Assembly (NCBI GenBank): GCA_963765895.1
Contig: CAVXZB010000023.1
Span: 192,001 to 256,000 of the forward strand
DNA from: an uncultured Nitrososphaeraceae archaeon
GTDB taxonomy: Archaea; Thermoproteota; Nitrososphaeria; Nitrososphaerales; Nitrososphaeraceae
Length of the DNA: 64,000 nt
Direction of reading: 5' to 3'
Positions 1 to 64,000 of this stretch are shown in pieces; position 1 is the first letter of the stretch; every line of letters begins with the position of its first letter. A model generated the notes under the pieces. It was given only the letters and a program-made list of their open reading frames with translations. It was not told the DNA's origin and did no database searches. The translations under genes were made by a program, and so were the position numbers.

Positions 1-832
1 CGGACGGTTAATATGCTTCCGATGAAGTGGAACGCAAGGAAGTGATTAGGACCGCCATTTGCAATATACCATCTTGTAAGTTCATTTGGCTTCACAGTGA
101 ACACTGAAGCATTCTTGTTTAATTCAATCTTTGCGACCTTTCCAATTGCTGGTACGTATTTAAATGCTAGACCATTTGTCAGTTCTAGATCGTTATTATT
201 AGCCAAGAAACTGCTAATATTGAAATTCGCTGGACCAGTTTGGTTCTTGCCAGAAAGTGGAGCTGGGATATTTGAGCCATATATTTCACCGAAAGCTACA
301 TAGAATTCTTTAGCCTTTTGTTCATTTGTTGGATGTACAACTATTCCGCCATACATTCCACTTGCAATGTGTTCCCATATTCCGTTGAGTGCATCAGCAC
401 TACAATGATAGAAGAAGAATCCCGGTATAGCACCTACAAGACTCCATGATTTGGATTGACCTGGTGAGACTGGACCAGAATTTCAGCATTAGTTCCAAAC
501 CCGGCATGGAAGTCCATGCTGTGAACAAGCTTGCCCTTGTTAACAAGGGTCATGGTTAGATTATCACCTTGATCAATAGCAACTATAGGAGCTGGAATTG
601 AACCATTGAACACCATTGCATTGTACTTTATTCCCCCAGGATGCAGAGCATTATCTGGAGCTACTTGAATTTGTTTTTCTGTTGCGATAAAAGTCACATG
701 TTTTTGCTTGCCCGCCGGTGGAGCTTGAGCATAGGCAAAATTAGACTGGGACTTTAATAGAATAGAAGGACCTACTATTAATCCCACTGCCAATACTCCT
801 GCCATTAGGGCGGATAGAATTAGACGATTCAT
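1..832 (-). CDS. nirK: Copper nitrite reductase, AOA type; runs off window; 1-nt frameshift near 481
   Basis: Signal/TM N-terminus and HSMDFH motif. Restoring one A in GAAA gives SGPVSPGQSKSWSLVGAIPGFFFYHCSADALNGIWEHIASGMYGGIVVHP...FLAFHFIG, with type-1 and type-2 Cu ligands. Confidence 0.9.
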
Positions 833-995
833 TAGTTCGAGTGTTATCTAGTCGTCATATAAAACATTTACTGGTGACATTGATGTATGACATTACACAA
901 TAAGGATAATCGCTAGGTTGTAAGAGTATATAGAGAAAAATATTCAACTATATGTCAAAGTGGCAGACTATAAGGTTAAAAATAGTGCTGTTTTT

Positions 996-3343
996 TTAGT
1001 CGTGGTGGTCGCTGCCATGCTTGTGATTGGTTTCAACGTGGTTAGCAACAGCTCTATCTACTATATTCAAGTAGTCAGAAGTAGAAATACCTTCCTGATT
1101 AGTAACTGTTAAGCTTTAGCTTTATAAGGGCATTATCCAGAACTTCGGGAAGTTTGAATGACCAGCCAGCTGTGTTAGATCCACCTGCAGTAGTACCCTG
1201 AGGCCCAGATATTTGATCCCATTTATATGACAAGGGCGCGCCAGCTGGATCATAACTGCCACTGCCATCGACAACAATTGACGACCCACCGTTTGCTATC
1301 TGATCTGGGCCTGCTACTGCGACTGGCGATACCTTATTGGAACTCGTATTTTCAGATGTAGTTGTCGCTGAAGTAAAGGGAGGAGCAAGCTGAGCGGACG
1401 AATTAGGTTGTTCGGCTTCTAAATCAGAAGATAAATTGCCTGATAATGTAGCTGGGTTGGTATTATCTAGCGCATTAGGAGGCGTATTTGGAGGTATATT
1501 TACAACAGACGAATTAAATAGGCTAGCCGTGTTTGGGCTTGGGATATTTACTTGATCGTTATTGACTAGAAATTTTGATGGAATATTTTGAGATTGTACA
1601 ACTGCTGTGGAAACATTTACGTTCTGATTGCTATTACTAACCTGTACATGACTATTTGAGTTGGCCTGAGAAATAGAATTAGATGATAGTTGGTCAATTG
1701 ACGATGTAGAACCAACGGAGGGATTACTCTTTTTAGCAAGTATATCAACAGTCGCTGAAGAGGCACGTCCAGTGCTGTCTGTCACCGTTAACCTGTACGC
1801 GAAGTGTGTGTCTGACTTAACCTTTGGAACGGTAAGTGAGAACACTGGAGAGTCGCTAACTTTCGACGTTATAGATGAATTATTATTGAGTGGCGCCCAT
1901 GAATAAGATACAACCGAACCGCTAGGTGACTTACTAGCTGCTCCATTCAAGGTGACCTGTTCTTGTCCATTCACGACCGAAGTTGATTGTTTAATTGCAA
2001 CGATTGGTGGTGAATTGCTGCTTGTTTGGACTTCAAGATTACCGTTTAAATTGGAATGATTCGTTTGAAGTGGGGATGCTTGGTTCGGCAAATTAGTACT
2101 TTCCAACTCGTGGAACGGTACCGGAAATATTAGACTGGGACCTATTCCGTTTGGTGCGCTCCCAGGTATCGAATCGTTCTGGCCTTGATTTTGCTCATTA
2201 ATTATAGTGCTGGTGGTAATATTGGAGTTATTAGCATTGTTACTTGGAGTATTCGCGCTAGTAGGATTTTGGTTGTTCGCTGCGCTGTTGCTATTATTAA
2301 TTGAGATCGTAATTGTTGGTCTTGGTGGAATCGATGCAGACTTTGGTAGCTGCTGGGTGGTAGATTGATTTGAAATTACAACTTTGCCTGGGATAATATT
2401 TGTAGTATTAGCTGTAGTTTGATTGCTAGGCTGCTTGATGCTAGTAGTCTTTGGAGGAATAGATGCAAAGTTTGGTTTTGCAGGATTTTGTTTTGAAATT
2501 ACAACTTTGCCTGGGATAATATTTGTAGTATTAGCTGTAGTTTGATTGCTGGCCGCTTTAGGATTATAGTCTGCTATTAGTAGTACCAGAATTACTTTTG
2601 ATATTATATGGAGGAACGAACACACTTCCTTTATCATTGCTAGTGCTCTGATTTGTCAGGTTTAGTGTATTTTCAATACCGTTTTTGCGCTCCGCCATAC
2701 CGTTTTTGCGCTCCGCCATACCGTTTTTGCGCTCCGCCATACCACTATTAGCTGCCTTATTTACTGAATTTTCGACAATCTTCTTATGCTCTTTTATGCC
2801 ATTATTAACGCTGGTTACAGAAGAAGGCTCTGGATTAACATTTTTCGACTTTTCGGTCTCGGCAAAATTGACACCTGTTGACGGCATAATCGGTTTATAC
2901 GAATTTGATACGCCTGTGAAATTTACGCTATAATACTTTACAGATTGTGTAGCAGGAGTGTTGATATCTTTTGTATTGACACAGGAAATTTTTGATGTCA
3001 CTCTGTTATTTCCCTCTTTGATCACCGAGATATTAGACGGCGTGAAGGTATATTTCCAAGATGAGAAGTCTGCTGCGCTTTTTCCTGTCCCACTTGGATT
3101 AACGTTCTTGTACGGTTTAAAGTCATTTATCAGAACGCCGACAGTACATTTGGTATCAGGTCTGTCTGAGGATGTTCCTGTAATCGTTAGAGTCTTGATT
3201 CCATCCGATAACTTCTCTCCTTTGGTGGGGGAAGTAATCTTTACGCTAGGTGTTGCTACTTGAGCACTGGCAGCTGATATTGATACAAAAGAGAAAATTA
3301 TTAACCCAAAGCTTAACATTAACATGAATTTCTCAAGCTTCAA
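996..3343 (-). CDS. Large secreted/surface Ser/Asn/Thr-rich protein with Ig-like N-domain and two PKD/REJ-like domains; split by frameshifts near 2570 and 1108
   Basis: Signal peptide, then VKITSP...TITGTSSD...C.V. PKD-like motifs VTLNGAASKSPSG..SYSW..YRLTVTD and PVAVAGPDQ..DGSGSYDP.G.PLSYKW. The shifted frame continues KLTVTNQEG...HKHGSDHHD* to 996. Confidence 0.7.
2368..2550. repeat. Intragenic ~60-bp direct duplication (SNQTTANTTNIIPGKVVIS x2)
   Basis: tttgaaattacaactttgcctgggataatatttgtagtattagctgtagtttgattgct occurs twice. Confidence 0.9.
2676..2743. repeat. Perfect 21-bp tandem repeat x3 encoding GMAERKN
   Basis: ataccgtttttgcgctccgcc three times plus a partial copy. Confidence 0.95.
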
Positions 3344-3744
3344 TTAATTGACCTTGGGTAGGATGTAAAAATGACTATAAAAATATCGGTTGTTAACGGA
3401 ATTTGGCTAAGGATAAAAATTACTTTACATCAGTATCTTCAAATTCCCATGGTAAGTCAGAAATACTGCGCGAGACTTGTGTATATCATTATCGTGATAC
3501 AATCTTATGATGTATCTTTAATCTGATTAAAATTCGATCACCTGAATTAAGGTTATGATTTGTAAACTGAGGTAGATAGCTTCGTTATTTTCTTATTTTT
3601 CATTCTTGGCCTCTTTCATTATCTGTCACCTTTTCCATACTTATTGCCATTATGTATTCAAACACAAAACATTTGCCATCGGTTATGGTGAAAGAGTTTA
3701 CAGTTAGTTCAATTAACCTGCACATTATGAATGAATATATTGAT

Positions 3745-4773
3745 TCAACTAGAGTAGCTCTTTATCCATCTGTCAGTATATCTTAATTTATTTTGTAATA
3801 CTACAATTCTGGAAATCTCGCTTTCATCCATTATAGAATATCCTTGTAATTTCGAACAGAGTAGGCGAGCAAAGTTTTGGATTTCGCTCATCTCCATCAT
3901 ATTATTACGTCCAAGCCGTGTGGTTGACATTCCTATATTCATGTAGGATTTTAGCTCAATAAAATGGGGATTACCTTCCTCCATCATTTTCGAAAATTCT
4001 TCTACAAAGTCTAAACGATCGTTGTAACCCCTGATTAATGTCATACGTAGTACTGTTCTTGTTTGGACTGATGCAAGAAAGCGCAAACTTTTCCACCATC
4101 TATCCCAGGCATCCTTGTGTCGCGGTCGATTAACTGTATAGAACATTTTTTTGTTGGATGCATTGGTCGAAAGATAGATCTGGGTTGGTAACGCATCCTC
4201 ATCTTGTAATCGAGCAAGCATTTCAGGTTCCTGGCCATTAGTGACAAGAAAAATCGATTTGGTTGCCTTCAACGTTTTTAAATACTTGATTAATTGAGGC
4301 AACTTTGGGTACATTGTTGGCTCGCCGGAAAGGGATATTGCATAATGTGCTGGATATAAAGACTCGTTCAGTTTTTTCTTACTATTTTTAGAATGTCCGT
4401 AAAACCCGCTGATTAATTTTTTCCTTGCCTCCATTAGATTATCTACTATGACATCCGGTTCGTCAACTAATTCCGGTGGCATTTCTAGTGTATCATAAAA
4501 TTCTGTTGGGCGCCAGCAGTAAACGCAACGATTTTCGCAATTCATCGCGGCTGGTGTCATTTCCATACACCGGTGAGTAGATATTCCATAGAATTTGTGC
4601 TTGTAGCAATTACCCTCATCTGCAAAGGACTTCTTTGTCCAGTGACATAATTCTACCGCCGAATGGTTGTAAACTCCGTATTTTGCTTTTTGTAGTTTTG
4701 ACCTGATCTGAGGTGTAATCTGGATAAGGTTATCCTCGGTACTGTGGGAGACATATTCGTCGGAGCAACTCAT
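3745..4773 (-). CDS. taw1: Radical SAM 4-demethylwyosine synthase (Taw1/TYW1)
   Basis: HSAVELCHWTK, CYKHKFYGISTHRC, CENRCVYCWRP, ISLSGEPT. Confidence 0.95.
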   Translation of the reverse strand: MSCSDEYVSHSTEDNLIQITPQIRSKLQKAKYGVYNHSAVELCHWTKKSFADEGNCYKHKFYGISTHRCMEMTPAAMNCENRCVYCWRPTEFYDTLEMPPELVDEPDVIVDNLMEARKKLISGFYGHSKNSKKKLNESLYPAHYAISLSGEPTMYPKLPQLIKYLKTLKATKSIFLVTNGQEPEMLARLQDEDALPTQIYLSTNASNKKMFYTVNRPRHKDAWDRWWKSLRFLASVQTRTVLRMTLIRGYNDRLDFVEEFSKMMEEGNPHFIELKSYMNIGMSTTRLGRNNMMEMSEIQNFARLLCSKLQGYSIMDESEISRIVVLQNKLRYTDRWIKSYSS

Positions 4774-4939
4774 TTAGATCCTGGTACAATCATTTAAATT
4801 TAAAAGCTTGCAATCGCTAGATGAACTAACATCAGCTATTATTGGTAATATGATTAATTGAATAATTTGTGGCTCGAACAGCCTCCTCTATTCAGACAGA
4901 CAGCATTTATTAGGAATATCATAAAATTATGCCTAACAA

Positions 4940-5758
4940 TTGGGTATTAACACTGAAGATATAGTTAAAACCAGCCTGAACTTGGTGAACTGGGGAAGTT
5001 TACCCGCAGACAGCAACGTACACGTTAGAGGTGACAATATTTGCAAGGCCATGATAGCTATTGATGTTAGCATTGCAGAATTAATGCTGGCAAAGAATCT
5101 TGGTTGTGACGCTGTGATAGCCCATCATCCAATAGGAATCTCGGCTCTCAATTTCCATAAGGTGATTGATCGACACGCGGAATATATGGTTGAAAATGGT
5201 ATTCCAGAAGATCTTGCTGCGGAAGCTACTCGCAAGCTGAAGGAAAGAGTAAGAATAAGATCTCATGCAAGCATTTACGATCAGGTGATTCATGCCGCAA
5301 AAGTACTGGACTTGCCACTTGTCAATATACATCAACCGTGTGACGAATTTATGCGAAGAACAATATTGGAAAGGATAACTGCAGGGAGCACAGAGTACGT
5401 TTCAGACATTATCAAGTCAGTTGAATCTATAGCAGAATTCAAAAACGTTGAGACCAAAGTGGAGACTATTTTTGGAAGCTCGAATAATAGAACCGGTCGA
5501 TGGGCTTTAGTAGTAGCTGCGGGAACAAATGGTGGGTATCCGATAGCAAAGCTATATTTTCAGCATGGAATTGACACTGTAATATACCTTCATATTGATT
5601 ATAACGAGGTAATAAAAATGCAAAACGAGCAGGTGCAAGGAAATCTAATTATCCTGGGTCATCTAGCTGGCGACTCTGTAGGGCTTAATGCACTAGCTGA
5701 TAAACTAGAAGAAACAGGCATTGAAACTGTCAGAGTAGGCATTATATCTTCAAAATGA
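4940..5758 (+). CDS. Nif3/YbgI-like dinuclear metal-centre protein
   Basis: AIDV, IAHHP, NIHQPCD, ILGHLAGDSVG metal-binding motifs. Confidence 0.75.
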   Translation: MGINTEDIVKTSLNLVNWGSLPADSNVHVRGDNICKAMIAIDVSIAELMLAKNLGCDAVIAHHPIGISALNFHKVIDRHAEYMVENGIPEDLAAEATRKLKERVRIRSHASIYDQVIHAAKVLDLPLVNIHQPCDEFMRRTILERITAGSTEYVSDIIKSVESIAEFKNVETKVETIFGSSNNRTGRWALVVAAGTNGGYPIAKLYFQHGIDTVIYLHIDYNEVIKMQNEQVQGNLIILGHLAGDSVGLNALADKLEETGIETVRVGIISSK

Positions 5759-5901
5759 AATAAAATAGCGAATCGCCTAACATTTAGTTGCTATATTTGC
5801 GGCAGGATAGAAATATTGTCCACCATCTGCTATGTTCATTTACGAGAACTTTGTGATCTCGTCTAACAATTATATTTGTCGTAGTTTTAGAGTTGTTGGT
5901 T

Positions 5902-6017
5902 GGCCTTCGTAGTATAGCCTGGTGAGTATAGGCGGCTGTGGTCAAGACGAGATAAGCGATCATCATAATCTTGGAAGAAACCGCTCGAGGAGGGTTCAAA
6001 TCCCTCCGAAGGCCCCA
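5902..6017 (+). tRNA. tRNA-His(GUG) with 38-nt canonical intron (5942-5979), encoded G-1 and CCA
   Basis: Acceptor GCCTTCG/CGAAGGC, G-1:C73, anticodon arm GGCGG CT GTG G|intron|A CCGCT, T-loop GTTCAAATC, intron helix CAAGA/TCTTG. Confidence 0.93.
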
Positions 6018-6159
6018 TTTTAATTTTACTAAATGTTAAAAAATGTTTTGATATAGGGGCCCTAGGATTGATGGTATTGGTTGACTGGTAAATTAGCCTA
6101 GAATAAATTCTAAAATATCAAGTTGGTAAAACTGAATTAAATTAAAGCCAGATCCAAAT

Positions 6160-6504
6160 TCATATCGAACTTTCGAATTCTTCGTGTATTAAAGGGTTGG
6201 CTAATACCCAGCCATAATGATATTCGTCATGGATGTATCTTACCTCTTTTATGTTTGGCTTTAGCTTATTTTTTCTTAGTCCCAGAAGTAGTCCAGTTTG
6301 GATTGCAATGCCAATTTTCTTGCTGAGTTGAGTAGTCTTGGTATCCCCCCTAGGAAGCAAAAGTCTACAGCTAAACCTGCCTTGATCGTTAGCGTCTCCA
6401 TAGAACTTGACTAATCTGTCAACCACATCATGTACATCACCAGTTCCCTTGATGTCAATAGTAACCTTCACAGGAAAATTGGAATAGGATCTCGACTGAG
6501 ACAT
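6160..6504 (-). CDS. Hypothetical protein
   Basis: 114-aa ATG ORF with globular composition. Confidence 0.7.
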   Translation of the reverse strand: MSQSRSYSNFPVKVTIDIKGTGDVHDVVDRLVKFYGDANDQGRFSCRLLLPRGDTKTTQLSKKIGIAIQTGLLLGLRKNKLKPNIKEVRYIHDEYHYGWVLANPLIHEEFESSI

Positions 6505-7032
6505 ACCTGATTACATAGAAAACATGGCAAGGAAAAAAACATTCAGTTGACAGTTAGAAGGAAAAATATCTGTTTCAGAAGATTCTGGCTTTTCAGAGTT
6601 CCACCGGCCAGAACATCGCTCTCCCGGACCTTTACACAGTGGATTCAAAATTAAGTATGACTATTTAGTTAAAATGTCCCCTGTAGCATTTTATCGGATT
6701 CAAACAAGAGAATGCATTGGAATTATGTGAAGGGTAGTTGAGGTATAGAAGTTTGATGTTACAACATCCCTGATTCTATGATAACGAAACTCTTTATTAC
6801 AACGTCAGGATGGATAGGGCCGCCCTTATAGCAAGTAATAGTAATAGAGAATATACATGGCCGGTTGCTACTCTTAGGATAATTAATATAGGCTTCTCGT
6901 CTTAAAATTTAACCGCCAGTTTAACGAATTCGTGAGTTTTAACTCTATTGATATCAGTTGGGGCAGGTAACTGATCTCCTTCTTGATTTATGCTGCATTT
7001 ACCTATGGTCATTTAGTAGTTCAAGAAACCAG

Positions 7033-7107
7033 TGCCGGGGGCGGGACTTGAGCCCGCGACCTTTCGATTATGAGTCGAACGCTCTGGCCATGCTGAGCTA
7101 CCCCGGC
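7033..7107 (-). tRNA. tRNA-Met(CAU), elongator type
   Basis: Acceptor GCCGGGG/CCCCGGC, A73, anticodon arm TTCGA CT CAT AA TCGAA; T-loop reads CTCAAGT. Confidence 0.9.
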
Positions 7108-7511
7108 AAAGCTCAGAGGCCATTTGCTAACAAAATTCCTTTCTAGCATATATAATCTATTCAAACTAGTGATGTTTCATTGATTAATCTCAATCGATTT
7201 ATATAGCGAATCAGAGACATTTTTCGAGTTAATCTGGATATGAAAGCGTATGCTCTAGTATCCTGTTAATCGATATTGGATAATATTTGTCCATAAGTTT
7301 AGTTTACCTAACGCTATAACACTATACATAAGGTTGAGCTTCACAACACAAACAAAATCTACAATTTCGTTGCCCTCCGGGTCTGCAAACAAGTTATCTG
7401 GTAGTCTAATATTGACGTCTATTGGGTATAGTATTTTTTTCTTGGTATTCTATCTAAATTGGCAAAACCCGTCACATATCTTTTCCGTCATGAATATGTT
7501 TTGACTCCCTA

Positions 7512-9254
7512 TCAACTTTCTTCTTGAACGACTTGGATCCCCTTCTTGCCGTAATCTTTGCCCGGGTAAAACCGTCTTAATTCACTTTTGACGTAAGTAT
7601 CTACCCACATGAACTTTCGTTGTAGAGTGGCTGTATAGATTTTCTTCCAATCGAGCTGAACGTATTCAAGCCACGCTCGCATGACGCGGGGATCAATATA
7701 GTTTCTCAGAGAAGTACCAAGGTTATAATCACGAGTCTCTTTCTGAAGCTTTAGCTGAACTTGTACTTTTTCTAACCTGGCTTCTAATCTATTTTTCTGA
7801 AGATCAGTCTTCCATTTCTTGGCCGCAATATCATCTTTTAGTTTCCTGATTGTATCTTCCTTTGATTTTATAGAAATTTCAAATCTTTCTAATGCTTTTT
7901 TGCTGGCAGGATTATTTGGATCTATTCCCTTTTTATGATTGCAAGTAATTGCCGCTTTTAGATTTGCCATCTTAGCAATGTATATCTTTTGTGGCTCAGA
8001 AGACTGTTTGTTGACCTTGGCCGAAGAATTAGCCAGAGCCTCTCTCACTGTAGTAGTGGTGATATACGTTCTGAACACTTTTGCTGTGAGGCCCGGCACA
8101 CTCTTGCTATCTAGCGTACGCAGAAAAGAGTTTACTTTATTGGAAGTTATTCCATCAAAAATCTGATCCCCCTTTTGCTTGCCGTTCATAAATAGTCTCA
8201 GATTATCATATAGTCCCTGCATATCGCGTGACTTTACCTCAAGAGTTTTCTGCCATGGGACACTATCCTTACCCAAAAAATTGAACTCTATAAATTGTTG
8301 TCCATCAGATTCTGGAAACCTAATGTGTTCGACTCGCAGAGTGGACGCACCTACAGTGTCTGCCTCCTCTGGATCCTTTTCATCACCTACCCTCATTGCA
8401 AGCTTTGAGATTAGATAGCAGACTGTTGCAAGTTTTCTATGACTTAAATCGCGCGAAGATATCATCCTCTTTATAATCTCATCTTGAATCTTGTTGATGT
8501 GATTACCTAACCTATCCGCCTTGTCATACTTTTCTCTATCATTATTTTGTCTTAGTGTAGAAGAATCGTGAAGCCAGACATACTTTCTTTTATCTGTCAA
8601 GACCTCAGTCCACGTAGCTAACCACGTGGAAGCATGATCATGGACTACCTTTTTCCAGGATCCTTCAGGTCCTGGTGCGTCTTCACCCAGGTTAAGAATC
8701 ACATCCTCCGGCCTAATTCGTGGTTTCCACCTACCACGTAATGGATGCTGCCCTCTTCCCATAAATATCCCCGGAGGTTCGACCAGCCAATTAGCAATGT
8801 CTACTTCAGTCCCATCTACAATTGCCTTGCCAAAAATGGATTTCAATCTTTCGCGTTCGGCTTTTTTTTCAAGAGATATCCTCTTTCTATCGTCTCGGCT
8901 TAAGTTCCTGACTCTTTCAATTTCTTGTTCTTTGAATCTCTTTTCTTTGTCTACTAACGTGAACGCTTCCTCAAAATTAATCTCCTCTATGCTACCAATT
9001 TGTTGATATTTTTCTGGCAGCAATTTTTTGAAATCTGACAAAAAATTCACCTGAAATACCGAGTCCTTTACATAGTGTGTATCCTTCTTTTTTGCCCATG
9101 CGTAAACCAGTTCTTCTTGATCAGGACTCAGTATCACCTTCTCATCTTTTATATAGATACTCAAACCCTTTGGTATATAAAAAGGGGGAAAAGCAACGCC
9201 ATTATGTTGTAATGTACGCCATTTATGGGACATAACTGCAACTGAAGACTCCAT
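7512..9254 (-). CDS. top1: DNA topoisomerase IB, eukaryote-like
   Basis: KWRTLQHNGV, EPPGIFMGRGQHP; catalytic residues in MRVG, FLGKD, KVFRTY, CNHK, NYIDP. Confidence 0.97.
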   Translation of the reverse strand: MESSVAVMSHKWRTLQHNGVAFPPFYIPKGLSIYIKDEKVILSPDQEELVYAWAKKKDTHYVKDSVFQVNFLSDFKKLLPEKYQQIGSIEEINFEEAFTLVDKEKRFKEQEIERVRNLSRDDRKRISLEKKAERERLKSIFGKAIVDGTEVDIANWLVEPPGIFMGRGQHPLRGRWKPRIRPEDVILNLGEDAPGPEGSWKKVVHDHASTWLATWTEVLTDKRKYVWLHDSSTLRQNNDREKYDKADRLGNHINKIQDEIIKRMISSRDLSHRKLATVCYLISKLAMRVGDEKDPEEADTVGASTLRVEHIRFPESDGQQFIEFNFLGKDSVPWQKTLEVKSRDMQGLYDNLRLFMNGKQKGDQIFDGITSNKVNSFLRTLDSKSVPGLTAKVFRTYITTTTVREALANSSAKVNKQSSEPQKIYIAKMANLKAAITCNHKKGIDPNNPASKKALERFEISIKSKEDTIRKLKDDIAAKKWKTDLQKNRLEARLEKVQVQLKLQKETRDYNLGTSLRNYIDPRVMRAWLEYVQLDWKKIYTATLQRKFMWVDTYVKSELRRFYPGKDYGKKGIQVVQEES

Positions 9255-9405
9255 CTACTTTGTGTGAACTCCTAGCTCATTACTCTTAAAGGTTGCCAGC
9301 AGACTTTCTATCGTTATCATTGGACTGATTCGTATCAGTTAATTCATCCAGGAAATAGTAATAAATTAGGAAGTCCAATTTGATCAAACACAAATAAGTA
9401 ATTGT

Positions 9406-10656
9406 TTACTTCCTAATAGAATGGTATCTGAATTTATCCAGGTTGATCAATTCGTGATATGAACCGAAGTTAGTGGGATCGGCGTTATCAAGGGCATACC
9501 TGTCTGGATCGTTTACTTGTGTCTGTGAATTAATTAAACCGTACAACGTGGATCTTTGAGCAGGAACCCTTCCAGCGGAGCGAATTATTGTTCGTATTTG
9601 TTTAGGCTTCATTAATTGTCCATGTTGAGCACCTGCAGCTGTAGAAATGCTTTCATTCATTAGGGTTCCGCCAAAATCATTAACCCCACAGTCTAGGAGT
9701 AACTGGGACATCCGTGGTCCTTCCTTTACCCATGATACCTGAATATTATCTATAAATCCATCAAGCATTATTCTGGAGATGGCATGCATCTTGACTATTT
9801 CGTTACCATCAGGTCCTGGCCTCATGTTCTGAACCAGGCCAAAGTTGAACATTGGTGCCTCGTGGTGTACAAAACTTAGCGGGACGAATTCTGTAAATCC
9901 CCTTCGTTCTTTTTGTAATTCTCTTATGGTTTCTAGGTGCCGAGCTTTATGTAGCGACGTTTCTACATGCCCAAACATAATAGTACAAGTAGTAGGTATG
10001 TTCATAGAATGTGCTGCTCTAACAACTCTTATCCAATCCTTAACTGATATTCTGCCAGGTGAAATAACCTGTCGCAAATCTTGGTCCAAGATTTCAGCCG
10101 CAGTTCCTGGCAGGCTACCTACTCCAGCATCTTTTAGCATTTTTAGATATTCCTCAACACATACCTCAGACCTAAGTGCACCGTATAGTACCTCTTCTGG
10201 GGAAAAAGCGTGGATGTGGATATCAGGTAGTTCCTTTTTAATGGCTCTGCAGATGTTTATGTATAAATTCCCATCCATCTTCGGGGGCAAGCCTGCCTGG
10301 ATACACACTTCAGTTGCACCTAACGACCAAGCCTCCTTTGCTCTCCTTACAACTTCTTCTAGAGGTAGAAAATATCCCTCTTCCTCTCTAAAGTCTCTAC
10401 TAAAAGCACAAAAGCCGCATTTTTTTATACAGACATTACTAAAATTAATATTTCTATTAACTACGTAAGTAACATAGTCTCCTACCTTTTGCCGCCTAAG
10501 CTCGTCTGCGACAAGGGAGACGATGGTCATCTCTGTCGAATTTGTATCGAATAGCGCTACAGCTTCCTGGACTGAGATTTCCTTGTGACTCAGCGCTTTA
10601 TTCAATGTGCTAGAAATTATGGGATCTATATTTTTGAAAATCGTATCAAGATTCAA
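9406..10656 (-). CDS. cofH: FO synthase subunit CofH (radical SAM)
   Basis: VTYVVNRNINFSNVCIKKCGFCAF, PGTAAEIL, NIQVSWVKEG, GGTLMNESIS. Confidence 0.95.
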   Translation of the reverse strand: MNLDTIFKNIDPIISSTLNKALSHKEISVQEAVALFDTNSTEMTIVSLVADELRRQKVGDYVTYVVNRNINFSNVCIKKCGFCAFSRDFREEEGYFLPLEEVVRRAKEAWSLGATEVCIQAGLPPKMDGNLYINICRAIKKELPDIHIHAFSPEEVLYGALRSEVCVEEYLKMLKDAGVGSLPGTAAEILDQDLRQVISPGRISVKDWIRVVRAAHSMNIPTTCTIMFGHVETSLHKARHLETIRELQKERRGFTEFVPLSFVHHEAPMFNFGLVQNMRPGPDGNEIVKMHAISRIMLDGFIDNIQVSWVKEGPRMSQLLLDCGVNDFGGTLMNESISTAAGAQHGQLMKPKQIRTIIRSAGRVPAQRSTLYGLINSQTQVNDPDRYALDNADPTNFGSYHELINLDKFRYHSIRK

Positions 10657-11840
10657 TTCTGATCGTGCTCCTTTACCAGCCCCGCATCATCTATCAGCGG
10701 ATCAACAAAAGATCTCAAGCCATCAGAAATAAAGCCCAATGATTTGTCCAAGAATTCTGGATAAATCGGCAGCCGGGCTCTCAATCCGTGAGCCTTTTGC
10801 AGAGTAATGCTCCTGACTATCTCTACGTCTGGCCAAGAGTGTTCGGGATTGACGTAATCGATCGTGACCGGAGAAATCCCTCCCCAGTCATTGATACCTG
10901 CATCTATAAAATCACCAAGTCGGCCTCGATTAAGGTTTGGTGGAACCTGGATATTCATATTGTTCATGACTAGTCGCGCAACAGCCACACATTTTATGAA
11001 GTAAGAATGAGATGGCCTATTAATCTTGACCATTGCGGTATTTGCCTTTGGGGAAAAATTCTGCATGATTACCTCTTGGAGATGGCCAAACTTGCTTTGA
11101 ATTTCCTTAATTACAAACAACGAATCAATCATCTCTTCAGGGGTCTCGCCTATGCCAACAAGCAATCCAGTCGTCATTGGAATTTTGAGTTCGCCGGCGC
11201 TTTGAATTGTCTTTGTCCTGAGTTTTGGATTCTTACTCCGAGCCATTTCATGAGGCATTCCCTCCCCAAGGAGTCTTTCGCTTGAGGACTCCAACATGAG
11301 ACCTAGACTCACGTTCGTATCCTTTAATGAAGACATTTCTTTTTTTGTGAGACAACCTGCATTAGTGTGTGGTAGCAATCCAGTCTTGTAAAGAACCATC
11401 TCACTAACTTCACTAATATAGTCAACGATTGAGGAGTGACCTAGCGACTTTAACCATTCTTTGGCTTTTGAATATCTTGCCTCCGGTCTTTCGCCAGTAA
11501 CAATCAGGGCCTCAGTACACCTTGTCATTTTTCCACTCTGAGCAATCGAGAGCACTTGATCTCGGCTCATCATCGACAGGGACTCATCGGTAGGCTCTTT
11601 TTTGTAGGTACAATATGAGCACGTATCACGACACAAGTTGATCAAATTTATGAAAACTTTAGGTGAATAGGTAATCGGACCAGGCTTGAACCTATCTCTG
11701 ATTGACTTTGCTGTCTGTAAAATCGAGTGAGTGTTCTCAGATTTGAGAAGTAGAACAGCTTCTGTCCTCGAGATCGATTTGCCTTCCAAAGTTTTATTCA
11801 GTACCTCGTTAATTTCGTTTTCAACCGTACACGAAAACAT
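10653..11840 (-). CDS. cofG: FO synthase subunit CofG (radical SAM)
   Basis: ITYSPKVFI..LCRDTCSYC, LPHTNAG, QVPPNL, DWGGISPVTIDYVNPE; overlaps cofH. Confidence 0.95.
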   Translation of the reverse strand: MFSCTVENEINEVLNKTLEGKSISRTEAVLLLKSENTHSILQTAKSIRDRFKPGPITYSPKVFINLINLCRDTCSYCTYKKEPTDESLSMMSRDQVLSIAQSGKMTRCTEALIVTGERPEARYSKAKEWLKSLGHSSIVDYISEVSEMVLYKTGLLPHTNAGCLTKKEMSSLKDTNVSLGLMLESSSERLLGEGMPHEMARSKNPKLRTKTIQSAGELKIPMTTGLLVGIGETPEEMIDSLFVIKEIQSKFGHLQEVIMQNFSPKANTAMVKINRPSHSYFIKCVAVARLVMNNMNIQVPPNLNRGRLGDFIDAGINDWGGISPVTIDYVNPEHSWPDVEIVRSITLQKAHGLRARLPIYPEFLDKSLGFISDGLRSFVDPLIDDAGLVKEHDQN

Positions 11841-11975
11841 CCTTAAATCTTATACCTAACTCATTATTAACAATTAGCTAAGAACAGTATTAATACTGAT
11901 TATTGCGGTTTCATCTAATTTTGGTATTGAGTGATCAAATCTATCTACGATTTTATGAATTAAGCAGCTTAATGG

Positions 11976-13205
11976 TCAGCCAATCGGGTGTTGATCTCTG
12001 TTTACTGTATATTCTCTGCCATGCCAATCAACTGCATTTTGTTTGTTCGCATCTAAATTTGATGATATAAAGGATGCAGAAATGACAGCACCGCCTACTG
12101 GCGAAGCAAAGGCATAAATTAATTTCTCACGAATACCAAATTTTAGCTGAACCGCATCAGTTATGATTATTAACACAATAGTTCCTAAATCCGATGAAAT
12201 TAAAATAAAAAACAACAATCTTTCTAAATTATATCCATTAAGGATCAGGAATATGGAGTAGGGGAGGATGATGAACGGTCCAATTAGTAAAAAAAGGAGC
12301 GCGACAGTCAACAAGATAGTCCGGTTCTTGTGTTGAGAATACATAGGAATAACCAATCTTCGCAATCCGTTCCATAATGTCTCCAGGTCTCTAGCCCATA
12401 CAGCTTGAATATCACCCTCGCCACGAAACATTTTCATTTCATATTTCCCCCGTTTGACCTTACCCCCCAAAGCCCCATCCTCTATAAGTTCCTGCTTTAC
12501 ACTTTCATGAGTACCTATTTTTTCGTATGTTTGCCTAGTTATTAGAAAAAAACTTCCAAAAAAGTAGCCTATAGTTGTATTAGGATCATTGACTCTCAAA
12601 GCAGAAAAACGAGTATGTAAAAAAATCGAAAGCATTGGTACAGTGATTCTCGTCCAAATTTCATTGCACATTAATCTTGGAACAACGGTTAGAGCCTTTA
12701 ATTTCTGCGCCATCATTACTGTAATGGCTCTAGTCATTAGTTGAGAGCTATGAACGGTATCTGCATCAGTAAATAACAAAATATCACCACTAGACCTTAG
12801 ATATCCTTGGTAGCAGGCCCAGTTTTTTCCAACCCAGCCTTTAGGTGCTGGGTCGGCATCTATTACGACAAGTCTACGATCATTTTTAGAGTATTGATCC
12901 ATGATTTCACCAGTCCGGTCAGTGGAAAAATCATTAATAGCGATGATTTCAAAATTGGGATAGTCTTGTCCTATTAAACTATCAAGACATTTTGCAATAT
13001 ACTGTTCCTCATTAAGGGCTGGTACTATAACACTCACCTTTGGAAAAGTCTCCAGCCGCAATTCGACAGCCTCAGTCAGCACAGGAGATCTTCTATAGGA
13101 CTTTATAGAATAAAGTAGGAGATATACCCAAGTACCCAGGATTGCAATCATAATGGCTCCTAGAAGAATATTAATCAGTAGAGGGAAGTTTAAACTTGAA
13201 TCCAA
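11976..13205 (-). CDS. Membrane glycosyltransferase family 2
   Basis: N-terminal TM, VSVIVPALNEE, DFSTDRT, GWVGKNWAC, FTDAD, IED, C-terminal TMs. Confidence 0.9.
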   Translation of the reverse strand: MDSSLNFPLLINILLGAIMIAILGTWVYLLLYSIKSYRRSPVLTEAVELRLETFPKVSVIVPALNEEQYIAKCLDSLIGQDYPNFEIIAINDFSTDRTGEIMDQYSKNDRRLVVIDADPAPKGWVGKNWACYQGYLRSSGDILLFTDADTVHSSQLMTRAITVMMAQKLKALTVVPRLMCNEIWTRITVPMLSIFLHTRFSALRVNDPNTTIGYFFGSFFLITRQTYEKIGTHESVKQELIEDGALGGKVKRGKYEMKMFRGEGDIQAVWARDLETLWNGLRRLVIPMYSQHKNRTILLTVALLFLLIGPFIILPYSIFLILNGYNLERLLFFILISSDLGTIVLIIITDAVQLKFGIREKLIYAFASPVGGAVISASFISSNLDANKQNAVDWHGREYTVNRDQHPIG

Positions 13206-13764
13206 TTCTTTGGTATACGATACTGAATTAATTGACAGATATAGATTACGATCCTGACTTCATGAGGAGAGCATAGCGCCTACGCCATCGCCTCTCGGAA
13301 ACAGAATGTTTAGAAATTAGGAGCAAGCCAAAAGAATCTTCGAACTAAACATTATTCCGCACTGATTTTAATGAAAATGCCCTTTTTCGACGATGTAATC
13401 ATTCATAATATCACAGTCTTAACATATTTTTGCCAGGATATCAATGGTCTGTACAAATTTGGGATTATTATTATTATTATTAATGCCAAATTATGTCTCT
13501 ATAAAGGTTAGGTTAAGTTAGGTTGGGCTGGGTTGGGCGTGGTTCTCCTAGTAATTCATGCCAATTCTGCCGCATATCGTTCTAATGGATTGGTCAACGT
13601 AAATGAGCTAGCGAGCATATTTCAGATCCTCAGTGTAAGCCGTCGTTCATAGATCCTAGCCATATCGTTATCCAGGGAATATCTATTTGACTTGCTTATA
13701 TATTGACCATCACAGGAAGAAAAGTCTATTAATGTAGAGCCAGTGCATTGGAACTGGGATTAAT

Positions 13765-14040
13765 CTATCCTCCGGCAATAGTTGATGCTTTGGTTGTTAC
13801 GAATGCTTCGCTAATTTGATGATATATTCTCAAAAAATGCAAACCTTTTTCAGTTGTACTATATGTCCTTTCGCCTTCCTGATATGTAATTAGGCCATTA
13901 CCTAGTAGTTGAGATAAATATTCTTTAAGCTGCACGTATGAAAGGTAGGCTTTGTACATTATCCTAATTTGCGTAGCCTTTCTTCCCCTTGCGATCTCCA
14001 AGATCAGCGCAATTATTTCTAGATTATTTCTATTCTTCAC
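13765..14040 (-). CDS. Winged-helix transcription regulator (HTH_45/DUF4364-like)
   Basis: RNNLEIIALILE...TQIRIMYKAYLSYVQLKEYL...YSTTEKG. Confidence 0.88.
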   Translation of the reverse strand: MKNRNNLEIIALILEIARGRKATQIRIMYKAYLSYVQLKEYLSQLLGNGLITYQEGERTYSTTEKGLHFLRIYHQISEAFVTTKASTIAGG

Positions 14041-14519
14041 TCTAATATCGTAAATTTATACGAACATTGAATAAAAACCTCGTCAAACACTATTATAGAA
14101 GCGATTACTATATTGAGGTAACAATAAAGTTCTAGTCTTATTAAATCTTAGGAGTGTACTATATGTTTCTTTTTATTCATACAATTTTTCCGACACAGAG
14201 TCTAAGGAGGCACAGAGATGTTAAAGTTATTGAACGAAGGCATTGATTCAATTCATAATCGGAAATCGTGATGTAATTTTCATATTATCTGCCTAGTTCA
14301 TTCATAAAAAACAATTTGCTAGAAAAAACCGCGAGGAAACTGAAGTGTTGAATTCTAGACCAAGATTCGATTTAATAAATTGCGAAATCTAGACAAACGA
14401 GTAGTCTTATCGCCCTCGAGCACTAGAGGGGATCTACTTTAGACTATCAAAAAATCTATGTTACTTGGCCTTTAGTATCTACGCACCGATTAGCACTACA
14501 GAGATACAGCAAATTATGC

Positions 14520-15239
14520 TCAACCAATACCAGGACTGGAATTTTGTGAACTCTTTTGGTTTTGAATGCCTTGTAGTATTGCTTCGTATTGTTTGTCCAG
14601 AGATCTAGTGTTGAGTGGTATTCCTTCAATTCTGGCGAAGGCCTTCACGATACTTTTTGCAGCCAAGGGTTGGGGGAAGGTTGTTTCAGAAATCTCTCCG
14701 AAAAGACCTAGGGCATCTACTTTTCTTTCCCTAGCGAGTCCAAGTATCAAACCATTGAACCATGTTATACTATCAATTTCATTCCCAATCAGTTCTATTT
14801 TGAATTTTGTCAATATACTTTTGAGATCCGGATTGTTTACTACGCCGCAAACTCTCGGAGCACCTGTTACTTGTTCCCTAAAATATCCTCCTGCAGCATA
14901 TAGGAGCCTAACTCTTCCAACTTCTAGTGTGTAGTCTAGAAGGAGATTACATAGTTTGTGAAGCTCCCTAGTCTCTTGCGGTTGGGTGTTGCCTGTAAAA
15001 ATTAGCAGATTAGCATCCTCACTAAAATAGATTTGGTAGGAATCAACCGTGCACCTTGCTACACCATTTTTGTACGAAACCCAAGGCTTTTCATCTGAGA
15101 TTATTTCTGCTACAAATTCTGTCTTGAGGTTTTCTGCCAGGTAGGAAGAGGCAATTCCTCCTACCTTACCAATATCAGGTAATGATGCGAAAAGAATAAA
15201 ATTATCTGATTTGATATCTTTTATTTTATTGAATTTCAT
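14520..15239 (-). CDS. PAC2-family proteasome assembly chaperone
   Basis: SLPDIGKVG, FTGNTQPQ, AAGGY, ITWFNGLILG, GEISE..PQPLAA. Confidence 0.85.
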   Translation of the reverse strand: MKFNKIKDIKSDNFILFASLPDIGKVGGIASSYLAENLKTEFVAEIISDEKPWVSYKNGVARCTVDSYQIYFSEDANLLIFTGNTQPQETRELHKLCNLLLDYTLEVGRVRLLYAAGGYFREQVTGAPRVCGVVNNPDLKSILTKFKIELIGNEIDSITWFNGLILGLARERKVDALGLFGEISETTFPQPLAAKSIVKAFARIEGIPLNTRSLDKQYEAILQGIQNQKSSQNSSPGIG

Positions 15240-15603
15240 TTTTCATTTTTCTTGGCTTTATAGATGTTTCACTTGGGAGGAAATAGCGCAAAGTTTATTA
15301 GGGAAAAATTCGATCCCTTTAGAGAGCTTTGCATAAACAGTTTGAGATACCATAAGCATAGGTTTGTGTCGGTTCATGAATATCGCAGATTCATAGGGTA
15401 TGCGAATAACTGGTATATTAGTCACATCGATTGTATAAAGTAAAGCATGAATAAAAATCATACCATGCTTACAATAAAAGATGATCTGTGTTTGGAGTTA
15501 CTTTAATTGAGGATTATCAAATATCAGAAATAGAGTAGGAGCTGCTTGAGAAGCCGTAAATGCAATGGGCTGGGATTATTTACATTAAAAAATTTAGCTA
15601 AAT

Positions 15604-15960
15604 CTATCGGATTTGTTCGTCTATATTATCGATACATTGTAAATATAAATCCCGGCTTCTTTTTATTATCCATTTTGCAAAATCGTCCAAGTTAAATACG
15701 TACTGTTGTTGAAAACTTGGCGGTATGAAGCCTCCGTGCGTTAAAACTTGGACTATTACATATTTCTCGTTGATTGTTGCTACTTCTTCTTCTGCGGCAG
15801 ATTCCGACTCCTCAACAATATTTCTGTATAGTAGAATTGGTCTCTTTTTCTTTCTAGATAAAAGTGATGCATGAGTTAGTTTGTCTCTAAACTGTTCCAC
15901 TAGCCAACCGTCTAGCGTTACCTGCCTCCTATTGATAGCCAGTTGCTCCTTTCTTATCAA
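15604..15960 (-). CDS. Hypothetical protein
   Basis: 118-aa ORF with upstream TATA-like element; no motif recognised. Confidence 0.7.
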   Translation of the reverse strand: MIRKEQLAINRRQVTLDGWLVEQFRDKLTHASLLSRKKKRPILLYRNIVEESESAAEEEVATINEKYVIVQVLTHGGFIPPSFQQQYVFNLDDFAKWIIKRSRDLYLQCIDNIDEQIR

Positions 15961-16628
15961 AGTACTAACTATAATACCTTTCTAATTGGCATATATTATA
16001 ACATAGATGGTAATATTTTTTGACTATGTAAATAGATATCTTTCATAAACTTGGAAATTTGAATGCAAAAATGATGCTAGTTAGTAACGATGGCTTCCGA
16101 TTAAGATTTATCATATTCGCTCTTCGAACCCAAAAGAACTGTTGAACTTGTCATGTCCTCAATCTATATAATCTCTCTTTTTAACGTTTAAGTCGTCGCT
16201 TCCGACGGAACATATTAGTCATTTATGATAACACAGTCGGTTTAAACCTCTCCAAATCCAAAAGTCTTTTTATGTTTGAATTATTTTCGGGTTCAGATGG
16301 AGGAGCTCTGATTGACCTTTTTATTATTGGTAGTTCTTTTTAATTCAAATCTTCTTATTATATGCTGTATTATTGAATAATTATCAATAGGCTGTATAAT
16401 ATTTGTGAAACGACGTATTGAAAACAAAATTAATAATGATCTTATCCAAGTTTCTAAGAAAATATACCAACTTGATTTGGATAACCCCACAGATCATCCT
16501 AGACTATTAGAATGAGCGCAACGCGGTACTCTAATGATAATCAGGCTAATTAGGCTTGGCCTAGATAGAAGTATTATTGAGTTTGACTGCCATTGGCACA
16601 TATAGAGCATAGATCTAATGAAATAAAC

Positions 16629-17928
16629 ATGATTCCAATTAACAAGCCAATGATAGGTGAAGAGGAACGGCGTGAAGTATTAGAGGTTTTAGATGAAAAT
16701 TCCACCCTCACATCGCCTGCAAAGGATGGTGGTAAAAAGGTACAAAATTTTGAACAACTTTTACGCGAGTTTCTGCATGTAAAACATGCAATAGCCGTGA
16801 ACTCAGGCACGGCGGCTTTGTATTCTTCCTTCGTCGCTCTTGGGATAAAGCCAGGTGACGAGATTATATTGCCATCATTTACATTTGTTGCTACGGCAAA
16901 TGCTGTCATAGCTGCTGGCGGTAAACCAGTTTTCGTTGATATTAAGAAACAGGAATCCGATTATACTATGGATATTCAAGATTTGAAATCGAAATTTACG
17001 GATAAAACTAGAGTAGTTGTGCCGGTTCATCTCTATGGAAACCCGGCTAATTTAGATGAAATCGGTGAAGTTTTGCGACAGTCCTCGAATGGTTATGTGG
17101 ATATTGTCGAGGACGCATGCCAATCGCTTGGTTCGACATATAGGAAACAACAGACAGGTACATTCGGTCTAATGGGCTGCTTTAGCATGTACGCTAGTAA
17201 GGTAGTAACATCAGGCGAAGGAGGAGCAATAGTGACTAATAGTGATGAGATCGCTGATCGACTAAAGATGATCAGAAACCACGGCATGGTGGAAGGGTAT
17301 GATACTCGCATTTTCGGTTTAAATTTGCGTTTACCAGAAATGAGTGCAGCCGTGGCTAAGGCCCAAATGTTAAAGCTTCCTAAAATGTTAACTCAAAGGA
17401 GACGAAACGCCAAACTGCTGACCGAGCTATTATCAGATTCAGGTACCAACTCTACAAAAAGCGTAGCTGAATTTGTAACACTTCCAGAGCATAAAAGGGG
17501 CATCGATGAGAAGGAACCCAATTGGTATTTGTACACTTTGGCTTTTACAAGGGATGGGATCAGAGATAATATACTGAAAAAGTTGATAACTGAGTACAAG
17601 ATTGGCGCGGCTGTGTATTATGACCCTCCAGTTCACAAAACGCCATTTTACGAAGAGATGGCACTTATTTCAAGGGCTCCAGGTGTTAATATTCCGACGC
17701 CTATTGCCAATGACAAACACTCTCATCAGCTGGAGCCATCTACTGGTAATTCAACGAAAAAGTCTATTGAAAATAGCGACATTAAAACTAACGGCATAAA
17801 GCTAACAAATACGAACTGGGCAAGTAAGCATGTACCTATCATTACCTGTACATCCACTTTTAACCGATCAGGATATAAACTATATTGCGGCTAGTCTAAT
17901 CGAGACAGTAAGCTCGTTTGCTTCGTAA
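16629..17928 (+). CDS. DegT/DnrJ/EryC1/StrS PLP-dependent sugar aminotransferase; frameshift near 17837
   Basis: NSGTAAL, SFTFVATANA, PVHLYG, EDACQSLG, SMYASKVVTSGEGG. The alternate frame gives the canonical LSLPVHPLLTDQDINYIA end. Confidence 0.92.
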
Positions 17929-18311
17929 TTAGATGTCAGATTTAGATTGTCAGGTTGTACACCTAATATGCCAGACTTTTTGTATAATTTTATTCGATTG
18001 GAATTATGAAGTCAAAATAGCCCGCAAATCTACAAGCACTAACATTTGTAGGTCATTCAAATTATTTCTTTGGAGGAAGTATTGGATTAACGAGAGCGTT
18101 AAGCCCTTTATGAAGGACAATTAGGCTGGTTTGCTAATTAAATCTGTCTCGATAACCACTAATGGAACCTGAATTAGATATGGCGCGAATTAATTAAGCG
18201 GGACCACGTCAACAAGATATTTATCTTCAGAAGTAGGAAGATGGAGCTGAGACAAGGTCGAAATCGCATATGGTTTAAATAATATGTAAATCGATTAGTT
18301 TTAGATATAAT

Positions 18312-18848
18312 ATGCCAATAGATCCAGACTTTCCGAAAAACCATCAAGTGATTGGTAAACATTCGCTTTCTGACGATGAACACTACCATTATGTTTGGGG
18401 TCCAGGCAGAGCTGCAGAAGCTACAGAAAACGAAGAAGTCAAAGCGGCCTTTGCTGCTAGAGGAGAACAACAAGTCCCTCTGGGTGTACACGGCACTATG
18501 GTTGCAATTGATTGGGACTCTTGTGTTGCTGATGGAGCTTGCATCGAGGCCTGCCCAGTCCAAGTATTCCAATGGTACAGGACAGAACAAGATGAGCCTC
18601 CTCAGCAAATGGTCAATGCTACAAGCGCAGGGACAGGAAGTACAGTTAAGGAAGAGAGAAAGGATTATACTGACAAGGCTGATCCGATACGAGAACATGA
18701 CTGTATTTGGTGCATGGCCTGTGTTTCTGTTTGCCCTCCGCAGGCAGTAAAAGTAGACCAGTCGAGCCTAGAGTTTCACGAAAAGGCATCAGGTACATTT
18801 AACGAGGCACTTTCAAAAGGTAGCGCGCCCCCTCCACACGCTCACTAA
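18312..18848 (+). CDS. zfx: Zinc-containing dicluster ferredoxin
   Basis: His-rich N-terminal extension, LGVHGTMVAIDWDSCVADGACIEACP and CIWCMACVSVCP. Confidence 0.9.
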   Translation: MPIDPDFPKNHQVIGKHSLSDDEHYHYVWGPGRAAEATENEEVKAAFAARGEQQVPLGVHGTMVAIDWDSCVADGACIEACPVQVFQWYRTEQDEPPQQMVNATSAGTGSTVKEERKDYTDKADPIREHDCIWCMACVSVCPPQAVKVDQSSLEFHEKASGTFNEALSKGSAPPPHAH

Positions 18849-19093
18849 ATTTCGGACATCAACTTTCTTTATTTTTCTATTATTCACTCTCACTCAATGC
18901 TAGAATTGATTCCTTGATGCATCAAGATACTGGATATGTCCGAACAGTCAGTCACTGCCAGATTTGATTTCCAATCAATATAACCGATCGAAACTATGGA
19001 CTTCGACCTTTAGACATCAAGTTAAGGGGAAACTAAAATTCAAAATTATCATCGTGTCAAGATATCTTACAGAAATTTAAAAACAATTTGCAG

Positions 19094-19510
19094 TTATTCA
19101 ACCGTCTTATCATATTCATCCTGCTTTAGTTTGTCAGAAAATGAAATCAGCTTTCCATGATCTTCAATTTTAATATTATTATTTACTCTTATACTTAATC
19201 CCACAGATCTGAAAAGCGCTAATAGTTCTCCACCGGAGATCGATTGATTTAGTTCTCCGATTTTAATTAATTCTACAATTTTGTGAACGATAGATTTAGT
19301 TTGAACCGGAAATTGAGACTCGGCCAGACGTAATACCTCATCTCCTCTATCGTGTAAATAATCTAACATAATCTCTCTGTCTGTCCTTCGTGATTTTGAT
19401 TCAGCTTCTTGCCTTTTCAATTTCTCCCTCTCCATCATAGACATGTACTCACGCAACTCCTTCATTTTACGAGCTTTAATAATTGCTAAATCAGCGTCTT
19501 CTTCCGACAT
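19094..19510 (-). CDS. PDCD5-like dsDNA-binding protein
   Basis: DADLAIIKARKMKEL N-terminus and family-like helical core; start overlaps rtcB stop. Confidence 0.75.
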   Translation of the reverse strand: MSEEDADLAIIKARKMKELREYMSMMEREKLKRQEAESKSRRTDREIMLDYLHDRGDEVLRLAESQFPVQTKSIVHKIVELIKIGELNQSISGGELLALFRSVGLSIRVNNNIKIEDHGKLISFSDKLKQDEYDKTVE

Positions 19511-20986
19511 TAGCCTTTCATTACTCCAATTGGAACCAACCGTATTGCTTTTGTGGCTATACCAAGTGAGTGTGACACATTGACTACAGAGTCTACATCC
19601 TTGTATGCATAAGGAGATTCTTCTACTATTCCATCCTTTGTTAGAGATTTTATGTAAATCCCTCTTGATTCTAGGCTTTTCCTTACATTGTCCACCGTAT
19701 AGTTTCTTTTTGCCGCCAATCTAGACATTGCCCTTCCAGCTCCATGTGCAGTGGATCCAAAACTCAAATATTCAGATTTTCCATTACCCAAAAGGAGCCA
19801 GCTTGCAGTCCCCATAGATCCTGGTATTATCACAGGTTGGCCAAGGTTACGATATTTACTGGGTATTTCATTCATACCTAGAGAGAATGCTCTTGTTGCA
19901 CCCTTTCTATGTACAACAAGATCGCAAAGTCCTCGGTCATCTACTTTGTGAGACTCTACCTTTGCAATATTATGGGATACATCATATACAACTTGCATAT
20001 TCAAATCATTTTCACTCAATTTCAAAACCTTTTCAAATGTTTTTCTTACCCAATGAGTTATAATCTGTCTGTTTGACCATGCAAAATTTAATGCAGAAAA
20101 CATTCCCTTAAGATAGGCCTTGCCCTCGGATGACTGATAAGGAACGCAGGCAAGCTCTCTATCAGGAATCTTAATGTCATATTTCTTCAATGCTCCTTCT
20201 GATATTTTCAGATAGTCGCTGCAAACTTGATGGCCAAAGCCCCTAGAACCGCAATGAATAAGAATAGCCAATTGACCTTCCTTTTCAAATCCCATTGATT
20301 TTGCAGCATTATTATCAAAGATTTCATCTACTTTTTGTATTTCTAGAAAATGATTACCAGAACCCAGGCTCCCTAATTGATTGCTTCCACGTTTTTTGGC
20401 CGTCTCGGAAACCATGCTAGGATCAGCTCCTGCCATCATTCCTCCTTCCTCACATACTTCTAGATCCTCGGGCCATCCATAACCTTGAGAAACGACGGAT
20501 TTTGCACCTTCTAAAAGAAAATTATCAAGATCTGATCTACCTAGTTTGGCCGACTCCCTGGCCACCGACACCAGAAGGGATGGCCCTAAAGAGTTCATCA
20601 ACGAGAGTTCTGATGTCACCTTTTAAATCCTGTTCAGATAGGTTAGTCCTAATCAATCTCACGCCACAATTGATATCATATCCGACTCCACCGGGGCTGA
20701 TAACTCCGTCTTCAATATCAGTAGCAGCAACCGAGCCCACAGGAAATCCATAACCTTCATGCCCATCAGGAAGTACAACAACATGCTTGCGCACGCCAGG
20801 TAGGGTAGATACATTAGCCGCCTGATGTATAGTTCTATCCAGCAGCATTTTTGAAAGCAGATTATCGTCCGCATAAATCGTGATTGGTACCCTCATCCCA
20901 TGAGATTCATCTCTTTCCAAAGTGAATTCAAAATCACTAATTTTCCTGACCTTGTGATTGCCAACTTTGGTTAATAATTCAGACAT
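19510..20986 (-). CDS. rtcB: RNA 2',3'-cyclic phosphate ligase RtcB; frameshift near 20555
   Basis: LPDGHEGYGFPVG, GVGYDINCGVR, LGSLGSGNHFLE, HCGSRG, HRKGAT, HGAGR, AYKDV. Confidence 0.95.
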
Positions 20987-21138
20987 ATGTAATATGGTGA
21001 ATTTCACTGGAAGTTATTATAAGCGTTCCCTTAGGCCGATAGTGAGAAATTGGTTGTTATGTCAATGTAGCATCTAATTGAGAAATGAAGTCGATTGTGG
21101 TGCGGGAATTGAATGAAATGTTGAGAAAAATAAGCACA

Positions 21139-22224
21139 TTAAAACCTGTCTATTATTACTCGCAAACCAAGATAGTTCTCCGTCGCCAACAACGCATTTT
21201 TTACTTCTATAAGAGAATAATGATGACTTATAATTTCTGACAATTTGATTTGACCTGTGGATACCAGATCTGCACCTTTCTTCAACATATTCGGAGTGGA
21301 ACTAAAGCTGCCAGTTACAGTGACTTGGTTATAATGAAGCCAGTTGAGATCTAAAGGCACAGAGCATCTTCCGATAAGTCCTGCGAAAATATTGATCCTA
21401 GAATTCTTTGCAGCAATTTTTAAAGCAAATTCGAAAGCAGCTGGACTACTGGTGGCAACAATAATCGAGTCCGCGCCATAACCATCTGTGTAGCACATCA
21501 CTCGTCTAAGTGTATCTTCATCATATCTACTATCATCCATATTGTTCCTGTTAAAGAATAGTGACAAATCTGCTCCAAGAGACGTAGCTTTAGCCAACCT
21601 TCCAGGGATTTTCCCGATCATGATTGTTCTCGTTCCGATGCTTTTTGATAACAATAGGTGAAGCAAACCTATAGGGCCATCTCCGATAATTGCCATTGTT
21701 CCCCCCGGACCAAGTCCCCGGCCTAGATTGATTTGACTATTTAGGCAGCACGCTAATGGCTCAAGTAAAGCGGCTTCATCGTCATTGATATTGTCCGGGA
21801 CAGGAACTAACCCGCCTATTTTGACCAATTGTGTTGGTATGTCAATGTATTCAGCAAACCCTCCGTTTATGGTGGATCCGATTTCTCTCAAGTGGAGACA
21901 AAGATTATATTCATTCCTACTGCAATACCTGCATCTCATGCATGGCACAATAGGCGAAACCGTAACTCTGGTTCCCGCTTTTATTAAAATCTCTTTACCA
22001 CCGAGTCCCGAATAAACATCCTTAGTAATCTCGCCACAAATCTCATGTCCCAATATAATAGGTGGAGTAACTTTCGAGTGTCCATTTCTGAAAACGCGAA
22101 CATCATAGCCACAAACTGCACACGCCTTAAGTTTAAGAGCAATTCCATCTTTGTTATTGATACTGGTTAGATAATTTTCTTTATTGACGATATTACCAGG
22201 ACCATAGAATACTGCGGCGCGCAT
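21139..22224 (-). CDS. Zn-dependent medium-chain (sugar-alcohol-type) dehydrogenase
   Basis: CGYD, GHE, CxxCxxC...C structural Zn site, EPLAC, GDGPIG. Confidence 0.9.
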   Translation of the reverse strand: MRAAVFYGPGNIVNKENYLTSINNKDGIALKLKACAVCGYDVRVFRNGHSKVTPPIILGHEICGEITKDVYSGLGGKEILIKAGTRVTVSPIVPCMRCRYCSRNEYNLCLHLREIGSTINGGFAEYIDIPTQLVKIGGLVPVPDNINDDEAALLEPLACCLNSQINLGRGLGPGGTMAIIGDGPIGLLHLLLSKSIGTRTIMIGKIPGRLAKATSLGADLSLFFNRNNMDDSRYDEDTLRRVMCYTDGYGADSIIVATSSPAAFEFALKIAAKNSRINIFAGLIGRCSVPLDLNWLHYNQVTVTGSFSSTPNMLKKGADLVSTGQIKLSEIISHHYSLIEVKNALLATENYLGLRVIIDRF

Positions 22225-22478
22225 ATTTCAAAGTGTTAATTGTATCCTTAAAATACGCTACTATGTTTTGCCAAATGCACTATTTGCAACATGTATATTA
22301 TCATCTTTTCGAATTCGTCTGGAACGTTCTACTTTAGTTGAATATTTAATAATGGGCTGAGACAACCAGTAGATCTTTTTCCAGTCCTTAATCTAAATCA
22401 CCCTCCAAAGGGATATGTTTGTGGGAACGCTAATCTGTACAGGATTTTAAATTAGAAATACCGCTGGAGTATTAAAGA

Positions 22479-23426
22479 TTACCACTTTAGGTTTTCAGTC
22501 TTCCGCATGTAATAGTATAGGTATTGTTGAGCATAGCCTGAATATTTTCCAAAGTACTGTCTCATCTTTTCTGAAATGTAGTGATATTGAAATTGGCTCA
22601 ATCCACGATCAGGTTGGAGATTGACGCTGCTATCGTTAGTACAATACACCTGCTTATAGTGTCGTTCTAGGGCTCTAGCAATCCAGATGTCGATTGGAAA
22701 GGCTTCAAGCTTGTCTAACGAAAATAACAGTATGCAATCCGCAATCTTGTTCCCAATTCCATATATCTTTAATAACGCACTTTTTGCTTCGTAATAGCTG
22801 ACATTCGAAAGAACTGAAAATTCGATCTCATGTTCAACTATACTCCTGGCGACGGCCTTGATGGCTTTAGCTCGATATCCAACGCCGCAGGATCTTATCT
22901 CGTTTATATCTGCTTTGTCTAAGCTCTTGATTGAAGGAAAGGTAAAGAAATTCCTTCCATCAAAATTAAGTCTTCGTCCAAATTTTTTTGAAAGATTTCT
23001 TAACATTTTACGAATCATCACTATATTCGTGTTACTAGAACATACAAACGATACTATGCATTGACACGGTTCCTGACGCATTATCCGCAGACCGTAAGCC
23101 TTTCTTATCGTCTTTTCCATAAGAGCGTCAGTTGATATATCCGAAAGAATTTTTGAAATATCATCATCGAGTCGGAAAACCCGAGTAGGCCAATTGTGCA
23201 TTTCAGGATATGACTCGAAGTGAATTTTTTGGACTAGGCTGAGTCTGGTATCTGTTTGGACAGGATCGTTATTAAATGAAGCAGAATAATCTGACGATAG
23301 TTTTAAAATATGGTCGCCATATGTGCCGTACCATGTACCATCAAGTTTTTCCCATAAGAACATTTGACCACTGTTAATCGTTATTTCAGGATTAAAGGCA
23401 TTAGTTAATGATAAATAATACGACAA
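22479..23426 (-). CDS. ogg1: 8-oxoguanine DNA glycosylase (OGG1 family, HhH-GPD)
   Basis: SGQMFLW, LRIMRQEP, SSNTNI, GYRAK, GIGNKIADCILLF, FPID, GYAQQYLY. Confidence 0.9.
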   Translation of the reverse strand: MSYYLSLTNAFNPEITINSGQMFLWEKLDGTWYGTYGDHILKLSSDYSASFNNDPVQTDTRLSLVQKIHFESYPEMHNWPTRVFRLDDDISKILSDISTDALMEKTIRKAYGLRIMRQEPCQCIVSFVCSSNTNIVMIRKMLRNLSKKFGRRLNFDGRNFFTFPSIKSLDKADINEIRSCGVGYRAKAIKAVARSIVEHEIEFSVLSNVSYYEAKSALLKIYGIGNKIADCILLFSLDKLEAFPIDIWIARALERHYKQVYCTNDSSVNLQPDRGLSQFQYHYISEKMRQYFGKYSGYAQQYLYYYMRKTENLKW

Positions 23427-23476
23427 AACTCAACAACCACCGCGCATACTTTGCTTTATAATCCTAGCCTATTTTA

Positions 23477-23674
23477 TTAAGTTGCCCTTTCCCTTATTTT
23501 CTTTAGATCATTTCTTAAGATTTCAATTATCTTGGGAATTTCTCTGGTCGCACAAGGAATGCAGATAAACTGAAAAGACAACGGGTATGTAAAATATTTC
23601 TCATTGATCGAGATATCGCGTTTACATGAAACACATTTTTTTAATTTATACGGATCGGTATTTTTTATGATCAA
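23477..23674 (-). CDS. Small C4 zinc-finger protein
   Basis: CVSC...CIPC followed by a helix; upstream TATA-like element. Confidence 0.7.
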   Translation of the reverse strand: MIIKNTDPYKLKKCVSCKRDISINEKYFTYPLSFQFICIPCATREIPKIIEILRNDLKKIRERAT

Positions 23675-24309
23675 ACCTGCCTAGTTTCATCAATAAGACT
23701 ATAAAAGTCTGGCTATCGGCTTTACTTCTAGACCTCAACATTGACGATATACTAAGGTATATCGATGCCAGCTCACGATTCGTTTTATCAGTCTGAAATA
23801 TCTGAATAAGATTTGGTAAGTCATTATTTTGTAAAGTATTCCATTGACGGTACTCCAGGGATCAGCATTTCGCATCGTAGTCCAAAAATAACTTGTCTAT
23901 CTATAAACGAATTTAACCTAGCATTGGAGCATAATTTACAATGCAGGGCTTCCATGTTAGAAAATAATGTTTGAACCTCGATCTTTTCTCTTGTTATGTG
24001 CATATTCTATGATCATTTGTTGGAGTCGTTACTATTAATATAGACTTATAATATTTGTAGTGATAACTTGGCGCATCTATGTTGAATCAAGATACTAGGT
24101 TTGGATACAAGATTATCAATACTTCCTACGATTTATAGGGTCTATACATAATGTCACCGAAATGTTTTTCATCTCAATACCAAAAAGTCTGAATCCTCGA
24201 ATAATATGATAAAGTTACAGCGATAGTATATTATGAACTTATAATGGAACAAATATTAGGAAAAATACTCTTACTATCTGCTTAAATATTTCCGCCTATA
24301 AAAATACAT

Positions 24310-24494
24310 GTGGTCATTCAAGCAAAATGTCCAGATTGCGGAGAGAGGGCAGAAATAGATGACGATACGACAACTGCGAGATGCCATTTTTCGGCCTAAG
24401 CCTATCCTATGAATCATATCTAGAATTAATGAAAGAGCGCGCAACCAATTTGGTAACCAATTTCCAATCCAATGTGGAAAACGATCCTGCCTAA
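24310..24494 (+). CDS. Small Zn-ribbon protein (~61 aa), 1-nt frameshift near 24391; absent from ORF track
   Basis: GTG start, QAKCPDCGERAEIDDDTTTARCHF; adding one G gives CGLSLSYESYLELMKERATNLVTNFQSNVENDPA*. Confidence 0.7.
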
Positions 24495-25076
24495 ATAGGC
24501 TTTTCACAGTGTGTGTAAATCCCTGGACGACAATCTTTTATATTTTTATAATATTTCCTCATGATATACATCTATAGGAAGATGCAAAATATTTGGGTAT
24601 TTAGAAATCACAAATTGTGTTAGAATTCGCCCCTTGCAAAACAGAGAACGTTTTAAACTTTGTACAAGGTGGGGTATGATCACCTGACATGCGTTTACAC
24701 GTCTTTTGATTAGGAAAAATAACAGTTATTTCGAAATAGATATTGCAGAAGTTGATTGAATTTGTATTTCTTTTCATTCATGATACACCTTTTAACCCAA
24801 ATTATTTTTAGAATATTGTCCCATAGCGAGGCAGATGTAATCCACGTTACCAGGTCCTCTGGAAATAATAACTTAATTTGAGGATTAAACTGATGGGAAA
24901 GATTTAGAACAGCTTTCACTTTAGATAAAAGAATAGATCATCTGCCCAGAGCTTAAAAGTAACTTGGATAACAAAACTTATTTGTTACTGATTCCGATTT
25001 ACTTTATCTGATTACGGCTCTTAATTGTAGGCATATGCAAAGATTAAATAATGCTCTGCAGTTGCTATATGGGCTA

Positions 25077-25478
25077 TTGACCCAGTTTAAAGTCATTATT
25101 TCTGATTCTAATGGTAGGAGCCAAACGCAAGAGCTAAAAGATGTAGCAGCACAGCCATTTTTGGGCTCTAAGATTGGAGATTCTATTGATTCTTCTACTG
25201 TCGGGATTACTGGAGGTAAGATCAGGATCACTGGTGGAAGCGATAGGTCAGGTACACCTATGCGTCCAGATATACATGGTGGAGTTAAGAAATATGTCCT
25301 TTTATCAAAAGGGGTCGGCATGCGAGATATCAAAGAGGGCAATAGAATTAGAAAGTTAGTAAGAGGAAATTTAATTACCGAGGAAATCTATCAGTTGAAT
25401 TGTATGTTGCTCGACAGTAATTTGCCCGATATATCAATAAATCAAGATAAACCCGCAAAGGACGACACAAAGCAATAA
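25077..25478 (+). CDS. rps6e: 30S ribosomal protein eS6
   Basis: FKVIISD, LGSKIGD, ITGGSDRSGTPMR, RKLVRGN..QLN; probable TTG start ~27 nt after TATA. Confidence 0.95.
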   Translation: MTQFKVIISDSNGRSQTQELKDVAAQPFLGSKIGDSIDSSTVGITGGKIRITGGSDRSGTPMRPDIHGGVKKYVLLSKGVGMRDIKEGNRIRKLVRGNLITEEIYQLNCMLLDSNLPDISINQDKPAKDDTKQ

Positions 25479-25681
25479 GATGGTACTCTGGCATGAAAGA
25501 CTGATCTGGACAAGTTCCCCATCCAAGAAGATATTCGCAAATAATGATTATATTGTTAACATGGCTTTTTTTGGTCGTTGTGTGTCTCCCAATTCGAGAG
25601 TATTCTGTCTATTGGTAGAATAATTTTTTAACTAAAGTACGATAACTACCTTAATATCACTCAGTAAATTCAGTATATGGA

Positions 25682-26946
25682 TTGCATTGGAGAGATACAC
25701 TACCTGACTGGTATATCAAAGAATACGGATATCAACCAAATATAAATATAGGGACGTCCGGTCACGTCGACCACGGAAAGACCACCTTAGTAGAAGCTAT
25801 AACTGGAGTCTGGACAAGTGCGCACAGTGAGGAGTTAAGAAGAGGCATTACCATTAAGGTCGGCTATGCCGACGCAGCATTCTATAAATGTCCACAATGT
25901 CCGCCACCCGATTGTTATTCGACTAATCCGTCATGTGCACGATGCGGAGGAAAAAGCGAGCTATTGAGGGTTGTCAGCTTCGTTGACTCGCCTGGCCACG
26001 AAAGCCTTATGGCAAACATGTTGTCAGGATCTGCGCTTATGGATGGAGCGATCTTAGTCATTGCTGCAAATGATCGAGTTCCCCAACCTCAAACCCGGGA
26101 GCACTTGCTTGCACTCCAGGTTCTAGGCATAAAACAAATAGTGGTTGTTCAGAATAAAGTGGATCTAACTGATTCTGAAAAGGCAGTCGAGAATTATGAA
26201 GAAATAAAGGAATTTGTAAGAAAAAGTGTAGCAGAGACGGCTCCCATAATTCCGGTATCCGCGCAGCACAAAATAAATATCGATGCTTTAATAGAAGCCA
26301 TCGAGAGCACAATAGAAACTCCTGTTCGCAAGAAAAATGCAAGCGCGATAATGCACGTCTTGCGCTCGTTTGATGTCAACAAGCCTGGAATCCGAATTAA
26401 ACAAGTCAAAGGAGGAGTCATTGGTGGTGCACTGGTCCAAGGAGAATTTAACATAGGGGACGAAGTAGAAATTCGACCAGGTTTTTTTGACGAGAAGAAA
26501 GGTAAATATGAACCAATTAATTCTACGATCGCGACATTAGGCACAGGGGCTGGTTTGGTAGATACTGTGAAACCAGGAGGACTCATTGCTCTCGGGTACT
26601 AAATTGGATCCAACGTTCGTAAAGAGTGATTCCCTAATCGGATCCGTTGTTGGAAAACCTGGAGAGTTACCCAAGGATATTGAAGATATAGTTGTTGAAG
26701 TACAGCTGTTTGATACCGCAGTAGGTACTCAAGAATTAGTTAAAGTTGATCCCATCAGAGTTAAGGAACCGTTGAGACTAAACATAGGTACAGCGAGCCA
26801 CATTAGGAACGGTTGCAAATTCTAGAGATAACAGAGTAGAGATAAAATTGAAAAAACCCATTTGCATGATGTCTAAAAGTAGAGTGGCTATTAGCAGAAG
26901 GATAACGGATAGATGGAGACTAATAGGAGCGGGTATAGCCTCATAG
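25682..26946 (+). CDS. eif2g: Translation initiation factor aIF2 gamma; frameshifts near 26595 and 26794
   Basis: GHVDHGKTT, EELRRGITIK, Zn knuckle, DSPGHE, NKVD; third frame ends RWRLIGAGIAS*. Confidence 0.97.
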
Positions 26947-27294
26947 CAAGGTGACTATCTTAACCTAAGTGGTTTTCCGTAGAACAGGTTACACTACGCG
27001 AATTAGCATTAGATCACACCTCTTTATTTGACCTTAATTATTAGATTGGTATTTCCATCCGTTGTCTAAGGCGTAGTTAAAGCTAATATAAAGTTGAGAT
27101 TCTAGTTTAGAAATCGGGTGACGTCTCGTAAAATCGGTAGTTGTTGCTTAGAGGCCCGAGTGACATTATCGATGTTCGCGTACTCTTCTTCTGGTAGGTT
27201 TCTTAACTCATTAAAAATCGATTTTCCTTGCCGATGATGTTGTCTCAAGTTATGAGAAAGTTTTTAATCTGGAATCAATCCGACATAAAAGATA

Positions 27295-28392
27295 ATGAGA
27301 GTTCTGGATATAGTGAGGACGAAAGTGGTTAGCCTTGATCCGGATGAGACAGTAGGCAAGGCTTTGAATATAATGTCTAAAAACAAGATTCATCAAATAC
27401 CGATTATCGATGGCGATTCAATATATAGGGGTATGATATTTGCGAAACAATTTGTGAGTATAAATGCCCTGCCTGACTCCAAACTCAGGAGCTTTATTTG
27501 TAATACTCCAATCCTTAATGAAAATGAGCAGATTGAAAAATGTGCCCAACTTATGATCGTCAGTGCGAATAGGGCATTACCATTACTCGATAACGGACGA
27601 CTTATAGGCCTAATTAGTGAGACAGACATTCTGAAGATTTCAGATTTCGGACATGCCACTGTAGATGAAGTGATGTCTGGTGCAATTGTAATTGAGGAAC
27701 AAACTACCCTAGGTAATGCGCTGTCTAAGATGCGTCGATACAATATATCGCGTCTTCCAATAATTAACACCAACGGAGTCCTAGTTGGTATCATTAACGC
27801 ACTGGACATAGCTGAAGTGATTTCCACTCCTCGGGAAAGGTCAACTAAGTCTAAAGGAATCGGTAGTCTAGCTACAATTAGAGATCTCGAAGTGAAATCC
27901 ATTATGAAACGCGCAATATCTGTCGAAAGGCGTACGAGAGTAAATGACATTATAGGCCATTTCAACAATAATGAAGAAGTAGTCATTGTCGGAGATAGAA
28001 GGCCCATAGGAATTGTCACTCCCAAGGATATCTTGGAACTGATTCTTCCCAGGATCAACAAACCTACTATTCATGTGGCTCATCTAGTAGATGAAGTCAC
28101 CCGTTCGGAGATCGAGACACAAATGCACAAATTTTTAGAAAAAATCCAGGGAAAATTGGGAGATATTCATCTAGCAGTGGTTTACGTCGACAAACATAAG
28201 ACCCGGAAATATTCGATGCGGGCCAGGTTATTTACTGATAAGGGAGTTATTAATGCAAAAGGTGTTGCGTTTGATCCCGTGAGCTCATGTAAGGTGATGA
28301 TATCCAGACTCGATAGACAAATAAAATCGGAACATAGTCAAAGAGTTAGAGACAGGAAGCATGCAAGATCAGCAAGAGGCACCATGAGATAG
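27295..28392 (+). CDS. Four CBS domains fused to a C-terminal HPF/RaiA (S30AE)-like domain
   Basis: Two CBS pairs (HQIPII, RALPLL..GLISETDI, SRLPII..GIINALDI, GIVTPKDI), then a beta-alpha-beta-beta-beta-alpha pattern ending SRLDRQIK. Confidence 0.8.
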   Translation: MRVLDIVRTKVVSLDPDETVGKALNIMSKNKIHQIPIIDGDSIYRGMIFAKQFVSINALPDSKLRSFICNTPILNENEQIEKCAQLMIVSANRALPLLDNGRLIGLISETDILKISDFGHATVDEVMSGAIVIEEQTTLGNALSKMRRYNISRLPIINTNGVLVGIINALDIAEVISTPRERSTKSKGIGSLATIRDLEVKSIMKRAISVERRTRVNDIIGHFNNNEEVVIVGDRRPIGIVTPKDILELILPRINKPTIHVAHLVDEVTRSEIETQMHKFLEKIQGKLGDIHLAVVYVDKHKTRKYSMRARLFTDKGVINAKGVAFDPVSSCKVMISRLDRQIKSEHSQRVRDRKHARSARGTMR

Positions 28393-28397
28393 ATAAG

Positions 28398-28528
28398 CGC
28401 AGATGAGGAGATTCGAACTCCTGATCGCCAACAGGCGAATCGGCTTGCTCTTAGCCCCGTAACTCAAGGCCGACGCATTATTATGTTCTTGCTGTTTTGA
28501 GCACAAAAGACCACTCTGCCACATCTGC
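28398..28528 (-). tRNA. tRNA-Ser(UGA) with two introns (D-loop ~28 nt; canonical 37/38, 17 nt)
   Basis: GCAGATG/CATCTGC acceptor with G73, TCGGC CT TGA G|..|A GCCGA, long variable arm TCGCC-TGTT-GGCGA, T-arm AGGAG TTCGAAT CTCCT. Confidence 0.88.
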
Positions 28529-28933
28529 ACGATTGATATCGTTAGCTAACTTACTATTATATGTTAACAAACAGATTGTTAGATATCCTGTCATATTTAC
28601 AATATCTAATATACGATTTACTTTCGTAAAGATGACAAGATACAAAAGCACGACCATAAAATAATAGATCTCTTCAAGACATATTTGACCTTTATCAATT
28701 GTACCTATAAGATTTGGACACGGTTTTGGGAATCTACTTCATCTACATGCAAAGCAAAATATTCTCACTAGCGAAAACAAGATTGTTTATCTTTTTGATT
28801 TTGATTTTAATTTGCACTCAACCCCGCGTTGTTTAATAATGTTCAGTATAGAGACATTTAAAATGTTAGTTTCTGTTTCGAATTGACTTATTTAGTAACT
28901 GCTTCAATCTAGCAAGGTCATTCATAAAAGAGG

Positions 28934-28964
28934 AAAGGACTAATCAAACAGTTAATAGTCCTTT
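28934..28964 (-). terminator. Inverted repeat just downstream of Lys-rich microprotein
   Basis: aaaggacta-N13-tagtccttt; T-rich run follows on the minus strand. Confidence 0.45.
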
Positions 28965-28976
28965 ATCAATGATCTG

Positions 28977-29039
28977 TTATTTTTTTGTCTTTTTTTCTCC
29001 CTTCTTTGCAGACTTAGCTGCTTTCTTCTTTGCCACCAT
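28977..29039 (-). CDS. 20-aa Lys/Ala-rich microprotein MVAKKKAAKSAKKGEKKTKK
   Basis: Clean ATG-TAA ORF, TTTAAATA box ~30 nt upstream, hairpin downstream. Confidence 0.65.
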   Translation of the reverse strand: MVAKKKAAKSAKKGEKKTKK

Positions 29040-29129
29040 TTTTCAATTTTATAAAATAACGATTTGTATTTAAATATTTTATAATATAATATTAACTCTA
29101 AATTATTCAGGAATACTAGGATTTAATCT

Positions 29130-29801
29130 CTAATCATTCTTCGTTAGGATTTTTGTTTCGCAAATCTTCACAAGATTACTAAATGTCATAGCATCTTGTT
29201 CCGAACCCACGATTGTTCCATAATGCATAGGTACTACAAACTTTGTAGGTCTTATAAGTTCGTTTGTTGCCTTCGCCGCCTCTTCTGCAGTCATAACATA
29301 TGTTCCAGATACCGGGACCAGAGCAATATCTGGTTTCGTGAATTCCATTTCTGGGATCATGTCACAATCTCCTGCGTGATATATTCGATACTTATCTAAG
29401 ACAATTATAAAACCTAGCTTATTATCTGTCTTAGGGTGGAAGCTCTTGTTTGTATTATAAGCAGGTACGCCTTCAATGAGGAAATTTTGGACCGTCAGCT
29501 TTTCACCTGGTTTAACCCCCCTAGATTCATGTGGAAGATCTGCTAACTTTTCAATACACTCGTCAGAGGCTAATATGTTAGTTTTTGGGTTCAAGATTTC
29601 CTTCAAATCCTCTAGGCTAAGATGGTCAAAGTGGTTGTGAGAAATAAGAACTATGTCTGCGTCATGGGCATTTTTTCTTGATTCACTCAACTTATATGGA
29701 TCGATGTAGATAGTTTTTTTTTCTTTATCATTTTTTGCAAAAACAATTTTGAATCCATCATGACCAAGCCAGGTTATCTGACAGGAACCATTTTGTAACA
29801 T
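29130..29801 (-). CDS. Metallo-beta-lactamase-fold hydrolase (UPF0173-like)
   Basis: WLGHDGF, IDPY, SHNHFDH, YHAGD, PMHYG. Confidence 0.92.
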   Translation of the reverse strand: MLQNGSCQITWLGHDGFKIVFAKNDKEKKTIYIDPYKLSESRKNAHDADIVLISHNHFDHLSLEDLKEILNPKTNILASDECIEKLADLPHESRGVKPGEKLTVQNFLIEGVPAYNTNKSFHPKTDNKLGFIIVLDKYRIYHAGDCDMIPEMEFTKPDIALVPVSGTYVMTAEEAAKATNELIRPTKFVVPMHYGTIVGSEQDAMTFSNLVKICETKILTKND

Positions 29802-29834
29802 GTCATTTTTCTAGAGCCATTTTAATTTAAAGGT

Positions 29835-30224
29835 TTAATATTGAATGTTATTAGCTACTATTATTCGATTTTTGCTAAGTGTAAAAACGAGAATTTCAGT
29901 TTCAATGAGCTTTCGCTTTAAATTCTTGTCAAGTGTTGCAGCAGCACATCTATTGGTCCTAACATAGTCAACTATCGCATCATCTACAGGATAAGATCGC
30001 TTGAATTTAACTAATCCAAATCTAGAATGAGCAATTTTAATAGCAGTCCTTGCAATCATGGATCGTTTTGGCCCCGCCACATCTTGAATATGCTTTAATT
30101 CGTCCAGTACCAGGTCTGGAACTAAGAAACACAATCTGCCCAATTCACTCTCAATATTATCCAATCGACTTATTCGATTAGAGACAAGAACCATTAGAAA
30201 ACTTGTATCGCAAATGACCTTCAC
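29835..30224 (-). CDS. PIN-domain nuclease (Fcf1/Utp24-like)
   Basis: VICDTSFLM, VPDLVLDEL, VDDAIV, ATLDKNLKRKL. Confidence 0.88.
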   Translation of the reverse strand: MKVICDTSFLMVLVSNRISRLDNIESELGRLCFLVPDLVLDELKHIQDVAGPKRSMIARTAIKIAHSRFGLVKFKRSYPVDDAIVDYVRTNRCAAATLDKNLKRKLIETEILVFTLSKNRIIVANNIQY

Positions 30225-30584
30225 AACTATTTCATCACTCTAACAATTACTGATCGGAATATATTCTGCATAGGATTTATAAAGTGCAATTCATCTTAAT
30301 ATCTATTGATCCAAAGAAGTAAAACGGCGATGATACTTCTGCATTCTGAATCTAATTCGTGATCTAGCATGTGTCTTAAATCATTCTTCTGCTGTGCGAC
30401 AGATTTGAGCGATAAAACAAGTAGTTGTTTTCCAAAATATGGACATTTCTCTTTAGAATTGAAGCAGAATTAACATCTCTAAAAGCATTATATTTTTTAT
30501 CCTGCAGTTTAAGATGGTGTAGAGAACACAGGATATCTATTACAAAAATGTAAAAGTGATAATCGCAAACTGTACCATCAAAAC

Positions 30585-31725
30585 ATATCACGTAACGTCT
30601 CCATACCTCTAAAGGTATTGGAAGCCTATACAAGAGATGTTGGCCGTGGCGTAGCACGTATTGACTATGACTCTATGGATTCTTTAAGCGCCTCTACTGG
30701 GGATGTTATAGAGATTAGAGGCAAACGTAGAACTGTTGCCAAATGTTTACCTCTCTACCCTTCAGATGAAGGTAAAGGGATTATCAGAGTAGATGGTCTG
30801 GTGAGGAATAATGCAGGAGTGGCAATAGGAGATACTGTAGTAGTAAGAAAGATTAAAGCAGTTCCAGCTGAAAAAGTAATAGTTGCACCTTTGGAAACAA
30901 TACCTTCTATAGATGAAAGATACCTAGCAGATGCCTTGGAGAGCGTTCCACTCATTAAGGGAGATAACGTGATGGTTCCATATTTTGGTGGAAGACTTAC
31001 TTTCCAAGTTATAGGCGTAACTCCAGTTGCGGACGCAATTTTGGTAACGCAAAAGACAGTGTTTCAGATATCAGAAAAGGGTGAAGTAGCAAGAGGAATT
31101 ACTAATGTGGCATATGAAGACATTGGCGGATTAAAGGAGGAAATCCAAAAGGTGTTCTGCTTCATTGTACTCTTAGTACAGGTAAAACTTTTACTCGTAA
31201 AATCTGTTGCAAGAGTCTAAGCTAATTTTACTAGCGTACGTGAGGCCTGAATTACTTAGCAAGTGGGCAGGTAAATTCAAAAAGGGGATTTAGAGAGATA
31301 TTCAGAATGGCAAGTCAAGCGGCCGGTTGTATAGTTTTCTTTGATGAAATTGATTCTATTACACTGCCTAGAGAGTGGGCATTGAATATACCCTTGCAAG
31401 TACTGAAAGAACTGTATCACAGCTCCTCGAGTGAGGATGAAATTCAACAGTTAAGTGGAGCGGTCACAGTTGCAGATACAAGTATAAATGATATGATTGA
31501 TCCGGCGTTAGTTAAACTAGGCGTTTTGATAAAATAGTTTTTATTCCTAATCCAGAGAGAAAATCCTAAAAGCATATTCAAGGGCAAAGCCATTAATCAA
31601 AATTTGGATATCGCAAAAATGACACGTCTTTAAAAAGAGGATTCTAGCAGAACGATGGCTCTCTAAGTATAGGTGATGTTAATGACAAAGCTATCCTCTT
31701 GATTCATCGAGAGTTATTCTGGATA
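30585..31725 (+). pseudogene. cdc48: CDC48/VAT AAA+ ATPase pseudogene
   Basis: Near-intact N domain, start codon apparently ATA, D1 deleted, D2 remnants (VLLH..TGKT, ELLSKW, FFDEIDSI, MIDPAL) with stops, shifts and substitutions. Confidence 0.9.
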
Positions 31726-31934
31726 GATTCAGATATTCTACAATTCACGGCAAACATTATTGTTGATGGTAACAATTAATTTGGAATTATGAATTCTCAG
31801 GACATGTTTTTCCTCTTCAATAGTCCGTATTATTATCTTCATTAGGAGCGATCTCCAGTGAACACTTCACGGAGAAGTCATCCCATTCCAATCCAATCCA
31901 CTAATGCTCTGTCAAAGATATAGATTAAAATTGC

Positions 31935-32486
31935 ATGGAGAATAAGTCTTTGCCTACGAGTATATTCTTAAGAGGAGCATTTATTGGTAGGTTTCAGCCG
32001 TTCCACCTGGGCCATCTTGCGACTGTAAAGTATGCTCTTAATAGTGTGCACGAGCTAATAATTGTAATAGGTAGTGCTCAGAAAAGTCATGAACCGAGAA
32101 ATCCGTTCACTGCTGGTGAACGTATTGAGATGATAAGAGATTCGCTGCAGGCAGACAAAGAGATAAGCATAGATAAAATATTCTTGATCCCTGTCCCAGA
32201 TATTGAAATACACGGTTTGTGGACTCGTCAAGTGGATCTTTTAGTTCCTAGATACGGTGTGATTTTTACCAACGATAGATTCACAAGGCAGCTATACATA
32301 GAGAGAGGATTCAAGGTAAAAGAGCCTGCAATGTTTAGGCGAGAAGAACTATCTGCCACTGAAGTCAGGGCTAGAATAGCGAATGGTAAAGAATGGAAGG
32401 AATTGGTCACTTTCCAAACTGCTACCATTATCGAACAAATAGGAGGAGTTGAACGAATACGACATCTCAATAATCTCGGCCCCTAG
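31935..32486 (+). CDS. nadM: Nicotinamide-nucleotide adenylyltransferase
   Basis: GRFQPFHLGH, GSAQKSHEPRNPFTAGER, SATEVR. Confidence 0.95.
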   Translation: MENKSLPTSIFLRGAFIGRFQPFHLGHLATVKYALNSVHELIIVIGSAQKSHEPRNPFTAGERIEMIRDSLQADKEISIDKIFLIPVPDIEIHGLWTRQVDLLVPRYGVIFTNDRFTRQLYIERGFKVKEPAMFRREELSATEVRARIANGKEWKELVTFQTATIIEQIGGVERIRHLNNLGP

Positions 32487-32695
32487 GAGATTGTAATAAG
32501 CCAAGTATCAAATAAGATTATTGTCATGGTTTATTAAGTATTTATAAAACTCCTATAAAATAAGAATTAATTCTATAATATTTAATATTTATAGAAAATA
32601 CTTTATCTATACAACGCCTTTTACCTTCATTAAAGTCATTTGTTAATAAAGGAAAATGTATTTCTATTTGATAAGTTGATATAATATGTATACTA

Positions 32696-33112
32696 TTGAA
32701 ATTGAAATCTGGTCTTTCAGGGGAAAAAAACACAGTTCATGAAAAGGCGGCTCAAATAAGCAATTCTAATGGCAATTCATGGTTTGCCGACTTACAAAAG
32801 TTGTCTGGAGATGAACTGATGCGTATATACAATATTATTAAAGGTGGGGACTATGATTTCGCAAAAGATGCATGGTATAACCCTCTGGAAATTGATAAGA
32901 GGTGTCCTATCATGGTTGCTAAGGGTTATAGAACACCTGACACTCCTGAAAAGATGATTAAATTTCAAGATACTGCAAAGATACTACAAGATGAATTTCG
33001 TGCCTTTATAGATGCGTGGGACTTTGGTATTATATCAGTACACCAGATTGAGACCGCCATATTACACCTTCTCGAAGGTGCTAGTATAGAAATCACAGAA
33101 TATGCTGCATAG
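32696..33112 (+). CDS. Hypothetical protein
   Basis: 138-aa ORF after a very AT-rich spacer. Confidence 0.6.
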   Translation: MKLKSGLSGEKNTVHEKAAQISNSNGNSWFADLQKLSGDELMRIYNIIKGGDYDFAKDAWYNPLEIDKRCPIMVAKGYRTPDTPEKMIKFQDTAKILQDEFRAFIDAWDFGIISVHQIETAILHLLEGASIEITEYAA

Positions 33113-33236
33113 ATGGTGATGCCAGGTTTTCTCTGGATTAATTATGCCGAATCCATTCAAGTGAACTAAAAATCTTGAACAAACAGCATTCTGGTTAGGA
33201 ATCCATATATGGGACATTGCTGTATGACCGGAGACA

Positions 33237-34625
33237 GTGGGATCGGCAGATTACAAAGGGAAGGCATCTGAACTACTGATTGAGAACGATATCAAGATAG
33301 GACAGAGTATCAATATACATACTAACAATGGAAAGTATTCTGGAATCTTGCTTCCTCGCTACGAGTTGTTTGATGACAACCATGTTGTTATCAAACTAAG
33401 GAATGGCTACAATATCGGTATAAATTTGACAAAAATAAGGTCTATTGAGAAAGGTAATTCCGATTCTCAGTATGATGTATACAAATTTAGAAAAGACTCA
33501 CACAATTTAATTCAAACAATAGACCGAGCCGACTCTAGCGATCAAGATAAAGCCGAAGGTAAACTTCCCAAAGTTGCGCTTATTAGTACCGGTGGTACCA
33601 TAGGCAGCAAGATTGACTACAGGACTGGAGGTGTTACCTCTGTTCTATCCGCATCTGATCTATATTTGTCAGTACCAGAAATTTCTAAATACGCGTCGGT
33701 AGATACCGACGCGTTACTAAATGAATACAGCGAAAATTTGAGGCCAGAACACTGGACTCTGATGGCAAATAAGATAATTGAAAAGGCTAACATGGGAATC
33801 TACAGAGGAATCATTTTGTCACATGGAACTGACACTATGCATTATTCATCTGCGACTCTAAGTTTTGCTCTCCGTAATATACCCATACCAGTCATACTAA
33901 CCGGAGCTCAAAGATCTTCTGACAGACCGTCATCTGATGCCGCCATTAACTTGATAGGGGCAACCAAATTTGCTGTAGAATCAGAGTATTCTGGAGTCTT
34001 CGTTCTAATGCATGCTGACGTTTCCGATAATCTATTAGCATGTCACCTAGGCACGCGAGTTCGAAAAAACCATACCAGCAGTCGCGATGCATTCGAATCG
34101 ATTGATATCAAACCTGTCGCGCTAATCAATGGAGAAAATATCAAAATGCAACATAATCCTACACTAGAGTTACAAAGACGTAAGGATGCAAATTATTCTT
34201 CGTACAAAACATCTTTTGATAGACACGTAATTTTGCTTAAATTTTATCCTGGGTTCGAACCCGCGCTCATTTCACATGTGGTACAAAGTGGCTATAAGGC
34301 CATAATCTTTGAAGGAACAGGTCTCGGTCATGTGGGTGGAGAGTGCATTGCACCATTAAAACAGGCAATCGATTCGGGGATGATGATATTCATGACTTCG
34401 CAATGTATCTGGGGAAGAGTTAATATGAATGTGTATGAGACTGGAAGAGATCTACTCCAAATTGGGGTCGTACCATTGTCAGATATGACATCTGAAACTG
34501 CGTTGGTAAAGGCAATGTGGATATTGGCAGATAATCAACGTTACGAGGACATGAAAAGATTGATGCAAGAAAATATATGTAATGAAATATCTTCTGTTAG
34601 CCCTATACAAACAGATAAGAAATAA
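33237..34625 (+). CDS. gatD: Glu-tRNA(Gln) amidotransferase subunit D
   Basis: KLRNGYNIG, TGGTIGSKIDYRTG, HGTDT, GAQRSSDRPSSD. Confidence 0.97.
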   Translation: MGSADYKGKASELLIENDIKIGQSINIHTNNGKYSGILLPRYELFDDNHVVIKLRNGYNIGINLTKIRSIEKGNSDSQYDVYKFRKDSHNLIQTIDRADSSDQDKAEGKLPKVALISTGGTIGSKIDYRTGGVTSVLSASDLYLSVPEISKYASVDTDALLNEYSENLRPEHWTLMANKIIEKANMGIYRGIILSHGTDTMHYSSATLSFALRNIPIPVILTGAQRSSDRPSSDAAINLIGATKFAVESEYSGVFVLMHADVSDNLLACHLGTRVRKNHTSSRDAFESIDIKPVALINGENIKMQHNPTLELQRRKDANYSSYKTSFDRHVILLKFYPGFEPALISHVVQSGYKAIIFEGTGLGHVGGECIAPLKQAIDSGMMIFMTSQCIWGRVNMNVYETGRDLLQIGVVPLSDMTSETALVKAMWILADNQRYEDMKRLMQENICNEISSVSPIQTDKK

Positions 34626-34652
34626 AAGACTTCAATTACTTTCGTACTTCAA

Positions 34653-36560
34653 GTGTTAACAAATCCACTAACGATAAATTTAAAAGTTGGCTTGGAAATT
34701 CACCAACAACTTGCTACAGGAACTAAGCTCTTCTGTCAGTGCGATTGCAATGAGAACGAAGAGTATACCCTAGTGCTTTCACGAAGTTTAAGGCCTGCCC
34801 AAAGCGAACTGGGAATAGTCGATCCAGCTGCATTATTTGAATTTAAAAAGATTCAATCTGTAAAGTATCATGCAGCGAACAGAACGAGCTGTTTAGTAGA
34901 AGCTGATGAAGAACCACCACATCAGGTAAATAGGGATGCTCTTGAATCCGCTCTAATTTTTTCTATGGCACTCAATTCGGACATCTTTGATGAAATTCAC
35001 GTAATGCGCAAAATAGTCATAGATGGATCAAATACAGGCGGGTTTCAGCGAACCATGTTAATTTCTATGGGTGGATTTATCGAAGTTAATGGGAAGAAGA
35101 CTGGCGTTCAAAGCATATGCCTCGAAGAGGACGCTGCAAAGTTGATATCAGATAATAATAACCTAAGGGAATATGGACTCGATAGATTAGGGATACCATT
35201 GGTCGAGATCGCACTTGAACCAATCTCCGGTACCCCGCAAGAAGTTATGCAACTAGCACTGGGCTTGGGCAGAATATTAAGGTCAAGTAAAAGAGTGGCC
35301 CGAGGCATAGGAAGCATAAGACAAGACGTCAATATCTCAATAGAAAATGGTCGAGTTGTGGAAATAAAAGGTGTACAAAAATTAGAACAGTTAGTCAAAG
35401 TCATTGAATATGAAGTAATTAGGCAACATGGTTTAATGATTATTGCGAATATACTGAAAAATGAGAGAGGAATTGCAGAAATAAGAATTGATAAAAGGAT
35501 AGTCGATGTCACTGATATCCTAAGAACATCATCCTCTAAAAAAATCCTTGATTCACTTAAGAATCAAAATACAGTATATAAGGCCATTAAAATAGAAGGT
35601 TTTTCTGGAATACTCGGGTATGAACCGTACGACAAAATTAGATTGGGTAAGGAATTGAGTCAAATCGTTCGCTTCTACGGTATTGGCGGAATATTTCATT
35701 CCGATGAGCTTCCAGGTTATGGAATCTCGAAGGAAGACGTCGACAACATAAGAAAAAAACTTGAAATAAGGTCTACAGATGATGCATTCATAATAATTGG
35801 CGGGATCCTAGCAAATGTGTCATCTGCAATAATATCATTGATTCAGAGGCTAGAAGTTGTACTAGAAGGAGTTCCTGCGGAAACACGAGCTGCAACACAA
35901 AGTGGTGAAACCGTGTACATTAGACCTAGACCTGGATCCGCTAGAATGTACCCCGAAACCGATGTAGCTCCGATCAAAGTCGATAATCTGCTTCTTGACT
36001 CGCTACGTCAGAAGATTCCGCGGCCAATAGAAGAATACACAAATGAGCTAATTAGTAAATATGGATTAAACAAGAAACTTGCCGAAGAGATCTTTGATTC
36101 ACAATATCTAAATCTCTTTGAGAAGATTGTATCCTCAACGAAGATATCTCCTACTTTTGTAGCATCAAAATTGACAGAGGACATAACCAATCTAGAAAGA
36201 CAGGGATATGATAGTTCAATTCTAACCCAAGAAAAGTTGTTTGAGATCTTCAACGAGCTTGACGCCGGCAGAATCGCCAAGGAGTCAGTAACCTTACTTT
36301 ATCAGAAGCTCATGAGTCAAGAGATAAAAGATCTAAATGAATTCGAATCTGGAGTTGAAACTATGACAGAACAGCAGCTGGAAGAGGAAATCGATAGTAT
36401 CTTATGCAAACATCTAGATACAATAAAGGAGAAGGGCATGAACTCTATGGGCATGCTAATGGGGCGAACGATGGCTGTGCTTAGAGGTAAATCAGATGGT
36501 CATAAGATAAATGCACTCCTGAAACTGAAATTAGAGCAAATCTTGGCCTCCGAGAACTAA
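34653..36560 (+). CDS. gatE: Glu-tRNA(Gln) amidotransferase subunit E
   Basis: GLEIHQQL..KLFC, MRKIVIDGSNTGGFQRT, RPRPGSARMYPETD. Confidence 0.97.
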   Translation: MLTNPLTINLKVGLEIHQQLATGTKLFCQCDCNENEEYTLVLSRSLRPAQSELGIVDPAALFEFKKIQSVKYHAANRTSCLVEADEEPPHQVNRDALESALIFSMALNSDIFDEIHVMRKIVIDGSNTGGFQRTMLISMGGFIEVNGKKTGVQSICLEEDAAKLISDNNNLREYGLDRLGIPLVEIALEPISGTPQEVMQLALGLGRILRSSKRVARGIGSIRQDVNISIENGRVVEIKGVQKLEQLVKVIEYEVIRQHGLMIIANILKNERGIAEIRIDKRIVDVTDILRTSSSKKILDSLKNQNTVYKAIKIEGFSGILGYEPYDKIRLGKELSQIVRFYGIGGIFHSDELPGYGISKEDVDNIRKKLEIRSTDDAFIIIGGILANVSSAIISLIQRLEVVLEGVPAETRAATQSGETVYIRPRPGSARMYPETDVAPIKVDNLLLDSLRQKIPRPIEEYTNELISKYGLNKKLAEEIFDSQYLNLFEKIVSSTKISPTFVASKLTEDITNLERQGYDSSILTQEKLFEIFNELDAGRIAKESVTLLYQKLMSQEIKDLNEFESGVETMTEQQLEEEIDSILCKHLDTIKEKGMNSMGMLMGRTMAVLRGKSDGHKINALLKLKLEQILASEN

Positions 36561-37281
36561 TTCGCTCCACTACCAATTGAATATGATTCACGATAAATAA
36601 ATAACTGGTTGAATAGTATATCATATGATCTTTCTATAAAGATAATTCATGTACCGAATTGTCGAGTTGAGCTTCATTTTTTATTAATTAACTGGGTCGC
36701 TTACTATACAACATAAGCGTAGCGAAGAGCAGTCACAATATTATTCATGCAATTCTCGACCTATCATTGTTATTTTAAGCTGCGAAAATTCAATCTTTGC
36801 GACTTGAGGAACTATCCACTAAAGACTTGCAGGCTGAACCTATGCGCCTAGCAGCTAAATTATAGTAACGAATTTTGATACGATCTTAATGATAGTAATA
36901 AATAAGAACCGACTTTGATTGTTATATTATTTTCTATACCTTTGATTCTTCTATTTCCGTAAATGGGTGCGATCTTTGTCTGGATCCAGTTGAGATGTTA
37001 AGCGAGCTTTGTATATATTATCCTGCCAGAAATCCAATCATTGCACACTGGTCCTTTACCCAATTTGTTATATGAACTACTGTCATCTTTTTTCTTAACA
37101 ATCTTCCATGCAAAAAGTCAATTAAGTCAGTTACGGCATCCTAAATTATTAATTCGATACACACATCGCGAGGATTAAAATACTCGTCAAAATTATTGGA
37201 GAGTTTCAATGTCATTAGAAAATCAAGTCAATTTTGGCTCTATCATACGTAGCTGTAATAGTGGCATGTAATAGCGCCTTA

Positions 37282-38298
37282 TCAATAGTTATTTACACTG
37301 TTATAAGGTAAATCAAATTTTTTGTTTATGCTACCATAGAGATCATATATCCTTCCCCCTGCATAGTCGCTAACATAGTTCCACATGTCCGGGTTTACAG
37401 TCAGGGGTTCAAAGGCCAGTTTTTGTTTATCATCCAATAAATCATATACCATTTGACCTATCACTATTTGATCTGGCTTTGCTAGTCCAGTCATTTTTGT
37501 AGTAATATTGATAGTATAGCCAAGAGCATCGAGATGAGCCTTTTTCATTATAACCTTTCCATTTCTATTATATGTATCCCATCCATACTGGACAACTACA
37601 TTCTCACCAATGTCTATGCCAATTCTAACCTTCAGCTCGGGGTAGTCGTATTGGTTCAAAATGGGGTTTATACCTTCACGATTCACCTTTATCATCGAGC
37701 ATGCACAATTGACAGCATTGAGACAGGGCAAGTATGCGTTTATCTTGTAGCTTTCGTCTTTATCGTAATCAGGGACCACAAAGAAGGCCAAAATGGCATC
37801 ACCTACATATTTTAAAATATATCCCCCATAAGCCTCAATCAACATAGACATTTCTTGGGTAAATGCCTGGATTATCGTTGCTAACCTGTCTATAGGGAGC
37901 ATCATTGATAGCCTAGTTGATTCTACGAGGTCGATATAGAGGATTACAAATGTGACTTTGGATCCTTCGTAGCTTTCTAAAATATTCTGAGTTTCCTCCA
38001 TGGAAATATTAAACTGTGGTTTTACTTTTAGGGCCTGCCAGATTCTAGATTGTGCCTGTTTGATTGCCAAATCTACATTAACTATCGTATCAAGATAAAG
38101 ACCACTCAGCAACGGGGCATCTCTTTGCCTCTTCTTAGAATTCCTTTTGTTTGTCTTGTAGATATTAGTTTCATTAATTATAGCAATAATATCCTCCCGG
38201 TTCAAATCCATCTGCAATGCAATAACGTCTGGCGAAATTCCAGACTTGTACAAGTTAAGTATAGTTTCTCTTTGTTCTAATGATATATATGATATCAC
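37282..38298 (-). CDS. Class III nucleotide cyclase with N-terminal HTH
   Basis: YIDLVEST, LKYVGDA, RIGIDIG, DALGYTIN; N-terminal ILNLYKSGISPDVIALQMDLN. Confidence 0.88.
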   Translation of the reverse strand: MISYISLEQRETILNLYKSGISPDVIALQMDLNREDIIAIINETNIYKTNKRNSKKRQRDAPLLSGLYLDTIVNVDLAIKQAQSRIWQALKVKPQFNISMEETQNILESYEGSKVTFVILYIDLVESTRLSMMLPIDRLATIIQAFTQEMSMLIEAYGGYILKYVGDAILAFFVVPDYDKDESYKINAYLPCLNAVNCACSMIKVNREGINPILNQYDYPELKVRIGIDIGENVVVQYGWDTYNRNGKVIMKKAHLDALGYTINITTKMTGLAKPDQIVIGQMVYDLLDDKQKLAFEPLTVNPDMWNYVSDYAGGRIYDLYGSINKKFDLPYNSVNNY

Positions 38299-38994
38299 CT
38301 TATCGCTATAGTTGGATTTATGTCATTCAACATGTTTTACATTAACTAGACGCCTTCATATTATTATTGTGATGAGCCTATAGGCAAATCATTTACTAAC
38401 CAAGCCACAAATCTCAGTCACTATCGGAGCTCTTATGAAGATGGCCTTAATTTTGGCTGATATTTATCAAAACGTTTCGAAGATATATTGTCTAGCTGTT
38501 AGACAAAAACCCAGGGGTTTTTCTCATAGGATATAAATCGATGGGGCCATTTAAATTTGATTCGAAAAGAAGTATGCCATATTAGTATATTTATCATTAG
38601 TGTTATGTCCCAATCCCTTTTTCGGGATTAGATTTGCTTATAAACAGCCAAAGACACTTTCGGGTAGGAAGATATTTTCCTGAATTCAATTGTTATAGCC
38701 TTCGATTTTTTTATTTATAAATGACGATCACTCTCGTGTTAGTATGCATAGAGGATATATGTCCTATCAAGGATTACTATTACATTATACGAAACATTTC
38801 ATTAGCACCTCAGCTATGTCAAGGCTAACGAATTCCTCAAATCCCTAGGGACTTTTTTTATCACAATTCTGTTCCGAAACCCAAGTGAGAACATAATTCA
38901 AAATTATGCTTGACAGGCTGATCTTTTAAGCAAAGGATCTTAACATTTTTTGCTAACATACACAAAGACTCATATCCCAGGCATTTAGAAGGTC

Positions 38995-39369
38995 ATGTAC
39001 CTGATGCTAACGACCGCGCCAGATGACTTGACTAAAGCCAGGATCGTGTACATGATTTTGAATGGTAGAACTGAAGAAGCGTTAAATCAGCTTAGTAAAT
39101 TCTATAATATTAGCACTCCAGAAATAGTTGTTGGGACTATAAAAGGAAAAAGGAAGAGCGTATATGCTATATACGTTCAAAATAGCATGAAAATTTATGC
39201 CATTAACTCTGATATATTCTACAACCCTTTTGTTATATTGCATGAATTCTATCACCATTTAAGGACCAGGGGAGGAGTACACCGAGGAACTGAGAGGCAT
39301 GCGAACAGCTATGCCATGAGTTTCATATCTTCATATAACAATGTAGCCAGGAATAAATACCTAACATAA
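38995..39369 (+). CDS. Small zincin-like (HExxH) protein
   Basis: VILHEFYHH...ERHANSYA. Confidence 0.75.
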   Translation: MYLMLTTAPDDLTKARIVYMILNGRTEEALNQLSKFYNISTPEIVVGTIKGKRKSVYAIYVQNSMKIYAINSDIFYNPFVILHEFYHHLRTRGGVHRGTERHANSYAMSFISSYNNVARNKYLT

Positions 39370-39573
39370 GGTGTCAGACCTAGACTATAATTAATTACGG
39401 AGGGTCTAATCTGAAGTTCATGACTTTAAAGATTCTCTAGATAAACACCCACGATCCTTGTGTACCATTCCGCTTGAGGATTTCAATAATCATAATCATA
39501 TTATTAAGATGCATATTACCTAATTCGATTGAGAAATACATAAATGTGAAAATAAATACGCGAGATTATATAA

Positions 39574-41146
39574 TCAGCTTTTTGAAATGTTCTCGACTTC
39601 AGAATCTGCGCCTCCTTCATAAGTAAGTCCGAGAGCAGAAAGTACCCTTCGTCCAGCATTAGAGGAAGACAATCGAGAAATTATATCGCTAACTCTGATC
39701 ATATATTCTTCTCTTTGTTTGTCTGGTGAATCGTAGCGCAAAATTAATTCTCCCTTTATGGGGCTTTTTACCATTAACATTTGTATAACTGGCTCAAAAC
39801 CTGACGCTATTGATCTTAGAAACGAGACTACTAAATCTTCGTGATACGATAAGTGGCCATCTGGAGATTGATTGTTCGTTATAACAACTGCTTCTTTGTC
39901 ATCAACTGTAATTGAATAAAGCCTAACGTACGATGATACTGAACGAATGTCTAATAACTGTTGCAGTTTCTCCTCAAGTTTACTTCCCATAATCATGATT
40001 CGTGTAATATCAGTAGCTCTGTGGAACTCCTTTTGAAGTAAGTCTATCCGGCGGTTTTCCTTTTCATTAATATACTCTACTCTCGGGACTCTACCCTCAG
40101 CTATAAGTTGTTCATAATTAGATGAGCTCTCGTTTACAGAAGGATCTGTTCCGCCAGCATGGAGGTCATTTAAGTCGTATTCAATTTTTATTACTTTGTT
40201 TGTGGGCCTCGATTCAGCAGAAAGTATGACTGATAAGGACCTTCCACCTTCTAACTTTGTATACGTCATATAATAATTCTCGACTGAGACCATTTCTGGC
40301 TCTCTTTCAGAATCATGTTGATAGTCATTTGAATGGCCTAATCTAAAGGATCTCCTCAATTTCTCTGAAATAGAGGTTTTAAAACCTATTGGAATTGATA
40401 TCTGATCTATTTCTAAATCAATTACCTTTCTGTCGTTTTTCCAAAAACTTGCAGTCGATGCATCAACATAAAATGAGTATGAAACTGATGAGGTTTGGGT
40501 ATTACCGTACTCCTCGGCTGTCCCCAACGTGATTTCAGTTGACCTAGAGATCCTATAGCCTTCACCAACATCTTCAACCTTTGCGATCAATACATTCGTA
40601 GCACGAGAGATAAGCATGTTTGGCAGATTGTTTTTATCCTTAGATAACCATGCTTGTAAAAGTATCACAGAGCTCATATAGAAATCATCCCTCTTCGATC
40701 CGAGATATGTTTTGTATTCGTCAAAACTGGTGATACACTCTCTTTCTACATCGGTGATTGACCGTACCATAGAATTTTTAACTTTAAGAAATGGCTCAGC
40801 ACCTACTTGATCCGGAAAGTATACTTTGGCCAATTTTTCATAGAACTCATTAAAAAATGTATCCATTTCTGCTTCGCAGGAGGTCTTGAATTGATTTATC
40901 TTTACATTCACTGATTCTCGCAAAATTTCCGTATTCTTTAATAGAAAATTCAATTTAGCCACGTTTCCATGAATTTGTAGTACATGTATCTGAGATAGAA
41001 ACGAAATCCTTCAACATATCTATTATATTCTTGTTCTCCGCATACGGCGAATAATCTCCAAAAAGATAAGTTCCCTCAGTCTGACTGCTACCCTGAGAAG
41101 AGGTAGTAGACTCAACACTGTTCTGCTCTTTATTCTCGTATCCCAT
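39574..41146 (-). CDS. Large hypothetical protein (~520 aa); frameshift near 40970
   Basis: Abutting 63-aa and 462-aa ORFs that overlap by 8 nt. Confidence 0.7.
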
Positions 41147-41884
41147 TATTGCGTGGTATACATTTTCAATATATGAATTAAAGTATCATGCCCAATTCCA
41201 TTTTATCACCTGGTCTTATTGGTTGATTTTCTTGGACGTTTTTGTTTTATTTCTTGGTCTTTTTTGAGTCAATTTGCTCATTACATTGTATTTCAGGCGT
41301 CCCAACTTGTATTGTTTGACCGAAAATTTTATGTGATAAGTCAACGCGTGCTCGCTAGTTCCAGTGCTAGTCTCATATTCTAGCCTATCACATCTATATA
41401 ACTTGTAATATTTATAAGATTTATACTCAACATTAGGCTGTCCAGTATTTCTTGTAGTCATCAAGTAAAAATCTTATCTAAAGCAGAAATATAGCTAGTG
41501 ATACACACTAGGCAGTATTTCCCAATTTAGGAAATATCCGTGTTTAGATAGTACATACAATAACCTTTTACTTTTTAATGCTCATCAGCTAACGTACTAG
41601 TCCAAACAACAGTCGGTTTCCTCAAGCGGCAAATGCGGCCGATGAAATGGTCGTATGCCACTAACAGATGCTTGCACCTACCCAATCTAAAAATTGTCAT
41701 AGATTTGAATGGAGTATTACTCGAAGCTGATTTCTTTTACATAAAATACTTTCATAGCTAGATTTCTTAAGATTGTATAATTCTTTAATCCATGTAGAAT
41801 CTACACGGAGTTTGAACGTGACAAAAATTAGAGCGATTGCATGAGTAAAAGGCTTTAATTAATCAACATACAGGATACTATTAG

Positions 41885-42475
41885 TTGATATTAATGCATA
41901 AAATTTATTTTGTTTCTGGTGCCTTCTTATTGATAATAATAACAATCTTTCTAGCTAATGTCGAGAGCAATGCAGGATCAAACAGTGGGAACATTAAGAG
42001 AGTACAAAATGAAATTTCAACCAATGAAGCACAAACATCCAATTCGCAGAAGCAGATCGGAATTTCAATCGCAAATCTAACCGTCGAGAGGATTAATAAC
42101 AATGATTCAAATGTTCATCTTATATTTGATGTTACCAATCCCACCAAAGGAACCATAATTTTGGAAGAAATTCATTATAATCTAATAGTAAAAAATACTA
42201 AATTGCTCTCAGGAACTATAGGACAAAAGCTGGAGGGTTTCTTGACCCCATCTGCAGATATATATCCTATTATTGGTAATGGCTCCATAATGCTAAAGGA
42301 TAAGAAGATAGTCGATCGTCGCAACTTTAATTCAACTATCTGGAATAACTTTGATCAGGGGAAGACTAATACTATAATAAATGGTACAATTTCCTACAAA
42401 ACTACTGTAGGATTAGAATCTAATAGATCCGAAAAGGACTTCCGGTTTAGGGTTCCTGCCCATCATAATCTCTAA
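41885..42475 (+). CDS. Membrane-anchored LEA_2/WHy-like beta-sandwich protein
   Basis: N-terminal TM; FDVTNPT..IILEEIHYNL..GTI motif. Confidence 0.65.
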   Translation: MILMHKIYFVSGAFLLIIITIFLANVESNAGSNSGNIKRVQNEISTNEAQTSNSQKQIGISIANLTVERINNNDSNVHLIFDVTNPTKGTIILEEIHYNLIVKNTKLLSGTIGQKLEGFLTPSADIYPIIGNGSIMLKDKKIVDRRNFNSTIWNNFDQGKTNTIINGTISYKTTVGLESNRSEKDFRFRVPAHHNL

Positions 42476-42858
42476 TAGTATGACCTTTTCTGCAAGTATA
42501 TCCGTACTTTTAATGATTTGCATGTCGTTAATCTAGAAGATAATATGTGAATATTCCTAATCTTGTTCTGTCTTACATCAGTATTCAGACCCAATTTGTT
42601 ATGTGGATTAATTCCACTAAACAGTGATCAGATCTAGTCCCAGAAATGATGTAGGGCTAAGATAATCTGCAGATGTTAGGAAAATTTCATAGGGATTTCT
42701 CTTGATAGTTTGCTACCACGTCGGAATGATAGTCCAACATATCTTTCGGAATAAGAATAGATTATACCAATTTGCCTAATTTGACGCGAGACTAATGGGA
42801 AGGCACTGGACTATTATTATGATTATTATTATTGTTATTATTTATTGTTATTATTATC

Positions 42859-42889
42859 TTTGCAGTACACGGCTGAACTGCAAAAAAAA
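42859..42889. terminator. Hairpin with A/T run downstream of gabD
   Basis: tttgcagt-acacggctga-actgcaaaaaaaa. Confidence 0.45.
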
Positions 42890-42971
42890 GTGTTGATCTT
42901 TATAATCAGTAGACAGTTAATGATCCAAAAAATCAATGGATTCCAAACAAGTATCAAGCAATAGCCAGGTC

Positions 42972-44375
42972 TTACTCTACAAGTATTTTGCTTGCCAAGT
43001 CTTTAACTGCGACTGACTTTATATTAACAAATTCTTTGATACCGAATTCAGATAGCTCTCTACCAATACCAGAATATTTGACCCCTCCAAATGGTAGCCG
43101 AGGGTCTGATCGAACCATCTCGTTAACCCTCACTATACCACTTTGGATCTGTCTTGCCAATCTGACTCCCTTTTCCAAATCGTTCGTCCAAATACTTGCC
43201 CCTAAGCCAAATTCAGAATTGTTTGCCTCTTGAATTGCCTCAGATTCATTATTTACGATTATAACTGGAGCTGCAGGCCCAAACACTTCTTCTCTTACAA
43301 CGGCCATATCTGAGCTTACATTGGATATTACGGTTGGTTCATAGAAATAACCATTACCTGAAATTTTCTTTCCTCCTGTTAAAATCTCTGCCCCCTTAGC
43401 TTTAGCGTCTTCTACCTGTTTTTCTAAAGCTTGTCTTTGAGTATCTCTGACTAATGGGCCAACAGTAGTTTTGGGATTCATTGGGTCTCCCACTACTTCG
43501 CTTCTCGTATTTTCCACAAACAGTCTTAGGAACTTTTCTGCAACGTCCTTTACTACAATGAATCTCTTTGCTGCAATACAGCTCTGCCCGGTATTTAAGA
43601 GTCTAGACTGCGCAGCGAGTTGTGCAGTTTGAATTAGGTCGGCATCCTCCAACACAATAAAAGGATCGCTACCTCCCAATTCCAAGACATACTTTTTTAA
43701 ACCCTTAGACGCAAGTTCTCCTATACGTCTCCCCGTTTCAACGCTCCCTGTCACTGATACTGCATCAACTCCAGGAGCTTGGACTAATGCCTCTCCAGCT
43801 CTATAATCTCCGATAACCGCTTGAAATACATCTTCTGGAAATCCTGCATATTTAAAAGCTTTCTCTATCTCCAGCGCGCTCCCAAGACATACGCTAGAAT
43901 GCTTCAGTATTCCTACATTGCCTGCAATCAGTGCTGGAATTGCATATCGCATAACCTGCCAGAAAGGAAAGTTCCATGGCATGATGCCAGCGATAACGCC
44001 TAAAGGTTCAAAAGACACAAAGCTCTTGCGAAATTCTGTTGGAATTATTTCATCTCTAAGAAATGATTCTGCATGTTCAGCATAATAATCACATAGCCAT
44101 TCGCATTTGTCAATTTCGGCTGCTGACTGCTTGATGGGTTTACCCATTTCCTGAGTCACAAGAGTGGAATATGATTCCTTATTTTTCCTAAGCACTTTCA
44201 CCAGATTTCTGATATAATCGCAACGTTCCGTTATCTCCTTTCTTCTCCAAGACTCAAATGCGATCCTGGATTTTTTAACAATTTGAGATATCTGTGCCGC
44301 ATCCATAACATCAAAAGTGCCAACTATATCTTCGGTAGCAGGATTGATTGTCTGAATTTTGCTATTGTTGGACAT
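42972..44375 (-). CDS. gabD: NAD(P)-dependent aldehyde dehydrogenase, succinate-semialdehyde dehydrogenase type
   Basis: MPWNFPFWQ, TGS, LELGGSDP, GQSCIAAKR, EEVFGP, PFGGVKYSG. Confidence 0.9.
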   Translation of the reverse strand: MSNNSKIQTINPATEDIVGTFDVMDAAQISQIVKKSRIAFESWRRKEITERCDYIRNLVKVLRKNKESYSTLVTQEMGKPIKQSAAEIDKCEWLCDYYAEHAESFLRDEIIPTEFRKSFVSFEPLGVIAGIMPWNFPFWQVMRYAIPALIAGNVGILKHSSVCLGSALEIEKAFKYAGFPEDVFQAVIGDYRAGEALVQAPGVDAVSVTGSVETGRRIGELASKGLKKYVLELGGSDPFIVLEDADLIQTAQLAAQSRLLNTGQSCIAAKRFIVVKDVAEKFLRLFVENTRSEVVGDPMNPKTTVGPLVRDTQRQALEKQVEDAKAKGAEILTGGKKISGNGYFYEPTVISNVSSDMAVVREEVFGPAAPVIIVNNESEAIQEANNSEFGLGASIWTNDLEKGVRLARQIQSGIVRVNEMVRSDPRLPFGGVKYSGIGRELSEFGIKEFVNIKSVAVKDLASKILVE

Positions 44376-44766
44376 ATTTGTATATCTACGAGTCTCTCTA
44401 TATTATCTAATCTGCTCGACATTGATTATCAGATGAAATCTCGAAATGGGTATTTCCTATGGGATGTAGCCGTCTAGAATTATGCCCTATAAATGGATAA
44501 GCTCGATTATTGCATTTTCTGGAAGAATCCTTTGACTCAACAAATTATAAAATTAATTGATAGGTGTCAATTATCTGTTCTATTATTCGGATAGATGACA
44601 CAACCTGAGCCTTTATCTCTAACTTCAGCATACTATTCCTCTCAAAAAAAGTCATGGGTACTTGTTATAAATAATAGACCAGATAAAATATCGACAGAAA
44701 TTAAATACGATCACATTTATTATACTATCTTACAAACTCTCTATTAAAAATGCAGTCCTCTCTGTT

Positions 44767-45186
44767 TTGATGCGTGAAGGAAATAGATCAAGTAAATTCC
44801 TGTTTATCGTAGGAATAACCGTGGTGCTAGTTCTAGGAACCAGTTTTATCCATATTGCAAATGCTCAAGAGAAAGACAGCAAAAATACAAATGTTGCAAA
44901 ATCGAATGAAAAGACTTCAAAAAAGAATTTGACCGAATTATCAAAGTGTGAATCCGATCTGTCTAAGGATGACGGTCAACTAACTTCAGCGGATGTTCGA
45001 GACTGTTATGGCCAAATATTTCAAAACTCAAATCATACTGGAGTACAAACATCCAAAAGGGACTTGACCGAATTATCAAAGTGTGAATCCGATCTGTCTA
45101 AGGATGACGGTCAACTAACTTCAGCGGATGTTCGAGACTGTTATGGCCAAATATTTCAAAACTCAAATCATACTGGAGTACGTTAG
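44767..45186 (+). CDS. Small exported protein with two 45-aa Cys-pair repeats
   Basis: Signal peptide ending ANA-Q; duplicated LSKCESDLSKDDGQLTSADVRDCYGQIF. Confidence 0.75.
   Translation: MMREGNRSSKFLFIVGITVVLVLGTSFIHIANAQEKDSKNTNVAKSNEKTSKKNLTELSKCESDLSKDDGQLTSADVRDCYGQIFQNSNHTGVQTSKRDLTELSKCESDLSKDDGQLTSADVRDCYGQIFQNSNHTGVR
44929..45181. repeat. 118-bp perfect direct repeat, period 135 bp
   Basis: 44929-45046 is identical to 45064-45181. Confidence 0.95.
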
Positions 45187-45277
45187 GCAGTACAAATATC
45201 AAATGATATATTGAACAAAATAGCATGAATCCATTAGCATAATATTAAATAAAATCCTGATCGCTATCAAATAAACT

Positions 45278-45945
45278 TCAGCTATCCCTTAGCCTTCTTT
45301 TTCTCCTGATAATCGCCTCGACTTTTATAGTTGCTAACAGATATGAAAGCGTAGGATTGATGGCCGTTATAGCCGCAGGAAATCCCGAGAGTCCCTCCGA
45401 AACACGGAGAGTAAATGTAATATCACATAGATGAGTGAATTCTTTGACCTTTATATCTGCATTTATCAATCCGCTCTCTACCTGCTGCAGGATTTTTTTT
45501 ATAATCCAAGTTGCGTCTCTAAAGTCGGCTATGACGTGTAGTTTCATCTCTTTACCCGTCCAAAGCTCTGGCAAATTCGTAAGGAGGCTTGTCACATAAT
45601 CGTCACCATCTGAAATCTGTGACGGTGAGGTTACGGGTTCCTTGTTCTCACTTGGCAGTTCCCTTGTTAAAGGACGAATATTCTTATCTGAGCCTCTATC
45701 CTGATAATGATTCTCATTTTGTACGTAGTCCAGATTGTCATCCATTCCTACTTCAGACTGGGTTTGGTGTGACTGTGCATCTTCTATTTCTCGAGACAGA
45801 CCCAAATCAGTGTTTGTCGAATAATTTACTTGAGGTTCGACATAGCTTAGGTTATCTTTTTTTCTTGTGATTCTGAAAATGACGAGAATTCTTCATCGGC
45901 GGGTTTTTGTTTCAATTTCTTCTGAAACCAGTCCTTAAGTCCCAC
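45278..45945 (-). CDS. Hypothetical protein; probable start MGLKDWF at 45945, frameshift in A-run near 45860
   Basis: Upstream frame GTG GGA CTT AAG GAC TGG TTT joins the 175-aa ORF across a homopolymer. Confidence 0.6.
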
Positions 45946-46079
45946 AACAGTACATTGATACACCTTCTTTATAGAACTTTTGTGACCATTAGTAATACGA
46001 CCTCTTCTTGATGACTAACCCCCAAACTATGGTACGGGAGTTATCAGGTACTTTTTATGACAAATGACTATCTAAGAAA

Positions 46080-47601
46080 TCAGACATCATAATAGTACAA
46101 AAATTGCTCGCGACTTGGATTTTTCACCGACTTTTTTCGTTTCAGCTTCTTTGATGGTTAGATATGTTTCAATTAACTCATCGCTAAAGCAAATTTTGAG
46201 GTAATCCAAATCACTCTTCAACCTTTCCAGCGAATCTTGCAATGTGCGCGGCAAGGATTGAATTCCAAGACTGATCCTTTTAGATTCTGACATTTTGTAT
46301 ATATTTTCGTCAATCGGAGATCCAGGATCAATTTTTTTCTGGACGCCATCAAGCCCAGCTGCTAATATCGCTGGAAAGACTAGATAAGGATTTGAGGAGG
46401 GGTCTGGAGCTCTAAATTCAAGTCGCTTTGTCTTGTAGTTGTCTTTATCGTTTATAGGTATGCGGATAACTGTTGATCGATTTCCTCTAGCCCATGCAAT
46501 ATAAACTGGAGCTTCAAATCCTGGAACTATTCGATGGTAAGAATTTACCGTAGGTGCAACTAATGCTGCTAGTGAAGGAGAGTGATCGAGAACACCTCCA
46601 ATAAAATAGCGGCCAACCTGACTAAGATTGGAGTACAAGTCATCAGTATCATAAAACACGTTGCGATTATTCTCTAGAGACGACCCAAGTGAAGATTTTG
46701 TCCACAAACTTAGACTAACATGCATGCCTGAACCATTATCATTACTATCCTCGCTACAACTAGGATCTCCTTTCCTCGAAGTGATAGAACCATCGAAAAT
46801 TGGCTTGGGCATGAAATTCGCAATCCGATTGTTTTTCTTTGCCACATTTTTGACTACGTCCTTGTATGTTTGGACATTATCTGCGCTTTTGGTTAGGCTG
46901 TTATGAACAAAATTTATTTCGATCTGGCCACTACTAGCTACCTCATGATTTAAGTTCGTTACATTTATGCAATAATAGTCCTTCAGAATCCTTGCAACTT
47001 CGAACCTGAAATCTAACAATGAATCTTGGAATGGGGGTGCATCATATCCTCCTTTGGTTCTAATCGGGTAGTTCCCCATCCCTATTTTTTCTTGAGATAT
47101 AATGTCCGGGCCATCTACAGCATTTTCCCCAGAATTCCGATGATCATGAAATAGTATCTTATCAAAGATGAAACATTCGACTTCTGCTCCAACCTGACAT
47201 GTTAGGCCCTTTTCAGCAAGGCGTTCCTCCATAATTTGTGAAACATATCGTGGGTCTTTGCGTAATCTACCTTGTTCATATCCGTGGTAGACGTCTGAGA
47301 TTACCGAAGCTGTTATCTGCTTTGTAAATGGGAACAATCTGAGAGTATATTTGTCAGGAATTAAAACCAAATCAGAGTCATTGATAGTGGTAAAACCTTC
47401 GACAGATGAACCGTCAAGGCCTATCCCATTAGTGATCAACTTTTGTAGCTGGTCATTATCAGTCATTGCATATTTCGCGAGGAATCTACCAAATACGTCG
47501 GTATATCTAACCTGAAGAAACTCTAGATCTTGCATATTATTGCTACTTTCACTTTGGTTGAGCGAGGAGCCAATTATAGCATCATAACTCTTGTTAGGCA
47601 T
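46080..47601 (-). CDS. glnA: Glutamine synthetase type I; frameshift in last ~10 codons
   Basis: DGSSVEGF, GAEVECF, HEVA..QIEI, FMPKP, NGSGMH, PGFEAP, NRS, RLEFRAPDP; alternate frame ends EQFLYYYDV*. Confidence 0.93.
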
Positions 47602-48338
47602 ATACTTAGAAGATAACTAATCGAATATAATGTTTGTTATAAAAAATACTGACAATTGACAATCAGTTAGGCAGGGTTAATAGCGATTGTTAGATCCTAT
47701 CTATCTCTGGCTATTTTAATAAAACGTACGTTAAATTTTAGTATCATGCGTTTTGGGAAGATGTTCGCACGATCATGCACCATATTAGGAGTATTATAGT
47801 ATCGTGATAAATCATTAGTAATCTTTATAGTAATCTCCACAAAATCCGAAACGAGGATGACTTATCGTCAATGGCCGATTTCTGATCATAGAAACATAAG
47901 CAATTGTAAGGAGATTACAAATCAAAGCTATTTGAATGAGGCTTCTGATTCGGCTAAGAAATCTTCGTTAACAATCCTGCAGAATATTAAGATTCTTGTC
48001 AATTCATTGAAATAAAAATCATCATAGAAGAAGAATAAATGACGGTAGAGATTTAGAAGACCAGAATTTAATATAGGACACGATATGCTTCTTGTATTGG
48101 TAACAAAGAGGTTATTGCATTCTATCAACAATTATCGAAAAGCATTCGTGTAGGTGAAATGGTGAAATGATAATCTCGATAAAGGAATTACACATATTGG
48201 GACACAAGTCAAAAGATAATATCTTTTCTTACAAATCATACTGTCGATATTCTTTAATACATTCTGGATGTGACTACAGATCAGAAGAAAATGAAACGTG
48301 GATCGAATAATTACCTAACAGTAATCTGATATTCTAAA

Positions 48339-48926
48339 TTAAGGGTGAGCTGATTGCATATGTTTGGAGAGAACCTCTTTATCACCATACTCTTTTTGAC
48401 AGTGAGGACATACTAACATCGCTTTTTTATCTTTTAGTTGGGTTGATGCAAAGGGGTTCAGTATACACAACGATGTCGTCGCAGTTGCTGCATTGATTGT
48501 CTCCATTGCCGCTTTTTCCATTTTCGTCATTATGTCATCTCGGCTCACGATACCCAAGACGCTATTCGAAGTTGTTACAACAAGCTGTCTAATAATATGT
48601 TTTTCCATAACAGAGAGGGCGTCTACGATAGACATTTCAGGAGGAATAGAGATTACAGGAGCAGACATTACTTCCTTAATCTGTATCTTGGCTGGTGATT
48701 TGTGAATCGCAACCACTTTAAAAAGTACGTCCGTTTTTGATACTAATCCGATGACTTGCTCGCCATGATCTGATACAAGGATGGAACGTACGAGGTTGTC
48801 TTTCATTGCAGTGATCGCGTCCGCAACTGTTCTAGACTGCTCTAAAATGATGACATTCGAATTCATTGCAAATGAGACAGGCATGGATAATAGAGAAGAT
48901 CGATTGACATTTTTATCTTCTATCAC
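48339..48926 (-). CDS. CBS pair fused to C-terminal C2H2 zinc finger
   Basis: Two CBS motifs; CPHC..Y.....LSKHMQSAH. Confidence 0.88.
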   Translation of the reverse strand: MIEDKNVNRSSLLSMPVSFAMNSNVIILEQSRTVADAITAMKDNLVRSILVSDHGEQVIGLVSKTDVLFKVVAIHKSPAKIQIKEVMSAPVISIPPEMSIVDALSVMEKHIIRQLVVTTSNSVLGIVSRDDIMTKMEKAAMETINAATATTSLCILNPFASTQLKDKKAMLVCPHCQKEYGDKEVLSKHMQSAHP

Positions 48927-49377
48927 TATACTATATTATTATGAGAATTATTTAAATAAATTTTATGATTAGCCCTAACTATCCAGTCTGGAGTTTTTGA
49001 CGTGCAGAAAGAATGCGTATACTGCAAATCGGTTACTCTAATTTCAATATCATCCTCTGGGCTCAGTTTTGTGCTCTATCCCCAATCAAAGATATGAATC
49101 ACGCTTTCATCTTGCCCTTTTCCGGATACAAATTTAAATCCCAAGTCAAATCTAGAACAGTTAACATTAAAAGACAGGATAATACTGTGCTATACTATGG
49201 CATGCAGTTTCTCGATCTATAACAAACATAAATGTGTAGTCCCCTTTACTATAATCAGCTTAGAATTTTATTTGTGAATTTCATTGTTAATCAATAAACA
49301 ACTTAAAGCTGTTAAACAACTTTTCTTGATGTACAATAACAATAACTTATCTCGCAGACAGTACGAGGTATTACAAT

Positions 49378-50055
49378 ATGTCATTTGGAAATAAATGGAG
49401 TCGACCTCAACACGGCGAGAGCGTTAGTGAAAGCGTTAGGAATAAACTTCGCGAAGGGATAAAGTCATCAGAGCCGCTAAAGCCGCGAATAGAAGAGGCT
49501 CAAAAAAAATTACAGATGCAGATTTCCAAGTTAGATGCGATATCAACGAAGATGAACGAAAAAGATAAGCTAATCTTTGATCGTGTTATCCAGGCAGTTC
49601 AAAATCATGATAGCCAATACGCCAAATTGTTGTCCAATGAATTATCTCAAGTTCGCAAAATGAACAGTATGGTTGATTCCGCTAAATTGGCCTTAGAGCA
49701 AATCCAGTTGAGGCTAAATACAATGACAGAGCTTGGAGATGTGGTGGTCACTCTAAGTCCGGCTATGTCGGTCATAAAGGGCATACAAGGAGGAGTATCA
49801 TCTATGATGCCAGAAGCAGATCAATCACTAGGACAAATATCAGATTTATTAGGCAATATCATGACTGGAACCGGTCAAGCCATTTCATCATCTACCGTAG
49901 CTAAAGATATAGGGGTTACAAGTCTAGACGAAGAAGCTATGAAGATAATCGAAGATGCTACTGCAACCGTGGAGGAGAGTACAAGAAGCAAATTTCCTGA
50001 CCTGCCATCATCTAATGGTATTAGTTCCAGACGAACTGAAACATCTGTCTATTAG
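49378..50055 (+). CDS. cdvB: ESCRT-III/Snf7 cell-division protein, CdvB paralog
   Basis: PLKPRIE, ELSQVRKM, LALEQIQLRLNT..ELGDVVVTLSPAM, C-terminal FPDLP. Confidence 0.92.
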   Translation: MSFGNKWSRPQHGESVSESVRNKLREGIKSSEPLKPRIEEAQKKLQMQISKLDAISTKMNEKDKLIFDRVIQAVQNHDSQYAKLLSNELSQVRKMNSMVDSAKLALEQIQLRLNTMTELGDVVVTLSPAMSVIKGIQGGVSSMMPEADQSLGQISDLLGNIMTGTGQAISSSTVAKDIGVTSLDEEAMKIIEDATATVEESTRSKFPDLPSSNGISSRRTETSVY

Positions 50056-50337
50056 AGACGTCCAATTTTTTTATGAATCATGTGTGTTATCCATTATAGG
50101 AAACTATCTATTTGAACTATGGATAAGTCCAATATCAACCCCTAATTACAATAAGCAATACTAAATGATTAAAATAAATTCCAGATCAAGAATCTGTTAT
50201 ATTATCAGATTATTGTTACCTTCAAAGTGAGCCATTTTCTTATGTGCTAAAATTAGATAAATGTATTGCATTGTATTTAAAGGCATTATAATTACGGTAT
50301 AAGCACATATGGATCCATACCACTATAATCATGATCT

Positions 50338-50481
50338 ATGCGTGAGTTGTGTAGCCGCTGCGGTGATCCGAACACTGATATGTATTGTTGTCAGCACACC
50401 AATGACAAATATATCTGCAAGGTTTGCTATGAAGAAATACATTGGCTGATTAATAATTATACGAATGGACATGAGAATTAA
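50338..50481 (+). CDS. 47-aa Cys/His-rich B-box-like zinc finger; absent from ORF track
   Basis: MRELCSRCGDPNTDMYCCQHTNDKYICKVCYEEIHWLINNYTNGHEN*. Confidence 0.7.
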   Translation: MRELCSRCGDPNTDMYCCQHTNDKYICKVCYEEIHWLINNYTNGHEN

Positions 50482-50567
50482 TAGATATAGACAATTATTA
50501 TATTATTATTATTATATTAAGTTGTAATATATTTCGGTTAATTCTTTGAGCTAATCCTTAATTTTTC

Positions 50568-51722
50568 TTAAAATCTAGAATACTCGCTTCCAGCCAAAGA
50601 TGTACCTCCTATCTCCTTTAGATATTTCATCTTGATAATCTTCTTAAGTTTACTAGCTGAATATCCGAAGAGATCTAGTCCTGAGATCCTAGAAATCGCA
50701 AATTCCGAGCCTATTGAAATGGCGTAGGTAGATGCTGGATCAGAGGGCTTGAATTTGCGAAGTGGTTTGCCATTTATCTTGGCCCAGATATTATATGCAG
50801 CAACTTTCCCGTGCTCTTTGGCGAAATATGCATTAGTCGGTAGAGGCCGGCCGTAATTGTCTAATAAGAGAGCTGAATCACCAATTACGAAGACATCATC
50901 TCTACCAGCTGGTTGCAAGTGACTATTAACTAATACTCTGCCCTTTTCGCCTATGTTCAGCCCTATTTGTTTAAGCAGAGGACTAGCAACTACACCACCA
51001 GTCCAGATAAACAAACTGCTCCTTATTTCGATATCATTTCTGAGCCGAACCGAATTTGATCTAATTTCTACTATAGAATACTCCTTGCCTACAAGCAATC
51101 GAACGTTCAAACTATCAAGGTAAATTTTCGCCCATTTGACCGCTTCATTGGGAAAGCCACTGAGCAAATTCGCTGATACCAATACGACCTCCGTGAGATT
51201 AGATTCAGGATTACTACCTTGTAGCGTTGCAATTTCTCCAGCAAGCTCAACTCCGGTAGCCCCACCTCCACCTACAACAATTGTTTTTCCCATTCCCATA
51301 TTAGGTAAAGCTGTAGCTATTTTCTGAGCATCTTCTATGCTATTAAATTGAAATGCAAACTCGTTCATACCAGGGATATCTGGAATGAATGGCCGACTTC
51401 CCAATGATAGGACTAAAAAATCATATTCCAATGTACGAGAAATCTGTGAACTATTTACCATCGATACGGTCTTACTATCCAAACTAATATCCTTAATATC
51501 GGCCTGAATGAATTCGATATTTCGATTTTTTAGGATTTCTCTATAATAAATTATGGAAAATCCTCGCTTTGAAATAATTTCAGGCAAACTTGGGAGTAGT
51601 GTGTGATATTCTCTTTTATCGATTAGCACTATTTTTGATCTTGTGCCCCTTATTAGGCGTTCCACGGTTATGGCCGTTTGCAATCCAGCGTAGCCACCTC
51701 CTGCGATTAGAACCAGTACCAA
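50568..51722 (-). CDS. ndh: Type II NADH:quinone oxidoreductase-like flavoprotein
   Basis: GGGYAG, YDFLVLSLG, GGGATGVELAGE, WTGG, VFVIGD. Confidence 0.85.
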   Translation of the reverse strand: MVLVLIAGGGYAGLQTAITVERLIRGTRSKIVLIDKREYHTLLPSLPEIISKRGFSIIYYREILKNRNIEFIQADIKDISLDSKTVSMVNSSQISRTLEYDFLVLSLGSRPFIPDIPGMNEFAFQFNSIEDAQKIATALPNMGMGKTIVVGGGGATGVELAGEIATLQGSNPESNLTEVVLVSANLLSGFPNEAVKWAKIYLDSLNVRLLVGKEYSIVEIRSNSVRLRNDIEIRSSLFIWTGGVVASPLLKQIGLNIGEKGRVLVNSHLQPAGRDDVFVIGDSALLLDNYGRPLPTNAYFAKEHGKVAAYNIWAKINGKPLRKFKPSDPASTYAISIGSEFAISRISGLDLFGYSASKLKKIIKMKYLKEIGGTSLAGSEYSRF

Positions 51723-52064
51723 GGAAACTCTATTTTTGGTTAGGATGTTAATTGGTATTAACTATTATGTCATTAGTAATTAGATATAGATAAAAGTAGG
51801 TCAGTTATGATAGACTTCATTCGATATATCAGGATAAAGTAATACTTAAGAAGGATCCAAAGGTGGTTTTCATTGTTCAAACATTATTTGTCCAGTATTT
51901 CAGATAAATTATGCAGATAAATTGAGCGCCGAGTACCTACAATTTTGTATTGAAATGTATAGAAAAATCGTAGAAACATGATACACCAAGTGTAAGCGAG
52001 ATCGCGACTTATCGATATTTATATATAACAAATTATTAGCACTAAATCATCAATTATAGCGACG

Positions 52065-53029
52065 GTGTATTCCTATACAAGTAATAATTATTTCTCACGA
52101 ATCAGATCTAGACGGGATATATTCGGCTTCTATTGGATTAATGCGATATCCACAAGCTTCTACCTACTTTCTCAGTTATGGGACCGAATCTTTTGGAAAA
52201 TTGGCAAAATATCTTCAAACCATAATTAGTTCAACGAAAATGGCCGGGATAGTCTTAGTTTCAGATTTAGGAATGAATGATGATAGTAATCTAGTTGAGA
52301 TATGCAGCGAGATATTCGATTATTTAGAACAAAATAACTGGAAAGCGACTTGGATAGATCATCATCCTTGGCCAATTAAGGTAGTGAATACTTTTGCCAG
52401 GCGTATCGAACTAGTTCTTGATGATTCAGGTAATAAGTGCGCTGCCAGATCTGATGTACGGCTATCTTCTAAAAGATAACGTGGTGGCAGCGAAGCTCGC
52501 AAGTATGGCGCATGCAATGGATTTTTTTACCAAGGAGGAGTATCTAACTCCGGTGGCAGAGCTTATTCGTTATTATAGCAATTTCGAAGATTTCTATGAA
52601 CGACTAACTAAGTTAGCTCGAAAAGCGTCTGAGGGAATACTCTGGGATATAGAAATGGGGATTGAATATAGCCATTATGTTAACCTGCGTGATTACGAGA
52701 AGAAACAGTCAATATCCTCAATGAAAATTAAAGATGTAGACGGTATTAAAGTTGTATTTGTCAAATCCTCTCGTAATATTCAAAATAGTCTATTTGCTGA
52801 TGAATTATTTTCGTTAACTAAAGCTGATATTGTAATGCTTTATAACTCAAATGGAGATGTAAGTATTAGGCGAAATAATGATTCGATAGCATGTAATCAG
52901 ATAGCAAACAATCTTTTTAACGGAGGAGGTCATAAGTTTGCCGCCGGAGCAAGTTTTCGTAGTAATCCACTTGATGTTGATGCCGTAATATCAGAACTAG
53001 AAGCAGCTATACGAGCTAGTCTTATCTAG
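52065..53029 (+). CDS. DHH/DHHA1 phosphoesterase (NrnA-like); frameshifts near 52080 and 52448
   Basis: ISHESDLDG upstream of the tracked ORF, SDLG, IDHH, SIR...GGGHKFAAG. Confidence 0.9.
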
Positions 53030-53477
53030 CAAAAATTGAACAGGTAAATTTGTATATATCAATAGGCCAAAAAGAATTGTAGCATTTCACACAAGATCAG
53101 TTATGAAATTGAAGATGGCGTCTCTATAATACTGATCTGATATATAGAGTTACTAATCATTTGAAATATTTCATACCATACTGTCTTGCCTCCAATCAAA
53201 CTTGATCCTCTTAAAGGATTGCAAAATAGTACCAATCAAATCCAATAGACCGATCCAACTCAACCGTAATTATCTGATTTTATAGACTTGAATCTATTAG
53301 GTGATAATAGATGGCGTTCATGATAGCATATGAAAATTAATACTATCGTAACACCGATATTACAAGATTATAAAAAAAAAGGAAACGGTAAAGATCTTAT
53401 TTCAAATCTTTCTAATTTTGGATACTCTAAACTCTAAATGAGTTATCGATTATCCAACCTTCTCATCTCGTTTAGAT

Positions 53478-53717
53478 CTAGTGCTTGTTGTATTTATTAT
53501 GATGATGGTGGTGATGATGGTGGTGATGATGGTGGTGGTGATGATGGTGGTGATGATGGTGGTGATGATGGTGGTGATGATGGTGGTGGTCAGAATGCTT
53601 ATGTTTGTATGCTAATGCATGGCTTCCGACTAGAGGGCCAGATGCAAATAGCACTACGATTGCGGCTATTGCAACAACAGTTAAGGTTGCTGCGACGTTC
53701 TTGCTTAAATTTTGCAT
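53478..53717 (-). CDS. Exported poly-histidine peptide (30 consecutive His)
   Basis: Hydrophobic signal ending ALA, then YKHKHSD-H30-NKYNKH; TATA-like element ~25 nt upstream. Confidence 0.75.
   Translation of the reverse strand: MQNLSKNVAATLTVVAIAAIVVLFASGPLVGSHALAYKHKHSDHHHHHHHHHHHHHHHHHHHHHHHHHHHHHHNKYNKH
53499..53588. repeat. CAY triplet microsatellite, mostly 12-bp CACCACCATCAT units on the minus strand
   Basis: 90 bp of gtg/atg triplets. Confidence 0.95.
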
Positions 53718-54289
53718 AGATTTGATCTAGAAAACAAACTTATTAAGAGATGCATTATGGAAAATATAGTCTAAATATTAAAAGAACTTATAATTTCAGC
53801 AAAAGCCAGATAAGAATAGAACATTCACATATATTGCGGTTGTTATTAGTAATATCCGCCTAATTCAATCTCAAGGATTTGTAAGAGACTCATCTACTAC
53901 TAATCGTATTTCCTAGACTTTACTAACTCTCGCCAAGGTAGATAGAATTTTCTATTCAATTTATGCCTCTCATTCCGAATGTGGATCTAGGAGATGCATA
54001 GATAGTGCGGCGGAATAACTTGCTGTTGGAAACTGAGTGAGGAAAAATCTAATATGAAATGTCTAGATTAGCAAAGTGCCCCCAAGTTTTAAGATTTTAC
54101 CCCTCAATTGTTTCTGTAGTAATCTGATCGTCTGTTAATTCCAAGAACCGAAATAAGACTATTTTTCTTACTGGATATCGGAATAATTAGTTCAGCAATA
54201 TGTAAAAACTATAATTTAGAATTCCAAGCCTATTTGCAACGAGTATAAATTATACGACAGATGCACCATTCCTATTAGTTTGATTTGAA

Positions 54290-54472
54290 ATGAAATGGCC
54301 TCACGACATCAAGAACTGGACATGGGCAAGTATTGCCGCGTTTGCAATATCATTTACAATATCATTAATTGCACATGTTCCGAAAGAACGAGCAATAGTT
54401 GGATCCACTTTGGCCGCGTTATTGGTTTTTAGTGGCTTTTTCTTTAGATTCAAAGGTAGGCAAGAAAAATGA
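54290..54472 (+). CDS. Small two-TM membrane protein
   Basis: Two hydrophobic segments with a basic C-terminal tail. Confidence 0.65.
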   Translation: MKWPHDIKNWTWASIAAFAISFTISLIAHVPKERAIVGSTLAALLVFSGFFFRFKGRQEK

Positions 54473-54815
54473 GACTTCGTGGTTGACTAAATACAGTCGT
54501 GTATAACTATTGAATAATTATCATGTAACGTATTTACGTCACCGCGATATGACATATAATCATGAATTTGCCCATGTAGCTGACAATTCAAGACATTTCC
54601 TTATTTCTGTTGGCATATTATAATTTTAAGAACAGCTATTATAAAAATTCGACAGTTGTTTAGCATTTGGAGATAATTATAATAATCCTAGATAATATTT
54701 TTAGATCTTGGATTAATACATCCAGTGGTTCCTATTAAAAGTTTCAGAATATGATAAGACGAAAATAATTTACTTTGTATAAGCAAAATCTCTCTTAGAT
54801 TAACTTATTATTGAG

Positions 54816-54899
54816 CAGCCCGCAAGCCTGAGTCAGTTAGCTAACCGACCCGGATTTCGAAACGAGTATGCGTGCTTGTTCTGTCTAGGAACATGGCTG
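54816..54899. ncRNA. Candidate structured non-coding RNA
   Basis: GC-rich island with nested stems CAGCC/GGCTG, CGCA/TGCG, a long hairpin, and TGTTC/GAACA. Confidence 0.35.
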
Positions 54900-55565
54900 A
54901 TCAGTTGGAAGAGAATCAGTCTAGATAATAAAAATTGAGTGCAGATGAATGTACGAAAAGCAATTATAAATTATCAAATCGACATAGTGAGATAGCCAAA
55001 CTTGTAATATCGCACAGATGAAGGATGGATTATACTTGCCTTTTCCTCTAGAATAGGGAAATAGGTGATAGAAATATGGATTTTAATCGTACATTATTAT
55101 TCCTAATTTTATGATCATGATAGAGGTTTCATTTACTATTAAATCTCCAGTATCTGTAATTGCCATCATGTGTGGCTTCAGTATCGCCCGCTTTCCGTAA
55201 ACAAAATTAGCCGAACTTTATATAAGAGGTTCGTAATTGGTTCATCTTCTTTCTATAATATAAATTACTAAACCTTTAATATCGTGTTGGTATAGAATTT
55301 AGGCAACAAACAAAATATATGAAAAGATTAGCCTATCTGATTGAATCCGAGACGACAAGAATTGAAAAGGTTGGAGCGCATAACCATCACTTATATAAGA
55401 TTTTACGGACTTGAGTAACTCCCGCCCGAATCCCTATTGATCAACTGCACGCGCTGATGGCATAACTATCTTTGTTTGTATGAGCACATGTTAAATTGCA
55501 ATTAAGCAAAATGTTCACAACTGCTCAAACCCCCCAATACCACTGTATAAACAGGCTAATCAAAT

Positions 55566-55901
55566 TCAGTCGTTACGGATGAGTTTCCTTCTAATAGTTC
55601 TTTTTTTAATAACCTTGGGCTTTGCGGCATTTTTGTCTTCAGACGGTTTTTCTCTTACAACTATTTTTGGCTCGTTGATTTTGTTACTAACATCTCTTAA
55701 CTTATCAATGTTTTCCTGGTGAGTTGTGTTTCTTAACTTGTCAATCGGTATCCCATACATTTTAGCTAAGTAATGGTTCTTTATGCCAGCCTCATTAAGT
55801 TCCTTTAATGAGTATCCTCTTCCGCTTCTAGTTGCAACAACACTTTTACTTCTGAATTTAACTATAGGCTTTTCTATCTGCAATATTCTAGGCAATTCCA
55901 A
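55566..55901 (-). CDS. rpl13e: 50S ribosomal protein eL13
   Basis: KPIVK, RSGRGYSLKELNEAGI, GIPIDKLRNTTHQENIDKL; TTG start at 55901 or 55895. Confidence 0.88.
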   Translation of the reverse strand: MELPRILQIEKPIVKFRSKSVVATRSGRGYSLKELNEAGIKNHYLAKMYGIPIDKLRNTTHQENIDKLRDVSNKINEPKIVVREKPSEDKNAAKPKVIKKRTIRRKLIRND

Positions 55902-55941
55902 TTGATATATTATTACACAATAATAAATATTTCTCGGTCTT

Positions 55942-56890
55942 GGCTGTGTAGAAACCATCTCATACAGTCAAAGCTTTGTAAGAGTATAATACCAATAGTC
56001 TATTGAAAGAATCAATGTACAGTCAGACTTGCAGGTACTATGTTCCGTGTTTTGAAGCATGCAAGGATTCCTCTATTTTCTAACAGGAAAAGTAATCACA
56101 TATTTACAATATGGCAGCACATAGTTCTAGTTGCTATACGACAGTATGAAGGTAAGAGTTATAGAATGTTTGTCGAGTGGTTAATTGAAGCCTATTACCT
56201 AAGGTCATTTCTACGGTTGTCACGTATTCCTCATTTTACAACATTGCAAAAGTTTACAGATAGAATCAATAATTCATTGCTTGAAAAGATAATTTCGTCA
56301 TTCATTGTAATTAGTGGTACCAAGCATATCTTTGCAGGAATAGATTCAACAGGATTTAAGATAACTCATGCATCACAATATTATACTGATCGAACAGAAT
56401 TGAGAAGAAAATATGCGAAATTATCTATTGGAGTAGATGTATTACAACAAATCATATGTACAATTAAGATAAGACGAGCTCCAACAAGGCATGATAATGT
56501 AGATTTCAGGCCAATTATAACAAGGACATCAAATATTCTTCCATTATCCGTAGTTACAGCTGATAAGGGTTACGATAGTGAAGATAATCACCTTCTCGTA
56601 AGAGAGGACTTACATGCATTCAGTATTATTCCTGCTCGATATGAACATGTACCGATGTGGAGAACACATGGTAAGTACAGAAAGCAGATGAAGCGTGGTT
56701 ACTCCAAATTGCTGTACAATCAACGAAACAAAGATGAAACCATAATATCAGTCATAAAACGACTATTTGGAGAGAATCTTATGTCTAGATTGACTAGAAT
56801 GCAGAACAGAGAGTTATCATTTAGATGTATCACCTACAATATGCATAGACTGACTAATCTTGTAATATTGATGATGTTTTCTACATAGCC
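55942..56890 (+). mobile_element. Complete 949-bp IS5-family insertion sequence
   Basis: TIRs GGCTGTGTAGAAA / TTTCTACATAGCC (12/13 match); 8-bp TSD TCGGTCTT at 55934-55941 and 56891-56898. Confidence 0.95.
56040..56888 (+). CDS. DDE transposase, IS5 family
   Basis: IPHFTTLQKF, GIDSTG, ADKGYD, YNQRNKDET..SVIKR; stop codon lies in the right TIR. Confidence 0.95.
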   Translation: MFRVLKHARIPLFSNRKSNHIFTIWQHIVLVAIRQYEGKSYRMFVEWLIEAYYLRSFLRLSRIPHFTTLQKFTDRINNSLLEKIISSFIVISGTKHIFAGIDSTGFKITHASQYYTDRTELRRKYAKLSIGVDVLQQIICTIKIRRAPTRHDNVDFRPIITRTSNILPLSVVTADKGYDSEDNHLLVREDLHAFSIIPARYEHVPMWRTHGKYRKQMKRGYSKLLYNQRNKDETIISVIKRLFGENLMSRLTRMQNRELSFRCITYNMHRLTNLVILMMFST

Positions 56891-57139
56891 TCGGTCTTCT
56901 ATAAGTAATGAAATTAAACTCATTTTTTTAGATCGCCTCGCCAATTCCGATACCAATGATTGTTGCTATTTAGCGGCAAGCCATCAATAACTTTGACAAG
57001 GTATTTAATTTGTATTAAGAAGCATGATCTTGTATGAACCTGTTTGCAGGAGAGTCAAGATAGAATGAGGCACTTCAGTAGGCTTACTCTATGTCCCGAA
57101 TCACTGAAAATTTTATGTAGTCGTATCGTTATTACGATC

Positions 57140-57605
57140 TTATTTTATTACCAGAACGGGACATGTAGAGTAGGTTGCCACTCCTAAGGCAACGCTCCCG
57201 AGCAGTAGTCTTTTGAATCCCGACAGCCCTCTGGTTCCCATCACAATCAAGTCTGCGTTTTGCTCTTCGGCATATTCTACAATCGCAGATTCAACTGATA
57301 ACTGAGTATCGACTATTTCAGTCCTAAACTTGATTTGAGTCAGCTTCAGCATCTTGAATAACTTTTTCGAACCACTCTTTGGTTCTCAATTCTCTTTTCT
57401 CCCTATCATGTTCAGTTTCATTTGGGGCGGGTGCAAGTCCGTAAGATGATAACGACTTATGAAGCACAGTTATGGCAATCAGTTCTGCTGAGCATGATTT
57501 GGCTAACTCGATTGCGTAATGAGCAGCGTCTCTAGAGGACTCCGAGCCATCGATTGCCAATAATATCTTGGAGAAGCCGCCAACCGTTACACCACTTGTA
57601 TTCAT
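57140..57605 (-). CDS. uspA: Universal stress protein; frameshift near 57345
   Basis: [11 protein letters not shown] and [27 protein letters not shown] in adjacent frames. Confidence 0.9.
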
Positions 57606-57908
57606 AGGCAAATTTGCCTCATATACGATCACATCTTTATGAGTAATAAATACTGTTTGCAATGAATTTAGACAAGATAGGATTAATAGATACAGCGCTA
57701 GATCGATTTTAACGTATTAAGAATATTGACATGCACGCCACCTTTAGCATTACAAGACAGTTTAGTTAAGAAGTTGGTTTCTGCACCGCAAAGGTTTACA
57801 TTATTTATCAAAATACGCCGAAGGGAGTCCATTGACTGTGACTCTACTTTCAAAGGCAGCAAACCATAATTATTTAATAGTACCTTACTGATTCAAAGTC
57901 CGATTCGA

Positions 57909-58115
57909 ATGGGCAAAATCGAAAAGGGTATTAATTGCGATGTTCAGGGTTGTGACGAAAAGGCAGAAAGATCCATGAGCGGATCGAAAGCGGCTATGGC
58001 CACTAGTTTGACTGTCAACTCCGGTAAGAGGGTCTATCTTTGTAGGACTCATTACAAAGAGTGGAAGAAAGCAACAAAGGAAGATAGAGAAACTGAAAGA
58101 GCTCGTTGGGGTTAG
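57909..58115 (+). CDS. Small zinc-binding protein
   Basis: CDVQGC...LCRTHY (C3H pattern). Confidence 0.78.
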   Translation: MGKIEKGINCDVQGCDEKAERSMSGSKAAMATSLTVNSGKRVYLCRTHYKEWKKATKEDRETERARWG

Positions 58116-58835
58116 ATAGTCAGTACTCATTTCAGCTTTTTAAGCTGCATAATCAGTACCTAAAAGAGTAATATCGTTTATGAATCGATACTCTCGAGAT
58201 AGAGTATAAATTGTCAAAAGGTGGAATTTACCTTAGTGAACTTTGCCATCATGACCAGGTCAACCAAGAAAATACTATTGGCAAGGTAATTCCTATTCAT
58301 TAGTATAGTTGTTGAACTGAATTATGATCCATCCAAAAGGATGTCGATTGCGAATTAATTTGAATCTCAGAGGTTCATCATGTATAAAAATCCGAAAGGC
58401 ATTATCTGCATTAGTCGAAAGTTAGTGGACTTGGTCCAGACAAATTTCAAATATTAGATTCAAAGGTGTCAAAGGGCGAAAGATAGAGATAAAGTTCTCG
58501 CAAGTGTAAGTTGTGATGAACCCGAATCCGGAAAAATTAGCACAAGTAGGTCAGCAAGAACAAGATATGTTTTTGCCGCTGATCGGTTTGTTTTATCTAG
58601 ATTGCCTAGGGGATACGATAACGGCTCATTTAGAGAAGATGATAAGTAGTATCGAAAAGATTGTATAATTCAGAATAAAGGATCATCCAAATTCTCAGTT
58701 TAAGTAAAACACTGGACTTGTTAGCCCTTTGCAAATGAGCATGATGAGTTGCAATATGGTTTAAGTTAAAAGCCCTGCTACGACAGTCCAAAGCCTTTAA
58801 TCCAACTCGCCTGCATACATCTCTTCAACTGACAA

Positions 58836-60741
58836 ATGCGCCTATTACAACTTCATTCAGATTTTGTAGAATATGAGCCAGTAGATAAAGAAATTAGCGA
58901 AGCTGAAGTAATTATCTCAAAATCTAAGCAACGAATCGAAGAAGTCGTATTGAATCTAATAACAGTAGAACTTGGGGATGACGAAGAAGTAGTGTCTGCA
59001 GCACTTGAAGAGATCCATAGTTATTTGGCAAAGGTAAAAAGCAAAAAGATATTAATTTATCCTTACTCTCATTTAAGTTCAAATCTTGCTCCTCCAAATA
59101 TTGCGTTTAGTATATTGAAATCTATAGAATCATCTGCAAGAAAATCATTAGAGGTCTACAGGGCACCCTTTGGATGGACCAAATCACTTAATGTCAAGGT
59201 TAAAGGACACCCCTTGGCTGAGAATTTCAGAATATTTTCTAAGAGTGAATCGTCCATTGGCCAAGATCATGTTTCGAAGGCTCATGGTTCTGAAGACGAC
59301 ATTTCTCATGCATTAAAGGCAGAAGAGAAATTAGCCTCCTCATGGTTCATTATGAAGCCAGGTGGCAAGATGATTCCTGTGAATCAGTATAAATTCGAGG
59401 AAGGTGAAGATAATCTAAAAATTCTTGCAAATTACGAAATTTTGAAGAAAAGGTCTGTCGAGGAGGTACCTCCACATGTTAGACTAATGAAAAAGATGTC
59501 TATCGCAGATTATGAACCAGCATCTGATGCTGGCAACATGCGGTTTTACCCAAAGGGGAGACTAATGAAATCTTTGATAGAACGATACGTTACAGATCGC
59601 GTAATTGCCTCTGGTGGTATGGAAATAGAGACTCCTATAATGTATGATTCCAAACATCCATCTATGGAGAGCTATTTTAATAGATTTCCGGCTCGTCAGT
59701 ATAGTATCCTCTCTGACAATAATCGGCAATTTTTTCTAAGGTTTGCCGCCTGCTTTGGGCAGTTTCTAATGGCAAGAGATTTTCAGCTGTCATATAAACA
59801 TTTACCAATTAGACTTTATGAACTTAGTAGATATAGTTTTCGAAGAGAAAAGAGTGGTGAGCTTGTCGGGCTCCGCCGTCTAAGGGCTTTTAGCATGCCA
59901 GATTGCCACGCATTTTGTAAGGATATGAACCAAGCAAAGGAAGAATTCCTGAGGAGGTTCAGATTATCGATGGAAGTAATAGATGGTTTAGGATTATCAA
60001 CTAGAGGAGATCTTGAAATGGCGATACGCTTTACGGAAGAATTTTACCAAGACAACGAAGATTTCATAAGGGAGATTGTAAGTAAGTTTGGAAAGTCTGT
60101 CTTGATTGAAACGTGGCGAGAACGCTTTTTTTATTTTACATTAAAATGGGAATTTAACTTCGTGGACAATCTTGGTAAAGCCTCGGCCTTATCTACAGAT
60201 CAGATTGATGTAGAGAATGGAGAACGATATGGTATCGAATTTGTAGACGAAGACGGTAGTATTAAGTATCCTATAATTTTACACAATTCGCCAAGTGGCG
60301 CAGTAGAACGCGTGATATATGCGCTGTTAGAGAAAGGCAGCAAAATTTGCAAGGATGGGCAACAAACCCACATTTCCATTATGGCTTATTCACACCCAGG
60401 TTCGAATTATTCCAGTCTCGAGGCTACACATGAACTTTTGCGAGAAAATGCTGGAATACCTCTGTAGCATGAGAATTAGAACAGATTTAGACGACCGAGA
60501 AGAATCTGTTTCGAAAAGAATTAGGGAATCTGAAACTGAATGGATAAGATACACACTGGTAGTCGGTGACAAGGAAATAGAGGAGGAGAGATTTATGATT
60601 CGTGACAGAGTTCTAGGAAGGCAAAGGATCATGGCATTGAAAGATCTGGTTATTGAGATACATTCTGAAACTGAAGATAAGCCTTACCAACAACTGAATC
60701 TGCCTAGTCACCTTTCAAAGAGACCGCAAATAATGGTCTGA
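58836..60741 (+). CDS. thrS: Threonyl-tRNA synthetase (archaeal editing domain); frameshift near 60357
   Basis: MRLLQLHSD, YPYSHLS, PFGWTK, GHPLAE, FAACFGQF, FRREKSGE, MPDCH, ILHNSPSGAVER; anticodon domain in next frame. Confidence 0.97.
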
Positions 60742-62170
60742 ATTCCCGCCACTTTCAAATCTTCAATGGAAGATGATAGTTAACGAGTTATCTGAGTTAC
60801 CTCGCAATTTTGGATGAGAATTACAGTAGAATTTCGTTGCCCAAATACGATATTCACTAGGTTTCAACCAAAAGTTTGAGTCATTTTACCATGTCAGGTT
60901 TTATTTAGACTGACTCGAAAAAACCCATCAAGTGGTATATCAAATTATGGACATTGAGTCTAATAAGTTATTAAATAAATATACAATTGGCCGACTGGAA
61001 AGTTAGTGTTTGCATTGATGATAAAAGATCTAGAATCTAACGAAGCATATGCCCTGGGAACAAATATCAATGCGACCCTCCGCAATTTTAATACAGCCTC
61101 ATACGTTGAATGAGGGGTTCATTTTTAGTTTTCTTTATGAGATCTCAACTTTGGATTGATAATTTGGCTATTCCAAAGTTATGCTCCGTTTGTCCAACGT
61201 AATTATCGTAATTTGAACTGTATTCCCATTAAGAGGGATTTGACACAACTGTCGTAATTATAAAGCCAGACTCGTGTTGTATCAAACCAGTTTTTATCAA
61301 TCTTCAATTGATGCAAGGTAGTATTCTAGGAGGCGGATTCATCTGGGACATGAAGAGTATCAAATAGCACTTATTCGAACTTTTAGTAAATGATTATAAG
61401 GACTTTCTGACAATGGTTCTGTATCTACGATAAGTAAAGCGGAAAGCGATAGTATGATTCTAATAATGATTACGACCCGGCGACTCATGATATATGGTTT
61501 AGGTAGTTGTTCGACTGTCATAACTTAACTCTGAACTATAAATATTTCTTTAAAGAGGTATATTCTATTTAGGAATTTTGCCGTCACCCAATTCATGAAC
61601 GTAAAGTCTTATAGATGATATTGTTCAAAGTACTCACGTGATTTATCAATTGAATTGAACAAATTTTCTATTGAATCAATTTCGAGCACAGATGAATTGG
61701 GAATTTGAAATATAGATATTCAATCACTAGAATCAAGATATAAATTCGAATTCCCCGTTCACTTATCTGAGTCGTTCTGATGAAGTAATCTCGATTTATT
61801 TGACTGTTCTTGTCACTTCGTATGATTAGGTTCAGAAAATAAAATGGTGTATGTTGAGTACGAAGTCGAATTCATAATTGAGATACTAAGGCTTAACCCA
61901 TGAGAACAAAATAGGATCAAATGTTAGGATAAGTAGTTGATAAATAGTTAACAATTCCTGTGAAAAATTTGCTGTGAAAAAAAGCAATAGCTGGGATTTT
62001 TTATGGTCCTTATTCACTCACCTAGATAGAGTTGTTTTTACACAAATTTGCTTTCAGTATTGTGTAAGGAGTACATTTATCAATACCGCAGATAAATCAT
62101 AGCGGATATACATATGCAATTAAGGATATTGTGCAGCATCTAATCGCTTCCCCCGGGACGCAGGTTTAGG

Positions 62171-62506
62171 TTAACTCTTCAAGTGATATTTCTCAATTGG
62201 TGCAGTACCTTCTTTATACGTAATAGTTAGTGTATCACCCACTTTATAATGACAATTCGAAATTGAGCGAGGTTCACGGTCTGATGACTCAACTATACAT
62301 GTACCTTGATCATCCTTAATTACAACTCGGGCATTATCAGTAATTTCCCTCCTGAATAGATCCTTCAACGGAAACCCAAAGAGGAATTGAACGCCAAAAA
62401 CCGCCCCTATAATAACTAAAATAGCAAGTGCAGCCATTTTCTTGCCAGACATTTTAGAGAAAGGAGATGAGTCCATATCAGATCCAGAATCGAAATCGTA
62501 TCCCAC
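62171..62506 (-). CDS. Single-TM hypothetical protein with small OB-like domain
   Basis: One TM helix, then C..C and YKVGDTLTITY. Confidence 0.7.
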   Translation of the reverse strand: MGYDFDSGSDMDSSPFSKMSGKKMAALAILVIIGAVFGVQFLFGFPLKDLFRREITDNARVVIKDDQGTCIVESSDREPRSISNCHYKVGDTLTITYKEGTAPIEKYHLKS

Positions 62507-63156
62507 TAATTATGCACAGTATTTACTATGCTGATATGCGATTTAAGAATATATCATTGCAAGGCCTTGTTCTAAATAATTTTAGAGGTATTGAGAGTTA
62601 ATTTACTGCCGGACACTGACCTCAAAGAAAAGAAATACATTCTAAACATTGAGCTCAATGCCGTTATCCCCTATCTTACCTCGTATGCCAATACAGAAAT
62701 TCTCTCTAGCCGTTTAAGTTAGTAATGCAATGAATGTTAGTGCTAATTATGCCATAGGCGCTGTCATCTATCGGAGTCTATTCTTATCTAGTATGGCAGA
62801 ATACTGTAAGTCAAATAATTATGCTTAAGTTGACAAGTGTTATCACTACCAAATTACAATCGATTACAACCCTCTGCCAAAATGCAAAGTTGGAAGTCTT
62901 CATAAATTCAATCGCTTGTGATTTCATGATAATACCTTTATCTCTGGAGATTAGATTATATTTTATTCTACTATCATTCAAATGAAACTGTCATAATTTA
63001 TATAGAATTAATTGAATGTTCTAAATCCGACACCATAAATTTATCCTAAAAGTGTTCATGATTATTTACTTGGGTGATTCCATCTTTCATCAGAATTCAA
63101 ATAATAGTCAAAGTTAAGAGTGTGGTCCAATAAACTCTAGTATTTAGATATAGATC

Positions 63157-63777
63157 ATGGCCAATAGACGAATAGACGAAAACAGGAAGTCTCTCGAAGA
63201 TTACGGAACAAGGGTAAAATCGCTTAAGAAAATGGCCGCGACGGGTATTATATTAATTTTGGCTGTGGGTATTCTGACTATTTTCTTGGAAGGCCTCATT
63301 CCTGAAACTTATCTGAGATACGTAAAGATTGTAGAAGTGGGTATTATCGGATATTTCTTCATACAGGTTGTAAGTGAAGCAATTTATAGAGTAACACGCG
63401 ATTACTTTCAAGCAAACGCAAGTGCCATAAAGGCTTTCGTCAGAATCACTACTGCAATCATATTTGCAGCCATTATCCTCTCATATCTTAGCGACGATCC
63501 GTTCTTGGCGGCATCTATCACTACTGTAGCGGGCTTGGTTCTTGCCTTTGCCTCACAGACAGTTATGGGTAATATGATAGCAGGGTTATATCTATCACTT
63601 ACGCGACCATTCAAGATTGGGGATAAAATAACAGTCTTTGGAAATACTGGGACTATCTTTGAAATAGGACTGCTATATACCCGGTTGATATCTGAGCACG
63701 GGGATACCATTTTGGCGCCAAGTTCTGCATTAGTGAATTCGGCCATAGTATTGCATCGCGGTCAAAATAAGACTTGA
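63157..63777 (+). CDS. mscS: Small-conductance mechanosensitive channel
   Basis: Several TMs, LAFASQ..GNMIAG, RPFKIGD, GTIFEIGLLYT. Confidence 0.92.
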   Translation: MANRRIDENRKSLEDYGTRVKSLKKMAATGIILILAVGILTIFLEGLIPETYLRYVKIVEVGIIGYFFIQVVSEAIYRVTRDYFQANASAIKAFVRITTAIIFAAIILSYLSDDPFLAASITTVAGLVLAFASQTVMGNMIAGLYLSLTRPFKIGDKITVFGNTGTIFEIGLLYTRLISEHGDTILAPSSALVNSAIVLHRGQNKT

Positions 63778-64000
63778 GCAAGGAATTCATTTTTGTTACT
63801 GGATATGTCGCAAAAATGGTTTACCTCTGAATAATCAAAATACTGATTATTAGTGCGATATTCGTTAGGTATAAAGCACGTATAACAAATAATGTTATTT
63901 AATGTCAATAGAGAGAAGAGATAAACACTTCAGTGAATCTATCACTATATCACTTGCTATAGTCGCTGTTGCTTCTTTACTTGCCACGACCTTGGGGGTA

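Follow-up and report, generated by a model that had tools for sequence, protein, structure and literature searches.

To our knowledge, archaeal ribosome hibernation first came to light in 2024-2026. The HibA/AHA family is now the most widespread archaeal hibernation factor. Members of this family, published in 2025-2026 and tested as hibernation factors, are HibA from P. abyssi (PDB 9SR9 series) and Thermococcus barophilus (Madru et al., Nat Commun 2026, PMC13324472) and AHA from Haloferax volcanii (Souza et al., PMC13728122), named differently but of one family with HibA. The family inhibits translation and preserves 70S ribosomes, and binding across both ribosomal subunits together with inhibition is known for these three proteins only (PMC13324472, PMC13728122). 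At 6 μM, HibA strongly inhibits in vitro translation, whereas its isolated N-domain does not; deletion of hibA lowers the number of 70S ribosomes by ~60% and doubles the lag, and deletion of HibA loops does not significantly change inhibition in vitro (PMC13324472). Deletion of AHA leads to loss of viability, of 32 ribosomal proteins and of 70S particles (PMC13728122).

Published surveys place HibA/AHA proteins in 42-47% of the archaeal genomes or species, and a third survey detects the family in 2723 of 6968 species. In the study of Souza et al., Nitrososphaera viennensis A0A977ICN8 served as one HPF-domain query (PMC13728122), and Madru et al. report that "HPF/RaiA-like" proteins occur mostly in DPANN and Nitrososphaerales (PMC13324472). 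A second group of hibernation factors comprises SriA-D (ARC-A/P) and Dri (PMC13454478; PDB 9ZNF, 9ZNG, 9ZNI, 9E6Q). These proteins consist of CBS tetrads without an HPF domain and act as pairs or as a double tetrad. AHA and SriA have been placed as sister binders of the large subunit (PMC13728122).

The window, a 64,000-nucleotide stretch of archaeal DNA, contains a gene on the forward strand (27295..28392; ATG start, 365 codons and a stop in the list of open reading frames) that an earlier note had read as a fusion of four CBS domains to an HPF-like domain, and thus as a candidate ribosome hibernation factor of an ammonia-oxidizing archaeon. The source genome is a Nitrososphaeraceae metagenome-assembled genome that carries amoA. 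The segments PTIHVAHL, EIETQMHKFLEKI, LAVVYVDK, KYSMRARLFTDKGVINAKG and FDPVSSCKVMISRLDRQIK, on which the note had drawn, are all present in the 365-residue product. A phmmer search aligns residues 3-358 of this product with residues 6-382 of P. abyssi HibA (9sr9_H) in a single collinear stretch (E 3.3e-23), and a full-text search for 9SR9 links this PDB entry to Madru et al. Because the HibA of this entry was seen on the 70S ribosome, the alignment supports the proposal of a CBS-HPF hibernation factor. Overall sequence identity to the characterized proteins is low, and the C-terminal domain alone, used as a single sequence, finds only 9sr9_H (E 0.0097).

A 406-residue CBS protein, 9l96_a, is matched in two stretches that reach residue 350 (E 1.3e-27). 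This chain is acidic and haloarchaeal-looking, and a literature search found no publication for PDB 9L96.

Taken together, sequence and structural models make it very probable that the gene product is the Nitrososphaeraceae ortholog of HibA (AHA). The gene is therefore an intact copy of a family that is already known, and not a new one. The note placed recently proposed CBS-HPF hibernation fusions in Euryarchaeota; such fusions do exist in archaea, but they are not confined to that group. The note also expected the gene to be annotated only as a CBS protein. This is true of NCBI names, whereas IMG naming for proteins of the same 90% cluster adds "ribosome-associated translation inhibitor RaiA".

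At 365 residues versus 392, the soil protein falls 27 short of P. abyssi HibA, with a shorter linker before beta1 and a shorter beta2-beta3 loop, so its ribosome contacts need not equal those of P. abyssi HibA. The hosts also differ, as one is a mesophilic soil ammonia oxidizer and the other a hyperthermophile. Architecture, fold, collinear homology, family-wide conservation and a single genomic copy are established directly for the soil protein; from its characterized relatives we infer that it would also bind ribosomes, inhibit translation and preserve ribosomes. By homology with the P. abyssi and H. volcanii proteins, its basic C-terminal HPF/RaiA-like domain would occupy the mRNA/tRNA channel of the small subunit, and its CBS tetrad would cover the A/P (or P/E, E) tRNA sites of the large subunit, from where the long loop after the third CBS domain could extend to the peptidyl-transferase centre (PTC). 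Placed on both subunits in this way, a single polypeptide would bridge the 70S ribosome, block translation and hold idle ribosomes together in a protected state while the cell is starved of energy or substrate. In the soil organism, ammonia limitation is the most plausible trigger.

The N-terminal CBS tetrad (residues 1-253; 27295..28053, forward strand) is recognized both by Pfam, which finds four CBS stretches (E 2.7e-36; best stretch 123-176), and in a full-length AlphaFold2 model built on a 126-sequence alignment (mean pLDDT 93.0), as the note had anticipated. Approximate bounds taken from the model are ~1-57 for CBS1, ~62-117 for CBS2, 123-176 for CBS3 and ~200-251 for CBS4, and the four beta-alpha-beta-beta-alpha units are modelled with pLDDT >90. 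The top Foldseek matches of the full-length model are SriA/B, MJ1225, SSO3205, AMPK-gamma, SriD and Dri (E 2.6e-19 to 1e-15), with 9znf_4 at rank 1 (E 2.6e-19). The tetrad is thus homologous to those of the Sri and Dri proteins, although the soil protein, as a single tetrad joined to an HPF-like domain, falls outside a group defined by one or more tetrads without an HPF domain. The AMPK-gamma-like tetrad described for AHA is also seen in the soil protein (Foldseek E ~1e-17), which retains the Asp and Thr of the CBS3/CBS4 pocket. A disk-like four-CBS fold and adenylate pockets are likewise common to the soil protein and to AMPK-gamma and MJ1225-type proteins. However, the soil protein has an HPF domain and no kinase partner, and its role is by analogy expected to be ribosomal rather than one of kinase regulation.

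CBS3 is followed by a long loop (residues 177-199, STPRERSTKSKGIGSLATIRDLE; 27823..27891, forward strand), the equivalent of the HibA "PTC loop" or AHA "loop 3". In the phmmer alignment, residues 180-197 stand opposite the P. abyssi PTC loop (190-207) without a gap, and HibA likewise carries its long loop at this place and a basic C-terminal extension. The aligned loop opens with Pro-Arg in both proteins, but its sequence otherwise differs from that of HibA. Among 19 Nitrososphaeraceae orthologs, P179, R182 and K185 never vary, and R180 and S186 hardly do. Sequence and model thus suggest an extended loop of the HibA/AHA type, with pLDDT falling to 60 at residues 181-190, and a reach to the PTC is an expectation from HibA only.

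The G-h-h-(S/T)-x-x-D motif is intact in CBS4 (T242, D245) and CBS2, and CBS3 keeps D171 but has Asn at the S/T position. In the 126-homolog alignment, Asp is kept at D111 in CBS2 (109/126), D171 in CBS3 (93/126) and D245 in CBS4 (120/126), and T242 is kept in 98. We take the conserved Asp and S/T positions to be ribose- and phosphate-binding. The CBS3/CBS4 pockets are predicted, as the most likely case, to bind AMP, ADP or ATP. The CBS1 site, in contrast, is degenerate in this protein and in the family, with Asp at position 52 in only 33 of the 126 homologs.

The adenylate gating proposed in the note, a switching of ribosome binding by bound adenylate, is a hypothesis even for the characterized HibA/AHA members, and Souza et al. 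offer it only as such (PMC13728122). The soil protein could instead be a hibernation factor whose CBS tetrad serves mainly as a steric plug of the large subunit and as a bridge between subunits, with the nucleotide as a structural ligand and with regulation residing elsewhere, for example in sequestration by partners or in competition with tRNA or mRNA. We give this reading a little less than an even chance. According to Madru et al., neither AMP nor ATP clearly affects HibA binding to ribosomes, HibA conformations and their distribution stay largely the same at 5 mM AMP or ATP, and bound nucleotide is absent from native HibA complexes (PMC13324472). Similar AHA levels in exponential and stationary phase (PMC13728122), which imply post-translational regulation, and the degenerate CBS1 site also fit a mainly structural tetrad. 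However, the same paper gives an affinity order of AMP > ADP > ATP for HibA, with Kd values of 12 μM for AMP and 113 μM for ATP, a ~tenfold preference (PMC13324472). Moreover, AHA holds two AMP molecules at AMPK-gamma regulatory sites adjoining loop 3 (PMC13728122), and the related ARC proteins are released by ATP according to a preprint, as cited in PMC13728122. The conservation of the CBS3/CBS4 Asp and Thr residues in the soil protein also argues against a purely structural role.

The full-length Foldseek search listed CBS tetrads only, with no HPF or HibA chain among the matches listed (PDB copy to 2026-04-08), so the C-terminal domain was modelled separately (residues 254-365, pLDDT 82.3). 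This HPF/RaiA-like domain (28060..28389, forward strand) is supported by fold models, profile matches and a sub-threshold match to PF02482. In the full-length model, its elements follow in the order E258-262, H267-288, E291-300, E306-314, E317-325 and H328-364, an HPF/RaiA topology that ends in a long helix, and the HPF secondary-structure order was recovered in two independent models. With the domain-alone model, Foldseek ranks 1-38 are HPF, RaiA, YfiA, pY and RafH chains only (best E 2.4e-6, TM 0.70/0.77). A VIA-align comparison with 48,161 chains gives the HPF family as the best 16 (Z 12.4-9.2, rmsd 1.9-4.4, 91-106 residues aligned), followed by unrelated dsRBD folds at Z <=8.2. Models and sequence profiles thus point to a match to the HPF/RaiA family far beyond chance. 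Residues 328-365 (28276..28389, forward strand) form the long basic terminal helix and tail, in which the last 38 residues contain 11 K/R and 3 D/E, and the LDRRIKSEHSQ motif of this region is conserved among orthologs. Both the HPF/RaiA pattern that the note had seen in the last ~110 residues and its basic C-terminal helix are therefore borne out.

In sequence, the relationship to bacterial HPF is distant. PF02482 (S30AE) matches residues 270-348 with E 0.019 and 16.1 bits, below the gathering threshold of 23.7, and in a six-frame search of the genome it reaches 19 bits, also below that threshold. We therefore file the protein as a remote homolog of PF02482 and not as a Pfam-defined member. 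Among the 126 full-length homologs, 49 match PF02482 at E <=0.01 (best 5.8e-7), and orthologs in other Nitrososphaeraceae genera pass the cut-off (24.0-33.9 bits). A profile of 19 orthologous C-terminal domains finds 10 PDB sequences at E <=10, nine of which are HibA, HPF or RaiA, including 9sr9_H (E 0.0013) and E. coli HPF (4v8h_AX, E 0.0044). This last similarity is weak but specific; bacterial HPF is reached only with the profile. The C-terminal fold is shared with bacterial HPF, RaiA (YfiA, protein Y) and plastid pY (TM 0.6-0.8, Z 9-12), and the expected site is likewise the 30S A/P region. The soil domain differs from bacterial HPF in its low identity (~8-23%), its score below the Pfam cut-off, its longer terminal helix, and its lack of both the long-HPF dimerization domain and an RMF partner. 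It is also fused to a CBS tetrad that by homology would bridge to the 50S subunit.

In a second alternative, the protein is a generic CBS regulator, transcriptional or metabolic, of the HhpR or MJ1225 type, with an HPF-like tail that now serves some other RNA or protein partner instead of ribosomes. The resemblance of the tetrad to the non-ribosomal AMPK-gamma, MJ1225 and SSO3205 would suit such a regulator, as would the PF02482 score under the cut-off and the dsRBD-like folds that come next after the HPF family (Z 6-8). In the study of Madru et al., Thermococcales HibA is also pulled down with replication and recombination proteins (PMC13324472). NCBIfam matches are weak and partial, with HhpR at 44.9 bits versus a cut-off of 520. 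We nevertheless consider this alternative very unlikely. Homology to ribosome-bound HibA is collinear over the full length, the HPF family lies 1-4 Z units above other folds with the whole domain covered, and the basic tail is conserved. Conserved too is the KYSxRxR strand of the HPF domain, in which K305, Y306, S307, R309 and R311 are majority residues (82-104 of 126). In addition, the isolated CBS module of HibA lacks translation inhibition (PMC13324472), which makes the HPF domain the active anchor.

Full-length orthologs of the soil HibA are present in all six genomes of the same genus and, at >=51% identity, in 19 of 24 genomes of the same family. A library of 1.84 billion proteins contains 679 relatives at E <=1e-10; of the 150 listed, most extend over both modules. 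Because aIF2-gamma, present as a sole copy, carries two 1-nt insertions, amoA is split over three frames and CDC48 is fragmented, an artefact or decaying gene in an error-rich assembly might be suspected, but this is extremely improbable given 365 open codons with no indel across hibA relative to a 97%-identical relative (L029), intact same-genus orthologs of 365-366 residues (77-97% identical) and an identical protein in the public collection, where the 90% cluster has 103 members.

The 4.9-Mb genome contains a single PF02482-like match and a single full-length copy of the gene. Across 151 genomes of the order, the C-terminal profile matches in 18, always in open frames of 366-489 residues, and PF02482 matches in 10, with best matches in frames of 370-436 residues and a weak second match in one 231-residue frame holding two stops. 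With these two queries, no short stand-alone HPF form was found in the 151 genomes. Neither query is sensitive to divergent domains, and an open frame does not amount to a gene call; the distribution reported in PMC13324472 is thus not contradicted.

As the note had stated, genes for rpS6e (25035..25478), aIF2-gamma (25682 onward, frame-broken here) and a PIN nuclease lie near hibA and are recognized by Pfam. The last, PIN_9, is on the reverse strand (29835..30224), and a tRNA and a metallo-beta-lactamase-fold gene lie between it and hibA. The tRNA-Ser is real and is read, when introns are taken into account, as Ser(UGA) with two introns; neither ARAGORN with default settings nor Rfam at the gathering score detected it. 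When introns are allowed, ARAGORN calls this tRNA Pro(GGG) and its counterpart at the orthologous site of G013 Leu(AAG), and these calls were rejected in favour of Ser(UGA). The rpS6e/aIF2-gamma synteny is found at six of 80 related loci, all from one genus, and in G013, one genome of a second genus; the other 74 lack this arrangement, and 52 of them contain a match to a gene for glucose/sorbosone dehydrogenase, which at locus L039 is located upstream of hibA in divergent orientation. The neighbourhood was therefore rejected as functional evidence, since its translation-gene synteny is lineage-specific and not a conserved feature.

A TATA-like sequence, tttttaat (27261..27268, forward strand), is located ~30 nt upstream of the ATG and is a possible promoter of a leaderless or near-leaderless mRNA. 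Contigs from four of four soil metatranscriptome runs cover hibA at ~98.5% identity, starting at 27306, 27307, 27306 and 27320, and in the same four runs no contig covers the spacer 27205-27265. These contigs are a weak hint that hibA is expressed in soil, as RNA-library contigs may derive from DNA in the library. The genome also encodes a second, separate CBS tetrad of 297 residues; among its high-ranking PDB matches, the only one over the full length ranks second by E-value and corresponds to chain 6 of 9zni, the SriC-SriD complex entry (E 8.2e-21). In a scenario that we regard as unlikely, the soil HibA would be expressed from a leaderless or near-leaderless mRNA, work beside a SriC-like stand-alone tetrad and park ribosomes in response to AMP:ATP when ammonia is exhausted.

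The soil HibA adds one data point to the family: in soil Nitrososphaeraceae, the only HPF-type gene is the complete fusion. It raises no question beyond the published one of whether adenylates switch HibA/AHA binding. Orthologs exist in cultivable relatives, such as the 57%-identical WP_148681537.1 of Ca. Nitrososphaera gargensis, and the gene may be of use for studying the persistence of ammonia oxidizers under substrate starvation. If the unlikely scenario were true, AMP:ATP-driven ribosome parking would account at the molecular level for how long soil ammonia oxidizers tolerate starvation, and two CBS-type hibernation systems that are reported to be largely mutually exclusive would act together.

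The open frame at 27295..28392 on the forward strand begins with ATG, spans 365 codons without an indel, and encodes a CBS-HPF protein; all motifs quoted from it in an earlier note are present in its translation. Pfam recognizes four CBS stretches (E 2.7e-36), after which residues 270-348 align with PF02482 (Ribosomal_S30AE; 16.1 bits, E 0.019). This score is below the curated cut-off of 23.7, which was likewise not reached in a genome-wide PF02482 search, and NCBIfam gives only CBS-type partial matches with scores far under their cut-offs. At E ≤0.01, 49 of the 126 homologs in our alignment have a PF02482 match. The C-terminal domain contains 24 K/R versus 12 D/E, and the family majority residue is kept at K305, Y306, S307, R309, and R311 (82-104 of the 126 sequences). 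The CBS Asp/Thr positions D111, D171, T242, and D245 are retained in the same alignment, and the CBS1 position is degenerate, as it is in the family.

When all PDB chain sequences were searched with phmmer, the two top matches covered both halves of the protein. Chain 9l96_a, a 406-aa 'CBS domain-containing protein', aligns in two stretches (query 1-185 and 189-350, E 1.3e-27), and 9sr9_H (392 aa) aligns in one, from query 3-358 to 6-382 (E 3.3e-23), so that homology to HibA is collinear. Full-text literature searches linked 9SR9 to Madru et al. (PMC13324472) and found no publication mentioning 9L96; the PDB label 'Dehydrogenase' on 9sr9_H is wrong. Query residues 180-197 (RERSTKSKGIGSLATIRD) lie, in an ungapped part of the alignment with 9sr9_H, opposite the HibA peptidyl-transferase center (PTC) loop 190-207. 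The CBS3 loop characteristic of HibA/AHA is thus present; it is conserved across Nitrososphaeraceae, with P179, R182, and K185 invariant, and has the lowest pLDDT of our model (60). A library of 1.84 billion proteins gave 4380 matches at E ≤0.001 and 679 at E ≤1e-10, and most matches among the 150 representatives collected span query residues 1 to about 355. The alignment combines the query with 116 full-length representatives hand-picked from these and nine of 19 genomic orthologs. Built from the C-terminal domains of all 19 orthologs, a profile retrieved 10 PDB sequences at E ≤10, nine of which are HibA, HPF, or RaiA (HibA 0.0013, E. coli HPF 0.0044, aligned over 18-105).

An AlphaFold2 model based on the 126-sequence alignment (mean pLDDT 93.0, pTM 0.76) has, after the four CBS units, the elements E258-262, H267-288, E291-300, E306-314, E317-325, and H328-364. 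The Foldseek list for the full model is filled by CBS tetrads (SriA/B, MJ1225, SSO3205, AMPK-gamma, SriD, and Dri). When residues 254-365 were modeled separately on 19 orthologs (pLDDT 82.3), Foldseek ranks 1-38 were HPF, RaiA/YfiA, plastid pY, MPY, and RafH (best E 2.4e-6). With VIA-align, run against 48,161 chains, the top 16 all belonged to the HPF family (Z 12.4-9.2), followed by dsRBD-type folds (Z ≤8.2). Because Foldseek, VIA-align, and profile searches all lead to the HPF family, the lack of an S30AE/HPF fold, named in the earlier note as grounds for rejecting its proposal, is not what was found. Sequence comparisons place the protein in the HibA/AHA family, and because the PF02482 cut-off is not reached, we regard it as a remote homolog of bacterial HPF. 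Architecture, fold, collinear homology, and the CBS3 loop together support the proposed role as a ribosome hibernation factor. The same note expected annotation only as a CBS protein. This holds for NCBI, where 'CBS domain-containing protein' is the name given to the Ca. N. gargensis ortholog, but not for IMG, where members of the query's 90% cluster are called 'CBS domain-containing protein/ribosome-associated translation inhibitor RaiA'.

The CBS-HPF architecture is described in three 2026 papers (PMC13324472, PMC13728122, PMC13454478); the family is already known, and the query is an ordinary, intact ortholog. HibA was discovered on P. abyssi 70S ribosomes, where its C-terminal domain occupies the 30S mRNA/tRNA channel and its CBS module takes three 50S positions, in one of which loop 190-207 fills the PTC (PMC13324472). 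In vitro translation was strongly inhibited by 6 μM HibA but not by the isolated N-domain, and deletion in T. barophilus doubled the lag and cost about 60% of 70S ribosomes (PMC13324472). The H. volcanii member was named AHA by Souza et al., who describe two AMP molecules at the CBS3/CBS4 junction and stationary-phase defects upon deletion (PMC13728122). HibA binds AMP, ADP, and ATP with KD values of 12, 65, and 113 μM, and ribosome binding was reported as not clearly affected (PMC13324472). Within the hibernation-factor explanation, the protein could be a steric plug for which nucleotide is not a switch, an option to which we give somewhat less than an even chance.

The hibernation-factor gene is preceded on the same strand by rpS6e (25035..25478) and aIF2-gamma (25682-26945, in three frames). 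Downstream, on the reverse strand, are an intron-bearing tRNA (28397..28528), a 20-codon lysine-rich ORF (28977..29039), a metallo-beta-lactamase-fold gene (29130..29801), and a PIN_9 gene (29835..30224); a fragmented CDC48 follows on the forward strand from 30618 onward. The earlier note correctly listed rps6e, aIF2-gamma, and a PIN nuclease as neighbors. The gene order recurs in the six closest of the best 80 related loci and, as far as the beta-lactamase-fold gene, in genome G013 from a different genus (HibA 51% identical), of which 12 kb at the locus contain no PIN_9 match. The other 74 loci have different neighbors, and 52 of them match a glucose/sorbosone dehydrogenase gene that in one locus (L039) is divergent and upstream of hibA. 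The "translation cluster" of the earlier note is thus lineage-specific and contributes little to the functional argument.

Relative to a locus 97% related (L029), aIF2-gamma has two single-base insertions (26594, 26795) that create its three frames. It is single-copy in the genome and is an intact 420-429-aa frame in L029 and four other relatives; amoA (contig 24) is also in three frames. The broken aIF2-gamma, amoA, and CDC48 are most likely not true pseudogenes but products of an assembly rich in indels.

The tRNA is class II with two introns, in the D-loop and after position 37, and was missed by default ARAGORN and by Rfam at gathering score. Aligned with four relatives, its exons are invariant and its intron blocks variable. 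With two introns removed, ARAGORN calls Ser(UGA) far more often than anything else (13,113 variants; runner-up 4,215), which bears out the predicted tRNA-Ser; the Pro(GGG) call of ARAGORN intron mode is a miscall. In all five relatives of the same genus with locus sequence extending this far, the 20-codon ORF (MVAKKKAAKSAKKGEKKTKK) is kept, with conservative changes only, and a 25-codon version lies amid an indel-rich spacer at the corresponding site in G013 (L131 6663-6740). The ORF is possibly an unannotated micro-protein.

Twenty public runs contain at least half of the sampled words of 26900-28700, and nine of these are soil metatranscriptomes. Contigs of four of the nine, whose four study codes may represent one campaign, were aligned to the locus. 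Each run has one contig over hibA (starts 27306, 27307, 27306, and 27320; ends 28575-28700; 17-20 differences in 1270-1394 bases) and a further contig ending at 27013-27193; no contig in these runs covers 27205-27265. Together with a tttttaat about 30 nt upstream of the ATG, these contig ends fit a transcript starting close to the ATG, as judged from contigs of RNA runs alone, whose libraries can hold DNA.

The 4.9-Mb genome (88 contigs, 88% complete; the window is on contig 23) carries amoA, so the host is an AOA, as had been assumed. The query is its only full-length copy and only PF02482-like match. The best 80 related loci among species-representative genomes are entered under names that include Nitrososphaeraceae, Nitrososphaera, Ca. 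Nitrosopolaris, Nitrososphaerales, Nitrosopumilales, and Thermoproteota MAGs. At E ≤1e-10, the full protein matches 28 of 41 genomes, including all six of the same genus (77-97% identity). It matches 22 of 24 genomes in the same family and five of 16 in other families of the order. Of the 22, 19 have a full-length match at ≥51% identity, in one case interrupted by an internal TAA; the other three match distantly (23-35%), and two genomes of the family (G007 and G017) have no match at this threshold. Across the order, the C-terminal profile matches 18 of 151 genomes (11/23, 5/9, and 1/23 in families f1, f4, and f13), always in open frames of 366-489 aa; the remaining 17 families yielded no match. 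PF02482 alone matches 10 of the 151, with best matches in 370-436-aa frames and five above cut-off.

Published surveys report HibA in 47% of 4026 archaeal genomes (PMC13324472) and in 2951 (42%) archaeal species (Nissley et al., PMC13454478), and 3160 AHA homologs across 2723 of 6968 GTDB species, with a Nitrososphaera viennensis protein among the search queries (PMC13728122). Madru et al. place Nitrosopumilaceae among lineages without identifiable factors, and stand-alone HPF/RaiA-like proteins mostly in DPANN and Nitrososphaerales (PMC13324472). However, neither the C-terminal profile nor PF02482 found a stand-alone short HPF-like frame in the 151 Nitrososphaerales genomes, a discrepancy that could result from query sensitivity, gene calling, or sampling.

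Several related frames were observed. Two orthologs from other Nitrososphaeraceae genera (L022 2263-2640, L024 2263-2634) have a C-terminal extension ending in acidic GADEEI that is absent from the other 17 aligned orthologs. The window contains another CBS-domain match at 48525-48860 on the reverse strand (198-aa open frame, 30% identity to query residues 69-174). Contig 3 of the same genome encodes a stand-alone 297-aa CBS tetrad (L007 832-1722, reverse strand), with more CBS genes within 8 kb. Its sole full-length match among top PDB matches, second by E-value after a partial MJ1225 match, is 9zni_6 (E 8.2e-21, 27-292 to 17-279), which is chain 6 in the SriC-SriD ribosome complex from M. 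acetivorans. This genome thus carries hibA and a SriC-like gene, despite the reported rarity of hibA and sri co-occurrence. Nissley et al. set apart a 'SriC-short' clade in Nitrososphaerales in their analysis (PMC13454478).

In place of a close ortholog, four genomes (G009, G010, G125, and G154) have a CBS-HPF-like open frame of 407-413 aa that is divergent, with 23-25% identity across residues 9-352 (PF02482 E 0.004-0.007). Because some genera carry this frame instead, there may be two HibA subtypes within Nitrososphaeraceae. By analogy with its relatives, the HPF domain of the query would block the 30S channel and the CBS tetrad would cover the 50S tRNA sites, with a tetrad loop that may insert into the PTC. 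A single chain would then keep the subunits together and shield them in starvation.
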